Below, piece after piece: positions 1-61,409 of a stretch of 61,409 nucleotides of DNA. The position numbers and the translations under genes are program-made. This DNA is from Deltaproteobacteria bacterium. GTDB taxonomy: Bacteria > Myxococcota_A > Polyangia > Haliangiales > J016. The number at the start of each line of letters is the position of its first letter. Positions within the stretch are counted from its first letter, which is position 1. The notes under the pieces were generated by a model. It was not told where the DNA came from, did not search any database, and saw only the letters and a list, made by a program, of their open reading frames with translations. The stretch covers positions 1 to 61,409 of the forward strand of contig RFGE01000204.1 in the NCBI GenBank assembly GCA_003696105.1, given 5' to 3'.

Positions 1-131
1 CGGGTGGCGGCTATCCCCCCGCGGGCGGCGGCTACCCCCCCGCGGGCGGCGGCTACCCCCCCGCGGGCGGCGGCGCTCCCCCGGCCGGCGGGGGCGGTGG
101 CCTCCCGCCTCCGTCCGGCGGCCACTACTAG
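1..131 (+). CDS. 3' end of a protein with a Gly/Pro/Tyr-rich tail (partial)
   Basis: The frame from base 3 reads GGGYPPAGGGYPPAGGGYPPAGGGAPPAGGGGGLPPPSGGHY-TAG (129-131). The 21-bp tandem unit encodes GGGYPPA. Confidence 0.7.
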   Translation, partial: GGGYPPAGGGYPPAGGGYPPAGGGAPPAGGGGGLPPPSGGHY

Positions 132-158
132 GCGCTGTAGCGCATCGCCGCTGGCTGC

Positions 159-273
159 GGTCGCGCTCTGCGGGTGATCTTCGGCGTACGTCCCCGCGCC
201 CTTCGGTTCCGTATGTGGATACGCGCCCGTGCGCTGCGGGCGTGCGCCGAACCTCGCCTCGCATCTCGCGACC
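159..273 (+). repeat. long imperfect inverted repeat (hairpin) between convergent genes
   Basis: GGTCGCG(159-165)/CGCGACC(267-273); TTCGGCGTACGTCC(180-193)/GGGCGTGCGCCGAA(238-251); apex CGTAT-GTGG-ATACG (210-223). Confidence 0.6.
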
Positions 274-324
274 TCGCTCGCCCGCCGAAACACGACAGCC
301 TCCGAGGTGGCTCGATCGCGCCGG

Positions 325-555
325 TCAGTCCCGGACGATCGGGAGCTTCTTGGGTCCGCGCGCGGCAGCGCGCAACAAGGCGTCGCGCACGTCGTTGCGC
401 AGGGCGACGAGATCTCCGAGGGCGCGGTCCACGCGCGCCTCGAGATCCGCGACCGCGTCGACCCCGCGCGCCACCCGCTGGCTGCGCACGAGCTGGTCGA
501 CCGCGTTTTCGAGATACAGGTGCAGCTCGTCGAGGCGCTCCTTGTCCACCGTCAC
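325..555 (-). CDS. small hypothetical helical protein (76 aa)
   Basis: Protein-like amphipathic sequence with GC3-rich codons; GTG start. Confidence 0.55.
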   Translation of the reverse strand: MTVDKERLDELHLYLENAVDQLVRSQRVARGVDAVADLEARVDRALGDLVALRNDVRDALLRAAARGPKKLPIVRD

Positions 556-673
556 GTCGCCATCATAGCGGGCAGATCGCGCGAGCGCCGCGCGCCCGAT
601 CGCACCGCCAAATCTTGACCCCTCGCAGTCGAGTTGCTACGACTCGCCGCGGGAGGGTGGTGAGAGTGCAAGG

Positions 674-1321
674 ATGCGAATTCTCAGAGCGCAGTACCGA
701 ACGGGCGACGATTTCCTCACCCATTACATCTCCACCTTCCCCCACGGCGGACTGTTCTTTCCGACCCGCGCCAAGCTCGACCTCGGCCAGATCGTGCTCG
801 TCGACGTCCGCGTGCCCAACCTGCGCGACCGGATGCTCGTGTGCGCCCGCGTGACCTGGCGGCGGCCGGCGAATCGCCGCACCGGCGTCCCGGCCGGCGT
901 CGGTCTGGAGTTTCTCGCGTCGGAACGCCGCAAGCGCGACTTCTTGTTGGCGCTCGCCGGCGCAGGCGCGCACGCTCAGGGGCAGCGACGCCATCGCCGC
1001 CTGCCGACCGCCCTGCCCATCGCCTGGCGCGTGAACGCCGAGCCATCTCGGCGGTCGGGCGTGCTGGCCGACATCGCCCCTGGGGGCGCGTTCATACGGC
1101 TCGACGAGCCGCCGCCGGCTCCGGGGACGGAGGTCGTCCTCCAACTCAAGCCGCCGGGGTCCAGCGCGCCGATCGACCTCGCCGGTCGCGTCGCGTGGAC
1201 GCGCGACGCACCGGGCGACACCGCCCTCGGCGTCACGTTCTACTGTCGCGACGCCGGCGGCATGCGCCGCCTGCGCGAACTCGTCCGCCGGATGGAGCGC
1301 GCCGAGGGCACGCACGCGTAG
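674..1321 (+). CDS. tandem PilZ-domain protein (myxobacterial TIGR02266-like)
   Basis: Two repeats with GG(L/A)F, (A/G)RVxWxR and (V/L)G(L/V)xF motifs. The second has RRHRR (RxxxR) and DIAPGG (D/NxSxxG-like) c-di-GMP motifs. Confidence 0.8.
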   Translation: MRILRAQYRTGDDFLTHYISTFPHGGLFFPTRAKLDLGQIVLVDVRVPNLRDRMLVCARVTWRRPANRRTGVPAGVGLEFLASERRKRDFLLALAGAGAHAQGQRRHRRLPTALPIAWRVNAEPSRRSGVLADIAPGGAFIRLDEPPPAPGTEVVLQLKPPGSSAPIDLAGRVAWTRDAPGDTALGVTFYCRDAGGMRRLRELVRRMERAEGTHA

Positions 1322-1355
1322 GAGACTGTACGGCGTGGCGGCCGGACGCGCGCGG

Positions 1356-2504
1356 TCAGCCGTCGAACCGGCGCAGGTCGAACGCGTACAGAATGCCCCC
1401 GTTCGTCAGCACGTACATGCGATCGCCCGCCACGGCCGGCGTCGCCGATACGCCGTGCCCGGGATCGAAGTACTGATAGACGCGCCCGGTCCGCTTGTCG
1501 GTGACATATAAGCCCGCGTCGCTGAGCGCGAACACGGCGTAGCGGCCGGTGACGACCGGGTCGGCCGGCTCGCCGCCGCCGCGCGTTCCCTGGCGCCAGC
1601 GGACGTGGCCCGCGTCGTCGACGGAAAACAGGCCCTCGTCGGCCGCGGCGAAGTAGAGCGTGTCGCCGTCGGCGACCACCGTGCCGGCCCCTTCGACCTC
1701 CAACTTCCACTTGACGAGCCCGGTCGCCGCGTCGAGCGCGTGCACCCCTCCGGCCGCCGACGCCATCCACAGCGTGTCGCCGACGATGGTCGGGTGGCTG
1801 TCGACGTCGACGAACCGGTCAGCCTTGCCCTTGATGGAGGTCATCCACGCGACCGACCCGGTCGCCGTGCGCAGCGCCGCCACGGTCCCATTGGCAAAGC
1901 CGGTAAACAACAGGTCGCCCGCGACGGCGACCCCCGCGTGGCCGCGCAGGGTGAACTCCTCGGGCATGTCCACCTTGAACTGCCAGCGGTACGTGCCGGT
2001 CTCGCGGTCGACCGCGAACACCTCGTCGGCGTCGTCGCTGAAGAACACCAACTCGTCGCCGACCACCGGCGGCCGCACGACGGCGCCATGGCCGGCGTAG
2101 CGCCACTTCTCCTCGCCGTCGAACGTGTCGAGACACAGCAGGTAGCCGTCGTCGGTGCCGACGTACAGCCGCCCGCGGTCGACGACGGGCTGCGCGCTGG
2201 TCGCCCCGATGGCCCGCTTCCACACCACCGAGCCGTCGGCCGCGTCGAGCGCGTACAGCACACCGGCGCGCGACCCGATGTAGACGCGGTCGAACGCCAC
2301 CGCCGCCGTCGCGAACTCCTGCGCGGCAAACTCGTCGCGATGGTCCGCGATCACACGCTTCCACCGCAGGCTGAGCACCGGCAGGCCGATGTCCTCGCGC
2401 GCTACGGCCGCGACCGGATCGATCTGCTGCGGATGGCGCCAGCAGCCGGTCGCCGCCGCGGCGACGCCGGCGGCCGCGACCGTGCAAACCAGGCTACTGC
2501 GCAT
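1356..2504 (-). CDS. BamB-like PQQ-type beta-propeller lipoprotein
   Basis: Lipobox-like ATGC; repeated LYALDxxxG..W propeller motifs; yfgM-bamB-der synteny. Confidence 0.8.
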   Translation of the reverse strand: MRSSLVCTVAAAGVAAAATGCWRHPQQIDPVAAVAREDIGLPVLSLRWKRVIADHRDEFAAQEFATAAVAFDRVYIGSRAGVLYALDAADGSVVWKRAIGATSAQPVVDRGRLYVGTDDGYLLCLDTFDGEEKWRYAGHGAVVRPPVVGDELVFFSDDADEVFAVDRETGTYRWQFKVDMPEEFTLRGHAGVAVAGDLLFTGFANGTVAALRTATGSVAWMTSIKGKADRFVDVDSHPTIVGDTLWMASAAGGVHALDAATGLVKWKLEVEGAGTVVADGDTLYFAAADEGLFSVDDAGHVRWRQGTRGGGEPADPVVTGRYAVFALSDAGLYVTDKRTGRVYQYFDPGHGVSATPAVAGDRMYVLTNGGILYAFDLRRFDG

Positions 2505-3306
2505 CCGCCGGAGCCGCGCCCAGCAGCGCCAGGCGCTGGTTGATGTCGCCGCGCAGCGGCGTCGCGGGATGAGACGCGATCACCTCGTTGTAGCGCGCGA
2601 TCGCGTCGCTCGTTCGACCGAGCGCCGCGAGCACGCGGGCCTGGTGGTACAGCGCCTCGTCGCGCAGCGGGCCGTCCTCGCGCGGCTGCACCCGCTCGTA
2701 GGCGTCGAGCGCCTTTTCGAGTTCCGCCTTGCGCGCGGCCTCGTCCTCGAGCGCCAACGCGGCCGCCTCTATCGAGCGCGCCACGCCGGCGCGCGCGAGG
2801 GCGCGCAGCATCTCCGGGTAGTCGCCGGCGGCGAACGCGCCGTACGCGGCGCGCGCGCCGGCGTAGTCTTCGGCATCGTACAGGGCGGCCGCGTGGAGCA
2901 GTTCTGCCGCGGCGGCGGCGTCGCTGTCGCCGAACTCACCGTAGAGGCGCTCGAACTCGGCCAGCGCCGCGGCAGCCCGCTCCTTGGCGGACGCGTGGTA
3001 TTCGAGGTCCGCCAGCTGCGGCAGCGACTTGAACAGTTCGGCCTCTTCGTCCGACATCACCTCCGTGCTCAGCGCGTCGACCGCGGCGACCACGTACGCG
3101 GTGGCGTCCTCCGACGCGTGGGCGCGCCACGTGTTGTACGAGACGGCCGCGACCACGGCGACGAGCAGGACGGCGCCGCCGATCAGCAGCTGTTTCGCAT
3201 ACGGTTTAAGCCGCTCGATCAGGCGGTTGACGCCGGAGACGAACTCGTCCGTCTCCTCGATGGCGGCCTTCGCCTTGCCGAATTTGCCTTTGTTTTTCGG
3301 AGACAT
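2494..3306 (-). CDS. YfgM-like membrane-anchored TPR protein
   Basis: One N-terminal TM helix, then TPR-like helices; lies upstream of the BamB-like gene. Confidence 0.7.
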   Translation of the reverse strand: MSPKNKGKFGKAKAAIEETDEFVSGVNRLIERLKPYAKQLLIGGAVLLVAVVAAVSYNTWRAHASEDATAYVVAAVDALSTEVMSDEEAELFKSLPQLADLEYHASAKERAAAALAEFERLYGEFGDSDAAAAAELLHAAALYDAEDYAGARAAYGAFAAGDYPEMLRALARAGVARSIEAAALALEDEAARKAELEKALDAYERVQPREDGPLRDEALYHQARVLAALGRTSDAIARYNEVIASHPATPLRGDINQRLALLGAAPADAQ

Positions 3307-3413
3307 TCAGGCGCTCTCTTAGCTTAGAACCACGCGCCGGGCAAGGGGTTGCCCGATCGGCTCGCGCGTATCGGTCGCGGCGGCGCGGCGGTCGGTCGCC
3401 AACGGCCGCCGCG

Positions 3414-3935
3414 CTAAAAGTAGCCCCAGCGCCACGTGAGCCGCGCGCCCGCGGTCACGAGGGTCGCCCCGTCGGCCCAGGTCGCCGCGCGCGCGTACAT
3501 CCCCCACGACGCGTCGCGGCCGCGCAGCACCTCGAGCCCCGCGCCGAGTTCGATGGCGGGCGCGAGGTCGGCGTCCAGGTCTCCGCCGGCCGTGAACACC
3601 GCCCCCGCGCCGACCGACGCGTACGGGACGTACTTGAGCACGTCGAACAGGTACACGATCGACAGAGTCGCGTATGCGCTATAGGCGGCGCCGCCGTCGT
3701 AGTGGGCGCCGCCGCCGGCCGACGCGCGCAGCGACAGCGCGTCCGACAGCCCGCGCTCGTAGTCGACCGCCAGGACCGCGCCGTGAGCGGCCGCGTCCCG
3801 ATCCGACAACGACAACCGCCCGTACGCGAGGCCGACGGACGCGGAGCGATCGTCGCCGCCGGCGCGCGCGACGCCGGAGACGGACGTCGCGACGACGGCC
3901 GCGACCGCGAGGACGCACGTGCGACCGGCCGTCAC
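3414..3935 (-). CDS. small outer-membrane beta-barrel protein
   Basis: Signal peptide, alternating beta-strand pattern, VPYxxxGxG motif, terminal Phe (WGYF). Confidence 0.65.
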   Translation of the reverse strand: MTAGRTCVLAVAAVVATSVSGVARAGGDDRSASVGLAYGRLSLSDRDAAAHGAVLAVDYERGLSDALSLRASAGGGAHYDGGAAYSAYATLSIVYLFDVLKYVPYASVGAGAVFTAGGDLDADLAPAIELGAGLEVLRGRDASWGMYARAATWADGATLVTAGARLTWRWGYF

Positions 3936-5323
3936 GCGCGCCCTCCCCGCTCGCGGCGCTTTTTGCGCTTGACGACGATGCGCACCGGCGTGCCCTCAAA
4001 CCCGTAGCGGCGGCGCAGTTGGTTGACCAGGAATCGCTTGTACGACTCGGCGACGTAGCGCGGATGGTTGGCCCACAGAAGGAAGGTCGGCGGCCGCGTG
4101 CCGCCCTGGGTCATGTAGTGGATCCGCACGGACCGCCCGCTCTGGGTCGGCGGCGGGTGCGTCTCGCACACCTCGGCGAAGAACCGGTTGATCTCCGCGG
4201 TCGGCACGCGCGCGCGGTGGGCCGCGGCCACGCGGTCGACCGCGGCGAGCAGGTCGGCCATGCCGTCGCCGCGCAGCGCCGACGTCTTGACGCGCGGAGC
4301 GAACGACAGAAAGTGCAGCTCGTCGCGCAGCGCGGCGTCTACCCGGGCGGCATCCCCCGGGCCGAGCCGGTCCGCCTTGTTGAGAGCGATGACCACGGGC
4401 CGACCGGCGTCGACGATGGCGCCGGCGATCCGCTGATCCTGCTCCGTCGGCCCCTCCGTCGCGTCGATGACCAACACGGCGACGTCCGCGCGCCGGATCT
4501 GATCGAGCGCCATCGATACCGACACCTGTTCAGTGCGCGCGTCGATCCGCGCCCGCTTGCGCATGCCGGCCGTGTCGACCAGGACGTAGGGCCGGCCGTC
4601 GAACTCGAACGGCGTGTCGACCGGGTCCGTCGTCGTGCCCGGCGCGTCGTGTACCAGCGCGCGCTCAGCGCCGACCAGGCGGTTGACCGTGCTCGACTTG
4701 CCGACGTTCGGCTTGCCGACGAACGCGATGCGCAGCGGCCGACCCTCGTCGGGGTCCGCGACGTCGTCGCCGCCGGACGCCGCCTGCTCGTCCGCATCGT
4801 CGGCACGCGCCGCCGCCGCCGGCACCGCCGCGACCACCGCCTCGACCAGCGGGTCGACGCCGCGCCCGTGGGCGGCGGACACGCCGAAAACTTCGCCCAA
4901 CCCGAGCGCGAAGAACTCCGCCAACAGCGGGTCGTGTTTCGGCCCGTCGATCTTGTTGACGGCCACGACGACCGGCCGTTCGCAGCGCCGCAACATGTCG
5001 GCGAGGTCGGCGTCCACCGGCGTGAGGCCGGCGCGGCCGTCGACCACGAACAACACGGCGTCGGCCTCGTCGATGGCGGCGCGGGCCTGGCGGTGGATGC
5101 CGGCGCCGAGCGCGGTCGCTTCGGCGTCGGGGTCGAGCCCGCCGGTGTCGACCGCGCGAAACCGCGCGCCGAAGTACTCGACCTCGCCGTAGCGGCGGTC
5201 GCGCGTGACGCCCGGCGTGTCGTCGACGAGCGCCGGGCGGCCGCCGACCAGCCGGTTGAACAGCGTCGACTTGCCGACGTTCGGCCGTCCGACGATGGCG
5301 ACCAGCGGCAGCTCGCGCGGCAT
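3932..5323 (-). CDS. der: ribosome biogenesis GTPase Der (EngA)
   Basis: Two G domains (GRPNVGKS, DTGG, NKID; GKPNVGKS, DTAG, NKAD) and a C-terminal FEGTPVR; ATG at 5323. Confidence 0.97.
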   Translation of the reverse strand: MPRELPLVAIVGRPNVGKSTLFNRLVGGRPALVDDTPGVTRDRRYGEVEYFGARFRAVDTGGLDPDAEATALGAGIHRQARAAIDEADAVLFVVDGRAGLTPVDADLADMLRRCERPVVVAVNKIDGPKHDPLLAEFFALGLGEVFGVSAAHGRGVDPLVEAVVAAVPAAAARADDADEQAASGGDDVADPDEGRPLRIAFVGKPNVGKSSTVNRLVGAERALVHDAPGTTTDPVDTPFEFDGRPYVLVDTAGMRKRARIDARTEQVSVSMALDQIRRADVAVLVIDATEGPTEQDQRIAGAIVDAGRPVVIALNKADRLGPGDAARVDAALRDELHFLSFAPRVKTSALRGDGMADLLAAVDRVAAAHRARVPTAEINRFFAEVCETHPPPTQSGRSVRIHYMTQGGTRPPTFLLWANHPRYVAESYKRFLVNQLRRRYGFEGTPVRIVVKRKKRRERGGRA

Positions 5324-6246
5324 CACTCGTAGCCCATCTTTCGCAGGCCGCGCGGCTCGCTCGACCACTCGGGCGCGACCTTGACGTGGAGCCTGACGTG
5401 TACCGGACAGCCGAGCACCTTCGCGATCTCGGCGCGCGCGCGCTGGCCGACCTCCTTGATGCGCGCGCCGCCGCGGCCGACGACGATGCCTCTTTGCGAG
5501 TCGCGCTCCACGTAGATCACCGCGTAGATGGCGACGTCGCCGCCGCTGCGCTCCTCGAACTGCTCCACGACGACGGCCGACGCGTACGGCAACTCGTCGC
5601 CAAGCTGCAGATACAACTGCTCGCGGATCAGCTCGGCCGCCAAGAACGACTCGGCGCGGTCGGTCACCATGTCCTCGGGAAACAGCCGCGGCCCCGGCGG
5701 CAACTGGCGCGCGATCGCCGCGATGAGTTCCGGGACGTTGGTGCCGCGCAGGGCGGACATCGGCACGATCTCCTCGAACCGGCCGAGCCGCGACAACGAC
5801 TCGATCCACGGCAGCAGCAGCGCCTTGTCGCGCAGCCGGTCGACCTTGTTGAGCGCGCAGATCGCCGGCGCGTCGAGGCGTGCGAGCGCCTGCCACAACT
5901 CCACCGCCGCGCCGCGCTCGAGCGCGTCCTCGGCCCGCTGGCGCGGGTCCGACGCGTCGAGCATCAGCAGCGCGACGTCGCAGTCGACCGCCGCGGCCAG
6001 CGCCTCGTCGAGCATGTATTTGCGCAGCGCATTGTGGCCGTGTTGCACGCCCGGCGTGTCGACGAACACGACCTGCGCGTCCGGCCGGTTGACGATCCCG
6101 ACGATCCGGTTGCGCGTGGTCTGCGGCTTCGGCGACACCGCGGCGATCTTCTTGCCGAGCGCCGCGTTCAGCAACGTCGACTTGCCGGCGTTCGGCAGGC
6201 CCAGGATGGCGCAGAACCCGGCGCGGATGTCGATCGTGTCGGACAT
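5323..6246 (-). CDS. era: GTPase Era
   Basis: [21 protein letters not shown] and KH-domain [12 protein letters not shown]; ATG at 6246. Confidence 0.97.
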
Positions 6247-6305
6247 GGGCGAAGGGCCTTGTAGCACGGCAGCGGCAGCGGCGATGCGCCCGCGCGACGC
6301 GGCGG

Positions 6306-6572
6306 TCAGGAGCCGAACAGCGCCTCGAGCCGGCCGAGCGCCGCCCAGGTGAGCCCGTACTTGGCCGCCGCCAGCACGAGCGCCGCGGTGCCGACCGCCA
6401 TCGCGCCGCTGCCGGCGAGCCGGGCGCGCGCCGGCGCCGACCGCCGCCGGTAGCCGGCGCGGCCGGTGCCGATCGCCGCGATCGACAGCCCCATCGCCGC
6501 GTACATGCCGCCGCCCGGCACGGCCAGCGCGGCCGCCGACGCGGCCGCGAGCGCGAGCGCGAGCCAGCCCAT
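6306..6572 (-). CDS. small membrane protein (88 aa)
   Basis: Hydrophobic helices; fills the gap between mnmA and era. Confidence 0.55.
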
Positions 6573-6581
6573 GAGACGACG

Positions 6582-7712
6582 CTAGCCCGGGGCGGCCGGT
6601 GCGGCCAAGTTTTCGGCCGCGCGCTCGGCCGCCGGCGCGATCCAGCCGCCGCCGAGCACCCGGTCGCCCGCGTAGAACACGGCGGCCTGGCCGGGCGCGG
6701 CGACCAGCGGCTCGGCCAGGTCGACCCGCGCGCCGCCGCCGTCGGGGCTCACCCGCGCCGGCCGCGGCGTCTGGCGGTGGCGTACCTGCACGAGCACGTC
6801 GACCGGCGCGGCCGGCCGCGGCGCGAGCCAGTTCACGTCGCGCACCCGCAGCGTCGACCGCGCCGCCGCCTCGCGCGGACCGACGACGACCCGGTTGGTC
6901 GCCGCGTCGAGGTCGACCACGTACGCCGGCTGGCCGCGGCCGATCGCGCCGAGGCCGCGCCGCTGGCCGAGGGTGTAGCGGTGAACCCCGGCGTGGCGTC
7001 CGACCACGCGCCCGGTCCGGTCCACCACGTCGCCCGCCCGCGGCAGCGGCCGCCCCGCCGCCCGCGCGCGCCGCTCGACGAAACCGGCGTAGTCGCCGTC
7101 CGGCACGAAGCAGATCTCCTGCGAGTCCGGCTTGTCCGCAACCGGCACGCCGAGCCGCCGCGCCTCGGCGCGCACCTCGTCCTTCGTCAACCCGCCGAGC
7201 GGGAACCTCACCGCGCCCAGCGCCGACGCCGGCATCGCGAACAGGAAGTACGACTGGTCCTTGCCCGGGTCGACGCCGCGGCGCAGCGCCCAGCCGTCGC
7301 CGTCGGGCTCGAGGCGCGCGTAGTGACCGGTCGCCAGGGCGTCGCAACCGAGCGCCCGCGCGCGGCGCAAAAGCGGCGTGAACTTGATGTGCTCGTTGCA
7401 CCGCGCGCATGGATTCGGCGTCTCGCCGGCCAGGTAGCTGGCGACGAAGTCGTCCACCACGCGGCGCTCGAACTCGCGCTCGTAGTCGACGACGTAAAAC
7501 GGGATGTCGAGCTCGGCGCACACGCGGCGCGCGTCCTCGATGTCGCGCGGCCCGCAGCAACGCCCGCCGATCGACGCCGCCGTGCCGCGCGCGTCGTACA
7601 GGCGCATGGTCAGGCCAACCACGCGGTGGCCGCGCTCGACCAGCAGCGCCGCGGTGGTCGCGCTGTCGACGCCGCCGGACAGCGCTACCGCGATCGGACC
7701 CGGATTCGCCAC
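6582..7712 (-). CDS. mnmA: tRNA 2-thiouridylase MnmA
   Basis: [37 protein letters not shown] and PGQAAVFY motifs; GTG start about 7712. Confidence 0.96.
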
Positions 7713-7766
7713 GGCGGCGTTATAGCAGACCGGGCGCGGGCGGCCGCGTGCGCTACCATCGCGGCG

Positions 7767-9088
7767 ATGCGCCCGGGCGACCGCGTGCACGTGACCGCCG
7801 CCGAGCTGGCCGCCGACGGCCGGGGCGTCGCCCCGTGTGGCGCGGTCGATGTGCACGTGTGGGACCTGCTGCCCGGCGAGAGCGGCCGGGCGCAGATCGA
7901 GCACGTGAGCCCCCACGCGCCGCGGGCGTGGGCGCGGCTGGTCGACCGGACGTCGCCGCCGGCCGCCGAGCGGGTCACCCCCGCCTGCCCCGCGTTCGGC
8001 GCGTGCGGCGGGTGCGCGTGGCAGCACGTCGCCTACCCCGCCCAGCTCGCGGCGAAGCGACGGCGGGTGCAGCGGGCGCTCGGCGACGGCGTCGCGGTGG
8101 CCGATGTGGTCGCCGCGCCGCGCGAGACGCGGTACCGCAACTTCGGCAAGTACGTGGCGCTCCGGGCGCGGTCGGCGCGTACCGGCCGCGGAGCCACGCG
8201 GTCGTGTCCACCTTGGGGTGCGCCGTCGTCGAGCCGGTCGTCGACCGCGTCGCGCGCGCCGTCGCCGCCGATCACGCCGCCTGCGGCCTCGCCGCCTTCG
8301 ACGAGCGGACGCGCGCGGGCCACCTGCGGTACCTGCTGGTGCGCAGCGACGGCGAGCGCGCGCTCGCCGGCATCGTGACCGCGCCGTCCGCGCCGGCCGC
8401 GGCCGTGGACCGGCTGGCCGAGCGGCTGCGCGCGCGCGTGCCCGCCGTCGTCGGCGTCGTCCACGTGGTCAACGACGCGACCGGCGGCGCCCTGCTCGGC
8501 CCGCGGCGCCGGATCGCGTCGGGCGCCGCCGTCATCCGCGAGGCGCTCGGCGACCTGGACGTCGAGGTCGGCATCGGTTCGTTCTTTCAGGTCAACCGCG
8601 ACCAGGCCGCGCGGCTGTACGCGGCCGTCGCCGACGCGGTGCAGGCCGCGCCGGGCGTGCGGGCCGTCGACGTCTACTGTGGCGTCGGCGGCATCGCCCT
8701 CACCCTCGCGGCGCGGGGCGCCGACGTGCTCGGCATCGAGCGCGACGCCGACGCGGTCGCGACCGCGCGCGCCGCCGCACGCCGCCACGGCCTCCGCGCC
8801 CGGTTCGAGGCCGCGGACGCCGCGCGGCTCGTCGACCTCGCCGGCGCGGTCGACGTCGCGGTGGTCAACCCGCCGCGCAAGGGCCTCGATGTCCCGACCC
8901 GCGCCGCCCTCGCGCGCCTGGCGCCGGCGAGGATCGCCTACGTGAGCTGCCACCCCGACAGCCTCGCGCGCGACCTGGGCGATCTGCGCGGCGCCGGCTA
9001 CCGCGTCGAGCGCGCCGTGCCGTTCGACCTGATGCCCGGCACCGCGCAGGTCGAGACGGTCGCGATCCTGCGGCGCGATTCGCGTTGA
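7767..9088 (+). pseudogene. rlmD: RlmD/TrmA-family RNA m5U methyltransferase, frameshifted near 8160
   Basis: The TRAM domain, CPAFGACGGC and YRN lie in one frame. FFQVN, DVYCGVG, NPPRKG, YVSC and FDLMPGTAQVE lie in another. Could be a sequencing error. Confidence 0.8.
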
Positions 9089-9147
9089 CGATCAGGGCCT
9101 TGTGCGCGAATGGCTCGCGCGATGGGCCCACGGCGGCCGCGCCCGGT

Positions 9148-9537
9148 TCACGGGGGATCGACCGGGATCGCCATGCGGATCGTCGCGCCTTCGGACACGT
9201 GGAACCGGCGCGTGAAGTGCCGCGCGCCCGCGTCGGTCACCAGTTCGATCGCGGCGGTGTACGGCCCCGGGTCGAGCCGAAGCGTGTGCTCCGCCGGTCC
9301 CGGCGCGCCGGCCGGCCCGTAGCGCTGTTCCATGTAGCCGACGCGCTCGCCACCGCGCAGGTACTCGGCGCGCAGGGCGCGCACCCGGGACGCACCGGCG
9401 CCGAAGTCGAACCGCAGCGCCACCCGCGCCGCGTCCGCCCGCATCGCGTCCACCGCCAGGGCGGCCACGCCCACGACCACCGCCAGCGGAAGCACACGCC
9501 GGCGGAGCACCGGCCACCACGTCCCGCGCTCGGTCAC
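9148..9537 (-). CDS. hypothetical membrane-anchored protein
   Basis: N-terminal TM helix, then a beta-rich domain; GTG start about 9537. Confidence 0.55.
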   Translation of the reverse strand: MTERGTWWPVLRRRVLPLAVVVGVAALAVDAMRADAARVALRFDFGAGASRVRALRAEYLRGGERVGYMEQRYGPAGAPGPAEHTLRLDPGPYTAAIELVTDAGARHFTRRFHVSEGATIRMAIPVDPP

Positions 9538-9579
9538 GGTGGCAAGCCTAGAGCCAACCGCCCCGCCGCGCCACCGCCC

Positions 9580-9738
9580 CGGCGCCGCGTCGAGGCGCTG
9601 CGCCGGCTCAAGCAGTTCGTGGTCGCCTACCGCGAGGCGTACGAACGGTGGCAGCGCGGCGTGCGCGAGGTGGTGTTCCCGGCCGGCTCGCACGCCATGC
9701 GCGTGTATCAAGGCGTGACCGTCGCCGACACGGCTTGA
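9580..9738 (+). mobile_element. C-terminal remnant of a myxobacterial Y1/RAYT-like transposase
   Basis: RRVEALRRLKQFVVAYREAYERWQRGVREVVFPAGSHAMRVYQGV resembles the C-terminus of these transposases as I recall it. No start codon or HUH domain upstream. Confidence 0.55.
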
Positions 9739-9763
9739 CGCTCGGCCCCGGGCACGCAAAGAC

Positions 9764-9789
9764 CGCGGCAAGTGACTCCACTTGCCGCG
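9764..9789. repeat. perfect 11-bp hairpin downstream of the transposase remnant
   Basis: CGCGGCAAGTG-ACTC-CACTTGCCGCG. Confidence 0.75.
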
Positions 9790-9919
9790 CCAACGTGCGC
9801 CCGCCGCCAGCGAGTGTAGGCGCGGTCACCGGTTTGGCGTCGACCGACCCGGCGCGGCGGTGGCTCGTCAGCCCGCTGCGACCCGATTGCGCCCGCACCG
9901 GCCGCTTGTGCGACGCGAT

Positions 9920-10040
9920 TCATCGGCCGCGGCTCCAATCAACCCGGGTGCGGGCTTGTCGGGCGTGTTAATCAACCCGGGTACGGGCTTGTCGGGCTTG
10001 TCATCTGCCGCGGCTCTAATCAACCCGGGTGCGGGCTCGT
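9920..10040. repeat. three REP-like direct repeats
   Basis: AATCAACCCGGGT(G/A)CGGGCT(T/C)GT at 9937, 9970 and 10018, with palindromic core ACCCGGGT. Copies 1 and 3 also share the upstream TCATC(G/T)GCCGCGGCTC. Confidence 0.8.
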
Positions 10041-10057
10041 GCGAGCCGGCTTTTCGG

Positions 10058-10100
10058 TTGACGCGGCGGTTCATATCGAGATATCCGCATATCCGGATAT
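10058..10100 (+). promoter_or_regulatory. putative ars promoter and ArsR operator
   Basis: TTGACG at 10058; dyad ATATCCG-CATATC-CGGATAT (10081-10100) just upstream of arsR. Confidence 0.55.
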
Positions 10101-10106
10101 CCAGCA

Positions 10107-10451
10107 ATGAACTCGGCCGGCCCCATCGTGCGTCTTTATCGCGCGCTCGGCGACGAGACGCGCTTGCGCATGGTGCACCTGCTGGCCGCCGCCGGCGAGC
10201 TGTGCGTCTGCGAACTCGAGGCGGCGCTCGACATCCCGCAGTCGACGGCATCGCGCCACCTGCGCGTGCTGCGCGACGCGGGCCTCGTCCGCGACCGGCG
10301 CGCCGGCGCGTGGGTCCACTACCGCGTACACGAGGACTTGCCGGAGCCGGCGCGCGACGCGGTCGCGTCGGTCGTTCGCACCTTCGGCCGCACGGCGGCC
10401 GGGCGCGCCGACCTCGCCCGCGCGACGCGAAGCCGCCGGTGCTGCGACTGA
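10107..10451 (+). CDS. arsR: ArsR/SmtB family repressor
   Basis: [22 protein letters not shown]; C-terminal CC. Confidence 0.92.
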
Positions 10452-10495
10452 CGGCCCTCGCCGGCGCCCGGCGGACAAGACACGAACCACACCGC

Positions 10496-11509
10496 ATGAC
10501 CACACGCATCGGCATCAACGGATTCGGGCGCATGGGCCGGCTGGCGCTGCGCGCCGCCTGGGACCGCGACGACCTCGACGTCGTCCACGTCAACGAGACT
10601 GGCTGCGGCCCCGACGTGGCCGCGCACCTGCTCGAGTTCGACTCGGTGCACGGCCGGTGGCCGCACGACATCACCGCGGCCGACGGCGCCCTGCACGTCG
10701 ACGGGCGGAGCATCGGCTACACCGGCGAGGCCCGGCCGGGCGACGTGGCGTGGGACGACGCCGGCGTCCAGATCGTGCTCGAGTGCACCGGCGCGTTCCG
10801 CCGCCGCGCCGCGCTCGCGCCCTACTTCGACCGCGGCGTCGCCAAGGTGATCGTCGCCGCTCCGGTCAAAGAGCCGGACGTGCTCAACGTCGTGATGGGC
10901 GTCAACCACGACCGCTACGACCCGGCCGAGCACGACATCGTGACGGCGGCGTCGTGCACGACCAACTGCCTCGCGCCGGTCGTCCGCGTCGTCCACGATG
11001 GCCTCGGAATTCGCCACGGCGTCATCACGACCATCCACGACGTCACCAACACGCAGACCGTGGTCGACCGCCCGCACAAGGACCCGCGGCGCGCGCGGTC
11101 CGCACTGTTGTCGCTGATCCCGACGACGACCGGCTCGGCCACGGCGATCGGGCTGATCGTCCCCGAACTCGCCGGCAAACTCGACGGCATCGCCGTCCGC
11201 GTGCCGCTGCTGAACGCGTCGCTCACCGACTGCGTGTTCGAGGTCGCGCGCCCCACGTCGGTCGCGGAGGTCAACCGGCTGCTCGCGGACGCCGCGGCCG
11301 GACCGCTTGACGGCATCCTCGGTTACGAAGAGCGCCCGCTGGTATCCGTCGACTACCGCGGCGACACGCGGTCGGCCGTGATCGACGCGCGGTCGACCAA
11401 CGTCGTGGACGGCACGCAGGTCAAACTGCTGGCCTGGTACGACAACGAGATCGGCTACGTGCACCGCATGGTCGAGCTGGCCCAGCTCGTCGCGCGGTCG
11501 CTCGGGTGA
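10496..11509 (+). CDS. ArsJ-associated glyceraldehyde-3-phosphate dehydrogenase
   Basis: [22 protein letters not shown]; lies between arsR and arsJ. Confidence 0.92.
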
Positions 11510-12747
11510 CGGCGGTGGCGGCGGCGTCCGGCAGCGTGCGCGCCTACGCGATCGTCACCGCCTCGTACTGGGCGTTCACGCTCACCGACGGCGCCCTGCG
11601 CATGCTGGTGCTGCTGCACTTTCACGCGCTGGGCTACACGCCGCTGTCGCTCGCGAGCCTGTTTTTGCTCTACGAAGTCGCCGGCGTGTTCACCAACCTG
11701 TTCGGCGGCTGGATCGCGGCGCGCCTGGGTCTCGACCGCACGCTGCGGGTCGGGCTCGCGCTCCAGGTCGGCGCGCTCGCCATGTTGTCGGCGCTGTCGC
11801 CGGCGTGGCCGCGCGCGCTCCAGGTCGCGTACGTCGTCGCGGCACAGGGGCTATCCGGCGTCGCCAAGGACTTCACCAAGCTCAGCGCGAAGAGCGCGAT
11901 CAAGACGCTCGTGCCCGAAGGCGCGCACGGCACGCTGTTTCGCTGGGTCGCGCTGCTCACCGGCTCGAAGAACGCGCTCAAGGGCGCGGGCTTCTTCGCC
12001 GGCGGCGCGCTGCTCGCGGCGCTCGGCTTCCGCGGCGCGCTGTGGGCGATGGCCGGCGCGGTCGTCGCCGCGGCCGCCGTCGCGACGATCGGGCTGCCCC
12101 GCGGCATGGGCCGCGCCAAGGCGAAGCCGGGCCTGCGCGCCCTGCTCGCCAAGTCGCGCGCGATCAACGTGCTGTCGGCGGCGCGGCTGTTTCTGTTCTG
12201 CGCGCGCGACGTGTGGTTCGTCGTCGGCCTGCCGGTGTTTCTGTACGACCACGCCGGCTGGTCGTTCGTCCAGGTCGCCGGCTACATGGCGGCGTGGGTC
12301 ATCGGCTACGGCGTCGTCCAGGCCGTCACGCCTCGCGCGCTGCGTCGCCGCGCGGACGCCAACGACGCGCGCGCCGCCCAGGTCTGGGGATTCGTGCTCG
12401 CCGCGGTGCCGGTAGCGATGGTCGTCGCCCTGCGCACGGGCGCCGACCCGACCGCGACCGTGGTCGCCGGTCTCGCCGCGTTCGGCGTCGTGTTCGCGAT
12501 CAACTCCGCGGTGCACTCGTACCTGGTGCTCGCCTATTCCGATGCAGATGCAACCGCTGCCGACGTCGGCTTCTACTACATGGCCAACGCCGGCGGCCGG
12601 CTGCTCGGCACCGTGTTGTCCGGCGCGCTGTACCAGGCCGGCGGCCTGACCGCCTGCCTGATCGCGGCCGCGGCGTGCGTCGTCGTCTCCAGCGCGCTCG
12701 CGCTGTGGTTGCCCGACCCGCGCGCCGCCACGGCGGCGTCCCCGTAG
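11506..12747 (+). CDS. arsJ: organoarsenical efflux MFS transporter ArsJ
   Basis: [38 protein letters not shown] and [13 protein letters not shown] are typical of ArsJ; coupled to the GAPDH gene. Confidence 0.9.
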
Positions 12748-12802
12748 CCGGCGGTTGCGCGCGACCGGTACGACCGGGCGCACCGCCGCGCCCGATCGCC
12801 GG

Positions 12803-12979
12803 TCACGACCGGAACGAGCGCACCGCGAACCAGATCGCGAGCCCGAGCGCCACCCAGCCGGCGAGCCCCCCGCCGTCTCCCGTCGCGCACACGCCGCACG
12901 CCCACGCGGCGCGCGGCACGCACGCGGCGACCGCCGCGACGACGCCGGTCCGACACGCTGCTTTCGTGAACTGGCTCAT
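12803..12979 (-). CDS. 58-aa CxxC membrane peptide (not in the ORF track)
   Basis: GGAGG-TAGC-ATG start right after the upstream stop. Sequence MSQFTKAACRTGVVAAVAACVPRAAWACGVCATGDGGGLAGWVALGLAIWFAVRSFRS. Confidence 0.7.
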   Translation of the reverse strand: MSQFTKAACRTGVVAAVAACVPRAAWACGVCATGDGGGLAGWVALGLAIWFAVRSFRS

Positions 12980-12980
12980 G

Positions 12981-13892
12981 CTACCTCCGTGACGCGCTGC
13001 CGCTGTTCACCTCCCGCGCCCGCTCGGTGGCCTCCTGCGCGCCACCGGCCGCGCCCGCGACCGCCGACACCGCGGCCGCCAGCGCGCGCTCGTCGCCGGG
13101 CTGGAAGTTGTGGTGGCGAAAGCGAGCGGCGCCGGTTGCGTCGAATACGAACGACAGCGGGATGCTCGCGCCCGCGGCGTAGCGCGCCATCACGGCCCCG
13201 TCCGGATCGAGGGCCACCGGATACGGAATCCCGAGTTCCCGCACCGCCTCGTCGACCGCCGCGCGGTCGCCCGCTTCGTCGATGCTCACCGACAGAAACG
13301 CCACGCGATCGCCGTAGCGCTCGTACAGCTTCGCCAGGTGAGGTGCCTCCGCGCGGCACGGCCCACACCAGCTCGCCCAGAACACCAACACGAACGGGCG
13401 GTGGCCGATCCATGTGGCGACGTCGACCTCGCCGCCGCCGAGCAGCGGCGCGCGAAACGCGATCGCGCGCTCGGCCAACTTCGGTCCGCCACCGCTGTCA
13501 CCGCTGGCCCACACGACCCGGTACGGGCGGCCCATCTTCGCGGCCTGAGCCGCGACCGCGCGCTCGATGTCGGCGCGCGCCAGCGTCTGCCCCGGCCGCA
13601 GAACGACCGTGAACTGCTCCGTCGCGGCATCGAACCGCGCGTCGTCGACTGCGGGAAGCCCTTCCAGGGCTTCTACGACCCCGTTGGGTCAACCCATTCA
13701 AAGCGCGCCGTGAACGCGCCGCATCCCGTCGACGCGAAACGTCAACGGTGCCGCGCGGCGCGCCGCCGGGCGCGAGGCAGGCGGCGCCGGGCGCGCCGCG
13801 GCGCCGCCGCGCACGGGCGCGGTATCTTGCGCGCACGCGCCTGCCGCCAGCGCGCAGGTGGCGACCGCCGCCAACACCGGGTTCATTTGCAT
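12981..13892 (-). CDS. predicted selenoprotein: lipoprotein signal + HMA-like domain with UxxU + TlpA/thioredoxin domain (303 aa with readthrough)
   Basis: GGAGG RBS and ATG at 13892. In-frame TGA at 13700-13698 and 13691-13689 (..VDGMRRVHGAL-U-M-G-U-PNGVVEALEGLPAV..). The same frame continues to WASWCGPC and TAG at 12983-12981. Confidence 0.8.
13655..13673 (-). promoter_or_regulatory. candidate bacterial SECIS hairpin
   Basis: mRNA GAAGCCCU-GGA-AGGGCUUC. The G-containing loop lies about 23 nt after the second UGA and about 32 nt after the first. Confidence 0.6.
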
Positions 13893-14356
13893 GGTTTGAC
13901 CTCCCGCGTTCTTGTTGTCGGTACATCCTTCGATCGCCGGCTCGGCCTGCCGTCGGCGAGCGCCTCGAGGATCGGGCATCGCCGCACCGAGGCGTCGCCG
14001 TCGGCGCAGGTCGCCACCAGCTCGGCCAGCGCGCGCCGCATCGCGCGCAGCGCCCGGATCTTGTCGTCGATCTCGGCGATCTTGTGCTCGGCCGCGCCGC
14101 GCACCTCGCTGCACGCGCGCCGGTCGTCGTCTCGCAGCGCGAGCAGCTCGGCGATCTCGTCGAGCGTGAACCCGAGCCGCTGCGCGCGCTTGATGAATCG
14201 CACGATGCGCACGGCGTCGGGCGGGTACTGCCGGTAGCCGGACCGCCGGCGCGGCGGTTTCGGCAACAAGCCGCGCCGCTCGTAAAACCGCAGCGTCTCG
14301 ACGTGGACGCCGGCGGCGCGCGCGACCTGACCGGTGGTAAGCGGTTCGCCAGGCAT
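13883..14356 (-). CDS. merR: MerR-family regulator with Hg(II)-type Cys triad
   Basis: LTTGQVARAAGVHVETLRFYERRGLL HTH; RRACSEV and TCADGDASVRRCPIL provide three Cys equivalent to MerR C82/C117/C126. Confidence 0.85.
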   Translation of the reverse strand: MPGEPLTTGQVARAAGVHVETLRFYERRGLLPKPPRRRSGYRQYPPDAVRIVRFIKRAQRLGFTLDEIAELLALRDDDRRACSEVRGAAEHKIAEIDDKIRALRAMRRALAELVATCADGDASVRRCPILEALADGRPSRRSKDVPTTRTREVKPCK

Positions 14357-14363
14357 CAGCCCT

Positions 14364-14395
14364 AGCATGAACTCCGGACAGCGGTACGGAGTCAA
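14364..14395 (-). promoter_or_regulatory. MerR-type promoter/operator with elongated spacer
   Basis: TTGACT-CCGTACCGCTGTCCGGAGTT(20 nt)-CATGCT, with dyad ACTCCG(T)AC..GT(C)CGGAGT. Resembles Tn21 PmerT (TTGACTCCGTAC...). Confidence 0.85.
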
Positions 14396-14467
14396 GCCAT
14401 CGCAACGCTGACCGCCGCTGCCGGCCGGTCCCGCGGCCTCGGCCCGTCCACAGTGGACGGGCCGGCG

Positions 14468-15457
14468 TCACAGCAGCTTCTTGCGCGCCAAAAACGCGAG
14501 CAGGCCGCCGGTGATCGCCGCGGTCACGCCCCAGAATGCCGCGTAGCCCCACCGCCAGTGCAGCTCCGGCATGTTGTCGAAGTTCATGCCGTAGACGCCG
14601 ACGAGGAACGTGAGCGGCAAGAACAGCACGCTCACGACGGTGAGCCGCTGCATGATGACGTTCGTGCGGTGCCCCACCGCGGACACGTGCAGGTTCAGCG
14701 CGTCGGACAGGATCTCGCGGTCGGCCAGCAGGTCCTGCAACACGCGCTCGACCGTGCCGACCATGTTGTGCAGGTACGGTTGTGTCGCGTCGCTCACGAA
14801 CCGCGACCGGCGGGTGGCCAGGTCGGTGAGCACTGCGCGCGCCGGCAGCAGCACCTTGCGGAAGTGCACGAGGTCGGCCGCCAGCTCGCCGATCTCCGCG
14901 AACAGGTCCTCGTCGACCGCGCCGATGAGCCGCTGTTGCAAACGCGCCACCCGCTCCTCGAACTGGTCCTGCACGAGAATGTACCGGTCGAGGAGGTGGT
15001 CCCACAGCTCGTAGATGAGGAAACTCGGCGTCTGGGCGTGATGCGCGAAGTCTTCCGGCAGGTCGCGCTTGACGCCCTCGACGAACTCCACTCGGTCGGC
15101 GTGGACCGTGAGCAAGAACCGCTCGCCGACGGTCACGTCCACGCGCTGCAGCTCGAAGTCGCGGTCGCGCAGGCGACAGCCGGACAGCACCATGTGAAGA
15201 CAGTGCGGGTAGCGCGCGTGTTGGGTCGCCGGATCGCCGGCCAGCGCGTCCTCGATGACCTCCTCCGGCACGCCGAACACCTCGAGGTCCCGCGCGGCCG
15301 CGTGCAGGGTGTCCGGGTGCAGGTCCACCCAGACGAACCGCCCCGCGGCCATGGACGCGCCCGCATCGGCCAGCGCGATCGGCCGCACGGTGCGCCGGTC
15401 GAAATCGAGTTCGACCGCCCAGGGTTGTCGCCGATCGGTCGGATCCGCCTCGGTCAT
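14468..15457 (-). CDS. corA: CorA family divalent-cation transporter
   Basis: LPLTFLVGVYGMNF..MPEL and two C-terminal TM helices; start uncertain (15457 or 15466). Confidence 0.88.
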   Translation of the reverse strand: MTEADPTDRRQPWAVELDFDRRTVRPIALADAGASMAAGRFVWVDLHPDTLHAAARDLEVFGVPEEVIEDALAGDPATQHARYPHCLHMVLSGCRLRDRDFELQRVDVTVGERFLLTVHADRVEFVEGVKRDLPEDFAHHAQTPSFLIYELWDHLLDRYILVQDQFEERVARLQQRLIGAVDEDLFAEIGELAADLVHFRKVLLPARAVLTDLATRRSRFVSDATQPYLHNMVGTVERVLQDLLADREILSDALNLHVSAVGHRTNVIMQRLTVVSVLFLPLTFLVGVYGMNFDNMPELHWRWGYAAFWGVTAAITGGLLAFLARKKLL

Positions 15458-15501
15458 CGCCGGCATCCTCGCGCGCGGCGCATGCCGTAGCAACTATTCG
15501 G

Positions 15502-15900
15502 CTATTTGGCCACCGGTGCGAGAGCGCATACGACGTCGCACAGGTCGTCGATGTCGAACGGCTTGTCGAACACGGCAGCGGCGCCCTGTCGGCTCGCGCG
15601 CTCGTGCGTGTCGTCGTCGGCGAACGCGGTCATCAACACGACCGGCGTCGCGCATCCGCAGTCGCGCAGTCCGCCGAGTACGTCGAAGCCGTCGACGAGG
15701 GGCATACGGATGTCGGACACGATGACGTCCACCGGGCACGGTGCGCCATCGAGCAACACGGGCTCGACGACCGCGAGCACGTCCGCCCCGGTCGCAGCCT
15801 CCACCACGTCGAAGCCACATTGGCGCAGTTTGCCGGCCACCAGCCGGCGCATCTCGCTGTCGTCTTCTGCGAGCAGCACGCGCGGTCGCTGCCAAGCCAC
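15502..15900 (-). CDS. single-domain response regulator
   Basis: LLAEDD, SDIRMP, MTA, KPF; AAGGAGG RBS before the GTG. Confidence 0.85.
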   Translation of the reverse strand: MAWQRPRVLLAEDDSEMRRLVAGKLRQCGFDVVEAATGADVLAVVEPVLLDGAPCPVDVIVSDIRMPLVDGFDVLGGLRDCGCATPVVLMTAFADDDTHERASRQGAAAVFDKPFDIDDLCDVVCALAPVAK

Positions 15901-15915
15901 CACGCCTCCTTTCCG

Positions 15916-15958
15916 ATGCATGCTCCGTGCCGCGATGGGTATGGCACACCGACTGCAT
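15916..15958. promoter_or_regulatory. back-to-back candidate sigma54 (-24/-12) promoters
   Basis: Plus strand TGGCACACCGACTGCAT (15942-15958); minus strand CGGCACGGAGCATGCAT (15932-15916). Both are GG-N10-GC. Confidence 0.5.
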
Positions 15959-16289
15959 AGAGCTCACACATCGGCGGGTTCCTCCCCGCCGTGCCGCGTC
16001 GGGTCCGATGGCCCGCGCGCTGCGGGCACGCGCGACTGCGCGACCTCTGCATATGGCGAAAACCGAAATCTGGTCTCCCGACGTCATGGCGGCGGGTGGC
16101 GTCCCGCCGGGTTCTTCCCCGCCGCGATGTGCACAGCAGCGCCGTCGCCCGCACGCGCGAGCCATCGGCCCGAGCGGCACGCTAGCCTTCCGATGTGCCG
16201 CGACGACCCATCTCGCAGCCCATCCCGATGTCGCCCGGTGACACATGTCGCACATCGCGACACTCCACCGTGAGCGGTGTGAGGTAGCC

Positions 16290-17255
16290 GTGGACCGACG
16301 GTGGCATCCAGTCCTCGGGGCGATCGCCGCGGTCGCGGCGCTGATCCTCGGAGCGCAGTTCGAGTATACGCGCACGCTGGAAGCGCGCGTCCTCGCGCTG
16401 CTCGCCCCCGTGGCCGCCGTCGCCGCCGCGGGAGTCGCCGTCGTCGACTGCGAACGCCGCTGGATCGCGGCTACGGTCCCGGTCCTCGTCGCCGCCGCCG
16501 TCGTTGCGGTGTGGACGATCGGCGTGACCGTCACACCGCGCCATCCGATCGCCTCGGTCGACGTGGCGCGCGCCGGCGGCGACCGCGACATCGACGCGCC
16601 GCCGGACGGCCGGCCGTTCGACGTACAGGTCCACGCCGGGCTCGAACGCCGCAGCGGATCCGCGCGCGGCACGTTCACGCTGGAACTTCGCCGCGCGGGC
16701 GCCGTGCGCGCGCTGCGCGGCGCGGTGGAGCGCGCCGTCCGCCGCGGCCGGCGCGTCCGCCGATTTGGTCCCATGACGTCGATGTTCCTGCACGAGACCG
16801 AGCGCTTCCGCACGAGTCTGCCCGGCAATGGCCCGGCGCGCGTGCGCGTCGTCGCGGCCGACGGCGCCGTCCTCCCGACATTGCACGTCGCGATTCTGCC
16901 GCCGCCGTGGGGCGAGTCCGCGGTTCCGCTGGCGCTCGGCGTCGTCGCCGTACTGGGTCTGGTGGTCGACGTCGCCGCTCGCCGCTCACGCGTCCACGTG
17001 CACGCGTTTCCGCCCGTCGCGTTCGCCGCCGTGTTCGCCTTCGAGCTGGCCCGCGATCTCAACGTCGACGATCCGCTCCCCTCGGTGCTCGGCGTCGGCT
17101 TGCTGGCCGGGCTCGCAGCCGCTGCCGCGTGGGCGATTGCCGCCGTGGCTGGCGCCCTCGTGCGAAGCGAACGGCCGGCGGCCGTGGGATCCGCCAGCGA
17201 CGCGGGCGCGCTTGCACCCGCGGCGCGGACCGATCGACGCGACCCGAGCGGATGA
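16290..17255 (+). CDS. hypothetical multi-pass membrane protein
   Basis: Several TM segments around a beta-rich domain. GAGG RBS before the GTG at 16290 (the track starts at 16245). Stop overlaps the kinase start (ATGA). Confidence 0.6.
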   Translation: MDRRWHPVLGAIAAVAALILGAQFEYTRTLEARVLALLAPVAAVAAAGVAVVDCERRWIAATVPVLVAAAVVAVWTIGVTVTPRHPIASVDVARAGGDRDIDAPPDGRPFDVQVHAGLERRSGSARGTFTLELRRAGAVRALRGAVERAVRRGRRVRRFGPMTSMFLHETERFRTSLPGNGPARVRVVAADGAVLPTLHVAILPPPWGESAVPLALGVVAVLGLVVDVAARRSRVHVHAFPPVAFAAVFAFELARDLNVDDPLPSVLGVGLLAGLAAAAAWAIAAVAGALVRSERPAAVGSASDAGALAPAARTDRRDPSG

Positions 17256-18694
17256 GAGTCGTCGCAAAATTCGTCAGCGCGATCCTCGTCGGCATCTGCG
17301 CGATCGTCGCCATCGATGGCTGGCTGACCGTGCGCCGGGAGGTCGCTCTGTTCGACGCCAAGCTCCGGCAGGATGCCGTCGAACTCGGCCGTGCGCTCGA
17401 CCGCACGTTGTCGGACGTCGCGCGGCGATCCGGCGTCGATCGCGCGATCGCCATCATCGACGATCTCGATCGCACGCTTGTCGGCCTGTCCCTGCGCTGG
17501 GTCTCCGCGAGCGCGCCGGCCTCCGCTGCACCCCGGCTGCCGGACGCTTTTGCGCGCGCAGTGCGCAATCGGTCGACGCCGGCCAGCGCCGTCGATCCCG
17601 CCACCAACGTCCTGTTCACCTATGTCGTGCCCGAGTTCGCGGGCGCGAACGAGGGCGCCATCGAGATCGGCAAGTCCCTCTCCTTCCGCGACGGATACGT
17701 CGAACGCACGACGGTGCGGACCGCGATCATGGTGGCCGCGACGATCGTCGTGTGCGCCGCCATGGCGACCACACTGGGCGCGTGGCTCATCGGGCGCCCC
17801 GTGAACAAACTTCTGCGCCACGCGCGCGCGATCGGCCGAGGCGACCTGGAATCGCGGGTCGCATGGACCGCCCACGACGAGTTGGGCGCGCTCGCGAACG
17901 AGATGAACCACATGGCCGCCAGCCCGGCGCGCGCGAGAGAGCGCGTCGCGGCCGAGACGGAGCAGCGCATCGCCGCGCTCGACGAACTGCGCCACGCGGA
18001 GCGCCTGGCCACCGTCGGAAAACTGGCGTCGGGAGTCGCGCACGAACTCGGTACACCGCTGAACGTCATCATCCAGCGGGCCGCCATGATCGAACGCGGC
18101 GAAGTCGCGGGACAAGAGAGTGTGCATAGCGCACGGGTGGTGCGTGAGCAGGCGATGCGCATCACCGGCATCGTCCGGCAGTTGCTCGACTTCGGGCGGC
18201 GGCGGGCCGTCCACCGGGAAACCGTGCCGCTCGTCGACCTCGCGCGCGAAGTCGCCGAACTGGTCGCTCCACTCGCGGCACAGCGCAACGTGACCGTGTC
18301 CGTGCGCCAGAGCCCGCTCGATGCGGCCACCTCCCCGTGCGCGAGCGGCGACCGCGAGTTGCTTCGGCAGGCCCTTACGAACCTCGTCGTCAACGCCATC
18401 CAAGCGTCGCCGGACGGCGGTGAAGTCATCGTGGAGATCGGCATCACCGTCGATCCCGGCGGACGTCGCTGGGCGTCGGTCGCGGTAGAAGACCGCGGCG
18501 CGGGGATCCCCGAATCCATCGCCCACCGCATCTTCGAGCCATTCTTCACGACGAAAGACGTTGGCGAGGGCACCGGGCTCGGCCTGTCGATCGCGTTCGG
18601 CATCGCACGCGACCACGGCGGGCGGTTGCGCGTGGACCGACTGCGCGAGCCCACACGGCTGTCGCTTGCGCTCCCGGTGGCCGACGCAACGTAA
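17252..18694 (+). CDS. HAMP-domain sensor histidine kinase (NtrB-like)
   Basis: Two TMs, HAMP (DELGALA), H-box AHELGTPL, NLVVNA, DRGAGI, FEPFFTTK, GTGLGL. Confidence 0.92.
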   Translation: MRVVAKFVSAILVGICAIVAIDGWLTVRREVALFDAKLRQDAVELGRALDRTLSDVARRSGVDRAIAIIDDLDRTLVGLSLRWVSASAPASAAPRLPDAFARAVRNRSTPASAVDPATNVLFTYVVPEFAGANEGAIEIGKSLSFRDGYVERTTVRTAIMVAATIVVCAAMATTLGAWLIGRPVNKLLRHARAIGRGDLESRVAWTAHDELGALANEMNHMAASPARARERVAAETEQRIAALDELRHAERLATVGKLASGVAHELGTPLNVIIQRAAMIERGEVAGQESVHSARVVREQAMRITGIVRQLLDFGRRRAVHRETVPLVDLAREVAELVAPLAAQRNVTVSVRQSPLDAATSPCASGDRELLRQALTNLVVNAIQASPDGGEVIVEIGITVDPGGRRWASVAVEDRGAGIPESIAHRIFEPFFTTKDVGEGTGLGLSIAFGIARDHGGRLRVDRLREPTRLSLALPVADAT

Positions 18695-18751
18695 TGGTCG
18701 GACCGCTCCGCCTGGCAGGGGCGTACGGGATGGCCTACGGTTACTCCCGTC

Positions 18752-20103
18752 ATGGAGCCTTCCGTTTTGATCGTCGACGACGACGCGGAGCTTTGTCGCA
18801 CGCTCGAAGCGGGTCTCACGCGGCGCGGCTTTGCCGCTCGATGGTGCACGCATGCGAGCGACGCGCTGGTCGCAGTGAGCCGGGACGACTTCGACGCCGT
18901 GGTGGCCGACGTCCGTCTGCCCGGCCTCAGTGGGCTCGCGCTGTGCGAGCGGATCGCCGCGAACCGCCCCGACGTCCCCGTCGTCGTGATGACCGCGTTC
19001 GGGTCCATGGACGCCGCCATCGACGCCATTCGCGCGGGGCATACGACTTTCTCACCAAGCCGGTTGAAGTCGACGCCCTGGCCCTCGCGCTGCGCCGCGC
19101 ATCCGAACACCGCCGCCTGCGGCGCGAGGTCCAGCGCCTGCGAGAATGCGTGCGCCAGGCCGGCCAGTTCGACCGCCTGCTGGGCAACAGCGACGCCATG
19201 CGGAGCCTGTTCGAACAGCTGGCCCGCATCGCCGTAGCCGACGCCCCCGTTCTGGTGGTCGGAGAAACCGGAACGGGGAAGGAACTGGTGGCGCGCGCGC
19301 TGCACGCGCGCAGCGGCCGCAAGGGTCCGTTCGTCGCGATCAACTGTGCCGCCGTACCGGAGACACTGCTCGAGAGCGAGTTGTTCGGCCACGAGAAAGG
19401 GGCATTCACTGGAGCGCACGCGCGCCACGAGGGCTTGTTCGCAGCCGCACGCGGCGGGACGCTTCTGCTCGACGAGATCGGCGACATGCCGTTGTCCCTG
19501 CAGCCGAAACTGCTCCGCGCGCTGCAAGAGCGCACGATCCGCCCACTCGGTGCCACCCGCGAGGTTGCAGTCGATGTGCGCGTGATCGCGGCGACGCACT
19601 GCGACCTCGACGAGCTGATCCAACGAGGCCGGTTCCGAGCCGATCTCTACTACCGATTGGCCGTACTGCCGGTGCGGGTTCCGCCGCTACGCGAACGAGG
19701 TGGCGACATTCTATTGCTCGCACAGCGCTTTCTCGAGCAAAGCGCGACGCGCGCCGGCAAGGCCATCTCAGGGCTGAGCCCGGAGGCCGCTCGGCGACTC
19801 GGCGACTATCCGTGGCCGGGGAACATTCGCGAGTTGCAAAACTGCATCGAACACGCCGTTGCGATGGCCCAACACACCGAGATCCTCGTCGAGGACCTGC
19901 CCGAGCCCCTTCGCACCTACCGGAGTTGGCGATCCGGCCTCGTACATGAGGCCGACGAGTTGATGTCCCTCGAGGAACTCGAACGTCGATACATCGTGCA
20001 CGTGCTGCGCGTCACCGGTGGCAACAAACGCCGCGCCGCGCAGATCCTGGGTCTGAACAGGGCGACCTTGTACCGCAAGCTCGAGCGCTACCGAGTCCAA
20101 TGA
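18752..20103 (+). pseudogene. sigma54-dependent response regulator (NtrC/AtoC family), frameshifted at about 19036-19039
   Basis: The receiver (VDDD, DVRLP, MTAFG) is in one frame. GAYDFLTKP, GETGTGKE, GAFTGA and the Fis HTH are in another. One extra G in the G4 run restores the frame. Confidence 0.85.
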
Positions 20104-20148
20104 CCGGGCGGCGGCCGCACGGGCCGCGGGCTGGCGTATGCTCGGCGC

Positions 20149-20994
20149 ATGGCGGGCGACATGACCGGGCGCGTGTGCGTCGTGACGGGCGCGAACACCG
20201 GGATCGGCGCGGCGACGGCGCGGACGTTGGCGGCGCGCGGCGCGCGCGTCGTGCTCGCGTGCCGCTCGGAGGAGCGAGCGCGGCCGGTGATCGACGCGAT
20301 CCGCGCGACCGCAGGCGACGACCGCGTCGATTTCGTGCGGCTCGACCTCGGCGACCTCGCCGACGTGCGCCGCGCGGCGCGCGAGCTGCTCGACCGCGGC
20401 CACCCGATTCACGTCCTCGTCAACAACGCCGGCGTCGCGGGCCAGCGGGGCGCGACGCGCGACGGCTTCGAACTCGCGTTCGGCGTCAACCACCTGGGTC
20501 ACTTCTTGTGGACCTCGCTGCTGATGGACCGCCTGCGCGCCAGCGCCCCCGCCCGCGTCGTCAACGTGTCGAGCAAGTCGCACTTCGACGCGCGCGGCAT
20601 CGACTGGGATGCGGTGCGCCGGCCGACGGCCACGTTCACCGGCCTGCGCGAATACGCGGTGAGCAAGCTGGCGAACGTGCTGTTCACCGCCGAGTTCGCG
20701 CGCCGGCACCGCGACGCGGGCGTCACCGCGTACGCGTTGCACCCGGGCGTGATCGCGACCGACGTGTGGCGGCGCGTGCCCTGGCCGGCCCGCGCCGCGA
20801 TCAAGGCGTTCATGAAGTCGCCCGAACAGGGCGCGCGCACGACGCTGTACTGCGCGTCCGATCCGGAGGTCGCCGGCGAGTCCGGGTTCTACTACGACGA
20901 CTGCCGGCGGCGGTCGCCGAGCGCCGTGGCCCGCGATCCGGCGCTGGCCGCCGAGCTGTGGCGGCGCAGCGCGCAGTGGACCGGGGTCGCGTAG
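20149..20994 (+). CDS. SDR oxidoreductase (retinol-dehydrogenase-like)
   Basis: TGANTGIG, NNAG, VNHLGHF, YAVSK, HPGVIAT. Confidence 0.92.
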   Translation: MAGDMTGRVCVVTGANTGIGAATARTLAARGARVVLACRSEERARPVIDAIRATAGDDRVDFVRLDLGDLADVRRAARELLDRGHPIHVLVNNAGVAGQRGATRDGFELAFGVNHLGHFLWTSLLMDRLRASAPARVVNVSSKSHFDARGIDWDAVRRPTATFTGLREYAVSKLANVLFTAEFARRHRDAGVTAYALHPGVIATDVWRRVPWPARAAIKAFMKSPEQGARTTLYCASDPEVAGESGFYYDDCRRRSPSAVARDPALAAELWRRSAQWTGVA

Positions 20995-21066
20995 CGGCGC
21001 GCCGTGCGCCGGGGTCGCGTAGCGGCGCGCCGTGGACCGGGGTCGCGTAGCGGCGCGCGTGCGCCG
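20976..21066. repeat. 28-bp tandem repeat, about 3.2 copies
   Basis: GTG(GA/CG)CCGGGGTCGCGTAGCGGCGCGCC at 20976, 21004 and 21032; duplicates the SDR gene end. Confidence 0.85.
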
Positions 21067-21819
21067 TCACGATGCGCCGCCGGTGTCCGGATCGCGTGCA
21101 CCGCGCCGGCGCCGGGCGCGAACCGCCGCGCCGCCGACCACGACGCCGGCGATGTCGGCGACGTCGATGGCCACTTCCGCGCCTCGCGGCGGCTTCCCGC
21201 GCAGCGCGAGCCGGCCCCGGCGCAGTTCGAGGCGTCGAGGCACGAGCTGAAGCTCCGCCGGCCGGGACCGCGAGCGCGTGCTGAATCGCACCGCGCAAAG
21301 GCGCCCGCGGATCGCGGCGTCCACCAGACCGTCGACGACGTCGGCCGCCGCGCCGAGTTCCGCCGGCAGCGTGCCGTCGGAGTCGAACACGCTCGCGATC
21401 CGATCGAGCCACTCGTGGTCCCGCGCGGCCAGCAGCGCGCGCACGACCTGCGCGACCTGTTCGAGATCGCGGTAAAGCGGCGTGTCGCGCAGCGGTCGCA
21501 GCGCGGCGAGCGCGAACCACAGCGCGACGAGCTGCATCGGTCCCAGCGGCCGCGCGGCGTCGACCGCGGGCGGCGCGTGGGCGATCCGGTAGCGCCTGCG
21601 CTGCGCCCCGGCGCGCTGCTCGTCGACGGGAAACACCTGCTCGATGGTCGCGAGGTCGCGTTCGATCGTCGACTTGCTCACGCCGAACTGGTCGGCGAGC
21701 TGCTTGACGGTGAACCAGCGGGGCGACCGCGCCAGCAGCAGGACGAGGCTCCACTGGCGGACGAGCTGCTGCGAGTCGCGGCAGCGGGGACGGCGAGACG
21801 TGGGACGTGCGGGCGACAT
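21067..21819 (-). CDS. HTH + degenerate WYL-like regulator
   Basis: LVRQWSL..LADQFGVSKSTIERDL HTH, then a WYL-like region without a clear WYL motif or WCX domain. Confidence 0.7.
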   Translation of the reverse strand: MSPARPTSRRPRCRDSQQLVRQWSLVLLLARSPRWFTVKQLADQFGVSKSTIERDLATIEQVFPVDEQRAGAQRRRYRIAHAPPAVDAARPLGPMQLVALWFALAALRPLRDTPLYRDLEQVAQVVRALLAARDHEWLDRIASVFDSDGTLPAELGAAADVVDGLVDAAIRGRLCAVRFSTRSRSRPAELQLVPRRLELRRGRLALRGKPPRGAEVAIDVADIAGVVVGGAAVRARRRRGARDPDTGGAS

Positions 21820-21932
21820 CGCGTCCAGGCTCGCAAACCGCCCGGACACGCCCGCTCCGCCGAGCCGGTTTTCCCGTGCGATCGTCGTGCGTTGCGCCCC
21901 ATCGCGGCGCGCCCGCGGCCGGCCGCGGGCCG

Positions 21933-22913
21933 TCAGGCGCCGTCGCCGTACAGCGCCAGCGCCTGGCGCGCGCGCCGGGCCACCGCTTCGCGCAGCTCGG
22001 GCGGCTCGAGGACTTCCGCGTCGCCGCCGTGCGCCAGCAGCCAGTCGGCCACGCCCTCGAGCGCCGCGAAGTGCAGCCTGCCGACGACCGCTCCGTCGGC
22101 GGCGTCCTCGACCGAGTCCGGCGGCCATTCCTCGCGCACCACCCGCGCGGCCCGTCCGGTGAACCGCACCCTCGCCTCGTCGACGCGGCCGACGAGCAGT
22201 TTGCCGGACCGGCGGTAGCGTTCGACCTTGAACCCGGACGGCACGTCGAATGCCTCGTCGGTGACGGCCACGCTCTTGATCCGCTCGACTTTGAACATGC
22301 GCACGTCGCGGCGCAGGCTGTCCCGACCGACGAGATACCACTGGCCGAGGTGCTGGATCAGCGCGTAGGGCCGCACGCGGCGGCGCGTCATGGCGTCCCG
22401 GCTCGCCGTGTAGTACTCGATGTCGACCGCGCGGCAGCGCCGCTGGGCGTCCCGCAGCCGCGCGACCCGGCCGGCGATCCCGGCGTCATCTCCTTCGAAC
22501 GCGACGCGCGTCTCGGCGGCGTCGACGGCGTCGCGCGCGCCGGCGGACATGGCGGCGCGCAGCTTGTCGAGTGCGCGCGCCGCAGCGTGCCCGAGGTCGC
22601 CGCCGCCCATCAGCGCGCGCATCGCGATCGCGAGGGCGAGCGCCTCGCTGCGGCTGAGCCGGATCGGCCGGCCGAAGTCGAGCGCGATGTCCACGTGAAC
22701 CCAGTCCCGCTCGATGTACGCGTCGATCAGATCGTCGGGGCCGAACGGCGCGCGCCCGGCCATCGTCGCCGTCTCGATCAACTCGCGCACGCGCGCGGCC
22801 GCCAGCCCCAGCTCCTGTTTGATGTCGCGCACGTGTGCGCGCCCGCCGCGCTGGCGAACGAACGCGATCAAGTTGAGCGCGTCGCGCACCCGCGCGCTGA
22901 GCCGCGCACTCAC
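21933..22913 (-). CDS. PafC-like WYL-domain regulator
   Basis: PFGPDDLID, RPIRLSRSEA, YYTASRD, WYLVG..RMFKVERI, VLEPPELR. Confidence 0.85.
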   Translation of the reverse strand: MSARLSARVRDALNLIAFVRQRGGRAHVRDIKQELGLAAARVRELIETATMAGRAPFGPDDLIDAYIERDWVHVDIALDFGRPIRLSRSEALALAIAMRALMGGGDLGHAAARALDKLRAAMSAGARDAVDAAETRVAFEGDDAGIAGRVARLRDAQRRCRAVDIEYYTASRDAMTRRRVRPYALIQHLGQWYLVGRDSLRRDVRMFKVERIKSVAVTDEAFDVPSGFKVERYRRSGKLLVGRVDEARVRFTGRAARVVREEWPPDSVEDAADGAVVGRLHFAALEGVADWLLAHGGDAEVLEPPELREAVARRARQALALYGDGA

Positions 22914-23923
22914 GCCGCCGCCCCCCCGCGACCGGCCGCCGCCCGCAGCGCGGCCACGACCCGGTCGCGCACCGACGCCGGCGACACGACGCGCACGTTG
23001 GGCCCCTGGCGGAGCGCCCACTCGACGAGGCCGTCGGTGTTGGTCACGTCCAGGTCGACGGCCGCCCACCCGTCGCGCGCGGGGCCGACCGGCGTGCCGA
23101 GCGCCTGCTCGGCCAGCCACGCGCGATCCGCGCGCACCTCGACGCGCGTGCGAATCGCCGGATGGACGCGAAACCTCCACGCGGGTTGCATCTGCCACTT
23201 TTCGAGCGAGAACTCGGGCGGCACCGAGAACTCGGGCGGCTCCGCGTCCGGATCGGCGAGCGACAGCGCGCGCATGCGATGGAGCGAGAACTGGCGAACC
23301 TCGCCGCGCAGATGGCAATAGCCGATCACCGCCCACCGCCCGCGCCAGCAGCGCAGCGCATACGGGTCGATCGTGCGCTCGGCCACCTCACCGGTGTACA
23401 GGGCGCAGTAGACGACCCGCAACCGGCGGCCGCGCTCCACCGCGTCCGCGGCCAGCTCGAGGCGGCTCGACAGGTCGGCGACCGGCGCGTGGGCCGGGTG
23501 GTTCAACAGCACCCGTTTGGCCGCTTCGCGCGCCGCGCGCCGGCGGTCGTCCGCCGTGACCATCGACAGCTTCTCGAGCGCCGCCTCGAGGTCGTCCCGA
23601 TACGGGAACTCCGGCCGGCGAACCATTCCCCGGCCGGCGATGACGAGCGCGGCGAGTTCGTCCACGTCGAAGTCGATCTCCGGCAAAAACACGTCGCGCC
23701 GATCGATGACGTAGCCCGCGCCGTCGCTGCGGTCGACGTAGCGAAGCGGCAGGCCGAGTTCGACCAGGATCTGCTTGTCGCGGGAGAACTTGCGCTCGAA
23801 CGCCGCGTCCGACACCGCGCCGTAGTCCTCTGGGAACCAACTGCGAATTTCCTCGCGCGACACCGGTTCGCGCGCGTCGAGCAACGAGGCGATCAGCCTC
23901 AGGATGCGCTCGGTTTGATCCAC
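22910..23923 (-). CDS. PafB-like WYL-domain regulator
   Basis: ERILRLIASLL, FERKFSRDK, RTIDPYAL..GRWAVIGYCHLRGEVRQF; GTGA overlap with the pafC-like gene. Confidence 0.85.
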   Translation of the reverse strand: MDQTERILRLIASLLDAREPVSREEIRSWFPEDYGAVSDAAFERKFSRDKQILVELGLPLRYVDRSDGAGYVIDRRDVFLPEIDFDVDELAALVIAGRGMVRRPEFPYRDDLEAALEKLSMVTADDRRRAAREAAKRVLLNHPAHAPVADLSSRLELAADAVERGRRLRVVYCALYTGEVAERTIDPYALRCWRGRWAVIGYCHLRGEVRQFSLHRMRALSLADPDAEPPEFSVPPEFSLEKWQMQPAWRFRVHPAIRTRVEVRADRAWLAEQALGTPVGPARDGWAAVDLDVTNTDGLVEWALRQGPNVRVVSPASVRDRVVAALRAAAGRGGAAA

Positions 23924-24090
23924 GGCCCCACCCCGCTGATGCCGCGATCGTACGCGCCGCCGCGGGCGCAGACAAGTTCGCGAACGCACAGAGAAATCAC
24001 CGATCGGCGGCCGTCGCGCGTCCGCCGTGTAGCCGAATGTGGGCGCACGTCGGGCAAAGAACCCGGCGCCAGTGAAACCACGGAGGCCCC

Positions 24091-25221
24091 ATGTCGAACC
24101 GATGCTCATCCGGCCCCAACTCGCCGCAGGACGCCCGCCCGGCGTGCCACCCGTTGTGGGAGCGCGCGGACGCGCGCGGCGCGCGCAACGCACCGACTGC
24201 GATGGCTGCATTCCGCTGGCCGTCGCGGCCGGTGCGTGACCTGTTCGTCACGCACTTCGCGGCGCTGCGCGATACGTGCGGCCGCCTTCCGGCCGCCGGT
24301 GTCGCGATCGTCGCGATCGACGAGACGCACGACCGCATCGCAGGCGCGGTCTGTGTCGAGGCGACGCCCACGCGGCCGAACGCGGCGATCGTCGGCCGGC
24401 ACAGCCGCGCCGACCTGTACTTGCCGGATGACCCGACGGTCGCGTTGCGCCACCTCGCCATCATCGTGCCGCCGTTGCTGTCGTCACTCGACGCGACCGG
24501 CATTCGATATCGCGTGGTCGACCTGCGCACCGGCATCGGCTTCGGCACCGAGCGAGACCCGGTGCTGCACTCGATCACGGCCGACGGCCCGGCGTGCGTG
24601 CGCGTCGCGGGCTACGCGCTGTTCTGCCTGCCCGCCGGAGAAGCCGCGGACTGGCCAGACGACCCCGATGCGGCATGGGAACGGTTTCCCGCGTGCCGCT
24701 ACGTGACCGCCCGCCCGCTGCCGGAGGGGCTGCCGGCCGTGCGGCGGCCGCCGCGCGGAACGCCCGCCGGTCGTCGAGGCAGCCCGCGGGACACGCTCGT
24801 CGTCGTCGGTCGCGGCCCCTTCGAGGCGCGTCGCGCGGACGTCCTCGGCGGCGGCCCCCCGGTAGGAGAGCTCGTCGTCGAGCACCGCGGCGGCGGGCGC
24901 GAGCGGCTGCTCGTGGGCGACACGGCCGCGGCCGCAGGGATCCTGCTCGGCCGCTACCCCCGCTGCGACGTCGATCTGCTGCGCGCATTCGACGACGAAA
25001 GCGTGTCGCGGGTCCATCTGCTGGTGGTTCGCGTCGGCGATCGCATGGTTGCGATCGATACGGCGAGCACGAACGGCACGTGGCCGGTCGACGCCGACGG
25101 GGCCTGTGGTTCCGGCGATGGGACGCCTCCGCGCGTCGTCGACCTGACGCCGTCGCGCACGCTCGAACTCGGCAGGGGGCACGTCGCCGTCGCGTGGAAC
25201 ACCGACGCCCGCGCCGCGTGA
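24091..25221 (+). CDS. protein with two FHA-like domains
   Basis: IVGRHSRADL..VALRHL and LLGRYPRCD..VSRVHL..DTASTNGT. The start may be 24202. Confidence 0.75.
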   Translation: MSNRCSSGPNSPQDARPACHPLWERADARGARNAPTAMAAFRWPSRPVRDLFVTHFAALRDTCGRLPAAGVAIVAIDETHDRIAGAVCVEATPTRPNAAIVGRHSRADLYLPDDPTVALRHLAIIVPPLLSSLDATGIRYRVVDLRTGIGFGTERDPVLHSITADGPACVRVAGYALFCLPAGEAADWPDDPDAAWERFPACRYVTARPLPEGLPAVRRPPRGTPAGRRGSPRDTLVVVGRGPFEARRADVLGGGPPVGELVVEHRGGGRERLLVGDTAAAAGILLGRYPRCDVDLLRAFDDESVSRVHLLVVRVGDRMVAIDTASTNGTWPVDADGACGSGDGTPPRVVDLTPSRTLELGRGHVAVAWNTDARAA

Positions 25222-25485
25222 CGCGCGCGGGTCGAGCGCGCCTGCGAAGTCGACGCCGTCGCGTAGGCCGGCCGCGGCGCCCCGGTGCCCGGAGTCCCCG
25301 GCCCCGACCCGCGCGCGCCGCACGCGCGGGCGTCGGTGCCGTGGCGCCCGCCGCGCGCGGCCCCGCTCGCTTGCGCGCCGGCGCCGGCGTCGGCGTTTCG
25401 ACACGACAGCATAACCTGTTGGATTCGCAGTAGAAACCGCGGATCGCACCGCTCGCGCGTCCGCGGCGGTTGCCAACATGGTGAC

Positions 25486-26436
25486 ATGAGTTCGCCGACT
25501 CCCACGGCCGCCGCGCCCAGAGACCTGATCGACGCGATCGCCGCGTTCGCCCGCGCGATTCGCACCGGCGACCCGATCGCCGTCGACGACCTCACGTTCG
25601 TGCCCTTGTTCGGCCCCACCGCGTCCCGCTCGTTCCTGCCACTTGCGGCCGCCCTCGACCGCGGCCACATCACCGTCGGCGAAATCGGCGCAGCAGGCGA
25701 CGTCAACTGCCTGCACGTCGACAACGCCGGCGACGAGCCGGTATTGCTGTTCGACGGCGAGCAGCTCGTCGGCGCCAAGCAGGACCGGGTCGTGAACACG
25801 TCGATTCTCGTACCCCCGCGCGCGCGCATCCGGATCCCGGTGTCGTGCGTCGAACAGGGCCGCTGGAACTACCGCACGCGCACGATCGCCGCCGGCGCGA
25901 TCCTGTCTACCGACATGCGCCGGTCGAAGATGGCGCGCGTCACCACCCAGTTGCGCTGGTGCGGCCGGTTCGACGCCGACCAGCGCGCCGTGTGGCGCGA
26001 AGTCGCGGGCCGCGCCCGCCGGCGCGGCGTCCACGCTCCGACCATGGCACTGAGCGACGTGCTCGCCGCCGACGCCGGCCACGTCGACGCCGTCCGCGCG
26101 GCCGCGCCTGTCCAACCGGGGCAGACCGGGCTCGCCGCGTTCCTCGCGGGACACCTGCTGGCAGCGGACGCGGTCGGCTCGGCCGAGGCATACGCGCACC
26201 TGCACGACCGCCTCGTCGCAGCCGCCGCCGCCGAAGCGGTCGACCGCCCGCGATCGTCGGGCCGACAGCCGCCGTCACTGCACGCCGCGGTACACGACGC
26301 GTTGTCCGGCGCGACCACCGTCGCGACTCCGCCCGGCTCGGGCACGGACGTGCGCGCCATCGGCAAAGCCTTCCGCTTGGCCGCCCTCGTCGCCGACGGC
26401 GACGTCGTCCACCTCGCCGTGTTTTCCACGGCGTAG
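25486..26436 (+). CDS. ARPP-1 / DUF6569-like protein
   Basis: N...PVLLFDGEQLVGAKQDRVVNTSILVP..IPVSCVEQGRW and Q..VW motifs. Confidence 0.75.
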   Translation: MSSPTPTAAAPRDLIDAIAAFARAIRTGDPIAVDDLTFVPLFGPTASRSFLPLAAALDRGHITVGEIGAAGDVNCLHVDNAGDEPVLLFDGEQLVGAKQDRVVNTSILVPPRARIRIPVSCVEQGRWNYRTRTIAAGAILSTDMRRSKMARVTTQLRWCGRFDADQRAVWREVAGRARRRGVHAPTMALSDVLAADAGHVDAVRAAAPVQPGQTGLAAFLAGHLLAADAVGSAEAYAHLHDRLVAAAAAEAVDRPRSSGRQPPSLHAAVHDALSGATTVATPPGSGTDVRAIGKAFRLAALVADGDVVHLAVFSTA

Positions 26437-26466
26437 CGGGCCGCACCCCGCGCGTCCGGGCGCGCG

Positions 26467-27072
26467 TCAGTCGAGTTCGCTCTTGATCCGCTCGATCACC
26501 TCGGTATAGGAGGTGCTCTTGACGACTTCCGCCAGCTCGCGCGTGTACCGCGCCACCAGGTCCGGCCGGTCCCGCTCCTTGGCATCCCGCAGCGCGCGGT
26601 ACAGCGACACGTACGCCCGCTCCGAATTGACGAAGTATTCGACCGCCGCTAGGACCGCCCGCGCCGCCGACGACGCGATCGACCGGGACGAGTCCGCAAA
26701 CGTGAACACCTGCCCCTCGCTGTTGCGGACCTCGAGCGATACCACTCCGATCGCATCGGCCCCGGAGCGCTCGTTCTTGGTGTCGAACTTGGCCTGCACG
26801 TCGAACCCGGTGAACTCGATCGTTTCGAGCGAGCGGTATTCCGGCGCGAACCGCGACAGCAACGCGTGCGTGAGCGCGTCCACCAGCCCCACGCCCGTCC
26901 CCTCGACCGTGTACCGGTTGTTGCCGTCGGGATCCGACAAGTCGACGCGCACGGTGCTCTGGCCGGTCTCGAAATCCTCCTCGAGCACCAGCCCGAGGAT
27001 GCGGTGTTCGAGGTAGTCCGCGCCGAGCGCGCGCTTGATGATGTCGAGGTTCTGTTCGGGACGCTGGGTCAT
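26467..27072 (-). CDS. stand-alone LeuA (isopropylmalate synthase) regulatory-domain-like protein
   Basis: EGTGVGLVDALTHAL..F.V.A....SGADA..VSL..S.SI..SAARAVL.A pattern; no catalytic TIM barrel. Confidence 0.55.
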   Translation of the reverse strand: MTQRPEQNLDIIKRALGADYLEHRILGLVLEEDFETGQSTVRVDLSDPDGNNRYTVEGTGVGLVDALTHALLSRFAPEYRSLETIEFTGFDVQAKFDTKNERSGADAIGVVSLEVRNSEGQVFTFADSSRSIASSAARAVLAAVEYFVNSERAYVSLYRALRDAKERDRPDLVARYTRELAEVVKSTSYTEVIERIKSELD

Positions 27073-27178
27073 GCGTAGGTTCTATGATACCGCACTCGGG
27101 ACACCCCGCCGGTGACAAGTTCCTCCCTCCCCGACATACTTTGCCCGACAACGACCCCGTCCCGCCGCGCCTCCGAAC

Positions 27179-28282
27179 ATGAACGCCTGCGTACAACGGC
27201 TGGCCCGCCTGATCGCGTATCACACGGAGAATCCCGGCGGGGACGAGGTCGCCATCTGCAGCTACCTGGCGGGCGAGCTGCGCGCGCGCGGCTGCGATGC
27301 CGCGCGCGTGGTCCGCGTGCCGCGAACGCGCGACGGCCGACCGCAGATGGGCGCCTACGTGTTCGCCCGCTGGGGCACGCCTCGCACGCTCGTCAACGTT
27401 CACGTCGACACGGTGCCAGCCAACACCGGCTGGACCGCCGACCCGTGGACTGCGCGAGTCTCGGACGGCCGGGTCGTCGGCCTCGGCGCCGCGGACACCA
27501 AAGGGGCGATCGCGGCCCTGCTCACCGCACTCGACCGCCGCTCGCCGCGCGACTTCGGCGTGTTGTTCAGCGGCGACGAGGAGCGCGGCGGCACCTGCAT
27601 TCGCGCGTTCCTCGCCAGCGAGGACGCGCGCGCGGTCGAGCGCGCCATCGTCTGCGAGCCCACCGGGCGCCTCGCCGGCGTCCGCCACCGCGGCATCGTG
27701 GGCCAGCGCGCGCGAGTCGCCGGGCGCGGAGGCCACTCGTCGGCCGCGGACCGCCTGCCCAAGCCGATCGTAACCCTCGCGCACCTCGCGATCGCGCTCG
27801 ACGACCTCGGACGCGCCGCGCTCGACGACGGGCCGGACGACATGAAGGGCATCTGTCTGAACGTCGCGAGCCTCGACGGCGGCGTCGCGTTCAACGTCGT
27901 CCCGGATGCCGCAACGCTCACGTGGTCGCTGCGCCCGCCGCCGGGCTTCGACATGGAGCGGTGGCGTGCGGCGGTACGCGCGCGCGCCGCCGCCATCGAC
28001 CCGGCCATCGACATCGACACGTTCGTCGACAACCCGCCGTTCGACGCCGGCGACACGGGTTGGATCCGGACTCTCCTCGGCAACCGGGTCCGCGCGCTCG
28101 CGCCGCTGCAGTTTTGGACGGAGGCCGCCGAGTTCGTGCGCGCCGGCATGGCGGCCGTCGTCGTCGGTCCCGGCGCAATCGAGCAAGCCCATGCGGCCGA
28201 CGAATACGTGACGGTGGACGACCTCGAATGGGCCGTCGACCTGTTCGCACACGTGCTGGAGCAGGCTCGTGCGCCCGAGTGA
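27179..28282 (+). CDS. argE: M20 acetylornithine deacetylase
   Basis: HVDTVP, GAADTKG, GDEE, EPT, GGHSS, TEA, QAHAADEYV. Confidence 0.8.
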   Translation: MNACVQRLARLIAYHTENPGGDEVAICSYLAGELRARGCDAARVVRVPRTRDGRPQMGAYVFARWGTPRTLVNVHVDTVPANTGWTADPWTARVSDGRVVGLGAADTKGAIAALLTALDRRSPRDFGVLFSGDEERGGTCIRAFLASEDARAVERAIVCEPTGRLAGVRHRGIVGQRARVAGRGGHSSAADRLPKPIVTLAHLAIALDDLGRAALDDGPDDMKGICLNVASLDGGVAFNVVPDAATLTWSLRPPPGFDMERWRAAVRARAAAIDPAIDIDTFVDNPPFDAGDTGWIRTLLGNRVRALAPLQFWTEAAEFVRAGMAAVVVGPGAIEQAHAADEYVTVDDLEWAVDLFAHVLEQARAPE

Positions 28283-29210
28283 CGTCGTTTTGCGGTTTCT
28301 CGCCAGCGTCGCGACCCGCGGCGAGATCGACTACTACCTGGCGCTGTTTCGCTCCGACCGGCCGGAACGATTCGCCGTGCTGTCCGTCGACCCGCGCGTC
28401 GATCGCGCCGCCCTCGATCTCGACCTGCGATACCTCGCAGCCCTCGACCTCCACCCATACGTCGCCCGGCCCGACGACGACTTGCTCGCCGTCGTCCGGG
28501 CGCGGCGCGCAAAGAAAGTCGTGTTCCTCGGCCCCTGGCCCGGTCTCGAACCGCGCGGCGCACCCGTGCCGTCGATCGTCGACGTCCGCGAGGTCGATGC
28601 GCTCGCGCCCAGGTTGCCGTCCGACCAGCGCGCCGTGGTCGAAGAGGCCCGCCGCATCCTCGATGGCGCCGACCACGACGTCACCGCGGCGGTCACGGGC
28701 CCACTCGACCTGCTGCGCGAACTGTTCACGGTTCGCGGCGCCGGCACGCTCATCCGCCGCGCCGCCCCGATTGCGGTCGCGCGGCGCTGGGCCGATGTCG
28801 ACGTGCCGCGCGTGGCTGCGCTGATGCGGTCGGCGTTCGGCGCCGAACCGCACCCTGCCGTGTTCGCGCGCGCGGTCGCCGGGTTGTACGTCGCGGGCGA
28901 CTACGACGGCGCGGCGGTGGTCGAACCCGCGCCGCTGGGCGCGTACCTGTCGAAGTTCGCGGTGGACGCCGGCGCGCGCGGGGCCGGCATCGGCCGCGAC
29001 CTGTGGCGCGCGGTGACCGCCGACCACCCGGCGCTCGTGTGGCGCGCGCGCCCCGACAATCCGATCGTGTCGTGGTACACGGCCCACTGCGACGGCATGG
29101 CGCGCGGCGATCGCTGGGTGGTCTACTGGCGTGGACTCGAACCGCAGGACATTCCCCGCGCGATCGAGTTCGCGCGCGCGGCACCGGTGGACTTCGACCG
29201 GCGGATGTGA
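28269..29210 (+). CDS. N-acetylglutamate synthase-like protein (DUF619/NAT domain with shrunken kinase-like N-terminus)
   Basis: LLRELFTVRGAGTLI, YLSKFAV..GAGIGRDLW, WRARPDNPI..WY..CDG. Confidence 0.75.
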   Translation: MRPSDVVLRFLASVATRGEIDYYLALFRSDRPERFAVLSVDPRVDRAALDLDLRYLAALDLHPYVARPDDDLLAVVRARRAKKVVFLGPWPGLEPRGAPVPSIVDVREVDALAPRLPSDQRAVVEEARRILDGADHDVTAAVTGPLDLLRELFTVRGAGTLIRRAAPIAVARRWADVDVPRVAALMRSAFGAEPHPAVFARAVAGLYVAGDYDGAAVVEPAPLGAYLSKFAVDAGARGAGIGRDLWRAVTADHPALVWRARPDNPIVSWYTAHCDGMARGDRWVVYWRGLEPQDIPRAIEFARAAPVDFDRRM

Positions 29211-29306
29211 CCGTTGCGCGCGGGACGGCGCGAGTCGCACCGGCCGCGAGCCACCCGCGGACACGAGCATTTTCTTTTTGCGCCCGAGAGCGCATGATGG
29301 AGGGGC

Positions 29307-30602
29307 ATGGATCCCCGCCTGCGCGCCGTGTACCTCGTCGCCGTCGCCGTCGGGGTGTTCTTCCTGCGCGACCCCGCCGCGGTCGGCGCGGTCGCCGCCG
29401 CGCAAGCCGTACTGTTCGTCGCCGTCGGACTCGGCGCCCGCGCCCTCGTCCGCCAACTGCGCAAGCTCGCGCTGTTTCTCGGCGTGATCTTCGTCGCCTA
29501 CGCGCTCGTCGGGACGGGCGAAGCGGGCCAGACGTGGCGTACGGTCGCCGGCTTGCGGTGGAGCGTGCCCGGCGCCGCGCTCGGGCTCGGGATGGTGCTG
29601 CGCATCGCGGCGGTCGTGCTCGCGTCGCAGGTCGCGCGCGCCGGCGACCCGCGCGCGCTGGCCGCGGGACTCGGCAAGCTCGGCGTGCCCCGCATGGCGG
29701 CCCTGGCGATCGACACGACCCTCGCACTACTCGGCGACGGCGGCGGGCGCGGCCAGGGCCGCGGCGCCGGGCGCGGCCAGGGCCGCGGCGGCGGGCGCGG
29801 CCAGGGCCACGGGGGCGGCGATGCGGCGGGCGCGCCCCCGCCCGAGTCGACAGACGCGCCGGCCCGCGGGATCGGGGCCCGCGTGCGCGACTTTTGGGCC
29901 GCGCTCGGCCGTCTCGGCCGCGGCGACATGACGCGCCTCGTCAGCCGCATCGACGCCCAGATCGACCGCGCTGCCGACTACATCGTCGCCCACACCGGCG
30001 AGGCGGATCGCGGCCGCGCGCGCGACGTCGCCGTGATCGCCGGCATGGCGCTCACGATGCTCAGCGTCAAGGTGCTCAAGCTGCTGCCGGGCTTGCCGTT
30101 CGCGCCGGGGCACAAGGGCGTCGTGCTGATCCCGCTGTACTTCGTCGCGGCGCGGCTCACGCGGGCGCGGTTCGGAGCGACCTGGACGGGGCTCACCATG
30201 GGCGCGGTGGCGTTCTTGATGGGCGACGGCCGCTACGGCGTCTTCGAGATCTTCAAGCACGTCGCACCGGGCCTGCTGGCCGATGTCCTCGTGCCGGTGG
30301 TCCCGCGCAACGCCGGCCGCGCCGCGTGGGCTGCGGTCGGCGCCGTCACCGCCCTCGGCCGGTTCGCGACGGTCACCGCCATCGCCCTTTGTGTGCAACC
30401 CCCGGCAGTCGTGTACGCTCTGTTGGTCCCCGGACTGATCGTCCATGGCACGTTCGGGGTCCTGTCCAGCATCGTCACGGCCCCGCTGCTGCGCGCCATC
30501 GACGCGCGATCGTCCACACGGGGCAATCCGCGGTGCGCACCCGACTGCCACGATACACCGACCGACAACCGCGACGAGACAGACTCCACGGAGGCCGCAT
30601 GA
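29307..30602 (+). CDS. ECF-like membrane protein (T-component-like N-half + S-component-like C-half)
   Basis: MDPR start, TM helices and L..GL.KLGVP as in CbiQ/EcfT; GRGQGRG linker; C-terminal multi-TM domain with PGHKG. Confidence 0.55.
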   Translation: MDPRLRAVYLVAVAVGVFFLRDPAAVGAVAAAQAVLFVAVGLGARALVRQLRKLALFLGVIFVAYALVGTGEAGQTWRTVAGLRWSVPGAALGLGMVLRIAAVVLASQVARAGDPRALAAGLGKLGVPRMAALAIDTTLALLGDGGGRGQGRGAGRGQGRGGGRGQGHGGGDAAGAPPPESTDAPARGIGARVRDFWAALGRLGRGDMTRLVSRIDAQIDRAADYIVAHTGEADRGRARDVAVIAGMALTMLSVKVLKLLPGLPFAPGHKGVVLIPLYFVAARLTRARFGATWTGLTMGAVAFLMGDGRYGVFEIFKHVAPGLLADVLVPVVPRNAGRAAWAAVGAVTALGRFATVTAIALCVQPPAVVYALLVPGLIVHGTFGVLSSIVTAPLLRAIDARSSTRGNPRCAPDCHDTPTDNRDETDSTEAA

Positions 30603-31432
30603 GCAAACTGGTGACCGGCGACGGCCGGACCCACATCGAATCGAAACTGATGCGCGAATCGCTGCAGGACCGCGGCGTGGTCGCCGGCACCGACAGCAGC
30701 GAGGATCTCAAGATCTTCCCGGACGTCGCCCTCGTGAGCATCGGCGGCCAGAGCATCTTCGACCGCGGGCGCGACGCGATCGTCCCGCTGGCCGAGGAAC
30801 TTGGCGCCCTTCACGCGTCGCGCAAGCACAAGATTATCGTCGGTGTCGGCGGCGGCACCCGCGTGCGTCACACCGCCGCGGTGGCGCTCGATCTCGGCAT
30901 CCCGACCGGCGGCATCGCCCAGCTCGTCGGCGCGATGGAGGAACTCAACGCCATCATGCTCAACACGCTGCTGGCCAAGCACGGTTCCACCACGATGCCG
31001 CGCGACCACTTCTGGGATCTGCCCCTGTACTTCTCCGCCGGCATCCTGCCGATCGTGATCTCCGTGCCGCCGTATCACTTCTGGGAACCACCGGCGCGCG
31101 AGGGCGCCCTGCCCGAGCACGGCTCGGACTTCGGTCTGTTCCAGATCGCGGAGGTGCTCGCCCTCGGCAAGCTCATCTACGTCAAGGACGAGGACGGCCT
31201 GTACGACAAGGATCCCAAGAAACACGACGACGCCGTGCTCATCCGCAAGACGACGCTCGCCGAGATCCTGGCGAACCCGCCCCTCGAGTCGATCCTCGAC
31301 CGCGCCGTGTTCGAGCAGTGGCGCGACGCGAAGAACGTCAAACGCATTCAGATCGTAAACGGCCTCGTGCCCGGCCAGCTCACCGCTGCGCTCGAAGGAG
31401 AGGACGTCGGCACCGTCATCACCAAGGAGTGA
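30599..31432 (+). CDS. mosA: molybdenum storage protein subunit (alpha-like)
   Basis: HIESKLMRESLQDR, IGGQSIFDRG, GGGTRVRH, PPYHFWE, KDEDGLY, QIVNGLVPG..EDVGT match the MoSto amino-acid-kinase fold. Confidence 0.75.
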   Translation: MSKLVTGDGRTHIESKLMRESLQDRGVVAGTDSSEDLKIFPDVALVSIGGQSIFDRGRDAIVPLAEELGALHASRKHKIIVGVGGGTRVRHTAAVALDLGIPTGGIAQLVGAMEELNAIMLNTLLAKHGSTTMPRDHFWDLPLYFSAGILPIVISVPPYHFWEPPAREGALPEHGSDFGLFQIAEVLALGKLIYVKDEDGLYDKDPKKHDDAVLIRKTTLAEILANPPLESILDRAVFEQWRDAKNVKRIQIVNGLVPGQLTAALEGEDVGTVITKE

Positions 31433-31439
31433 CCGTACC

Positions 31440-32252
31440 GTGACCGCGGACCGCAAGATCATCGACAGCCCGCTCGCGGGCGCCACCCTCACCGAGCCCG
31501 GCGCCGGCGGTTTCGACTACCGGCCCGTCGCCGTCATGCCGGACGTCAAGGTGCTCAAGCTCGGCGGCCAGAGTCTACTGGACCGCGGGCGAGCCGCCGT
31601 ATTCCCCGTACTCGACGAGATCGTCGCCGCGCGCAAGCGCGGTATCGCCGTGCTCGTCTGCACCGGCGGCGGCACCCGCGCGCGCCACATCTACTCGATC
31701 GCAAGCGAACTCGAACTGCCGACCGGCGTGCTCGCCAAGCTCGGCTCGTACATTCCGATGCAGAACGCGCGCATGATGCAGATGCTCTTGGCCAAGCATG
31801 GAGGCATCTTCATCCTGCCGGACGACTTCGAGAAACTCCCGCTGTACCTACAACTCGGCTGTATTCCGATCATGAACGGCATGCCGCCGTACGAGTACTG
31901 GGAAAAGCGCGAAAGCGGCAGCCGGATCCCGCCGCACCGGACCGACGCCGGCGTGTTCCTGTCGGCCGAGTTTCTCGGCGTGCGCCGCGCCCTGTTCATC
32001 AAGGACGAGGACGGCCTGTTCACACACGACCCCAAGAAGGACCCGAACGCCACGCACATCCCGCGGATCAGCGCGCAGGAACTCCTAAAACGGGATCTGC
32101 CCGACCTGGTCCTCGAGCGGTCCGTCATCGAGATGATGACGTACTCGAAGTGGACGAAGGAGTGCCAGATCGTCAACGGCCTCAAGCCGGACCAGGTCCG
32201 CGCGGCGCTCGACGGCGAAGACGTCGGGACGATCATCTACTCGGAGACGTGA
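31440..32252 (+). CDS. mosB: molybdenum storage protein subunit (beta-like)
   Basis: KLGGQSLLDRGRAAVFPVLDEIVAARK, GTRARHIYSIA, GMPPY, IPPHRTDAG, KDEDGL, IPRIS. Confidence 0.8.
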   Translation: MTADRKIIDSPLAGATLTEPGAGGFDYRPVAVMPDVKVLKLGGQSLLDRGRAAVFPVLDEIVAARKRGIAVLVCTGGGTRARHIYSIASELELPTGVLAKLGSYIPMQNARMMQMLLAKHGGIFILPDDFEKLPLYLQLGCIPIMNGMPPYEYWEKRESGSRIPPHRTDAGVFLSAEFLGVRRALFIKDEDGLFTHDPKKDPNATHIPRISAQELLKRDLPDLVLERSVIEMMTYSKWTKECQIVNGLKPDQVRAALDGEDVGTIIYSET

Positions 32253-32731
32253 AGCGGGGCCGGTCGCACACTGCGGCGGCGGTCGTCGCGGTCGCCGTCT
32301 GCCTCGCCACGACGCCGGCCGGTGCCGGCGGTCGGGGGCAGCCGCTGCCTCCCGGATCCCGTCCGCTCGGCCCGGGGCAGTTCGAGTCTGGCCGGGGGTT
32401 TCGCGACACCCTGCGCTTCTATCAGCGACGCTTTCGACTCGACCGCGTGTCCGTGGACGCCGTCCCCGTGTACGGCTACCGTGGCGTACTCGTCGCCCGC
32501 TTCCTGCGGCGCGACGCCGGAGCCCCCTGGGCCGCCCTACACATCTTCCAAGTCCGCGGACGCACACACATCGTGTTCGTCAACCAGTCCCCCTTGACGG
32601 AGCGGCCGAGTCGAGGTAGTTACCTGACTCCGGGAATCGCTCCGGGATCGTCTAACGGCAGGACGGCAGACTCTGGATCTGTCTATCTTGGTTCGAATCC
32701 AAGTCCCGGAACTGACATTTTGGCCCCATAG
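32249..32731 (+). CDS. hypothetical exported protein (3' end uncertain)
   Basis: Signal peptide and a folded-looking domain to about 32590. As sequenced the frame runs on through tRNA-Gln. Confidence 0.5.
   Translation: MKRGRSHTAAAVVAVAVCLATTPAGAGGRGQPLPPGSRPLGPGQFESGRGFRDTLRFYQRRFRLDRVSVDAVPVYGYRGVLVARFLRRDAGAPWAALHIFQVRGRTHIVFVNQSPLTERPSRGSYLTPGIAPGSSNGRTADSGSVYLGSNPSPGTDILAP
32594..32622 (+). promoter_or_regulatory. sigma70-type promoter for the tRNA pair
   Basis: TTGACG-17 nt-TAGTTA, 18 nt upstream of tRNA-Gln. Confidence 0.65.
32641..32711 (+). tRNA. tRNA-Gln(CUG)
   Basis: Acceptor TCCGGGA/TCCCGGA; anticodon arm GCAGA-CT-CTG-GA-TCTGT; T arm CTTGG-TTCGAAT-CCAAG; CCA not encoded. Confidence 0.95.
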
Positions 32732-32794
32732 TCTAGCGGTCTAGGACGTCGGCCTCTCACGCCGAAATCCCGGGTTCAAGTCCCGGTGGGGTCA
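32722..32794 (+). tRNA. tRNA-Glu(CUC)
   Basis: Acceptor GGCCCCA/TGGGGTC; anticodon arm TCGGC-CT-CTC-AC-GCCGA; T arm CCGGG-TTCAAGT-CCCGG. Confidence 0.95.
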
Positions 32795-33009
32795 CAACTT
32801 GCAGCGCCTCCGGCCCCCACGGCTCGGGGGCGCTCGCCTTTTCGGCCTCTCACGCGGCGTCGACCATCCGGGGTTCCCGTCCCGGTGGGGTCACAACTTG
32901 CAGCGCCTCCGGCCCCCACGGCCCGGGGGCGCTCGCCTTTTCGGCCTCTCACGCGGCGTCGACCATCCGGGGTTCCCGTCCCGGTAGGGTCACAACCTGC
33001 AGCGCCTCC
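32780..33009 (+). repeat. tRNA-linked 99-bp tandem repeat (about 2.3 copies)
   Basis: Units start at 32780, 32879 and 32978. Each full unit has the tRNA-Glu 3' end, a terminator-like hairpin with TTTT, and a degenerate anticodon/T arm. Confidence 0.9.
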
Positions 33010-33171
33010 CCCGCGGCTCGGCCATGCCGAACGCGCACCCCGTTCGCGCCGGCAGTCGCCGCGGTGCCGCCAGCGCAGCGGGGCACCCCGGCGGCCTCGC
33101 GTGCCCGGGCGAGATACCGCCAACCGGGCGCCGCCCGTCCCTCGCGCGCGCGCCGCGCCGGCTCCGGCCGC

Positions 33172-34773
33172 CTACGGGACCATCGGCTCCGACATGCTGC
33201 AGGCGCTTGCGAACGACGGGACGGGAGAGTACGGCGCCGTCTCGATCGACCGTCCTGGGGCACGGAACGCGCCCGCGAGGAACACGTACGACCCCAGCGG
33301 CTGGAGCACCCCCGGCGGAATCTGCAGCTCGGTGTCCCGGGTCACCAGAGACGCGACGAACGCAAACCGCGTCTCGCCGCCGACATCTCCGAGCTTGTAG
33401 ACATCGATGCCGTAGTAGTCCGCGTCGCCGACGCTCGGCGGCGACCAGGACAGCGTCGGCGTGAGGCCCACGTTCAGGAGCGCGTCGAACGCCGACGATC
33501 CGTCGATCGCAAAGTTGCCAATCGGGCCGACGCGAGGCCGGATCGGACTCGTCGCGAACGTCGCGATCGGCTCGGTCTGGGTGATGGCGCAATACAGCCT
33601 GCCGGGACTCGCGGTTCCGACGCTGTACTCGGTCGAGTACGCCGTGTACACCTGCCCGAGCACGTCCCAGCCGGATCCGAACGGATTGCCGAAGTTCAGC
33701 GTACCCGTGTTCACGTCGTCGACGGGCTCCCCCAGGAAGATCTGCAGCAAGTCGGGCGCATTGCCGTAGGGACCGTAGACGTTCGCCTTGGGCAGCGGTG
33801 ACACGTACAGGTAGTCCATGCCGTGCTGCGCCCGCGGATTCGCATCGGTCACGAGCGACGCGAACTGCGATCGGCGCCAGTCGAAGCTGGCGGTCCCGTC
33901 GCGCACGATGTCCGCGAACGCGCCGCTGAGGGTCGTACCGACGCCGCTGGACTGCTCGAAGCTCGGCGCGGTGTAGAATTTCGTCGCGACCCGGTAGCTC
34001 AGACCGCCGGTGGTTACGCTCGACAGCTGCGTCATCGCCAGACGGTCTCCCGCGGTCGTCCCCTGGATGAGCGGCCGGCCGGACCAGTCGTAGGTCGCCC
34101 CCGCCAGGGCGGTCGCGCCCACCGCCGGCCCATTGGTGAGATCGTCGTCGGCGAACGCGACCTCGCCGAGGTTGGACGAGATGATCTGCAGCTCGTCGAG
34201 CGCATTCCACGCGCCCAGGCCGGTGACGTTGAACGTGATCGTCGACCCGCTCCCGGAGGCGGTCGCGTCGGGGCGGCCCCACTCGACGCGGGACAGATCC
34301 ACGGTGCTCGCTCCCGTGACGAGGTAACGGTCGTTCACGCGCAGGTAGTACCGCGTGCCGGCCGGAACGTCGGGGATCGATGCGCTCCCGACCGCGCCCG
34401 TGCCGGAGTACACGTCGAAGTCCCCGGCCCCGTCGGGCACGAGCGCCTCGATCGTCGCGGAAGAAAAGTCGATCGGACGCGTGACCTCGCCCGAGTCGGT
34501 CACGTACCGCACCGAGCCGGTGATGTTGATCGTCCGCCGCGTGGCCGCATCCGGCGGCAGCGCGGCATCGGGCGGCGGTGCGGCGTCGGGCGCTCCAGCG
34601 GCGTCCGGCGCTGCCGCGGCATCCACGCCTCCCATATCGTCGTCGTCATCGCCGCCGCCGCCGCCACCACAGCCGACCGCCAACCACGCCGCGAGCAGCC
34701 CGCAGGCAACCCGCGGCGCGCCCGCGAAGCGACGACCGAGCCAACCCGAGGTCCGTCCACGTACCATTTGCAC
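33172..34773 (-). CDS. large beta-rich lipoprotein
   Basis: AGGAGG RBS, lipobox AVGC, G7-D5 and PDAA-repeat linker, Thr/Ser/Gly-rich domains, FN3-like end (PTLSWSPP). Confidence 0.75.
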   Translation of the reverse strand: MQMVRGRTSGWLGRRFAGAPRVACGLLAAWLAVGCGGGGGGDDDDDMGGVDAAAAPDAAGAPDAAPPPDAALPPDAATRRTINITGSVRYVTDSGEVTRPIDFSSATIEALVPDGAGDFDVYSGTGAVGSASIPDVPAGTRYYLRVNDRYLVTGASTVDLSRVEWGRPDATASGSGSTITFNVTGLGAWNALDELQIISSNLGEVAFADDDLTNGPAVGATALAGATYDWSGRPLIQGTTAGDRLAMTQLSSVTTGGLSYRVATKFYTAPSFEQSSGVGTTLSGAFADIVRDGTASFDWRRSQFASLVTDANPRAQHGMDYLYVSPLPKANVYGPYGNAPDLLQIFLGEPVDDVNTGTLNFGNPFGSGWDVLGQVYTAYSTEYSVGTASPGRLYCAITQTEPIATFATSPIRPRVGPIGNFAIDGSSAFDALLNVGLTPTLSWSPPSVGDADYYGIDVYKLGDVGGETRFAFVASLVTRDTELQIPPGVLQPLGSYVFLAGAFRAPGRSIETAPYSPVPSFASACSMSEPMVP

Positions 34774-34902
34774 TGCCTCCTGTCGCGAGAGGGGAACTTC
34801 CCTGCTGCCGGCACCCTATCACCGCGCCGCGACGCCGACAACCGGGGCGCGCGGCCGCGCGCCCCTGGTCCGACTCGGGCTTTCGGCTACAGTGGCGAGG
34901 CG

Positions 34903-36408
<1,506 letters not shown>

Positions 36409-36412
36409 TCGA

Positions 36413-36622
36413 TCACGCCGCGCGCCGGCCGCCGCGCTCGGCGCCGAGCGCGCGCTGGGTCGCGATCGTGCGCGCGACGAGCGCGACCCAGTCGGCCGGC
36501 CGGCGCGCCGCTTCGAACGGGGGCTCGTGCGGGCCGCTGCGCCACGCCGGCGGCGTCCAGCCGAGGTCGACCGCGGCGACGAGGAGGCGATAGGCGGCAT
36601 CGACGAACACGTGCGATTGCAT
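36413..36622 (-). CDS. small hypothetical protein (69 aa)
   Basis: The ATG lies directly after a good sigma54 promoter match. Confidence 0.45.
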   Translation of the reverse strand: MQSHVFVDAAYRLLVAAVDLGWTPPAWRSGPHEPPFEAARRPADWVALVARTIATQRALGAERGGRRAA

Positions 36623-36633
36623 GCCTGTGGAGT

Positions 36634-36651
36634 AAGCATCCCGCGTGCCAG
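36634..36651 (-). promoter_or_regulatory. candidate sigma54 promoter
   Basis: CTGGCACGCGGGATGCTT (GG-N10-GC). Confidence 0.6.
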
Positions 36652-36766
36652 TCGCAAGGCGGGAACTCCCCGTGTGATTTCGCAACCTCCACGCGGCGGC
36701 GCCCCGCCCGACGCGCAGCGGCTGCGCCACCGGCGGCTCGTCGAGTCGCCAGGACCGTCCGAGATC

Positions 36767-36786
36767 CGGTGAACTCGAGTTCACCG
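36767..36786. repeat. perfect 20-bp palindrome
   Basis: CGGTGAACTCGAGTTCACCG. Confidence 0.8.
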
Positions 36787-36814
36787 CGGCACGTTCACTG
36801 AGCCGGCGTCGCGC

Positions 36815-37804
36815 TCACGGGGACCGCGGCTCGTACACGAGCGTCACCGTACGCGGGTCGATCTCGACCGCGACGCCGGGCGGCAGGCCTTCGACGATGA
36901 CCGTCGCGCGGCGGCGCCGGCCGGCGATGTCGTCGTCGCCCAACACGTCGACGAACGGGACCACCTGATCGTCGGCGACCTGCTCGATCGCGCGCGCCGC
37001 CCCGCGCAACACGATCTTGACCGCCGCGGGCTCGACGCGAAACGCCGACAGCTCGGCGGTGCGCAGATCCGGGCCGGGCCGCAGCCGCACCGGCACCGCC
37101 GGCAGTTCGCGCGCCGACAGCGCCTCGGCGATCTCCACGGTGACCTGGACGCGCGGCTGGCCGACGACGTCGACGAACGGCCCGGGCGGCGCCAGGCCCA
37201 CCTCGTCGGTGAACGACTCGCGCCGGCCGACGAGCGAGACCTCCTCGGTGAACACGCGGTCGGTGCGCGCGACGTACGACGCGGCCCCCGTCACTTCGAC
37301 CGTGTCACATTCGCGGTCGCACGGCACGACGCGCGCTTCGAGCCGCGCCACGCCGTAGCCGCGCGCCGGGTCGCCGCGCGTCGCCACCGCGATCGGCACG
37401 CGCTTGGTCGTCCGCGGTTCGAAGCGGACCGGCATCGTGGGCGGGTCGATCGACACGATGGTGAGGCCGGGCGGCAGCCGGAACATGTCCGACCGAAAGA
37501 TCAGATCGCCGTTCTTGAAGCGGCGCAGGTCGATGCGCACCGGCTCCAGCTCGCGCTCGTCGAACCGCTTGATGCGGCGCCAGCTCCCCTTGACCGTGAT
37601 CCGCACCTGGTCGAGCCGGTCGGACACGAGCACCTGATCCTCCGGCAGCGTGTAGCTGATCGCGACGTACGCGCCGGCGACGGCGTCCTCGTCGCTGTGA
37701 ACGAGGATGAACACGGTGAGCGCGAGAACGAACGCGATGAACTTGAGCCCGAGGTTCTCGAGCAGCGCTCCGCGCAAGAACCGGGCAACCGCTCCCCGAA
37801 TCAC
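36815..37804 (-). CDS. cdaR: CdaR / YbbR-repeat protein
   Basis: ENLGLKFIAFVLA TM anchor and YbbR-like repeats; downstream of cdaA. Confidence 0.8.
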   Translation of the reverse strand: MIRGAVARFLRGALLENLGLKFIAFVLALTVFILVHSDEDAVAGAYVAISYTLPEDQVLVSDRLDQVRITVKGSWRRIKRFDERELEPVRIDLRRFKNGDLIFRSDMFRLPPGLTIVSIDPPTMPVRFEPRTTKRVPIAVATRGDPARGYGVARLEARVVPCDRECDTVEVTGAASYVARTDRVFTEEVSLVGRRESFTDEVGLAPPGPFVDVVGQPRVQVTVEIAEALSARELPAVPVRLRPGPDLRTAELSAFRVEPAAVKIVLRGAARAIEQVADDQVVPFVDVLGDDDIAGRRRRATVIVEGLPPGVAVEIDPRTVTLVYEPRSP

Positions 37805-37855
37805 TTCGCTCCCCTCGCTGCGCGCACAGCGTTGGTGTCCGCCGGTGCGAGCATG

Positions 37856-38833
37856 TCAGCGCGCCGGCTCCTCCGCCGGCGCCGCCGCGCGGTTGCGCGC
37901 GGTCGGCGTCTCGGCCACCGTGCGCGCCCGGCCGCTCGACTCGGCGGTGACGGCGCGCGCGGCGCGCTCGGCGCGCTCCATCCCCTCGGCCATCGCGGCG
38001 ACCGCGCGCGCGATGTCGGCCGCCGCCCGCGCCTCGGCGGCGATCCGGCTCGCGCGCTCCTTTTCGCCGTAAAACAGGCCCATCAGCGCGCGCCGCAGCT
38101 CGTCGCGCTCCAGGTCGCGCGCGATGTTGCCGCCGAAACACAGCGAGATCTCGCCGCGCTCCTCGGACACGACGACCGCGACGGCGTCGGTCTCCTCGGT
38201 GATGCCGACCGCGGCCCGGTGGCGCGTGCCGAACTCCTTGACCAACGGCTGGTGCGACAGCGGCAACACGACGGCCGCGAGCTGAATGCGCAGCTGCTTG
38301 TCGATCAGCACGGCGCCGTCGTGGAGCTTGTTGTCGCGCGACGGAACGAACAGCGCGACCAGCAGCTCCGTCGACAGCTTCGCGTCGACCTCTTGGCCGT
38401 GGTCGACGAATCCGGTCAGGTCGGCGTCGCGCTCCATCACGATGATCGCGCCAATGCGGGCCTTCGCCATCTGTTCGGCCGCGTCGACCACCTCGTCGAG
38501 CGCGTGGCTCACCTCGCGGCTGCGGCCGAACGGGAACACGTTCTGTCCCAGCCGGACCAGGCCGCGCCGGATGTCCTGCTGGAACACGACGATGATGATG
38601 ATGATGAAGTAGTTGATGAAGTTGTCGAGCAGCCACGACACCGTGGTCATCTCGAACCGATCGGCGGCAAAGAAGGCCGCGCCGATCAGGAACATGCCGA
38701 TGACCATCTGCATGGCGCGCGTGCCCTTGATCGTGAGCAACACGCGGTAGATGACGTAGTAGACGAGGAAGATGTCCGCGCACAGTACGAGCACGTCGCG
38801 CGCCGACGCATCCCGCAACAGCGAATCGAACAT
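37856..38833 (-). CDS. cdaA: diadenylate cyclase CdaA (DacA)
   Basis: Three TMs, FQQDIRR, LHDGAV, GTRHRAA, VSEERG. Confidence 0.93.
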   Translation of the reverse strand: MFDSLLRDASARDVLVLCADIFLVYYVIYRVLLTIKGTRAMQMVIGMFLIGAAFFAADRFEMTTVSWLLDNFINYFIIIIIVVFQQDIRRGLVRLGQNVFPFGRSREVSHALDEVVDAAEQMAKARIGAIIVMERDADLTGFVDHGQEVDAKLSTELLVALFVPSRDNKLHDGAVLIDKQLRIQLAAVVLPLSHQPLVKEFGTRHRAAVGITEETDAVAVVVSEERGEISLCFGGNIARDLERDELRRALMGLFYGEKERASRIAAEARAAADIARAVAAMAEGMERAERAARAVTAESSGRARTVAETPTARNRAAAPAEEPAR

Positions 38834-38838
38834 CTGCC

Positions 38839-39693
38839 TCACGCGGCGCCCTCCCTCGCGATCGCGCAAAACGCGACCAGCGCCGGTCGAAGCCGCGCGA
38901 CGTCGTGGACGCGGACGATGTGCGCGCCCGCGGCGACGGCTGCGAGCGCCGCGCCCACCGTGGCGTCGTCGCGCTCGGCGACCGGCTGGCCGGTGAGGTC
39001 GCCGAGGAACCGCTTGCGCGACGGGCCGACGAGCACGGGCGCGCCGACCGCGTCGGCCAGCTCGCCGGCGCGGCGGACGAGTTCGACGTTCTGGCGCGTC
39101 CCCTTGCCGAAGCCGAGGCACGGGTCCGCGATCGTGCGCCCGCGCAGGCCGGGCGGCAGCCCGTCGATCCGCGCGCGCAGCTCGGCCACCACGTCGTCGA
39201 AATCCGGCGGCGCCGCCTCGGCCGCGTGCGCCTCCGCCAGCGTCGTGCCGCGCACGTGGCCGCACACGTACGCGGCCCCGGCGTCGGCGGCGACGGCCGG
39301 CAGGTCCGGGTCGAACGCGCCGCCCGAGATGTCGTTGACGATCTCGGCGCCCGCGGCGATCGCCGCCTCCGCGACGGCTGCTTTGGTCGTGTCGATCGAA
39401 ATCGGCGTCGGCAGCCGCGCGGCGAGCGCGCAGATCACCGGCACCACGCGCGCGATCTCGTCGTCCGCCGGCACCGGCGCCGCCCCCGGCCGCGTGCTCT
39501 CGCCGCCGACGTCCACGATGTCCGCCCCGTGCGCCACCAACGCCTCGGCGCGCGCCACCGCGAGTTCCGGCTCGGCGAACAGTCCGCCGTCGGAGAACGA
39601 ATCGGGCGTCGCGTTGACGACGCCCATGATGTACGGGCGCGACCAGTCGAGCGCCGCGCCGCGGAAGACCAGGGGTGCGAAAGCCGTCGCCAC
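38839..39693 (-). CDS. folP: dihydropteroate synthase
   Basis: MGVVNATPDSFSDGG, DVGGESTRPG, SIDT, SRKRF, RVHDV. Confidence 0.95.
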   Translation of the reverse strand: MATAFAPLVFRGAALDWSRPYIMGVVNATPDSFSDGGLFAEPELAVARAEALVAHGADIVDVGGESTRPGAAPVPADDEIARVVPVICALAARLPTPISIDTTKAAVAEAAIAAGAEIVNDISGGAFDPDLPAVAADAGAAYVCGHVRGTTLAEAHAAEAAPPDFDDVVAELRARIDGLPPGLRGRTIADPCLGFGKGTRQNVELVRRAGELADAVGAPVLVGPSRKRFLGDLTGQPVAERDDATVGAALAAVAAGAHIVRVHDVARLRPALVAFCAIAREGAA

Positions 39694-39706
39694 GCGCTCC
39701 CCGGCC

Positions 39707-41668
39707 CTACGCCGGCTCCGGGTCCGGCTCCTTGCCGCCCAGCGGCGGGATGATGCCCGGCCGGCGCCCCTTGGCCCGATCGGCGTCGGCCTTCGGCGGC
39801 GGCGCCGCGTTGCCATCGGCCCGCGGCGCGGCGCGCGCGGGCAGCGGCTCGCCGGCCATCAGCCGATCGATGTCCTTGCCCGTGAGCGTCTCCACCTCGA
39901 GCAGCGCATTGGCGATCGCGTGTAGCTTGTCGAGGTTGGCGAGGATCAGCTGGCGCGCGCGCTCGTGCTGCTCGAGGACGATGCGGCGGATCTCGGCGTC
40001 GATCTTTTGCGCGGTCTGCTCCGAATAGCCGTCCCCCTGCTGGAAGTCGCGGCCCAGGAACACCTCGCGTTCGCCGGCGCCGAAGTTCAGAGGGCCGATC
40101 TCCTCGCTCATCCCCCATTCGGTGACCATCCGGCGCGCCAGTTCCGTCGCCTTCTCGATGTCGTTGCCCGCGCCCGTCGTCTGCTGATGCAACACGATCT
40201 CTTCCGCGAGCCTGCCGCCCATGAGGATCGCGATCTGGTTGAGCGCGAACTCCTTGGTCATCGACAGGCGATCTTCCTCCGGCAGCTGCTGGGTGAGCCC
40301 GAGCGCGCGGCCGCGCGGGATGATCGTCACCTTGTGAACCGGATCGGTCTCCTCGCCCACGAGGCGCGCGACGAGCGCGTGACCGGCCTCGTGGTACGCG
40401 GTCGTCCGCTTGTCCTTCTCGGAGATGATCATCGAGCGGCGCTCGCTGCCCATGAGGACCTTGTCCTTGGCGTCCTCGAAGTCGATCATCTCGACCTTGT
40501 CCTTGTCGCGCCGCGCGGCGAGCAGCGCGGCCTCGTTGACGAGCGCCTCGAGGTCGGCGCCGCTGAACCCGGGGGTGCCGCGCGCCAGGACTTCCAGGTC
40601 CACGTTGGGGCTGATGGGCACCTTGCGGGTGTGCACCTGCAAGATGCCGATGCGGCCGTTGAGGTCCGGACGCGGGACCACGATGCGCCGGTCGAACCGC
40701 CCCGGTCGCAGCAGCGCCGGGTCGAGCACGTCCGGCCGGTTCGTCGCCGCAATGAGGATGACGCCGTCGTTGGACTCGAACCCGTCCATCTCGACGAGCA
40801 GCTGATTGAGAGTCTGCTCGCGCTCGTCGTGGCCGCCGCCGAGCCCGGCGCCGCGATGGCGCCCGACCGCATCGATCTCGTCGATGAAGATGATGCACGG
40901 CGCGTTCTTCTTGCCCTGCTCGAACAGGTCGCGGACGCGCGACGCGCCCACGCCGACGAACATCTCGACGAAATCCGAGCCGCTGATCGAGAAGAACGGC
41001 ACTCCGGCCTCGCCGGCGATCGCGCGCGCCAGCAACGTCTTGCCGGTGCCCGGCGCGCCCATCATGAGCACGCCCTTCGGAATGCGGCCGCCGAGGCGCG
41101 TGAACTTCTTCGGGTCCTTGAGGAACGCGATGATCTCCTCGACCTCTTCCTTGGCCTCCTCGACGCCGGCGACGTCCTTGAACGTGACCTTGTTCTGGTG
41201 ATCGGTCAGCAGCTTGGCTTTCGACTTGCCGAACGACATCGCCTTGCCGCCGCCGGCCTGCAGCTGCCGCATGAAGAAGAAGAAGATCACGAACAAAAAC
41301 AGGATCGGCAGCCACGAAATGATGAGGTTTTGCCAGAACCCGCTGCGCTCCTTGATGACGATGTTGCGCGGAATCCCCGCGCGGTTGATCGCCTCGACCG
41401 TGTGGTCGAAGAACTCGCCCTTCGCGATGACGCGCACGTTGGGCCGATCGCGATAGGTCACGATGTAGATCGCCGCGTTGTCGCCGCGCGGCTCGATCTC
41501 GATCTTTTCGATCTGTTTGGCCCGCTCGGGGTCCGCCACCTCCTCCATCAGGGCCGTGAAGTCCTTTTCCTCCTCCTGTTTGCCGGTCTCCGCGAACAGC
41601 TTGTAGACCGCCACGAACATCAGGACGAGGACGAACCAGAGAAGAATCGTTTTATGTGATTGACGCAA
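39707..41668 (-). CDS. ftsH: ATP-dependent zinc metalloprotease FtsH
   Basis: Two TMs, [16 protein letters not shown], second region of homology, HEAGH. Confidence 0.98.
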
Positions 41669-41809
41669 ACGCCCACCTTGCGCCGGCCCGCGCGCGACAG
41701 CCCGCGATTCGACGAATCGTGCCGAGTTTACCTCTACTTCGTAGCCGCGGACACCTTCCGCGTCAAGCTGACCGCCGCGCGGCGGGCTCCCGCCGGCGCG
41801 CGGGGGTTG

Positions 41810-43063
41810 TCACCGTCGGCCGCCGCCGTCGGCCGGCCGGCGCGGATCCGCGCCGGCCTCGGAGCCGCGCTCGGCGACGCGGACCCGGGCGCCCCACGCC
41901 GGGCCGATGTGCTCGGCCCACACAATCGCGCCGTCGCTCGCGCGCACGGCGACCCGCGCATCGGCGCGCAGTCGCCGCGGCACCTTCGCGTCGATGAACA
42001 GGTCGCTGAGCTTGCGCGAGCGCCCGCGCAGGCGCGCCGGCCGCATCCGGTCGCCCGGTCGCCAGCGCCGCACGGCGTACGGACCGTCCGGGCCCTCGAC
42101 CGCGAGCGCCGCCGCCGCGCGGGCCTCGGCGGCGCCCGCGGGCTCGAACCGCAGCGCGCCGTACTCCCGCACGGCGCGGACGCCGGGCAACGCGAGCGAC
42201 GCGGTCCCGGCGTCCGGCCGGCGCGCCAGGCGCCACAACGCCTCGATGTGGGCGCGACCGAGGCGGCGCGCGCCCGCCGCCTCGGCGGCGAGCTGCAGCG
42301 CCCGCTTGCCGACCGCAGGCGGCGCCGCCGCGACCGCCGCCGCCTCGAGCGGCAGCCGGCGCGCGGCCCAGTCGAGCACGTCGCGCTGCTCGGCCGCGGC
42401 CCGCGCGACCGCGGCCAGGGCGGCGTCGAGCGCGGGGTTTTCCTCGCGCAGGGCCGGCAGCCAGCGGTGGCGGACGCGCGCGCGCAGAAACCGCGGGTCC
42501 GCGTTCATCGGGTCGCGCAGCACGTCCGCGAACCCGGCCTCGGCCAGGCCGCGTTCGACCTCCGCGCGGGTCACGTCGAGCAGCGGGCGGACGATCCGAC
42601 CGCGCCGCAGCGGGATGCCGGCGAGCCCGGGGATGCCCGCGCCGCGCAGCAGCCGCATCAGCACCGTTTCGGCCTGGTCCGACGCGGTGTGGCCGGTCGC
42701 GATGACATCGGCGCCCCACGCGTCGGCCATCCGCCGGAGCGCCGCGTAGCGCGCGCGCCGCGCGGCGTCCTCGAGCGAGCCGCCGGCGGTGCGGACCTCG
42801 ACCGATTCCGACATCGCGCCGGCGCCCAGCCGGGCGGCGAGCGCCGCGACGCGCGCGCGCTCGCGATCGCCGCCGGGCCGCAGCCCGTGGTCGACGTGCG
42901 CCAGCGCCACCGGCCCCAGGCGCCCGCGGTCCGACAGCCGCGCGCACGCGGCGGCCAGGGCGGTCGAATCCGGCCCGCCGGAGCACGCGACGAGCACGCG
43001 CGCGCCGGCCGGCACCCCCGCCCGGTCGAACGCGGCCGCGGCCCGTTGCGCGATGGCCCACAT
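41810..43063 (-). CDS. tilS: tRNA(Ile)-lysidine synthase
   Basis: SGGPDS, HVDHGLR, ARRARY, TGHTASDQAET, DPMN. Confidence 0.95.
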   Translation of the reverse strand: MWAIAQRAAAAFDRAGVPAGARVLVACSGGPDSTALAAACARLSDRGRLGPVALAHVDHGLRPGGDRERARVAALAARLGAGAMSESVEVRTAGGSLEDAARRARYAALRRMADAWGADVIATGHTASDQAETVLMRLLRGAGIPGLAGIPLRRGRIVRPLLDVTRAEVERGLAEAGFADVLRDPMNADPRFLRARVRHRWLPALREENPALDAALAAVARAAAEQRDVLDWAARRLPLEAAAVAAAPPAVGKRALQLAAEAAGARRLGRAHIEALWRLARRPDAGTASLALPGVRAVREYGALRFEPAGAAEARAAAALAVEGPDGPYAVRRWRPGDRMRPARLRGRSRKLSDLFIDAKVPRRLRADARVAVRASDGAIVWAEHIGPAWGARVRVAERGSEAGADPRRPADGGGRR

Positions 43064-43082
43064 GTGTAGGTTTATAGCGCGC

Positions 43083-44777
43083 ATGACGACGCCCCCCCGC
43101 AACGACGGTGACAACGGCAACGGCCACGGCGGCAGCGGCGCCCGCAGCACCGGCGACGTGGTGTCGATGGCGCGATTTCGCGCCGGGCTGGCCCGCTCGC
43201 CGGCCGCGGCGCGCGTGGACGCCCTGTTGTCGGCGCGCGACCCGGCCGCCGCGGTCGCGGCGCTGTCCGTGCCCGAGCTGTTCGGCCTCATCAAGGAGGT
43301 CGGGCTCGCCGACACCGCCGAGCTGGTTGCGCTTGCAACCCCAGAACAACTCCGCGGCTGCTTCGATCTCGACATCTGGGACCGCGACCGGCTGGTCGAC
43401 GAGGCGATCCGGCCGTGGCTCACGACGCTGCTGGACGCCGGCGGCTACGAGAAGCTCGGCCAGGTATGGGAGGCGCTCGACCCCGAACTCACGGCGCTGC
43501 TGCTGGCGCGGTGGACGCGCATCTACGACCACACCCTCGACGAGGCGCCGCCCGACGACACGGAGCGGCCGCTGTACCGCACGCCGGACACGTTCTTCAC
43601 GGTCGAGATCCTCGCCGAGGACGACGCCGACGTGCGACTCGTGCTGCGCCTGATCGACGACCTGTACCGCGCCGACATGGCGCTGGCCCGCCACACGCTG
43701 ATGGCCGCGCGGTCGGAGCTGCCGGCCGAACTCGAGGAGATGAGCTACCGGTGGCGCTCCGGGCGGATGGCGGATCTCGGCTACGTGGACTTCTACGACG
43801 CGCTCGAGGTGTTCCGCCCGCTCGAACCGACGTCGATCCGGCTCGACGAAGGCACCGCCGACGTGATCCCGCCGCCGGCGGAGGGGGACGAGGCGCTCGT
43901 GCCGCGGCGGCTGCCGGCGCCGCTGGCCGACGCGCTCGACGGCGCGCCGTTTCTCGCGCGGGCGGTCGACGCGCTCGCGGACCCGGCCGACCTCGAGCGG
44001 CTCGAAGCGGCGATGGTCGTCCTCGTCAACAAGGTGCTGAGCGCGTCGCGGGTGTCCCCGGGCGACCTCGACGCGGCGATCGCCGGCGCGCGCTGCGCCG
44101 CGGCGACGGTGTCGCTCGGGCTCGAGACGGTGGCCGGCGGCGACGTGGACCGCGCGGCGCGCGCGCTCGCGCAGGTGTCGCTCACGCGGCTACACCGCGC
44201 GGGATTCACCGTCACGCTGCGGCTCGCGCGGCTGGCGCGCGCGCTCGCCCCGCGCGCCGCGGCGGCCGACGACGACGACCGCGCGCTGCTCGGAGCGCTG
44301 CTCGCGGCGCGGCCGTGGCTGCCCGACGGCGACGGCGGCCTGCGCCCGATCGCGTCGGTCGCGGACGTGCGCGCGGCGGCCGGCGCGCTCGCGCGGCTCG
44401 CGCTGCGCATCGCGATCGCCGAGCAGGCGCTCGGGGTCGACCTGGTCGCGCTCGCCGAGGCGCCCGCCGACCGCCGCCCCGCCCTCGACGACTTCGTCCG
44501 CACCGCGCTCGCGCGCGCCCTCGCCGGCGGCGAGATCGACCCGACGCCGCTCGATGTTGCGGAAATCCCGCGCGATTTCGACCCCGACGCCCGCGCGCGC
44601 GCCCGCGCTGCGCTCGTGCGCCGGCTCGACGAAACCGGCGTGACCGCCGGCCGGGAATATCTCGACGCGCTCGTCGATTCGTGGCTCGGACAACTTCACG
44701 ACCTCCTCGGCGGCGTCGAGTGGCCGCCGGACCCGCGCTTCGTCACGGGCATCTTGTTGCGCACGGCACAGAGCTGA
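43083..44777 (+). CDS. DUF6178-like hypothetical protein
   Basis: A.PEQLR..FDLDIW.RD, ELEE..YRWR.GRMADLG motifs, recalled from a deltaproteobacterial family. Confidence 0.65.
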   Translation: MTTPPRNDGDNGNGHGGSGARSTGDVVSMARFRAGLARSPAAARVDALLSARDPAAAVAALSVPELFGLIKEVGLADTAELVALATPEQLRGCFDLDIWDRDRLVDEAIRPWLTTLLDAGGYEKLGQVWEALDPELTALLLARWTRIYDHTLDEAPPDDTERPLYRTPDTFFTVEILAEDDADVRLVLRLIDDLYRADMALARHTLMAARSELPAELEEMSYRWRSGRMADLGYVDFYDALEVFRPLEPTSIRLDEGTADVIPPPAEGDEALVPRRLPAPLADALDGAPFLARAVDALADPADLERLEAAMVVLVNKVLSASRVSPGDLDAAIAGARCAAATVSLGLETVAGGDVDRAARALAQVSLTRLHRAGFTVTLRLARLARALAPRAAAADDDDRALLGALLAARPWLPDGDGGLRPIASVADVRAAAGALARLALRIAIAEQALGVDLVALAEAPADRRPALDDFVRTALARALAGGEIDPTPLDVAEIPRDFDPDARARARAALVRRLDETGVTAGREYLDALVDSWLGQLHDLLGGVEWPPDPRFVTGILLRTAQS

Positions 44778-44878
44778 TCGAAAACCCACGACGTCGTTTC
44801 CACCGTCTCGTTCGCATCCTTGTCGACACGTCCACGGGAGAGGCTGACTTGCAGGACACCATCGCCACGCACGACATC

Positions 44879-45889
44879 ATGATCGACGTCCAGGAGCTCA
44901 CGCGCGTCTACGGCCGGGGCTTCGGCGCGCGCCCCGCGGTCGACCGAGTGACCTTCTCCGTGGCGCGCGGCGAGATCCTCGGATTCCTCGGTCCGAACGG
45001 AGCCGGCAAGTCGACCACGATGAAGATGCTCACCTGTTACCTGCCGCCCACCTCCGGTCGCGCCCGCGTCGCCGGCTACGACGTGTACGACGACCCGCTC
45101 GAGGTGCGCCGGCGCGTCGGCTACTTGCCGGAGAACACGCCGCTTTACCCGAACATGACGGTCATCGGCTACCTGCGGTTCTGCGCCCAAGTCCGCCGGA
45201 TCGAGCGCCACCGGATCGACCGGCGCATCGCGGAGGTCGGCGCGACCACCGGCATCCTCGACGTGCTCGGCAAGTACATCCGCGAGCTGTCCCGCGGCTA
45301 CCGCCAGCGCGTCGGGCTCACCCAGGCGCTGCTGCACGACCCCGACGTGCTGATCCTCGACGAGCCCACCAGCGGTCTCGACCCCAACCAGATCGTCGAG
45401 ATCCGCGAGCTGATCCGCACGATCGGACGCGACAAGACGATCCTGCTGTCGACCCACATCCTCCCGGAAGTGCAGGCGACCTGCAACCGCGTGCTGATCA
45501 TCCACGACGGGCGCATCGTCGCCGACGGCCGCCCGGACGAGTTGGTATCGCGGGAGGCGGACAACCGCTACCGCCTCGTGTTGGCGGGCGACGGCACGCC
45601 CGCCCCCGACGACGCGACGGCGGCCGTGCGCCGGCTCGACGGGGTCACCGGCGTCGACGCCCGGATGGCGACCAACGGAGAACTCGAACTGGTCATCGCC
45701 GGCGCGCGCGACGCCGACCTGCGGCTTTCGCTGTTCCGGCTCGCCGCCGACTCCGGCTGGCCGTTGGTCGAACTCGTGCGCACGGAGATGTCGCTCGAAC
45801 AGGTCTTCAGCCGCCTCACCGGCGCCGGCGCGGAGCACGCCGCGGCCGGCGGGACCGAGGCGCAGGACGCGCAAGGAGCCGCCGCATGA
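44879..45889 (+). CDS. ABC transporter ATP-binding protein (GldA-like)
   Basis: GPNGAGKST, LSRGYRQRVG, LDEPTSGLDP, STH. Confidence 0.92.
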   Translation: MIDVQELTRVYGRGFGARPAVDRVTFSVARGEILGFLGPNGAGKSTTMKMLTCYLPPTSGRARVAGYDVYDDPLEVRRRVGYLPENTPLYPNMTVIGYLRFCAQVRRIERHRIDRRIAEVGATTGILDVLGKYIRELSRGYRQRVGLTQALLHDPDVLILDEPTSGLDPNQIVEIRELIRTIGRDKTILLSTHILPEVQATCNRVLIIHDGRIVADGRPDELVSREADNRYRLVLAGDGTPAPDDATAAVRRLDGVTGVDARMATNGELELVIAGARDADLRLSLFRLAADSGWPLVELVRTEMSLEQVFSRLTGAGAEHAAAGGTEAQDAQGAAA

Positions 45890-46593
45890 AAACCGCCTGG
45901 ATCATCTGTCGCCGCGAGCTGGGCGCGTACTTCGCGTCGCCGATGGCGTACATCATTCTCGCCGGGTTCGTCGCGTTCACCGGGTTTTTGTTCTTCAACA
46001 GCTTCTTTACGGTCAAGCAAGCCCGCCTCGACGGCCTGTTTCACGCCCTGCCGCTCGTCTACCTGTTCTTTGCGCCGGCGATGGCGATGCGACTGATCGC
46101 CGAGGAGCGGGACCTCGGCACGATCGAACTGTTGCTCACGATGCCGGTGCGCGATCGGGAGGTCGTGCTCGGCAAGTACCTCGCCGCCTTGATCATGCTG
46201 ATGGTCGCGCTCGCCGCCACGCTGCCGTTCGCGTACACGGTCAGCCGCCTCGGCGATCTCGACCTCGGGCCGGTGATCGGCGGCTACCTCGGCGCGCTGT
46301 TGCTCGGCGGCCTGTACCTGGCCGCCGGCCTGCTCGCGTCGTCCGTCACGCGCGAGCAGGTCATCGCGTTCATCGTCGGGCTGATTTTGTGCTTCGCGGT
46401 CTACGCCCTCACCTGGGTCGTCGACGCCGGCACCGCGGGCGGCGGCATCGTGATGTACCTGTCGCCGGCATTCCATTTCGGCAACCTGTCGCGCGGCTAC
46501 GTCGAGCTGCGCTCCGTCGTCTATTTCGTCTCGGGCATCGCGCTGTTCGTGCTGCTCGCCGTTCAGGTGCTCGAGGCCCGCAAGTGGGGGTGA
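45886..46593 (+). CDS. ABC-2 permease (GldF-like)
   Basis: RELGAYFASPMAY, AEER..GTIELLLTMP, VLGKY; six TMs. Confidence 0.88.
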   Translation: MKTAWIICRRELGAYFASPMAYIILAGFVAFTGFLFFNSFFTVKQARLDGLFHALPLVYLFFAPAMAMRLIAEERDLGTIELLLTMPVRDREVVLGKYLAALIMLMVALAATLPFAYTVSRLGDLDLGPVIGGYLGALLLGGLYLAAGLLASSVTREQVIAFIVGLILCFAVYALTWVVDAGTAGGGIVMYLSPAFHFGNLSRGYVELRSVVYFVSGIALFVLLAVQVLEARKWG

Positions 46594-46598
46594 GACCG

Positions 46599-48284
46599 AT
46601 GGCCGATCTGAGGTCTTCCAAGCGCAAGACGCTCGCGAACGCCGTGGCGACCACACTGCTGGCGACCGCCGGGATCGTGCTGGTCAACGTCGCCGTGCAT
46701 CGCGCGCGCGCGGGCATCGATCTGTCCGGCGAGGGGCTCACGCGCGCGTCAGAGCTGCTGGTGGCCGGCCTCGAGGAGCCGATGCAGGTCACCGCCTACT
46801 TCGGAAACATCCCGCCGGACAACCAGTTCGAGCAGCGTTACGTGGAGCAGCTTCTCGACAACTACGCGCGCGCGTCGGACGGCAAGTTCACCTGGCGCAA
46901 GGTCGACCCATTCGACCGCGGCCAGGAGTTCCAGCGGAAGCTGCGCGAGGACGAGGGCATCGACAAGTTGATGTGGTTGTCGATCGTCGACGACGCCCCG
47001 CAACAGGTTCCGGTCTACTTCCACGTGCAGTTCCGCTACCTCGACAAGTCCGAGGTGTGGGCGCCAGCGGCCAAGTTCAGCCTGCGCGGGCTCGAATACG
47101 AGTTCAGCTCGATCATCAAGAAGCTCGCCTATCCGAAAAAGAAAGTCGGCGTCACCACAGGGTTCGGTTCGCCGGCTCAGATCCCCGCGATCGAGCAACT
47201 GCTGTCGGACCTCTACGACGTCGAGACGGTCGACCTGTCGGCATCCGAGGTCGACCTGTCGCCCTACGACCTGCTCATCGTCAACGGCCCCACCCAGCCG
47301 CTCACCGAGGCGGCCAAGCTGGCGATCGACGGGCACGTGCTCGCCGGCAAGCCGACGGTGTTCCTGCTCAAGGGGATGAACTTCACGTCGCCCGGCGCGC
47401 AGCCGGGGATGCCGCAGTTCGGCGCCAACCAGCCTCTCATCGGCATGCCGGCGGACGCCGGCCTCGGCGACATGCTGCGCAAATGGGGCGTCGAGGTCGA
47501 ATCCAACATCATCCTCGATCCGCAAAATGGCGCGCCGGGCCCCGTCTTCGTCGGAGAAGAGCTCCTTATGACGCGCCTGTTGTTCCCGCTCGCCGAAGCG
47601 ATCGCCAACGGCGAGGGCGAGCCGCTCGAGGGCATCAGCCTGTTCCCCGTGCCGTACGCGACGACGGTCAAGCTGGTCGGCTCCGATCCCCAGATCGAAG
47701 CGATCGAACTCGCGCGCACCGCGCCGACGTCGTTCGCGCGCACCGACATCCTGCCGCTGAGCGCCGGGGCGCGCGTGGACCGCGGCGATGCGCCGAGCGG
47801 GCCGTTCACCGTCGGCGTCGCGCTGCAGGGGCGGTTCCCGTCGGCGTTCGCGAGCGCGCCGCCGGCGGCGCCCGACAGCGCGACCGGCGGCGGGGCGCCG
47901 GACGCCACGTCGTCGGACGCGGACGCCGGCGGAGCCGGCGCCGGCCCGACGCGGTCGTCGGCCAACACGCGGATGGTCGTGTTCGGCTCCGCCGACCTGG
48001 TCAACCCGACGCTGCTGAACGCCGCCAGGAACCCACTGCTTCGGGCCTTCGCCCTCGGTGCCGACGTGTTGACCGACCTCGTCGACTGGGCCGCCGCCGA
48101 CCAGGCGCTCGTCGCGGCGCGCTCGCGCGGCGCGCCCCCGCCGATCAAGGAGGTCGACAAGGCGACCAAGACGCTGATCAACCTCGCCAACGTCGGCGGC
48201 AGCGCCCTCGCGATCCTGCTGGCCGGGTTCGCGGTGCGCGCGACGCAAAACCGCCGCCGCCGTAGCTTCCGCCTCGACGTGTAG
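46599..48284 (+). CDS. GldG-like ABC auxiliary component
   Basis: N- and C-terminal TMs, EYEFSSII, DLLIVNGP, VVFGS; operon position. Confidence 0.8.
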   Translation: MADLRSSKRKTLANAVATTLLATAGIVLVNVAVHRARAGIDLSGEGLTRASELLVAGLEEPMQVTAYFGNIPPDNQFEQRYVEQLLDNYARASDGKFTWRKVDPFDRGQEFQRKLREDEGIDKLMWLSIVDDAPQQVPVYFHVQFRYLDKSEVWAPAAKFSLRGLEYEFSSIIKKLAYPKKKVGVTTGFGSPAQIPAIEQLLSDLYDVETVDLSASEVDLSPYDLLIVNGPTQPLTEAAKLAIDGHVLAGKPTVFLLKGMNFTSPGAQPGMPQFGANQPLIGMPADAGLGDMLRKWGVEVESNIILDPQNGAPGPVFVGEELLMTRLLFPLAEAIANGEGEPLEGISLFPVPYATTVKLVGSDPQIEAIELARTAPTSFARTDILPLSAGARVDRGDAPSGPFTVGVALQGRFPSAFASAPPAAPDSATGGGAPDATSSDADAGGAGAGPTRSSANTRMVVFGSADLVNPTLLNAARNPLLRAFALGADVLTDLVDWAAADQALVAARSRGAPPPIKEVDKATKTLINLANVGGSALAILLAGFAVRATQNRRRRSFRLDV

Positions 48285-48286
48285 CC

Positions 48287-49663
48287 ATGCTCCAGACCCG
48301 AACCCTCGCAGCGCTCGCTTTCGTGGTCGTCGCCGGCGCCGCCGCGTGGTGGCAGCTGTCGCGGCCGGACGAACACATCGAGACCGCACCGCCGCGCGGG
48401 CCGCTGCCCGAGTTTTCCGCGGCCGACATCGACGCGATCGACATCCGCTCGCCCGAGGAGGGCAAGACGGTGTCCCTGGCCAAAGACGGCGACGGCTGGA
48501 AGGTCACCGCGCCGGTCGAGGATCGCGCCGACGCGGCGGCGGTCGACCGCGCGATCGAGCAGCTCGCCGGCGCGCGCATCGCCGACCGGCCGTCCGCGAC
48601 GTCGAAGGAGTCGTGGGACAAGCTCCAGGTCGGCGACGGCGACGTGCTCACGGTGACCCTGTCGTCGTCGGGCACGCCGATCGCGACGCTGCACATCGGC
48701 AAGACCGGCCGGTTCGTCCGGATCGGCGACGCCCCCGAGGTGTACGCACTGCGCGGCGTGAGCCGGGCGATGCTCGAGCGCGGCGTGGCGCAGTGGCGCG
48801 ACCGCACCGTGCTCAAGTTCGACCGCGACAAGGTCGCGACGGTGACGGCGGTGGACGCGACCGGCAAGGCGGTCGCGCGGCGCAGCGCGCCGTCGGCCGC
48901 GGCGGGCGGCGACGCGGGGCCGCCGCCGTCCAGCGACAGCGAGACGTGGACGCTCGAGGAGGGCGCGCCGATTGTCGGCACGTTCGACCCGGCCGTCCCC
49001 AAGACGATCGTGTCGCGCCTGTACCACCTGATCGCCACCGACTTCGCCGACGGCGTGTCCAAGGCGGCCGCGGGACTCGACCACCCGGCGCTCACGCTCA
49101 CGGTCACCCTCGACGACGGCACCGCGCACACCCTCCTCGTCGGCGGCAAAGCCGACGACACCCACGTCTACATCGGGCGGCCGGACTCGGACCGGGTGTG
49201 GACGCTGCTGTCGTCGAGCGCCGACTCGTTCGCCAAGGGACCGGTGCAGTGGCGCGATCGGACCATCGCCAAACTGCCGGCCGCGGACGTGGCCGCGATG
49301 GACGTGCGCCACGGTGACTTCCGCATCGTCGCCCGGCGCAGCGGCGATGGGTGGACGGTCGCGCAGCCCAAGGGCGTGCAGATCGACAAGGGCAAGCTCG
49401 ACTCCCTCGCCGGCGCGATGGCGTCACTCGTCGGCGCGAAGATCGCCACCGACGTGCCGCCGCGCGCCTTCGCCAGGCCGGTCGCCGTCGCGCGCTTCAC
49501 CGACGAGCAGGGCAATACGATCAAGATCTCCCTCGCCGCCAAGCGCGAGGGAGACAACCTGTGGCCGGTCAAGGCGAGCACCCGCCGCGACGTCGTGCTG
49601 CTCGCCGACTACCAGGCGCGACGGTTCCTCGTCGAGCGCGACACGTACGTGGCGTCGAAGTAG
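48287..49663 (+). CDS. DUF4340-like protein
   Basis: TM anchor and three repeats with WRDRT motifs; usual fourth gene of Gld-like ABC operons. Confidence 0.7.
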   Translation: MLQTRTLAALAFVVVAGAAAWWQLSRPDEHIETAPPRGPLPEFSAADIDAIDIRSPEEGKTVSLAKDGDGWKVTAPVEDRADAAAVDRAIEQLAGARIADRPSATSKESWDKLQVGDGDVLTVTLSSSGTPIATLHIGKTGRFVRIGDAPEVYALRGVSRAMLERGVAQWRDRTVLKFDRDKVATVTAVDATGKAVARRSAPSAAAGGDAGPPPSSDSETWTLEEGAPIVGTFDPAVPKTIVSRLYHLIATDFADGVSKAAAGLDHPALTLTVTLDDGTAHTLLVGGKADDTHVYIGRPDSDRVWTLLSSSADSFAKGPVQWRDRTIAKLPAADVAAMDVRHGDFRIVARRSGDGWTVAQPKGVQIDKGKLDSLAGAMASLVGAKIATDVPPRAFARPVAVARFTDEQGNTIKISLAAKREGDNLWPVKASTRRDVVLLADYQARRFLVERDTYVASK

Positions 49664-49711
49664 CGGCGCCACGGTCGCGCGCGGGTCGCGCCGCCAGGTC
49701 GGACCGACGCG

Positions 49712-50410
49712 TCAGTCGCCCGCGTCGACGTTGGCGAGCGCGGCGCGCGCCGCGGCCTGCTCGGCCTCCTTCTTCGACCGCCCCTCCCCCGTCGCCAGCA
49801 CCCGCCCGCGCAGCCGCACGTCCACGCGAAACGTCTTGTCGTGATCCGGCCCGCGTTCGGCGACGACCTCGTACTCGGGCGGCACCTTGAACCGCGCCTG
49901 GCTCCACTCCTGCAACCGCGTCTTGTAGTCCGGCGGCTCGGTCGCCACGGCGCCGGCGATCGCGCCGGCAAACAGCCGCGCGACGACCTCGGCCGCGCGG
50001 TCGAAGCCGCCGTCGCGGTAGATGGCGGCGACGACCGCCTCGAGCGCGTCGGCCAAAAGCGACGGCTTGTCGCGCCCGCCGCTGCGCTCCTCGCCGCGAC
50101 CGAGGCGCAGGTGGTCGCCGAGTCCGAGATCGCGCGCGATCGCGGACAGCCCGGCCTCGCTCACGATCGACGCGCGCAGCATCGACAGGTCGCCCTCGTG
50201 CAGATCCGGGTGGCGCGCCATGAGCTGTTCGCCGACGACGAGATCGAGCACGGCGTCGCCGAGGAACTCGAGCCGCTCGTTGTCGCCGCCGGCGTCCGGA
50301 TGCTCGTTGGCGAACGAGCGGTGCGTCACCGCCCGCACGAGCAGCGCGCGGTCGCGGAAGCGATAGCCGAGGCGCCGTTCGAGGGCGGACAGGTCGGATG
50401 CGCCGGTCAC
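49712..50410 (-). CDS. rnc: ribonuclease III
   Basis: THRS, NERLEFLGDAVL, ADALEA, dsRBD DYKTRLQE..GRSKKEAEQ. Confidence 0.97.
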   Translation of the reverse strand: MTGASDLSALERRLGYRFRDRALLVRAVTHRSFANEHPDAGGDNERLEFLGDAVLDLVVGEQLMARHPDLHEGDLSMLRASIVSEAGLSAIARDLGLGDHLRLGRGEERSGGRDKPSLLADALEAVVAAIYRDGGFDRAAEVVARLFAGAIAGAVATEPPDYKTRLQEWSQARFKVPPEYEVVAERGPDHDKTFRVDVRLRGRVLATGEGRSKKEAEQAAARAALANVDAGD

Positions 50411-50477
50411 GGGGAGACTATAGCGGCTGCCGGCGCCGGCGCGCGGTGGGCTCGGCGCGCCGCGCCGCCACGCGGCG

Positions 50478-52070
50478 TCACCGCAGCGCGAGCCAGATCG
50501 GCACGGCGGCCGCGGCGGCGGCCAGCGCCATCCACAGCACGCCGCGCGCGAGCGCGGCCCGGTCGATGCCCGACACGATCTCCTGCAGCTCGATCTGGCG
50601 CCGCTCGAGCGTCGCGATGGTGACGGCGTGCTCGTCGGCGCCGGCCAGCCGCGGCGCGTAGCCCGGCGGCCGGTCCACGTCGATCGTCTCGCCGAGCGCC
50701 AGCAACGCGTCGTCCCGTTCGCGGTCGCAGTCGTCCATCGCGGCGCGTTCCACCTTCTGGCGGGCGCGCTCCGCCGCGATCGCGTCGGCCGCGCGCGCCG
50801 CCGCCCGGTCTTCGGCGTCGCGGGCCTCCGCGCGCCGGCGGTCGACGGCTTCGCGCTCGCCGGCCAGCTTGGCGATGCGCGGCTCGAGGTCGTCCAGTTC
50901 CGCCGCGAGCGCCGGCTCCTCGGCGGCGACCGCGTCGCGCTCGGCGCGAAGGGACGCCAGCCGCGCTTCGATCGCGCTCGGGTCTTCCCGCCGGTCGACC
51001 GCGTGGAGCCGGCGCTCCTCCCGGGCGATCCGGGCCGCGAGGTCGTCGACGGCGGCGCGCACCGCGGCCACCTGCTTGCGCACGTCGCCGGCCCGGCGTT
51101 CGAGGGGCGCGAGCTTGGCGTCGATCGCGCGCAGTTCGGTGTCGAACTGCGCGTCGCGCTCGGCGAACGCCGACCGCTCCGCGTCGCGCTCTCGCTCGAT
51201 GGCGGCGATGCGCTCGTCCGCAGCGGCGACCGCACCGGCGTGGCGCGACCGCCGCTCCTCGATTGCCGCGAGCGCGTCGCGCGCGCGGGCGACCGCGTCG
51301 AACTCGGCGTCCGCATCGGCGATCGCGTGCCGCGCGACCGCGATCAACCGCTCGTTGCGGGCGGCGCGCTCGGCGGCGAGCTGCGCGTCGATGCGCGCGA
51401 GCTCGCGCCGCGCGCGCGCGACCCCGAACAGGGCGGAAAACACGTAGCGGACATCGCCGAACGCCCCCCGCTCGCGCGGCAGTTGCGCGACGTCGCGCGC
51501 GCGCTGGCCGCTGCGCGACCGCGGCGGCGCGACCGATCCCGGCAGGTCGATGTGCGCGACGGTGGCATCCGCCTCGGTGTCCGACCGCGGCGGCGCGACG
51601 GCGGTCGCCGCGCGCGAGTCGGCTCGGCCGGACGCGAGCGCGTCGCCGCCGACCGCGGTCGGCGCGCGCGTGTCGATGCGCCCTGCCTCCGGCTCCCGCC
51701 GGCCGGCTGGCGCACCGCCCGGGGCCGGCGGCGGTGCCCCGCTCGCGCCGTTCGCCCGCCCGGAGGGTGCCCGCGGCGGCGGGGGCGGGCCGCTCGCGCG
51801 GTTCGCCCGCCCAGAGGGAGCCGGCGGCGGTGGAGGCGGCGGTGCCCCGCTCGCGCGGTTCGCCCGCCCCGGCGCGGTGCCGGCGGCGGCCGGCGGCGGC
51901 GCCGCTGCCCGCCCTGCCGGGCCTCCGGAGTCGCCCGGCGCATCCTTTGGCTCCGCGCCGCCCGGCGCGGGTTCCACGCGCCAGCCGTCCGCCAGCTCGT
52001 CGATCCGCGCGCGGGTGTCGTCGCCGATGCGCCGGCCGCCCCGCGGGCTTGGTCGCCGGGTGTCCGCCAT
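50478..52070 (-). CDS. coiled-coil protein with Pro-rich N-terminus and C-terminal TM anchor
   Basis: Three GRAN(R/G)ASG-PPPP repeats, a long heptad region and a hydrophobic C-terminus. Confidence 0.7.
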   Translation of the reverse strand: MADTRRPSPRGGRRIGDDTRARIDELADGWRVEPAPGGAEPKDAPGDSGGPAGRAAAPPPAAAGTAPGRANRASGAPPPPPPPAPSGRANRASGPPPPPRAPSGRANGASGAPPPAPGGAPAGRREPEAGRIDTRAPTAVGGDALASGRADSRAATAVAPPRSDTEADATVAHIDLPGSVAPPRSRSGQRARDVAQLPRERGAFGDVRYVFSALFGVARARRELARIDAQLAAERAARNERLIAVARHAIADADAEFDAVARARDALAAIEERRSRHAGAVAAADERIAAIERERDAERSAFAERDAQFDTELRAIDAKLAPLERRAGDVRKQVAAVRAAVDDLAARIAREERRLHAVDRREDPSAIEARLASLRAERDAVAAEEPALAAELDDLEPRIAKLAGEREAVDRRRAEARDAEDRAAARAADAIAAERARQKVERAAMDDCDRERDDALLALGETIDVDRPPGYAPRLAGADEHAVTIATLERRQIELQEIVSGIDRAALARGVLWMALAAAAAAVPIWLALR

Positions 52071-52134
52071 CGGGCCGCAACCTACCACGCGGCGCCCAGT
52101 CCCGGCAGATTCAACGATTTTTCCCTCTGCCATT

Positions 52135-52160
52135 TTTGTTGCCGATATACTGCCAACAAA
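52135..52160. promoter_or_regulatory. operator-like dyad in a divergent AT-rich promoter region
   Basis: TTTGTTG-N12-CAACAAA immediately before the ATG at 52162. Confidence 0.45.
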
Positions 52161-52161
52161 G

Positions 52162-55100
52162 ATGCCGCACCCCCGCTTCAACGATCGCTATCGGGCCGTC
52201 CGCCCGCTCGGGAGCGGCACCCAGGCGCGCGTGTGGCTCGTGGAGGATCGCGCCCGCGGCGGCGCCCTGCGCGCGGCCAAGCGTCTCGGTGAGGCGGGCG
52301 ACGCCGCCGCGCGCGCGCGGCTCGCCGCCGAGTTTCGCCGCCTCGCGGCGCTCGACCACCCGAACCTCGTCCGCGCCTGCGAACTCGATGCGGCCGACGA
52401 CGGCGCGCTGTTCTTTACGGCCGAATACGTCGACGGCGCCGTATCGACCGCGTGGATCGCGGCGCGTCCCGACCGCGTCGAGGCCGTGCTCGACGTGGCG
52501 GTCGACGTCGCCGCGGCGCTGTCCCACGTCCACCGCGCCGGCCTGGTTCACCGCGACGTGAAACCGGCCAACGTGCTGGTGCGCGCGACCGGCGAGGCCG
52601 TGCTCATCGACCTCGGGCTGGCGGCCGCGCCCGGCCGCCACGCCGCGGCGGCCGGCAGCCTCGCGTACATGGCGCCCGAGGCGCTGGCGGGCGCCGCCGA
52701 CCCGCGTTCGGATCTGTTTTCGCTCGGCGCGGCGATCTACGAGTGGACGGCGGGCCGGCGACCGTTCGCCGGCGACGATCCCGCGGCGATCGTGCGCGCC
52801 ATCTGCGACGGCGCCGCGCCGCCCCTGGCGGACGCCGCGGGAGCGCCGATTCCCCTGTCGGACGTGGTCGCGCGGCTGCTCGCGCCCGACCCGGCCGCGC
52901 GGCCGCCGTCGGCCGCGGCGCTGCTCGGCGAACTGTCGCGCGTGCGCGAGAGCCTCGGCCTGCCGGCGCGCGCGCGCGACGCCGCCGCCGGACTGCTGGC
53001 GCCCGCGCTGTGCGGCCGCGACGCCGCCGTCGCCGCGATCGCCGCCGCGCTCGCCACCGGCGCACCGCGCGCGGTCCGCGTGATCGGGCCGCCCGGCGCC
53101 GGCCGCGGCGCCGCGATCGACGCCGCGCTGCGCCGGTTTCAGCTCGCGGTCGCGGCGGGCCGAGCGCCGGCTCGCACGGTCGGCCGCGGCGCGCTGGACG
53201 ACGCGCTCCGATCGCTCGGCGTCGCGCCTCCCGCGGCCGGCGCGAGCGTCGCGGCGTGGGCGGAGCGCGCGGCCCGCGCGCTGGCCGAACGGGCGCGCGC
53301 GGGCGCCGTGGCGGTCGTCGTCGACGACGACCGGGACGACCCGCGCGCCGCCGCGCTCGCGGCGGCCCTCGGCGCCGGGGCGGCCGCCGCGGCGGACATC
53401 GTCGCCGTGGTGCGCGTCGACGCCGAGATCGACGCCGTGCGCGCGCCGCCGGGTGTAACCGACGTGGCGGTCGGGCCGCTGTCGCCGGCGGAGGTCGCCG
53501 CGGTCGCCGCATCCATGGTCGGCCGTCCCGTGGCCGGCGACTGGGCCGCCGCCGTGGCGCGCGCGACCGGCGGCCTGCCGCGCGCGGTCGTCGAAGTCGT
53601 GCGGGCCGCCGCCGCCGACGCAGGCGTCGCCGCCGTCGAGCGCGCCGATCCGGTCGCGCTGGTCGGAGCGTTCGATGCGACCGAAACCAACGACAGCGCG
53701 ACCGCGCTGTACGTCCGGCGGGTGCGGCTGCTGGCCGCCGACGACGCCGCGCTGATCGAAGCGCTCGCCGTGCTCGGCGGCCGCGCGGCGCTCACCGAGG
53801 TCTCGGCGGTCGCCGGCCAGCCGGCCGGCGCGACCGCGGATCGCGCGCTCGCGCTGGCCGCGCGCGGGTTCGTGTCCGTCGGCGCCGACGGCGGCGCCGG
53901 CACGCTCGCGCTGCCGTCGACCGCGCACGCGGACGCGGTCGCCGCCGCGATGCCGGCCCCGCGCGCCGCCGCGCTCCACCGCACCGCCCTCCGCCTGCCG
54001 GGGCTGGACGCCGAGCGCCGAGCGCGCCACCTGTGCGCGGTCGGCCCCGCCGCCGCCGCGGTGGACGCCTGCCTGGCGGCGGCGGCGGCAGCCGAGGCGA
54101 CCGGGCGAGCGCCGGCCGCGTTCGACTGGACCCGGCGGGCGGCCGAGCGCGCCTCCGGCCGGGTGGCGTCGCAGGTGGCCGCCGCGCTGGCCGAGCGCGC
54201 GCTGGCCGTCGCGCGCTACGACGACGCGGTCGCCGCGGCGCAACGCGCGGCCCGGTCGCGCGATCCGGCGTGCCGCCGGCGCGGCGCGCTGGCCCTGGCG
54301 CGCGCGCTGCAAAAGCGCGGCGACCTCGCGGCAGCCGAGCGCGCGCTCGAACGGCTGCGCGCGCGCGACGGAGGCGAGGACGTCGCCGCCGCCTACGCGC
54401 GCGTGCTCGTCGCGCGGGGCCGCTACGCCGACGCCGAGGCGGTCGCCGGCCGGCCGGAGGACGAGCCGCCGGCCGGCGGTCCGGTGTCCGCCGCGCGCGC
54501 CGCGCGGCTCGAGGCGGCGGGCCTCGCGCGCCTGTACCGCGGCGACCTGGCCGGCGCGAACGCCGCGTTCGCCCGCCTGGAGTCGGCCGCGCGCGCCGCG
54601 GACGACCCGGCGCTGCTCGGCCGCGCGCTCGCGCTGCTCGGCATGGTCGCGCACACCGCCGGCGAGGTCGCCGTCGCCGCGGAGCGCTACGCGGCGGCGC
54701 ACGCGCACGCGCAGGCGGCCGGCGATCCGCACGCCGCCGCCGTCTACGCGCTCAACCGTGCGGCGGCCGCGTCGGCCCAGGGGCGGCACGCGGACGCGGT
54801 CGCCGCGATCGACGCGGCGCTCGTTCAGCTGCGCCGGCTCGACGCGCACGCCGAGGTGGCCGCGGCCACCTACAACCGCGGGGTGTCGCTGCTCGCGCTC
54901 GGCAAGGTCGACGAGGCGCGGCGCGCGGCCGACCGTGCGCTGGCCGACGCGCGCGCCCACGGCGCCCCCGAGGTGCAGGCATTCGCGCAGCTGCTCGCCG
55001 GCGACGTGGCGCGGCGCGCAGGCGACGCCGCCGGCGCGCGGGCGCACTACGAAGCGGCCGCCGCGGCGGCGGACGCGCACGGTCCGGCGCGCGCGCGGGT

Positions 55101-57135
55101 GCTCGCCCTGGCCGCGCTCGGCGTCGCGCTGGCGGAGGCCGGCGACCCGCGCGCCGGCGCGCGACTCGACGCCGCCGCGGCGGCGGCCGCTTCCGACGAG
55201 GACCGCGACGAGATCGCGGTGGCGCGCGCCCGCGCGGCGCTCGCGGCCGGAGTCGCCGGTCCCGACGTCGCCGCCGCCGTCGACGCGGCGCGCGCCCGGC
55301 TGCGCGCGCGGGGCCGCGCCGACCTCGCGTGGCGGGCCGACGCGCTCGCGGCGCGCCTGCACCTGGCCGCCGGCGACCGCGGCGCCGCCGGCGCCGCGCT
55401 GGCCGACGCGCGCCGCGCGTTCGACGCGATCGTGGCGGCCACGCCCGCGGTCCACCGCGACGGCGTCCGCTCCGACCCGGACGCAGCCCTGATCGGCGCG
55501 ACCGAAGCGGCGCTGCGCGCGGTCGCCGCCCCCGCCGCGGGCGGCGCGGCCGACGCGGACGCAGCCCGGCTGCGGCGGCTGCTCGCGCTCAGCCGACGGC
55601 TCAACTCCGAGCAGCGCCTCGAACCGCTGCTGGACGACGTGATCGACTCGTTGATCGAGGTCACCGACGCCGAACGGGGCTTCTTGCTGCTCGAGCGCGA
55701 CGGCGCGCTCGAGGTGGTCGTCGCGCGCAACTTCGACCACAGCCCGGTGGCGACCGAGACCGTGCAAGTGAGCCGGTCGATCGCCGAGCGCGCCGCCCGC
55801 ACCGGCGAACCCGTTCTCACCGTCGACGCCGCGTTCGACGATCGGTTCGGCGAAGCGGCGTCGGTCGCGGCGCTGCGGTTGCGGTCGGTGCTCGCCGTAC
55901 CGCTGCGCTGCAAGGGGCGCATCATCGGCACCGTGTACCTCGATCACCGCTTCCGCCGCGGCGCGTTCACGGAGCAGGCGATCGATCTCGTGTTCGAGCT
56001 GGCCGACATCGCGGCGGTCGCGATCGAAAACGCGCGCCTCGCCGACGAAAACCGCCGGCGCGCCGAACAGATCGCCGAACTCAACGCGCGCCTCGAGGCC
56101 GACATCGTGCGCGCGCGCGCCGAGCTCGCGAGCGCGCGCGCCAGGCTCGGCGACGCCCGCTTGCGCCACGACTACACCGCAATCGTCGGTCGCTCCCCGG
56201 CGATGGTGCGGATGCTCGAGATCGTGGACCGCGCAACCGAGACGAGCTTGCCGGTGGTGCTGTTCGGCGAAAGCGGCACCGGCAAGGAGCTGGTCGCCCG
56301 CGCGCTGCACGACAACGGCCCGCGCGCCGGCCGGCCGTTCGTCGCAGTCAACTGCGGCGCCGTGCCGGCGGAACTGCTCGAGTCCGAGCTCTTCGGCCAC
56401 GTGCGCGGCGCGTTCACCGGCGCCGACCGCGACCGCCCGGGCCTGTTCGAGATCGCCGACGGCGGCACGCTGTTTCTCGACGAAGTGGCCGACACCAGCC
56501 CGGCGATGCAAGCCAAGCTGTTGCGCGTGTTGCAGGAGGGCGAACTGCGCCGGGTCGGCGATGCGCGCACGCGCACCGTGGACGTGCGAATCGTGGCCGC
56601 GTCCAACCGCGACCTGCGCGCGCTGGTCGACGAGGGCCGGTTCCGCGAGGACCTGTTTTACCGGCTCAATGTCATCTCGGTGCGCATCCCGCCGCTGCGC
56701 GAACGGGTCGAGGACATCCCCGACCTGTGCCGCGCCCTGCTCGCCCGCGTCGCTCCCGATCCGGCGCGGCCGCCGCGCCTCGACCGCGCGGCGCTGAAGC
56801 GGCTGTGCGCCTACGCGTGGCCCGGCAACGTCCGCGAGCTCGAGAACGAGCTGGCGCGCGCCGCGGCGCTCGCGGGCGACGTCATCGGCGTCGCGGATCT
56901 GTCGCCGGCGATCGCGCACGCCGACCCGGCGGCGCGACCGCCGTCGCCCGACGACCTCCGCCTGCGACCGCGGGTCGAGGCGCTCGAGCGCGCGCTGATC
57001 GAGGAGGCGATGGCCCGTTGTCACGGCAACCAAACCGCGGCCGCCAAGCTGCTCGGCCTGAGCCGCTACGGCCTGCAGAAGAAGCTCAAACGCTACGGGC
57101 TCGGCTCGCCGGGTGCGCGAGATGCCGCGGTCTGA
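52162..57135 (+). CDS. Ser/Thr kinase-(degenerate NTPase)-TPR-GAF-sigma54 activator fusion (1657 aa)
   Basis: HRDVKPAN, DLG, YMAPE; GPPGAGRG; TPR helices; GAF (LRSVLAVPL..YLD); GESGTGKE, GAFTGA, WPGNVREL; Fis HTH. Confidence 0.9.
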   Translation: MPHPRFNDRYRAVRPLGSGTQARVWLVEDRARGGALRAAKRLGEAGDAAARARLAAEFRRLAALDHPNLVRACELDAADDGALFFTAEYVDGAVSTAWIAARPDRVEAVLDVAVDVAAALSHVHRAGLVHRDVKPANVLVRATGEAVLIDLGLAAAPGRHAAAAGSLAYMAPEALAGAADPRSDLFSLGAAIYEWTAGRRPFAGDDPAAIVRAICDGAAPPLADAAGAPIPLSDVVARLLAPDPAARPPSAAALLGELSRVRESLGLPARARDAAAGLLAPALCGRDAAVAAIAAALATGAPRAVRVIGPPGAGRGAAIDAALRRFQLAVAAGRAPARTVGRGALDDALRSLGVAPPAAGASVAAWAERAARALAERARAGAVAVVVDDDRDDPRAAALAAALGAGAAAAADIVAVVRVDAEIDAVRAPPGVTDVAVGPLSPAEVAAVAASMVGRPVAGDWAAAVARATGGLPRAVVEVVRAAAADAGVAAVERADPVALVGAFDATETNDSATALYVRRVRLLAADDAALIEALAVLGGRAALTEVSAVAGQPAGATADRALALAARGFVSVGADGGAGTLALPSTAHADAVAAAMPAPRAAALHRTALRLPGLDAERRARHLCAVGPAAAAVDACLAAAAAAEATGRAPAAFDWTRRAAERASGRVASQVAAALAERALAVARYDDAVAAAQRAARSRDPACRRRGALALARALQKRGDLAAAERALERLRARDGGEDVAAAYARVLVARGRYADAEAVAGRPEDEPPAGGPVSAARAARLEAAGLARLYRGDLAGANAAFARLESAARAADDPALLGRALALLGMVAHTAGEVAVAAERYAAAHAHAQAAGDPHAAAVYALNRAAAASAQGRHADAVAAIDAALVQLRRLDAHAEVAAATYNRGVSLLALGKVDEARRAADRALADARAHGAPEVQAFAQLLAGDVARRAGDAAGARAHYEAAAAAADAHGPARARVLALAALGVALAEAGDPRAGARLDAAAAAAASDEDRDEIAVARARAALAAGVAGPDVAAAVDAARARLRARGRADLAWRADALAARLHLAAGDRGAAGAALADARRAFDAIVAATPAVHRDGVRSDPDAALIGATEAALRAVAAPAAGGAADADAARLRRLLALSRRLNSEQRLEPLLDDVIDSLIEVTDAERGFLLLERDGALEVVVARNFDHSPVATETVQVSRSIAERAARTGEPVLTVDAAFDDRFGEAASVAALRLRSVLAVPLRCKGRIIGTVYLDHRFRRGAFTEQAIDLVFELADIAAVAIENARLADENRRRAEQIAELNARLEADIVRARAELASARARLGDARLRHDYTAIVGRSPAMVRMLEIVDRATETSLPVVLFGESGTGKELVARALHDNGPRAGRPFVAVNCGAVPAELLESELFGHVRGAFTGADRDRPGLFEIADGGTLFLDEVADTSPAMQAKLLRVLQEGELRRVGDARTRTVDVRIVAASNRDLRALVDEGRFREDLFYRLNVISVRIPPLRERVEDIPDLCRALLARVAPDPARPPRLDRAALKRLCAYAWPGNVRELENELARAAALAGDVIGVADLSPAIAHADPAARPPSPDDLRLRPRVEALERALIEEAMARCHGNQTAAAKLLGLSRYGLQKKLKRYGLGSPGARDAAV

Positions 57136-58085
57136 GCCGTCCGCCGGCGCAGCCGCGCCAGCGCCCGCTCGGCTTGCGCGCGGATGTCGTCGTCCGGGTG
57201 GCCGGTGGCGACGAACTCGAGATAGGCGTGCGCCTCGTCGCCGCCGAGCGCGGCGACCGCGTCGATCACGCGGCGCATCAGCGCGTAGTCCTGGAACTCG
57301 GCCAGCCGCGTGAGCGGCCGCACCGCGCGCGGATCGCCGATCGCCAACAGCGCGCCGATCGCGGCGTCCCGCTCCGCCTCGTCGGTCGCCGACAGCCTGG
57401 CTACGGCCGCGTCGAACGCCGCCGCGATGCGGCGGTGGCCGACCACCAGCAGTGCCCACGTGCGCAGGTCCGAGTCGGGCGCGGCGAGCGCCGCGACGGC
57501 GGCGGCCGGCGGCCCGACGCGAACGCGCTCCTTTTCGATCAGTCCCGCCACGGCGTCGTCGATCGCGCGGTCGACGTGCTCGGTGAGCGCGGCGGCGACG
57601 TCGCCGTCGCCGGGCACGTAGCTGCGCTCGGCCAGCGCGTTCATCGACGGCGCGAGGGAATCGCGGCCGTCGCGGAAATCGACGCGCAGTTCGATCATCG
57701 CCAGCAGCGCCGGCGCGCCGTTGGTCCCCTCCGGCAGCTCGGCGTAGCCGATCGTCGCCGTCACGTCCGCCGGCCGCACGTCGAATCCGGCGCCCGGCTC
57801 CCCCGCGCCGAGGAACCAGCCCGACGCGGCCAGCGCCGCGGCGATGCGGTCGCGCACCCGGTCGGCGTCGATCGCGTGGCGGCGTCCCGAGGTCGGATCG
57901 ACCACGCGCACGGCGACGCGCTGCACGCGGATCCGCTCGGGGAGCGACCGCGCACCCGCGTCCGGCGCGGTCGACACGGTCGCCGGCGACTCGGACTCCC
58001 TCGACGGCGCCGGCGACGACCGCCGGCACCCGGCGGCGGCGAGCGCGGCGAGCGCGGCGAGCGCGGCGAGCGCGGGTCGAGTCAT
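57093..58085 (-). CDS. HEAT-repeat lipoprotein
   Basis: Lipobox AAGC; C-terminal HEAT/PBS repeats (IGDPRAVRPL). Confidence 0.75.
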   Translation of the reverse strand: MTRPALAALAALAALAAAGCRRSSPAPSRESESPATVSTAPDAGARSLPERIRVQRVAVRVVDPTSGRRHAIDADRVRDRIAAALAASGWFLGAGEPGAGFDVRPADVTATIGYAELPEGTNGAPALLAMIELRVDFRDGRDSLAPSMNALAERSYVPGDGDVAAALTEHVDRAIDDAVAGLIEKERVRVGPPAAAVAALAAPDSDLRTWALLVVGHRRIAAAFDAAVARLSATDEAERDAAIGALLAIGDPRAVRPLTRLAEFQDYALMRRVIDAVAALGGDEAHAYLEFVATGHPDDDIRAQAERALARLRRRTAQTAASRAPGEPSP

Positions 58086-58564
58086 AGACGCTTGTAAAAG
58101 GTTACCAGAGCGTCACCCGGCTTGTAGAAGTCCGGGATGCGGGCCACTTCCCGGTACCCGTGGCGCTCGTAGACGCGCCGCGCCGCGCCGTAGCTTTCGA
58201 GCTGGGACGTCTCGATGCGCACGCCGGTGGCCCCGCGCGCGCGCAGGTCGCGCTCCATCTCGTCGATCAGGGCGCGCGCCACGCCGCGGCCCCGCGCGTC
58301 CCGGTGGACGACCAGCCAGTACAGGTCGAAGCTCGAGCGCGTCATCGGCGTCGGCCCGTAGCAGATGTAGCCGGCGATGCGCCCCGGCGCATCGGGCGCC
58401 ACGGCGACGCGAAACCAGTAGTCCGAGTCGGCGCGGGCCAGCGCGTCGTCGATGAGTTCGAGCGCGACCGCGATCTCCTCGGCGGTGAAGGTGTCGTCGC
58501 TGCGCAGCGCCGCCTCGAGCAGCGGCCGATCGGTCGGACGCAGGCCGCGGAGTTCAACGGTCAT
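58082..58564 (-). CDS. GNAT acetyltransferase
   Basis: GYICYGPTPMT..FDLYW..RGRGVAR, IETS, PDFY. Confidence 0.88.
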   Translation of the reverse strand: MTVELRGLRPTDRPLLEAALRSDDTFTAEEIAVALELIDDALARADSDYWFRVAVAPDAPGRIAGYICYGPTPMTRSSFDLYWLVVHRDARGRGVARALIDEMERDLRARGATGVRIETSQLESYGAARRVYERHGYREVARIPDFYKPGDALVTFYKRL

Positions 58565-59567
58565 AGCGACTCCACGCCGCCCGGCAGATCGCGTCGACGA
58601 GCTGGGGGTAGTCCATGCCGGCGGCGCGGGCGGCGCGCGCGTAGCCGGCGTCCGGCGAGATGTCGCAGTTCGGGTTGACGTCGATCACCCACGGGCGCCC
58701 GGCTGCGTCCACGCGCATGTCGACGCGGCCGTAGTCGCGCAAGTCGAGGGCGCGATACGCGGCCAGCGCGGTCGCCTCGATCGCGCGCGCGAGTTCCGGG
58801 GCGACGCCGGTCATCGGCACCGGCTTGGTGCCCATATAATCGACGTGGGTCTCGTCCCACTTGGCCGCATACGTGACGATGTGCGGCCGACCTGGCGGCA
58901 TCTGCCCGAAGTCGATCTCGTGCAGCGGCAGCACGCGCGCGCCGTCGCCGCTTCCGAGCACGGTGGCGTTGACCTCGCGGCCGTCGATGTACGCCTCCGC
59001 GATCACCGGCTGGCGGTACCGGTCCCACAGCGCGGCCACACGCCGGGCCAGCGCGGCGGCGTCGCGGCACACGTTGGTCTCGTCGATGCCGATCGACGCG
59101 TCCTCGTGCGCGAGCTTGACGAACACCGGGAACGCGAGGTCGAACGCATCCAGGTCCGCCGGCCGCGCGAGCACGCGGTGCGGCGGCGTCGGAACGCCGC
59201 GCGCCGCGAGCACGTCCTTGGCGCGGTCCTTGTGCAGGCACGACAGCAGCGCGAGCGGGCCCGCGCCGGTGTACCGCAGGCGGAGCATGTCGAGCAGCGC
59301 GGGCGCGACGACCTCGTTGCGCACGTCCTCGCACAGCGATTCGCACAGGTTGAACACCAGGTCCGGCGGGTCCGCCCGCATCGCCGCGAGCAGATCCATG
59401 ATGTCCGGTCCCTCGGCGCCGACCAGCTCCGACTCGTAGCCGGCAGCGCGCAACGCGTCGCGCACGGCGAGCGCCGACGCCCGCACCGCGCTCACGTCGA
59501 CGCCTTCGTCGCGGCACAGCTGGTCGTCCCAGTCGCAGTTGTAGAGCACGGTCACCCGGCGAGACAT
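58554..59567 (-). CDS. D-Ala-D-Ala ligase-like ATP-grasp enzyme
   Basis: VFNLCE, YTGAG, EDASIGI, EAYIDGRE, TYAAKW, DYGRVDMR, DVNPN. Confidence 0.85.
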   Translation of the reverse strand: MSRRVTVLYNCDWDDQLCRDEGVDVSAVRASALAVRDALRAAGYESELVGAEGPDIMDLLAAMRADPPDLVFNLCESLCEDVRNEVVAPALLDMLRLRYTGAGPLALLSCLHKDRAKDVLAARGVPTPPHRVLARPADLDAFDLAFPVFVKLAHEDASIGIDETNVCRDAAALARRVAALWDRYRQPVIAEAYIDGREVNATVLGSGDGARVLPLHEIDFGQMPPGRPHIVTYAAKWDETHVDYMGTKPVPMTGVAPELARAIEATALAAYRALDLRDYGRVDMRVDAAGRPWVIDVNPNCDISPDAGYARAARAAGMDYPQLVDAICRAAWSRYDR

Positions 59568-59606
59568 GCGCGACGAGCGTACGCGATGCGTCTGACGACC
59601 GGCCTG

Positions 59607-60254
59607 TTACGAGACGACCGCGCGCGCGACGATCGGGCCGGCCACCTCGGCCACCTCGGCGACGGAGGCGGGCGCGCGGCCCGGCGGCGCGCGGTCCGCG
59701 AGCGACACCTGGCGCGCGCCGCGCAACCCGCACGGGACGATCAGCGACCATGCGTCCGGCGGCGTCGCGACGTTGAACGCCCAGCCGTGCGACGTGACGC
59801 CGCGGCGCAGATGAATGCCGCACGCGGCGAGCTTCGCGTCGCCGATCCACAGCCCGGCCGGGTCGCGCCGCCACGCCGCCCCGTGGACGCCGTAGTGGGC
59901 GGCCACCTCCGCGAGCGCCCGGGCGACGCTCTCGAGGAATGCGACGACGCCGCGGCGCAGGCGGACGACCGGGTAGACCATCAGCTGGCCCGGCCCGTGA
60001 TAGGTCACGTCGCCGCCGCGGCGGGTGCGGACGACCGGAATCCCGCGCCGGGCGAGCTCCGCCTCGCCGGCGACGACGTGCGCCGGATCGGCCGACCGGC
60101 CGAGGGTGATGACCGGATCGTGTTCGAGCAGCAGGACCACCTCGGCCTCCGGGTCGCCGGCCAGCACGCGATCGCGGTAGCCCTCCTGCAGCCGCCGGGC
60201 GGTCGCGTAGTCGACGCGGCCGAGCCACCTCCAGCGGACCGTCGGCGAACTCAC
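59607..60254 (-). CDS. lipB: octanoyltransferase LipB
   Basis: LLEHDPVITLG, RGGDVTYHGPGQL, HGWAFNV, IVPCG. Confidence 0.95.
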   Translation of the reverse strand: MSSPTVRWRWLGRVDYATARRLQEGYRDRVLAGDPEAEVVLLLEHDPVITLGRSADPAHVVAGEAELARRGIPVVRTRRGGDVTYHGPGQLMVYPVVRLRRGVVAFLESVARALAEVAAHYGVHGAAWRRDPAGLWIGDAKLAACGIHLRRGVTSHGWAFNVATPPDAWSLIVPCGLRGARQVSLADRAPPGRAPASVAEVAEVAGPIVARAVVS

Positions 60255-61409
60255 GACTCGTCCGCCACCTCGGCGAAGAACCCGGGGTCGAGGTAGACGA
60301 TCGGCGCCGCGTGTACGGTGACGCCGACGCCGCAGGCGACCAGCTGCGCCGCGAACGCGTCGCCGCACAGGGTCTCGATCCGCGGTCCGTCCGCGTCGAG
60401 TTCGTCGTCGGCCTCCGCCGACAGCGCCACCGGTGCCAGCAGCAGCCCGGCGTCGAGCCCCTTGGCCTCCACGCCGGCGCGCAGCTCGCCGACGCCGCGC
60501 CGGTCGACCGGCTTGGGACCGATGCGGACGCCGATCAGCCATGCGTCGCCGTCGGCGGCCTCCGCGGTGACGTAGCTCGATCGATCGATGCGCTTGATCC
60601 AGCGAAGCCGCCGCCAGCCGGCCGCCCGCAAGTACACGGCGGCGACGCGCTCGAGCGCCGGCAGCGGCAGCCGCGCGAGCCGGTCGGCGAGCGCGGCGCG
60701 CGTCGCGGCGGCGGCCGCCGCGAGCGCGTCTTCCAGCGCGCGCTCCGCGTCGGCGAGCGCCGCCGGCAACGCGCGATCGGCGAGCGCGACGCGGTCCGCG
60801 CCGAGGAAGACGACGCGCGGCCGCAGTCCGCGGGCGCGGCGAACCGCCGCGTCGTGGCGCAGCGCCGCGGCGATCGCGCGCGCCGGCTTCGGCGGGGCGG
60901 ACGCCGTCCAGCCGCGGCCCGCCATCGAATCGACGAGCTGGCGCAACGACAGCGACCGGTCGTCGCGCGCGCGCAGCACCGCGACCGCGGCATCGAGGAG
61001 ATCCTCCGGCGGCTCCACCGGCGCGCGCGCCGGCTCCCCGGACGCGGCGCCGCCCGCGGACTTCGCGGCGGCGCGCCCGCCGGCGTCGGCGCCGCGGCGC
61101 TTGGTTCCGCGCGCCCGCTCGCGGCGGTCGCGGTCTCCGCGGCGCCGGCCCCGCTTCGGGACGATCTCGGGCCGCAACGGCCGGTCCTCGTCCGCGGTGA
61201 GTTCGTCGCGATACTCGCGGTAGGCGGAGCCGACCTCGCCGGCCGCCAGCTCGTCGCCGTAGACCTCGGCGAGAGCGCGCTCCTCCGGGCTGAGCGCGGC
61301 GGACGTGACCGGCGCGTCGGCCGCCGCCTCGCGGTCGCCGCCGGCCGGCACCGGCGGCGCACCCGGATCGGGGCGCGCCGGCGCCGGCGCGGCCGCGGGC
61401 GCCGCGCGC
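60251..61409 (-). CDS. HARE-HTH + Mrr-like restriction-endonuclease-fold protein (5' partial)
   Basis: LLDAAVAVLR..LRQLV winged HTH; C-terminal V..LR..GLLL..LS.EA..IE.L.G...GVGV Mrr-like pattern. The frame is open to the window edge. Confidence 0.6.
   Translation of the reverse strand, partial: RAAPAAAPAPARPDPGAPPVPAGGDREAAADAPVTSAALSPEERALAEVYGDELAAGEVGSAYREYRDELTADEDRPLRPEIVPKRGRRRGDRDRRERARGTKRRGADAGGRAAAKSAGGAASGEPARAPVEPPEDLLDAAVAVLRARDDRSLSLRQLVDSMAGRGWTASAPPKPARAIAAALRHDAAVRRARGLRPRVVFLGADRVALADRALPAALADAERALEDALAAAAAATRAALADRLARLPLPALERVAAVYLRAAGWRRLRWIKRIDRSSYVTAEAADGDAWLIGVRIGPKPVDRRGVGELRAGVEAKGLDAGLLLAPVALSAEADDELDADGPRIETLCGDAFAAQLVACGVGVTVHAAPIVYLDPGFFAEVADES

Follow-up and report, generated by a model that had tools for sequence, protein, structure and literature searches.

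A putative double-selenocysteine HMA–thioredoxin fusion protein encoded behind a MerR-type operator in a Myxococcota genome

The merR operon and its surroundings

The stretch of DNA analysed here, called the window below, is 61,409 nucleotides of contig RFGE01000204.1 from a deltaproteobacterial assembly, and it contains a compact operon (12803–14395) whose genes all lie on the minus strand: merR, a gene for a fusion protein with two in-frame UGA codons (the selenoprotein, for reasons given below), and a gene for a short CxxC peptide (Table 1). No reductase, MerT or P-type ATPase is encoded in the operon, which is not a classical mer operon.

Table 1. Positions of the features discussed (window positions unless a contig or locus is named)
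Feature	Position	Strand	Details
MerR-type promoter/operator	14364..14395	-	-35 TTGACT at 14395-14390; -10 CATGCT at 14369-14364; 20-nt spacer
Operator dyad	14371-14392	-	ACTCCGTAC-cgct-GTCCGGAGT within the 20-nt spacer
merR	13883..14356	-	157 aa; ATG at 14356; C82/C117/C127
Selenoprotein gene	12981..13892	-	303 aa if UGA codons 65 and 68 are taken as Sec; start 13892; ends TAG
Lipoprotein signal (predicted)	13833..13892	-	ends A-G-A-C20; judged by eye
HMA/MerP-fold domain	13509..13751	-	with insertion; GM-RRVHGAL-U-M-G-U-PN
Sec codons (likely)	13698-13700 and 13689-13691	-	at the HMA metal site
Two tandem hairpins	13655..13690	-	directly behind the UGAs; the second (13655-13673) is the candidate SECIS
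TlpA/ResA/DsbE-type thioredoxin domain	13050..13487	-	WCGPC (C176, C179)
58-aa peptide	12803..12979	-	predicted signal ending A-W-A, then C-G-V-C, then putative C-terminal membrane anchor
arsR, ArsJ-associated GAPDH gene, arsJ	10107-12747	+	converge on the merR operon
corA-like gene	14468-15457	-	upstream of the merR operon
Transposase-like fragment	9539-10040		short
Three repeats	9920-10040		roughly 40 nt each
C290 operon (L111)	G000 C290:3039-4600		operator, second merR, thioredoxin-like::MerC-like gene, small thioredoxin
C160 operon (L113)	G000 C160:805-2935		operator with 19-nt spacer, two HMA Sec genes, barrel-like gene
merT-merA-merP operon, in two pieces	G000 C371:1-2735 (L112); C51:1-1167 (L005)		70-nt exact overlap
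ECF sigma-bearing loci	L105 1148-5306; L107 1546-6067; L097 3984-6175		operator-headed
Homolog without in-frame signal	L099 (G091 C83) 2030-2500		ends inside the thioredoxin domain

The first-pass annotation had placed a Tn21-like operator with a dyad and a 20-nt spacer directly upstream of merR, and this assignment is confirmed: a MerR consensus allowing up to two mismatches matches the window once and 100 shuffles not at all, 13 of 14 positions agree with the TCCGTAC-N4-GTACGGA palindrome across a 20-bp spacer, and a matrix derived from 13 operators in other genomes ranks this site highest in the whole genome. In the accessible part of PMC1526738 that palindrome is given, with a 19-bp spacer, as the proteobacterial MerR site, a 9-4-9 arrangement in a 20-bp spacer as that of Firmicutes, and mixed types are said to occur, whereas the CueR and ZntR sites differ; by its letters the window operator, a 7-4-7 palindrome in a 20-bp spacer, is a site of this mixed type. 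Twelve of the 13 related operators in other genomes likewise have a 20-nt spacer. The merR start codon follows the -10 box after 7 nt, and since 7 of the 13 related operators likewise have an ATG 6–7 nt after their -10 box, the merR transcript is likely to be leaderless, as had been supposed. A sigma-70 scan detected no promoter here because it accepts only spacers of 16–18 nt, and a search for terminators at the operon found none.

The three cysteines of the encoded MerR (C82, C117 and C127) align with the mercury ligands of the Tn501 and Bacillus regulators, so that part of the earlier description as a three-Cys, mercury-type MerR stands; its specificity is less secure, in that PbrR also has the three metal cysteines, which are therefore not mercury-specific by themselves, and the loop between C117 and C127 has nine residues, where all eight related MerRs examined have eight. 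Eight is also the length given for Bacillus MerR in the available portion of PMC4551924. Among NCBIfam models the best match is TIGR02051 (MerR), at 140 bits against a cut-off of 150.85, followed by CueR (121.7/147.4), ZntR (121.6/143) and CadR-PbrR (99.8/151.45); the MerR that heads the merA locus L096 falls under the TIGR02051 cut-off in the same way (142.8 bits). The best PDB matches are Tn501 MerR (105 bits) and Bacillus MerR (93).

Tight coupling of the three genes was correctly noted at first pass. merR overlaps the start of the selenoprotein gene by 10 nt because the window MerR has a C-terminal extension, its relatives stopping about 15 residues earlier, and the ATG of the peptide gene lies 1 nt past the selenoprotein stop. 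The peptide matches no family in NCBIfam or Pfam. Its homologs number two in the fetched loci and two more from a protein search, which returned five matches among 41 candidates, three of them query sequences or a near-copy; they share PRxAWA-CG[QE]C followed by a hydrophobic tail, with A-W-A-C-G-x-C in all. This is consistent with a cleaved signal that would leave an N-terminal CxxC on a membrane-anchored peptide. The peptide gene lies directly behind merT::HMA in loci L105 and L107, and before merF in L107.

On the plus strand, arsR, an ArsJ-associated GAPDH gene (NF033735) and arsJ (NF033734), the latter two over cut-off, converge on the merR operon, and together with the corA-like gene on its other side they make up a small metal(loid) cluster. 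Farther out lies a short fragment that we take to resemble the end of a REP-associated transposase, with three short repeats, and a similar fragment is found behind the C290 operon described below.

A fusion protein with two candidate selenocysteines

The selenoprotein consists of a predicted signal, a linker, an HMA domain and a TlpA-type domain, and its frame is intact; the annotated selenoprotein gene is thus real, and is here refined to an HMA–thioredoxin fusion whose translation carries two in-frame UGA codons, U65 and U68, in a U-M-G-U motif. The protein is predicted to be exported to the periplasm and lipid-anchored, and in 12 of the 13 loci examined a hydrophobic stretch and a Cys precede the HMA domain. 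With the signal and its Cys ahead of that domain, export of the thioredoxin domain to the periplasm would require read-through.

The HMA domain is recognized by PF00403 (25.2 bits, Pfam cut-off 24.8). A model of the protein with Cys in place of Sec (pLDDT 93.8, pTM 0.85; a second such model, 87.1) predicts a beta-alpha-beta-beta-alpha-beta fold for it, which matches MerP 1osd (E 8.7e-5) and NmerA 2kt2 (E 4.5e-4) and copper chaperones equally well, the top matches being copper ATPase domains; as modelled, the fold does not separate mercury from copper, zinc or cadmium. The thioredoxin domain falls under AhpC-TSA/Redoxin in Pfam (PF00578, 65.6 bits); its NCBIfam matches all stay below cut-off, and no TlpA model passed. 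Its modelled fold is closest to DsbE 3gl3 (Z 20.9, rmsd 1.6, 138 aligned) and ResA 2f9s (Z 20.0), and its CxxC is invariant in 22 of 22 sequences.

Both UGAs are likely to be selenocysteine codons. The host genome has tRNA-Sec, selA, selB and selD, the last with one internal TGA, and U-M-G-U-P-N is in frame at all 14 loci, the window included. The five genomes found through an alignment blind to Sec codons all carry U-M-G-U, and a metagenome pattern that accepted Cys or Sec returned ten matches, of which all nine real ones have TGA twice. A full-length form with CxxC at the place of the motif does exist (P0224, 36% identical over 233 residues), and another homolog, P0005, begins at MGC at the motif position. 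Codon choice behind the UGAs is constrained, the commonest codon having a share of 0.95 at eight conserved positions there against 0.55 at 11 positions outside, and the constrained codons include CTT, which makes up 2% of the Leu codons of the host genome. The candidate SECIS has a GGA or UGGAA loop and lies 23 nt past the second UGA and 32 nt past the first; as drawn from the sequence, this second hairpin fits the bacterial SECIS model set out in the accessible part of PMC13188914. Across loci 91.8% of cells are paired over both hairpins and 87.5% in the candidate SECIS helix. Covariation is slight (one compensatory pair, common to three related sequences), and the folding energy is not above that of shuffles (z -1.04). 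An altered code with TGA as Trp was considered and rejected, as TGA ends the neighbouring merR and peptide genes and tRNA-Sec is present. Several other apparent thioredoxin-fold selenoproteins occur in the host genome among 27 crude candidates, many of them noise.

All 14 close database homologs start past the position of the first UGA, and the family is consequently hidden by annotation. Two sets of HMA homologs suggest that a wider family is hidden as well: P0141, P0155, P0187, P0207, P0216 and P0221 are stand-alone HMA proteins that share the insertion but show W-x-x-W in place of the motif, gene callers having probably read TGA as Trp, and P0139, P0169, P0171, P0194 and P0253 start at M-G-C-P and are probably of a UxxC form.

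Gene company in relatives and mer genes of the host

Relatives of the selenoprotein gene were recovered in 5 of the 146 other genomes sampled from the order, in nine of ten metagenome matches, and in at least three of the 80 loci listed in a genome scan; that scan used a TlpA-dominated alignment and a generic pattern, and the other 77 of the 80 listed loci were generic thioredoxins and were excluded. Homolog records that bear a name come from Myxococcota and Nannocystales, which makes a myxobacterium the likely host. Removal of duplicates (L016, L018, L100, L103 and the shorter cuts L011-L015) left 14 loci including the window, the 13 others each covering 2–18 kb, with L096, L097 and L109 as close kin; L101, a chance match in another frame, was dropped. 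One unpublished genome, G038, supplies locus L010 (one of the 14 loci and one of the seven with merT) and one of the MerT counts given below. A motif search of 400 other genomes sampled from the phylum had no match, so the family appears rare and patchy, and among plasmid records none covers 80% of the selenoprotein, the matches there being generic TlpA ones.

Among the 13 other loci merR occurs in seven, merT in seven, merA in three, any of these in nine, and the peptide in two. The arrangement of the window is not conserved: a search for the same trio, suggested at first pass, found it in 0 of 13. The selenoprotein gene does lie in or beside merA operons at L096, L017 and L102. L096 runs merR, selenoprotein, operator, merT::HMA and merA (TIGR02053, 535 bits, over cut-off), and L017 has the operator directly before the selenoprotein gene, then merB, merR, merT::HMA and merA. 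Four of the 13 have no mer gene (L098, L099, L108 and the 2.1-kb contig L104). ArsR takes the place of MerR in L102 and L108, the latter beside an RND efflux operon; a CDF transporter is present in L106 and a CopZ-N-like gene in L107. L105, L107 and L097 carry an ECF sigma factor and an anti-sigma-like gene before merT::HMA, and in two of these the gene directly behind that of the selenoprotein codes for a flavoprotein that resembles glutathione reductase and has no MerA CC tail. The homolog in L099 looks broken, by a lesion in the gene or an assembly error.

In the order sample of 147 genomes, 22 have a MerT-like gene and four an unbroken MerA. MerT is found in 4 of 6 genomes with the selenoprotein gene and in 18 of 141 without it, kin among these not being independent, and an unbroken MerA in 1 of 6 carriers and 3 of 141 non-carriers, plus the split copy in the host genome, of a kind that the MerA search threshold misses. 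At a lower threshold merA was not found in G038, G039, G091 or G115, four of the five same-order relatives that carry the gene. In G115, a genome 98% complete, operator, merR, the selenoprotein gene and merT::HMA are all present, and the best MerA-like match is 34% identical. Given the 22 genomes with MerT-like genes against four with an unbroken MerA, many myxobacterial merT::HMA loci may lack a reductase. A search for SelA succeeded in four of five carriers, G038 being the sole exception.

The first-pass annotation had described a system with no merA or merT. That description applies to the operon, but not to the genome, in which a search for merA recovered a merT-merA-merP operon split over two contigs. 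Against TIGR02053, whose cut-off is 454.45 bits, the two parts of merA match neighbouring stretches of the model at 246.6 and 296.2 bits; an HMA domain is present at the N terminus and an SCCAA tail at the other end, and an ordinary CxxC MerP-like gene is on C51. The matrix scan of the host genome places no MerR operator at this operon; the region upstream of it contains a GG-N10-GC site resembling those of sigma-54 and, in divergent orientation, a gene for a sigma-54 activator that lacks a sensor domain, and such control, if real, is unusual for a mer operon.

The same scan found two further operators: the window site scores 32.9, C290 30.0, C160 26.3 and C43, with a poor -10, 22.2, background beginning at 15.6. 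None of the three MerR-operator operons has merA. In the C290 operon the second merR has an eight-residue loop, and the fusion gene behind it joins a DF-family thioredoxin-like part (NF049942, 39.7 of 70 bits) to a MerC-like one (PF03203, 26.6 against a cut-off of 27.6). The first protein of the C160 operon fuses an HMA domain with D-U-P-R-G-U, two Sec four residues apart, to a DsbD-N-like domain, the second is an HMA protein with U-P-G-U, and the third, a predicted barrel-like protein, belongs to no family; standard gene calling truncates the two Sec genes. A fixed electron relay from the DsbD-N-like domain of C160 to the window selenoprotein was considered and dropped, the C160 gene occurring in 2 of 147 genomes and not in the other carriers. 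The only heavy-metal P-type ATPase of the genome is of copper type and without a MerR operator, and a DsbD membrane domain is encoded on C96.

Proposed function and relation to known systems

The reading we lean towards, with modest confidence, is that the selenoprotein is a lipid-anchored envelope protein that scavenges mercury and protects thiols as an addition to a MerT/MerA system, not as its replacement. Binding of Hg(II) to the three MerR cysteines would switch on the promoter with its 20-bp spacer, and SelB would decode both UGAs as Sec from the one downstream hairpin. Once the lipoprotein is exported, its WCGPC domain, presumably fed by DsbD/CcdA, would keep U-M-G-U reduced, and might also reduce the CxxC of the peptide and the thiols of MerP and MerT. 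Selenium binds mercury more tightly than sulfur does, and for this reason the selenolate pair would strip Hg(II) from thiols of the envelope and act as a buffer until the metal is removed through MerT/MerC and MerA. With its CxxC the membrane-anchored peptide, whose gene follows merT::HMA in two of the relatives, could offer a second, weaker mercury site close to the transporter. This layout of a MerR-controlled, predicted exported selenoprotein is in keeping with the first-pass proposal of a role in capturing metal, or in redox repair, in the envelope.

Several findings count against the add-on reading. The MerR stays under the TIGR02051 cut-off and has the longer loop, merT-merA-merP has no MerR operator, so that co-induction with the window operon is only a proposal, and passage of mercury from selenium to the weaker cysteines of MerT would be thermodynamically uphill. 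The four mer-free loci and the four carriers in which merA was not found point the same way. A bolder version, to which we give little credence, is that mercury resistance has a selenium-based arm: a diselenol trap that regenerates itself, the Sec-HMA being reduced by its own thioredoxin domain, would protect the envelope even without MerA, as part of a MerR regulon of three double-Sec HMA proteins, with the Cys-based merT-merA-merP controlled separately.

What the operon lacks, a transporter and a reductase, had suggested capture in place of import and reduction, that is, a stand-alone selenium sink in which protein and peptide trap envelope Hg(II) for good and import and reduction become unneeded. 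The lack of merA in all three MerR-operator operons, the gene content of G115, the excess of MerT over unbroken MerA in the order and the very high affinity of selenium for mercury (10.1101/2022.07.06.499078, as far as its accessible part goes) all agree with such a sink, yet the host genome does have merA, merT, merP and a MerC-like gene, relatives carry the gene in or beside ordinary merA operons, and a MerA split by contig ends escapes the search threshold, as happened in the host. A sink of one mercury per protein at the cost of two selenium atoms would also be expensive, and the conserved reductase domain suggests turnover, so that we regard this reading as improbable and the replacement of the classical route as not borne out. 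An operon that responds to mixed metal stress, or to a soft metal or metalloid other than mercury (Cu, Ag, Au, Cd, Zn or Pb), with a product acting broadly in the envelope as metal chaperone and disulfide repair enzyme, would accommodate the nine-residue loop, the ArsR-headed copies with their RND neighbour, the CDF and CopZ-N-like genes of relatives, the mostly copper-protein fold matches and the converging ars operon; it seems unlikely, however, when the operator agrees with the consensus for MerR but not with those for CueR and ZntR (accessible part of PMC1526738), family models and PDB both give MerR as the closest match, and merT and merA of relatives are driven from the same operator. 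That the trio is the remnant of a larger mer-type locus, ordered as in L107 from merR and selenoprotein to merT::HMA, peptide and merF, with the middle lost and no useful work left, is suggested by the end genes shared with L107 and L105, where merT::HMA precedes the peptide, by the trio's absence from the 13 other loci and by the broken look of the L099 homolog. Such an origin by deletion is plausible, but the sequence gives no indication of lost function: no break is seen in the three frames, the operator, the hairpins, either active site or the three cysteines of MerR, the genes are closely linked, and a decayed, idle fragment, which the first-pass annotation had also kept in view, is very improbable.

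Taken as an add-on to mercury resistance, the protein has several known counterparts. With NF041115 (UxxU_metal_bind) it shares the HMA fold and UxxU at the metal site, but its HMA domain scores 19.4 bits there against a cut-off of 95, neither the whole protein nor a genome search at this place gave a match, and it differs by a 6–7-residue insertion before the motif, the TlpA-type fusion, the lipoprotein signal and the mer-locus setting; UxxU HMA selenoproteins are thus already known, and the fusion with a TlpA-type domain passes no selenoprotein model. Like MerP of the MerP–MerT relay (TIGR02052, PF02411), it has an HMA domain predicted to be exported, is encoded behind a MerR operator and adjoins merT in seven of the 13 other loci, whereas it would have Sec for both Cys, a lipid anchor and an added redox domain, and an ordinary CxxC MerP exists separately, on C51 in the host and as merT::HMA in relatives. 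Judged by sequence it resembles a MerP with a built-in reductase, without being a TIGR02052 member by cut-off. TlpA/ResA/DsbE reductases have the same fold (Z about 20, rmsd 1.6), WCxxC and predicted membrane anchoring, but not the N-terminal Sec-HMA domain or the metal-sensor control. NmerA, a mercury scavenger, is likewise an HMA domain tethered to a thiol oxidoreductase; here the protein is predicted to be periplasmic, the partner has a thioredoxin fold in place of a flavoenzyme, and no mercury reduction is predicted. NF045683 (MerT/CopZ fusion-like) and the "putative mercuric transport protein" selenoproteins also have Sec in a mer-like protein, but those are membrane transporters, and the window protein gives no match.

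A literature search found no description of a double-Sec HMA–thioredoxin fusion. In the accessible part of PMC13188914, known TlpA-type selenoproteins have Sec in the thioredoxin site (UGC, UxxC) and not in a fused HMA domain, and the 119 families in Table 1 of this 2026 catalogue include a UxxU metal-binding protein and a MerT selenoprotein, an HMA–thioredoxin fusion being absent; the usual mer gene set, as far as given in the corresponding part of PMC3466566, includes no Sec-HMA-thioredoxin gene, and the available text of PMC8261052 has nothing on such a fusion. The accessible portion of 10.1101/2022.07.06.499078 states that no selenoprotein is known in mercury resistance and calls reliance on selenium a liability, with which a putative double-Sec protein behind MerR operators and inside merT/merA loci stands in contrast. 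Selenium might contribute tighter capture, faster ligand exchange or redox repair to bacterial mercury handling, and because Sec/Sec, probably Sec/Cys, and Cys/Cys forms exist in nature, its contribution can be tested directly.

Follow-up and report, generated by a model that had tools for sequence, protein, structure and literature searches.

Does the stretch at positions 12981 to 13892 of the window (by which we mean the whole 61,409-nucleotide stretch of DNA analysed) encode a single protein with two selenocysteine (Sec) residues, and what might such a protein be for? In NCBI nr the gene is present as two separate fragments, of 62 and 184 amino acids. We consider it very likely that the two apparent stops encode Sec, and that public annotation has split one exported protein in two.

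The reading frame and its two UGA codons

The features that define the frame and its decoding are the following.

12981..13892, minus strand: whole gene, encoding signal peptide, linker, UxxU-HMA domain and TlpA domain (from the translation; 7 distinct full-length TlpA-type orthologues)
13900..13905, minus strand: ribosome-binding site GGGAGG (from the sequence; 7 nt ahead of the ATG at 13892)
13698..13700, minus strand: UGA codon 65, inferred Sec (TGA in 8 genome members and at least 33 metagenome members; Cys in P0100)
13689..13691, minus strand: UGA codon 68, inferred Sec (TGA in 40 of the 41 member loci listed; TGC in L030)
13655..13673, minus strand: SECIS-like hairpin with an 8-bp stem and GGA loop (-11.6 kcal/mol; loop 32 and 23 nt past the two UGAs)

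Translated with UGA as Sec, the minus strand from 13892 to 12981 forms one 303-codon frame with exactly two in-frame TGAs; the plus-strand reading of the same interval is not the gene. The preliminary description of this DNA had held that the two fragments of the open reading frame track share one frame, and the translation bears this out: after codon 68 there is no further stop up to the TlpA motif WASWCGPC. It had also numbered the UGAs as codons 65 and 68, which places them at 13700-13698 and 13691-13689. Their local context is GAL-TGA-ATG-GGT-TGA-PN, so that the protein reads VDGMRRVHGAL-U-MG-U-PN. The ribosome-binding site noted there (GGAGG) is likewise found, as GGGAGG at 13905-13900. 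An alternative ATG at 13886 overlaps the stop codon of an upstream merR-like gene (ATGA).

A sequencing or assembly slip might mimic such a frame. A contig from a hot-springs metagenome (one public run) spans 13601-14450 with no differences at a depth of 21.6, which argues against a slip, being, however, a contig rather than raw reads, and not independent, as it possibly comes from the same DNA source. The stretch was not found in two further runs (X2 and X3).

Relatives of the gene were collected from several sources. Two of 60 related genomes carry a full-length orthologue, with the same TGA-ATG-GGT-TGA and 54-55% identity in the HMA part (loci L033 and L034 are longer stretches around these same two genes, which are counted once); five weaker matches in this set are not family members. 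Among 400 genomes of the phylum, five have a member: three combine UxxU with TlpA, while one UxxU and one UxxC protein carry another type of thioredoxin. Two further matches there are ordinary ATPase HMA domains, and a richer profile yielded no additional member from the 401 genomes of this sample. A scan of genome contigs with Cys-based patterns gave only two loci from 208 stretches and is uninformative on the range of the family; none of six stretches from a viral scan was a member.

In metagenomes, a DNA pattern that accepted TGA, TGC or TGT at each of the two sites matched at least 119 stretches. Since it also called for Met behind the first site and for Pro-Asn/Lys behind the second, the family is only partly sampled by it. 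A profile separates these matches into at least 33 members (38 bits or more, the next score being 21.6) and 86 chance matches. Among the metagenome matches listed, TGA occupies both sites in all 33 members vs 6 of the 86 non-members. The metagenome members include duplicates, and together with the 8 genome loci they yield 35 distinct 54-nt segments. In the 41 loci listed, which span 42-72% GC, both UGAs are kept in all but one, and coding conservation continues across both. Most of the members listed read KSKSGAT-U-Mx-U-PN, followed by a DsbD-like thioredoxin.

Homologues with Cys at these positions, which the preliminary description had proposed to look for, do occur: L030 is a UxxC form, and the database protein P0100 is a CxxC form that has the insert described below. 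Two database proteins begin at MGCP, matching UxxC genes cut at the first UGA. In a profile search of 1.84 billion representative proteins, multi-HMA ATPases crowded the top of the list, where 6 of the best 150 hits were family-like, and none of 373 candidates of 166-531 amino acids was a full-length Cys homologue with the HMA part of the window protein.

Six database proteins (P0070, P0071, P0140, P0158, P0174, P0175) have W-x-x-W at the two sites, as expected if the host or the family read UGA as tryptophan. The contigs behind all six are no longer than about 2 kb, and gene callers may pick a UGA=Trp table on short contigs; moreover, P0174 falls in the KSGA branch, where the DNA has TGA throughout. 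We therefore take the W-x-x-W forms, which are read from protein records, as UGA called Trp by the gene caller. In the host genome merR itself terminates with TGA, and there is one tRNA-Trp (CCA) beside one tRNA-Sec. A tryptophan reading is barely credible against this background.

The predicted Sec-insertion signal lies just 3' of the UGAs. Both loop distances (32 and 23 nt) fall within the 16-37 nt given for the bacterial SECIS consensus in the legend to Fig 2 of PMC13188914, the criteria having been checked by hand. Folded as a single sequence in DNA of 72% GC, the hairpin is not significant (z -1.3 to -1.6). Across the 35 segments, 80.7% of cells are paired and 39 changes are two-sided; no shuffle out of 500 scored as high and the best slid control reached 59.6%, figures that are inflated by kinship among the members and refer to a structure derived from the window's own sequence. 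RNAalifold recovers the central four pairs unaided. In all 35 segments the stem encodes its Leu by CTG, a codon that makes up 31% of the Leu codons downstream in the same genes. Three loci (L026-L028) break the consensus stem and form instead a shifted, nearer hairpin with a GGUC loop. The earlier claim of a hairpin at this place thus gains an 8-bp, GGA-loop structure that covaries over 35 sequences. In a genome-wide scan for motif plus hairpin the site ranked first of 305 filtered candidates (2411 unfiltered), a result of little weight, as the score was shaped on this family and missed two further genes of the host (on contig C160, see below). It is almost certain, judging from motif and structure, that SelB bound to one hairpin would decode both UGAs, 9 nt apart.

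The host genome (5.34 Mb in 381 contigs, 72% GC, 98% complete) has selA, selB, selC (tRNA-Sec) and selD, all over cut-off, as the preliminary description had suggested checking; its selD itself contains an in-frame TGA. All seven other carrier genomes have selA, vs 244 of 401 genomes in the phylum sample. This is consistent with the Sec reading and not strong support for it, since kin are not independent. The outcomes earlier named as speaking against two Sec residues (no Sec machinery, homologues with non-Cys residues, no conservation across the UGAs) were not encountered.

Could the gene nevertheless be broken, or consist of a lipoprotein stub followed by a separate TlpA gene, as the two fragments in NCBI nr imply? 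ARAGORN moreover calls a tRNA-Ser(GGA) on the minus strand at 13615-13704, over the UGAs and the hairpin. Its anticodon is the hairpin loop itself, Rfam tRNA-Sec has no match in that region, and the call is probably false. By eye, no signal peptide is apparent at the start of the 184-aa ORF, and neither a decayed gene nor a pair of genes sits well with conservation of both UGAs and of the coding sequence across them, with Cys homologues and with a covarying hairpin. We regard this explanation as highly improbable, and hold with near certainty that the gene encodes a real double-Sec protein.

An HMA-fold domain joined to a thioredoxin

The protein itself divides into four recognisable parts.

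13833..13892, minus strand: probable lipoprotein signal peptide ending at Cys20, with an atypical lipobox AGAC (by eye; Cys20 invariant in 3 of 3 aligned proteins)
13512..13745, minus strand: HMA/MerP-fold domain (Pfam PF00403, 25.2 bits vs a cut-off of 24.8 with U read as C, a marginal match)
13701..13721, minus strand: RRVHGAL between GM and the first Sec, a predicted beta-hairpin, 6 residues longer than in an ordinary HMA domain
13044..13475, minus strand: TlpA/ResA-type thioredoxin (Pfam AhpC-TSA and Redoxin over cut-off; top Foldseek matches ResA/DsbE-type)

The lipoprotein signal (LAAGAC) proposed earlier stands in so far as its Cys is kept in all three aligned proteins, whereas the lipobox is atypical, with Ala at -3 and no basic N-region. 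Export and lipid anchoring through Cys20 are nonetheless quite probable.

Modelled with Cys in place of Sec, the HMA domain (pLDDT 89.6) shows the beta-alpha-beta-beta-alpha-beta topology with the ligand pair at helix 1, and in addition the hairpin of the insert. Structural comparison brings up HMA domains first (Z 10.0, rmsd 2.1 A over 74 residues), and the family profile aligns UxxU with the CxxC of HMA domains of solved structure, among them MerP. The idea that the UGAs occupy the positions of the metal-binding Cys residues is therefore upheld by the alignment, but the canonical GMxCxxC spacing that had suggested it is not present: GM is followed by 7 residues and then UxxU (8 in the KSKSGAT branch), whereas the spacing is one residue in 447 of 449 counted ordinary HMA matches.

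The thioredoxin carries WCGPC with Cys176 and Cys179 (13367-13356) and the conserved Pro245. A two-domain model, again with Cys for Sec (pLDDT 92.3, pTM 0.82), adds a ResA/DsbE-type fold; with PF00403, AhpC-TSA and Redoxin over cut-off and both folds modelled, the HMA-thioredoxin fusion recognised in the preliminary description is confirmed. This model assigns strand to Ser243-Ile244, ahead of Pro245, and lets the insert's strand run as far as residue 65, one residue further than in the HMA domain alone. Thioredoxins bind their partners through an antiparallel strand at the conserved-Pro loop (PMC2665069), and taken together with these strand calls this gives a hint that the thioredoxin may dock on the protein's own Sec loop.

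A thioredoxin-fold CxxC domain lies downstream in 22 of the 22 members listed that are long enough to judge, and also in L030. It comes in two different types, which suggests that the pairing of the domains matters more than the particular partner. Variants of this plan were also observed. In L055, L081, L088 and L057 a third UGA is read through into a C-terminal thioredoxin-like domain with SPG/SPT-U-xx-C, giving three Sec; L069, L129 and L153 have an extra N-terminal HMA domain with GMT-U-xxG-U, giving four Sec in one protein. P0070, P0071, P0140, P0158, P0175 and P0100 form an apparent stand-alone HMA branch with no thioredoxin, and this branch holds the sole CxxC form found.

The constant presence of a thioredoxin in members long enough to judge, and the third, UxxC-bearing domain of this kind in four loci, raise the question of whether UxxU is a redox centre, a diselenide/diselenol pair that relays electrons with the thioredoxin to repair the damage that Hg or oxidants cause in envelope proteins. 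Redox enzymes make up the majority of characterised selenoproteins (PMC13188914, section 7), and the selenoprotein SelL has a diselenide (PMC2397514). The Sec pair of the present family, however, sits at the metal-binding position of an HMA fold, and the genes around it are those of metal transport, reduction and sensing. We consider a purely redox role unlikely.

Regulator, operator and mercury resistance genes

Which metal, if any, the protein meets is suggested by its surroundings.

14390..14395, minus strand: -35 box TTGACT of a MerR-type promoter (from the sequence; the -35 of PmerT, PzntA and PpbrA as given in PMC3431237)
14372..14391, minus strand: MerR-type operator, an imperfect dyad in a 20-bp spacer (same pattern ahead of merR in L033 and L034)
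14364..14369, minus strand: likely -10 box CATGCT (20 bp past the -35; L033 and L034 have CATACT here)
13883..14356, minus strand: merR-like regulator with Cys82, Cys117 and Cys127 (best NCBIfam model TIGR02051; its stop overlaps the ATG at 13886)

The regulator scores 140 bits with the MerR model TIGR02051, below the cut-off of 150.85, followed by CueR (121.7) and ZntR (121.6). We take its C82 to be the first Hg ligand of MerR. The ligand Cys residues of MerR are printed as C89, C117 and C126 in PMC3431237, where spacers of 19-20 bp are described as typical of metal-sensing MerR promoters. A sigma-70 scanner, set for spacers of 16-18 bp, and a terminator scan found nothing. The regulators beside all six loci tested score best as MerR, in a comparison that leaves out the L088 reference, which is out of frame. 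We consider induction of the gene by MerR with Hg(II) probable on the strength of this regulator and promoter.

Neighbouring genes were scanned at 20 loci, covering 71 of 104 candidate ORFs, with the gene's own pieces and probable shadow frames left out. In six of seven TlpA-type relatives merT, merA or merB lies within about 3 kb, two of the neighbouring merA genes being cut by the end of the locus and scoring under cut-off. L034 has a MerA and L035 a MerB that exceed their cut-offs, as does the MerA or MerB beside L070; in L034 the order is merR, double-UGA gene, merTP, merA. The seventh relative has arsR and a gene resembling the N-terminal part of CopZ as neighbours. Of the 12 members with a DsbD-like thioredoxin, four have a mer-type neighbour (merA, merR twice, and a MerB-like gene). 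Mercury is thus indicated by the MerR regulator, the operator and the link to mer operons, all three of which the preliminary description had missed.

Within the window no merT or merA lies beside the gene. The host's merT, merA and merP were seen on other contigs, at the end of C371 (L023) and the start of C51 (L021), merA being split over the contig ends; no operator match was found upstream of the host merT. The same operator pattern occurs at two more sites in this genome, C160 and C290. On C160 (L022:805-2111) it is followed by two further double-UGA HMA genes. The product of the first is a lipoprotein in which GMD-U-PRG-U is joined to a domain resembling the DsbD N-terminus; it passes the Pfam cut-offs for HMA and DsbD_N and reaches 55.8 of the 95 bits required for NF041115. 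The second encodes a short protein that has GIT-U-PG-U and a leader of the twin-Arg-like kind. These two are followed by a possible outer-membrane barrel gene (by eye; no Pfam match in the part scanned). At C290:3039-4600 the third operator match precedes a second merR, and the genes after it presumably encode, by eye, a membrane protein like MerC and a small protein like thioredoxin.

Other genes in the window also concern metals or metalloids. An ars operon on the plus strand at 10107-12747 (arsR, ArsJ-associated gapdh and arsJ; NF033735 and NF033734 over cut-off) is convergent with the double-UGA gene, and with a corA/zntB-like gene at 14468-15460 on the minus strand it makes up a small metal/metalloid cluster. 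As the ars operon is convergent and was not found beside the relatives, we leave it out of the system. Further away, three consecutive minus-strand ORFs at 21678-24211 look by eye like WYL-domain (PafB/PafC-like) regulators.

These surroundings do not speak with one voice. The protein might be a chaperone or trap for another soft metal, such as Cu(I), Ag(I) or Au(I), or a shuttle in the manner of MerP that passes metal on to MerT; TlpA would then act on it as on the metallochaperone ScoI. Most of the top structural matches are copper HMA domains, although these may simply dominate the PDB. CopZ-N-terminal-like genes beside four of the seven TlpA-type relatives could point to copper, 8 of the 12 members with a DsbD-like thioredoxin have no mer neighbour in the flanks examined, and MerT-MerP fusions adjoin the genes of L034 and L026. 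The window's merR scores under the MerR cut-off, with CueR and ZntR only about 18 bits lower, but the best match is MerR at six of six loci and MerA or MerB stands over cut-off beside L034, L035 and L070. A different metal, or a shuttle, is on balance rather unlikely.

A possible mercury trap and its relation to known systems

We slightly favour a mercury-inducible, membrane-anchored diselenol trap, in which the fused thioredoxin serves as reductase. Once MerR has bound Hg(II), transcription of the two-gene unit (merR and the double-UGA gene) would start, and the product would be exported, with Cys20 as its anchor. Both selenolates would clamp Hg(II) as Se-Hg-Se in the HMA fold, the main job being that of a sink rather than a shuttle. 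Selenolates should bind Hg(II) more tightly than thiols (an extension from their reactivity towards methylmercury), and passing Hg from selenolates to Cys ligands, such as those of MerT, should be uphill; a sink is favoured over a shuttle on both grounds. Selenols are described as more reactive towards methylmercury in PMC13664848.

The oxidising envelope would close the Sec pair into a diselenide. The tethered TlpA, fed by a membrane protein of the DsbD/CcdA type, would then dock on the inserted hairpin and reopen the Se-Se bond; the host genome has a gene for a DsbD transmembrane domain on contig C96. TlpA is known to reduce the metallochaperone ScoI (bioRxiv 10.64898/2026.05.22.727170). Diselenides, according to PMC2397514, have a very low redox potential and are hard to reduce, so that a CxxC domain may be too weak a reductase; this is the weak step of the mechanism. 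The metal trap with its own reductase, as originally proposed, may hold as a whole, with certainty falling in the order double decoding, export and anchoring, induction by MerR with Hg(II), Se-Hg-Se sink, and reduction by TlpA.

Selenium in an HMA site is a kind of protein already predicted. A 2026 inventory of 119 prokaryotic selenoprotein families (PMC13188914) includes the UxxU metal-binding protein NF041115 as well as Sec-bearing forms of MerT and of ATPase HMA domains. NF041115 (UxxU_metal_bind) shares with our family an HMA-like domain with UxxU, predicted there too. The window protein scores 15.8 bits against its 95-bit cut-off and other members 17-55 bits; the model has 74 positions and no thioredoxin, and in most members tested the match starts at the first Sec, past the insert. 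The window gene is not among the four NF041115 matches in the host genome, and none of 401 phylum genomes has a match over that cut-off.

MerP (TIGR02052; PDB 1afi, 1osd) resembles the protein in its exported HMA fold, the ligand pair at the start of helix 1, the mer-operon setting and MerR-type control. In contrast to MerP, the window protein has Sec for both Cys residues, a 6-residue insert, a probable lipid anchor and a fused thioredoxin; TIGR02052 (cut-off 92.55 bits) gives no match to it at E 0.1, and relatives score 14-50 bits. Since ordinary MerT-MerP fusions often adjoin genes of the family, it appears to be an addition to MerP and not a replacement. The MerT/CopZ fusion-like selenoprotein NF045683, Sec-bearing MerT and the P1B-ATPase HMA domains with UxxC likewise place selenium at a heavy-metal site. 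They are transporters, however, and the window protein has no match to NF045683 (relatives reach at most 29 vs 375 bits).

On the redox side, the TlpA, ResA and DsbE thioredoxins share fold and WCxPC, and reduction of metallochaperones is their known job, as in the TlpA-ScoI pair of B. japonicum. The likely client of the window thioredoxin, unlike theirs, is fused to it and bears Sec, and its scores with the named families are all under cut-off (ResA 57.9 vs 170). SelL and the Prx-like UxxU selenoproteins of the thioredoxin fold also have two Sec three residues apart and are capable of a diselenide, but their UxxU lies in the thioredoxin fold itself, whereas the thioredoxin of the window protein has retained CxxC and a distinct HMA domain carries UxxU.

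The earlier statement that no protein of this architecture had been described agrees with the sources consulted. The HMA-thioredoxin fusion is absent from the 119-family inventory of PMC13188914, its Table 1 included; full-text literature searches for the motifs and the model name returned only that review, the listings of further searches showed no description of the fusion, and a term search of the main text of deep-Sep (PMC12013277) found no mention. No model of NCBIfam (June 2026) passes for the window protein or six relatives. The class of chemistry is thus known; what seems new, from comparison of sequences, is the 6-residue insert with the fused thioredoxin, in a family that is broad, not yet catalogued and linked to genes of mercury resistance, and that annotation cuts into nameless pieces.

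The host genome contains three double-UGA HMA genes behind two operators, and a relative's protein may have up to four Sec. We tentatively suggest, as a possibility with the odds against it, that the family represents a widespread selenium arm of bacterial mercury defence, consisting of MerR-induced, exported diselenol HMA proteins in which the insert would act as docking strand for a thioredoxin that reduces the diselenide or strips off Hg. If so, it would provide a natural diselenide-reducing system, and an example of two UGAs 9 nt apart read from one hairpin. It would offer compact tests of whether a single bacterial SECIS suffices for two UGAs at a distance of three codons, and of what reduces protein diselenides, a question raised in PMC2397514. 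The protein is also a predicted candidate for a high-affinity Hg binder for sensing or clean-up. Protection by selenium against mercury is known mainly from animals, in which selenoprotein P carries much of the serum Hg (PMC13664848). If the proteins of this family are induced with the mer genes and offer two selenols to Hg, they would constitute a genetic, testable bacterial version of selenium-mercury chemistry.
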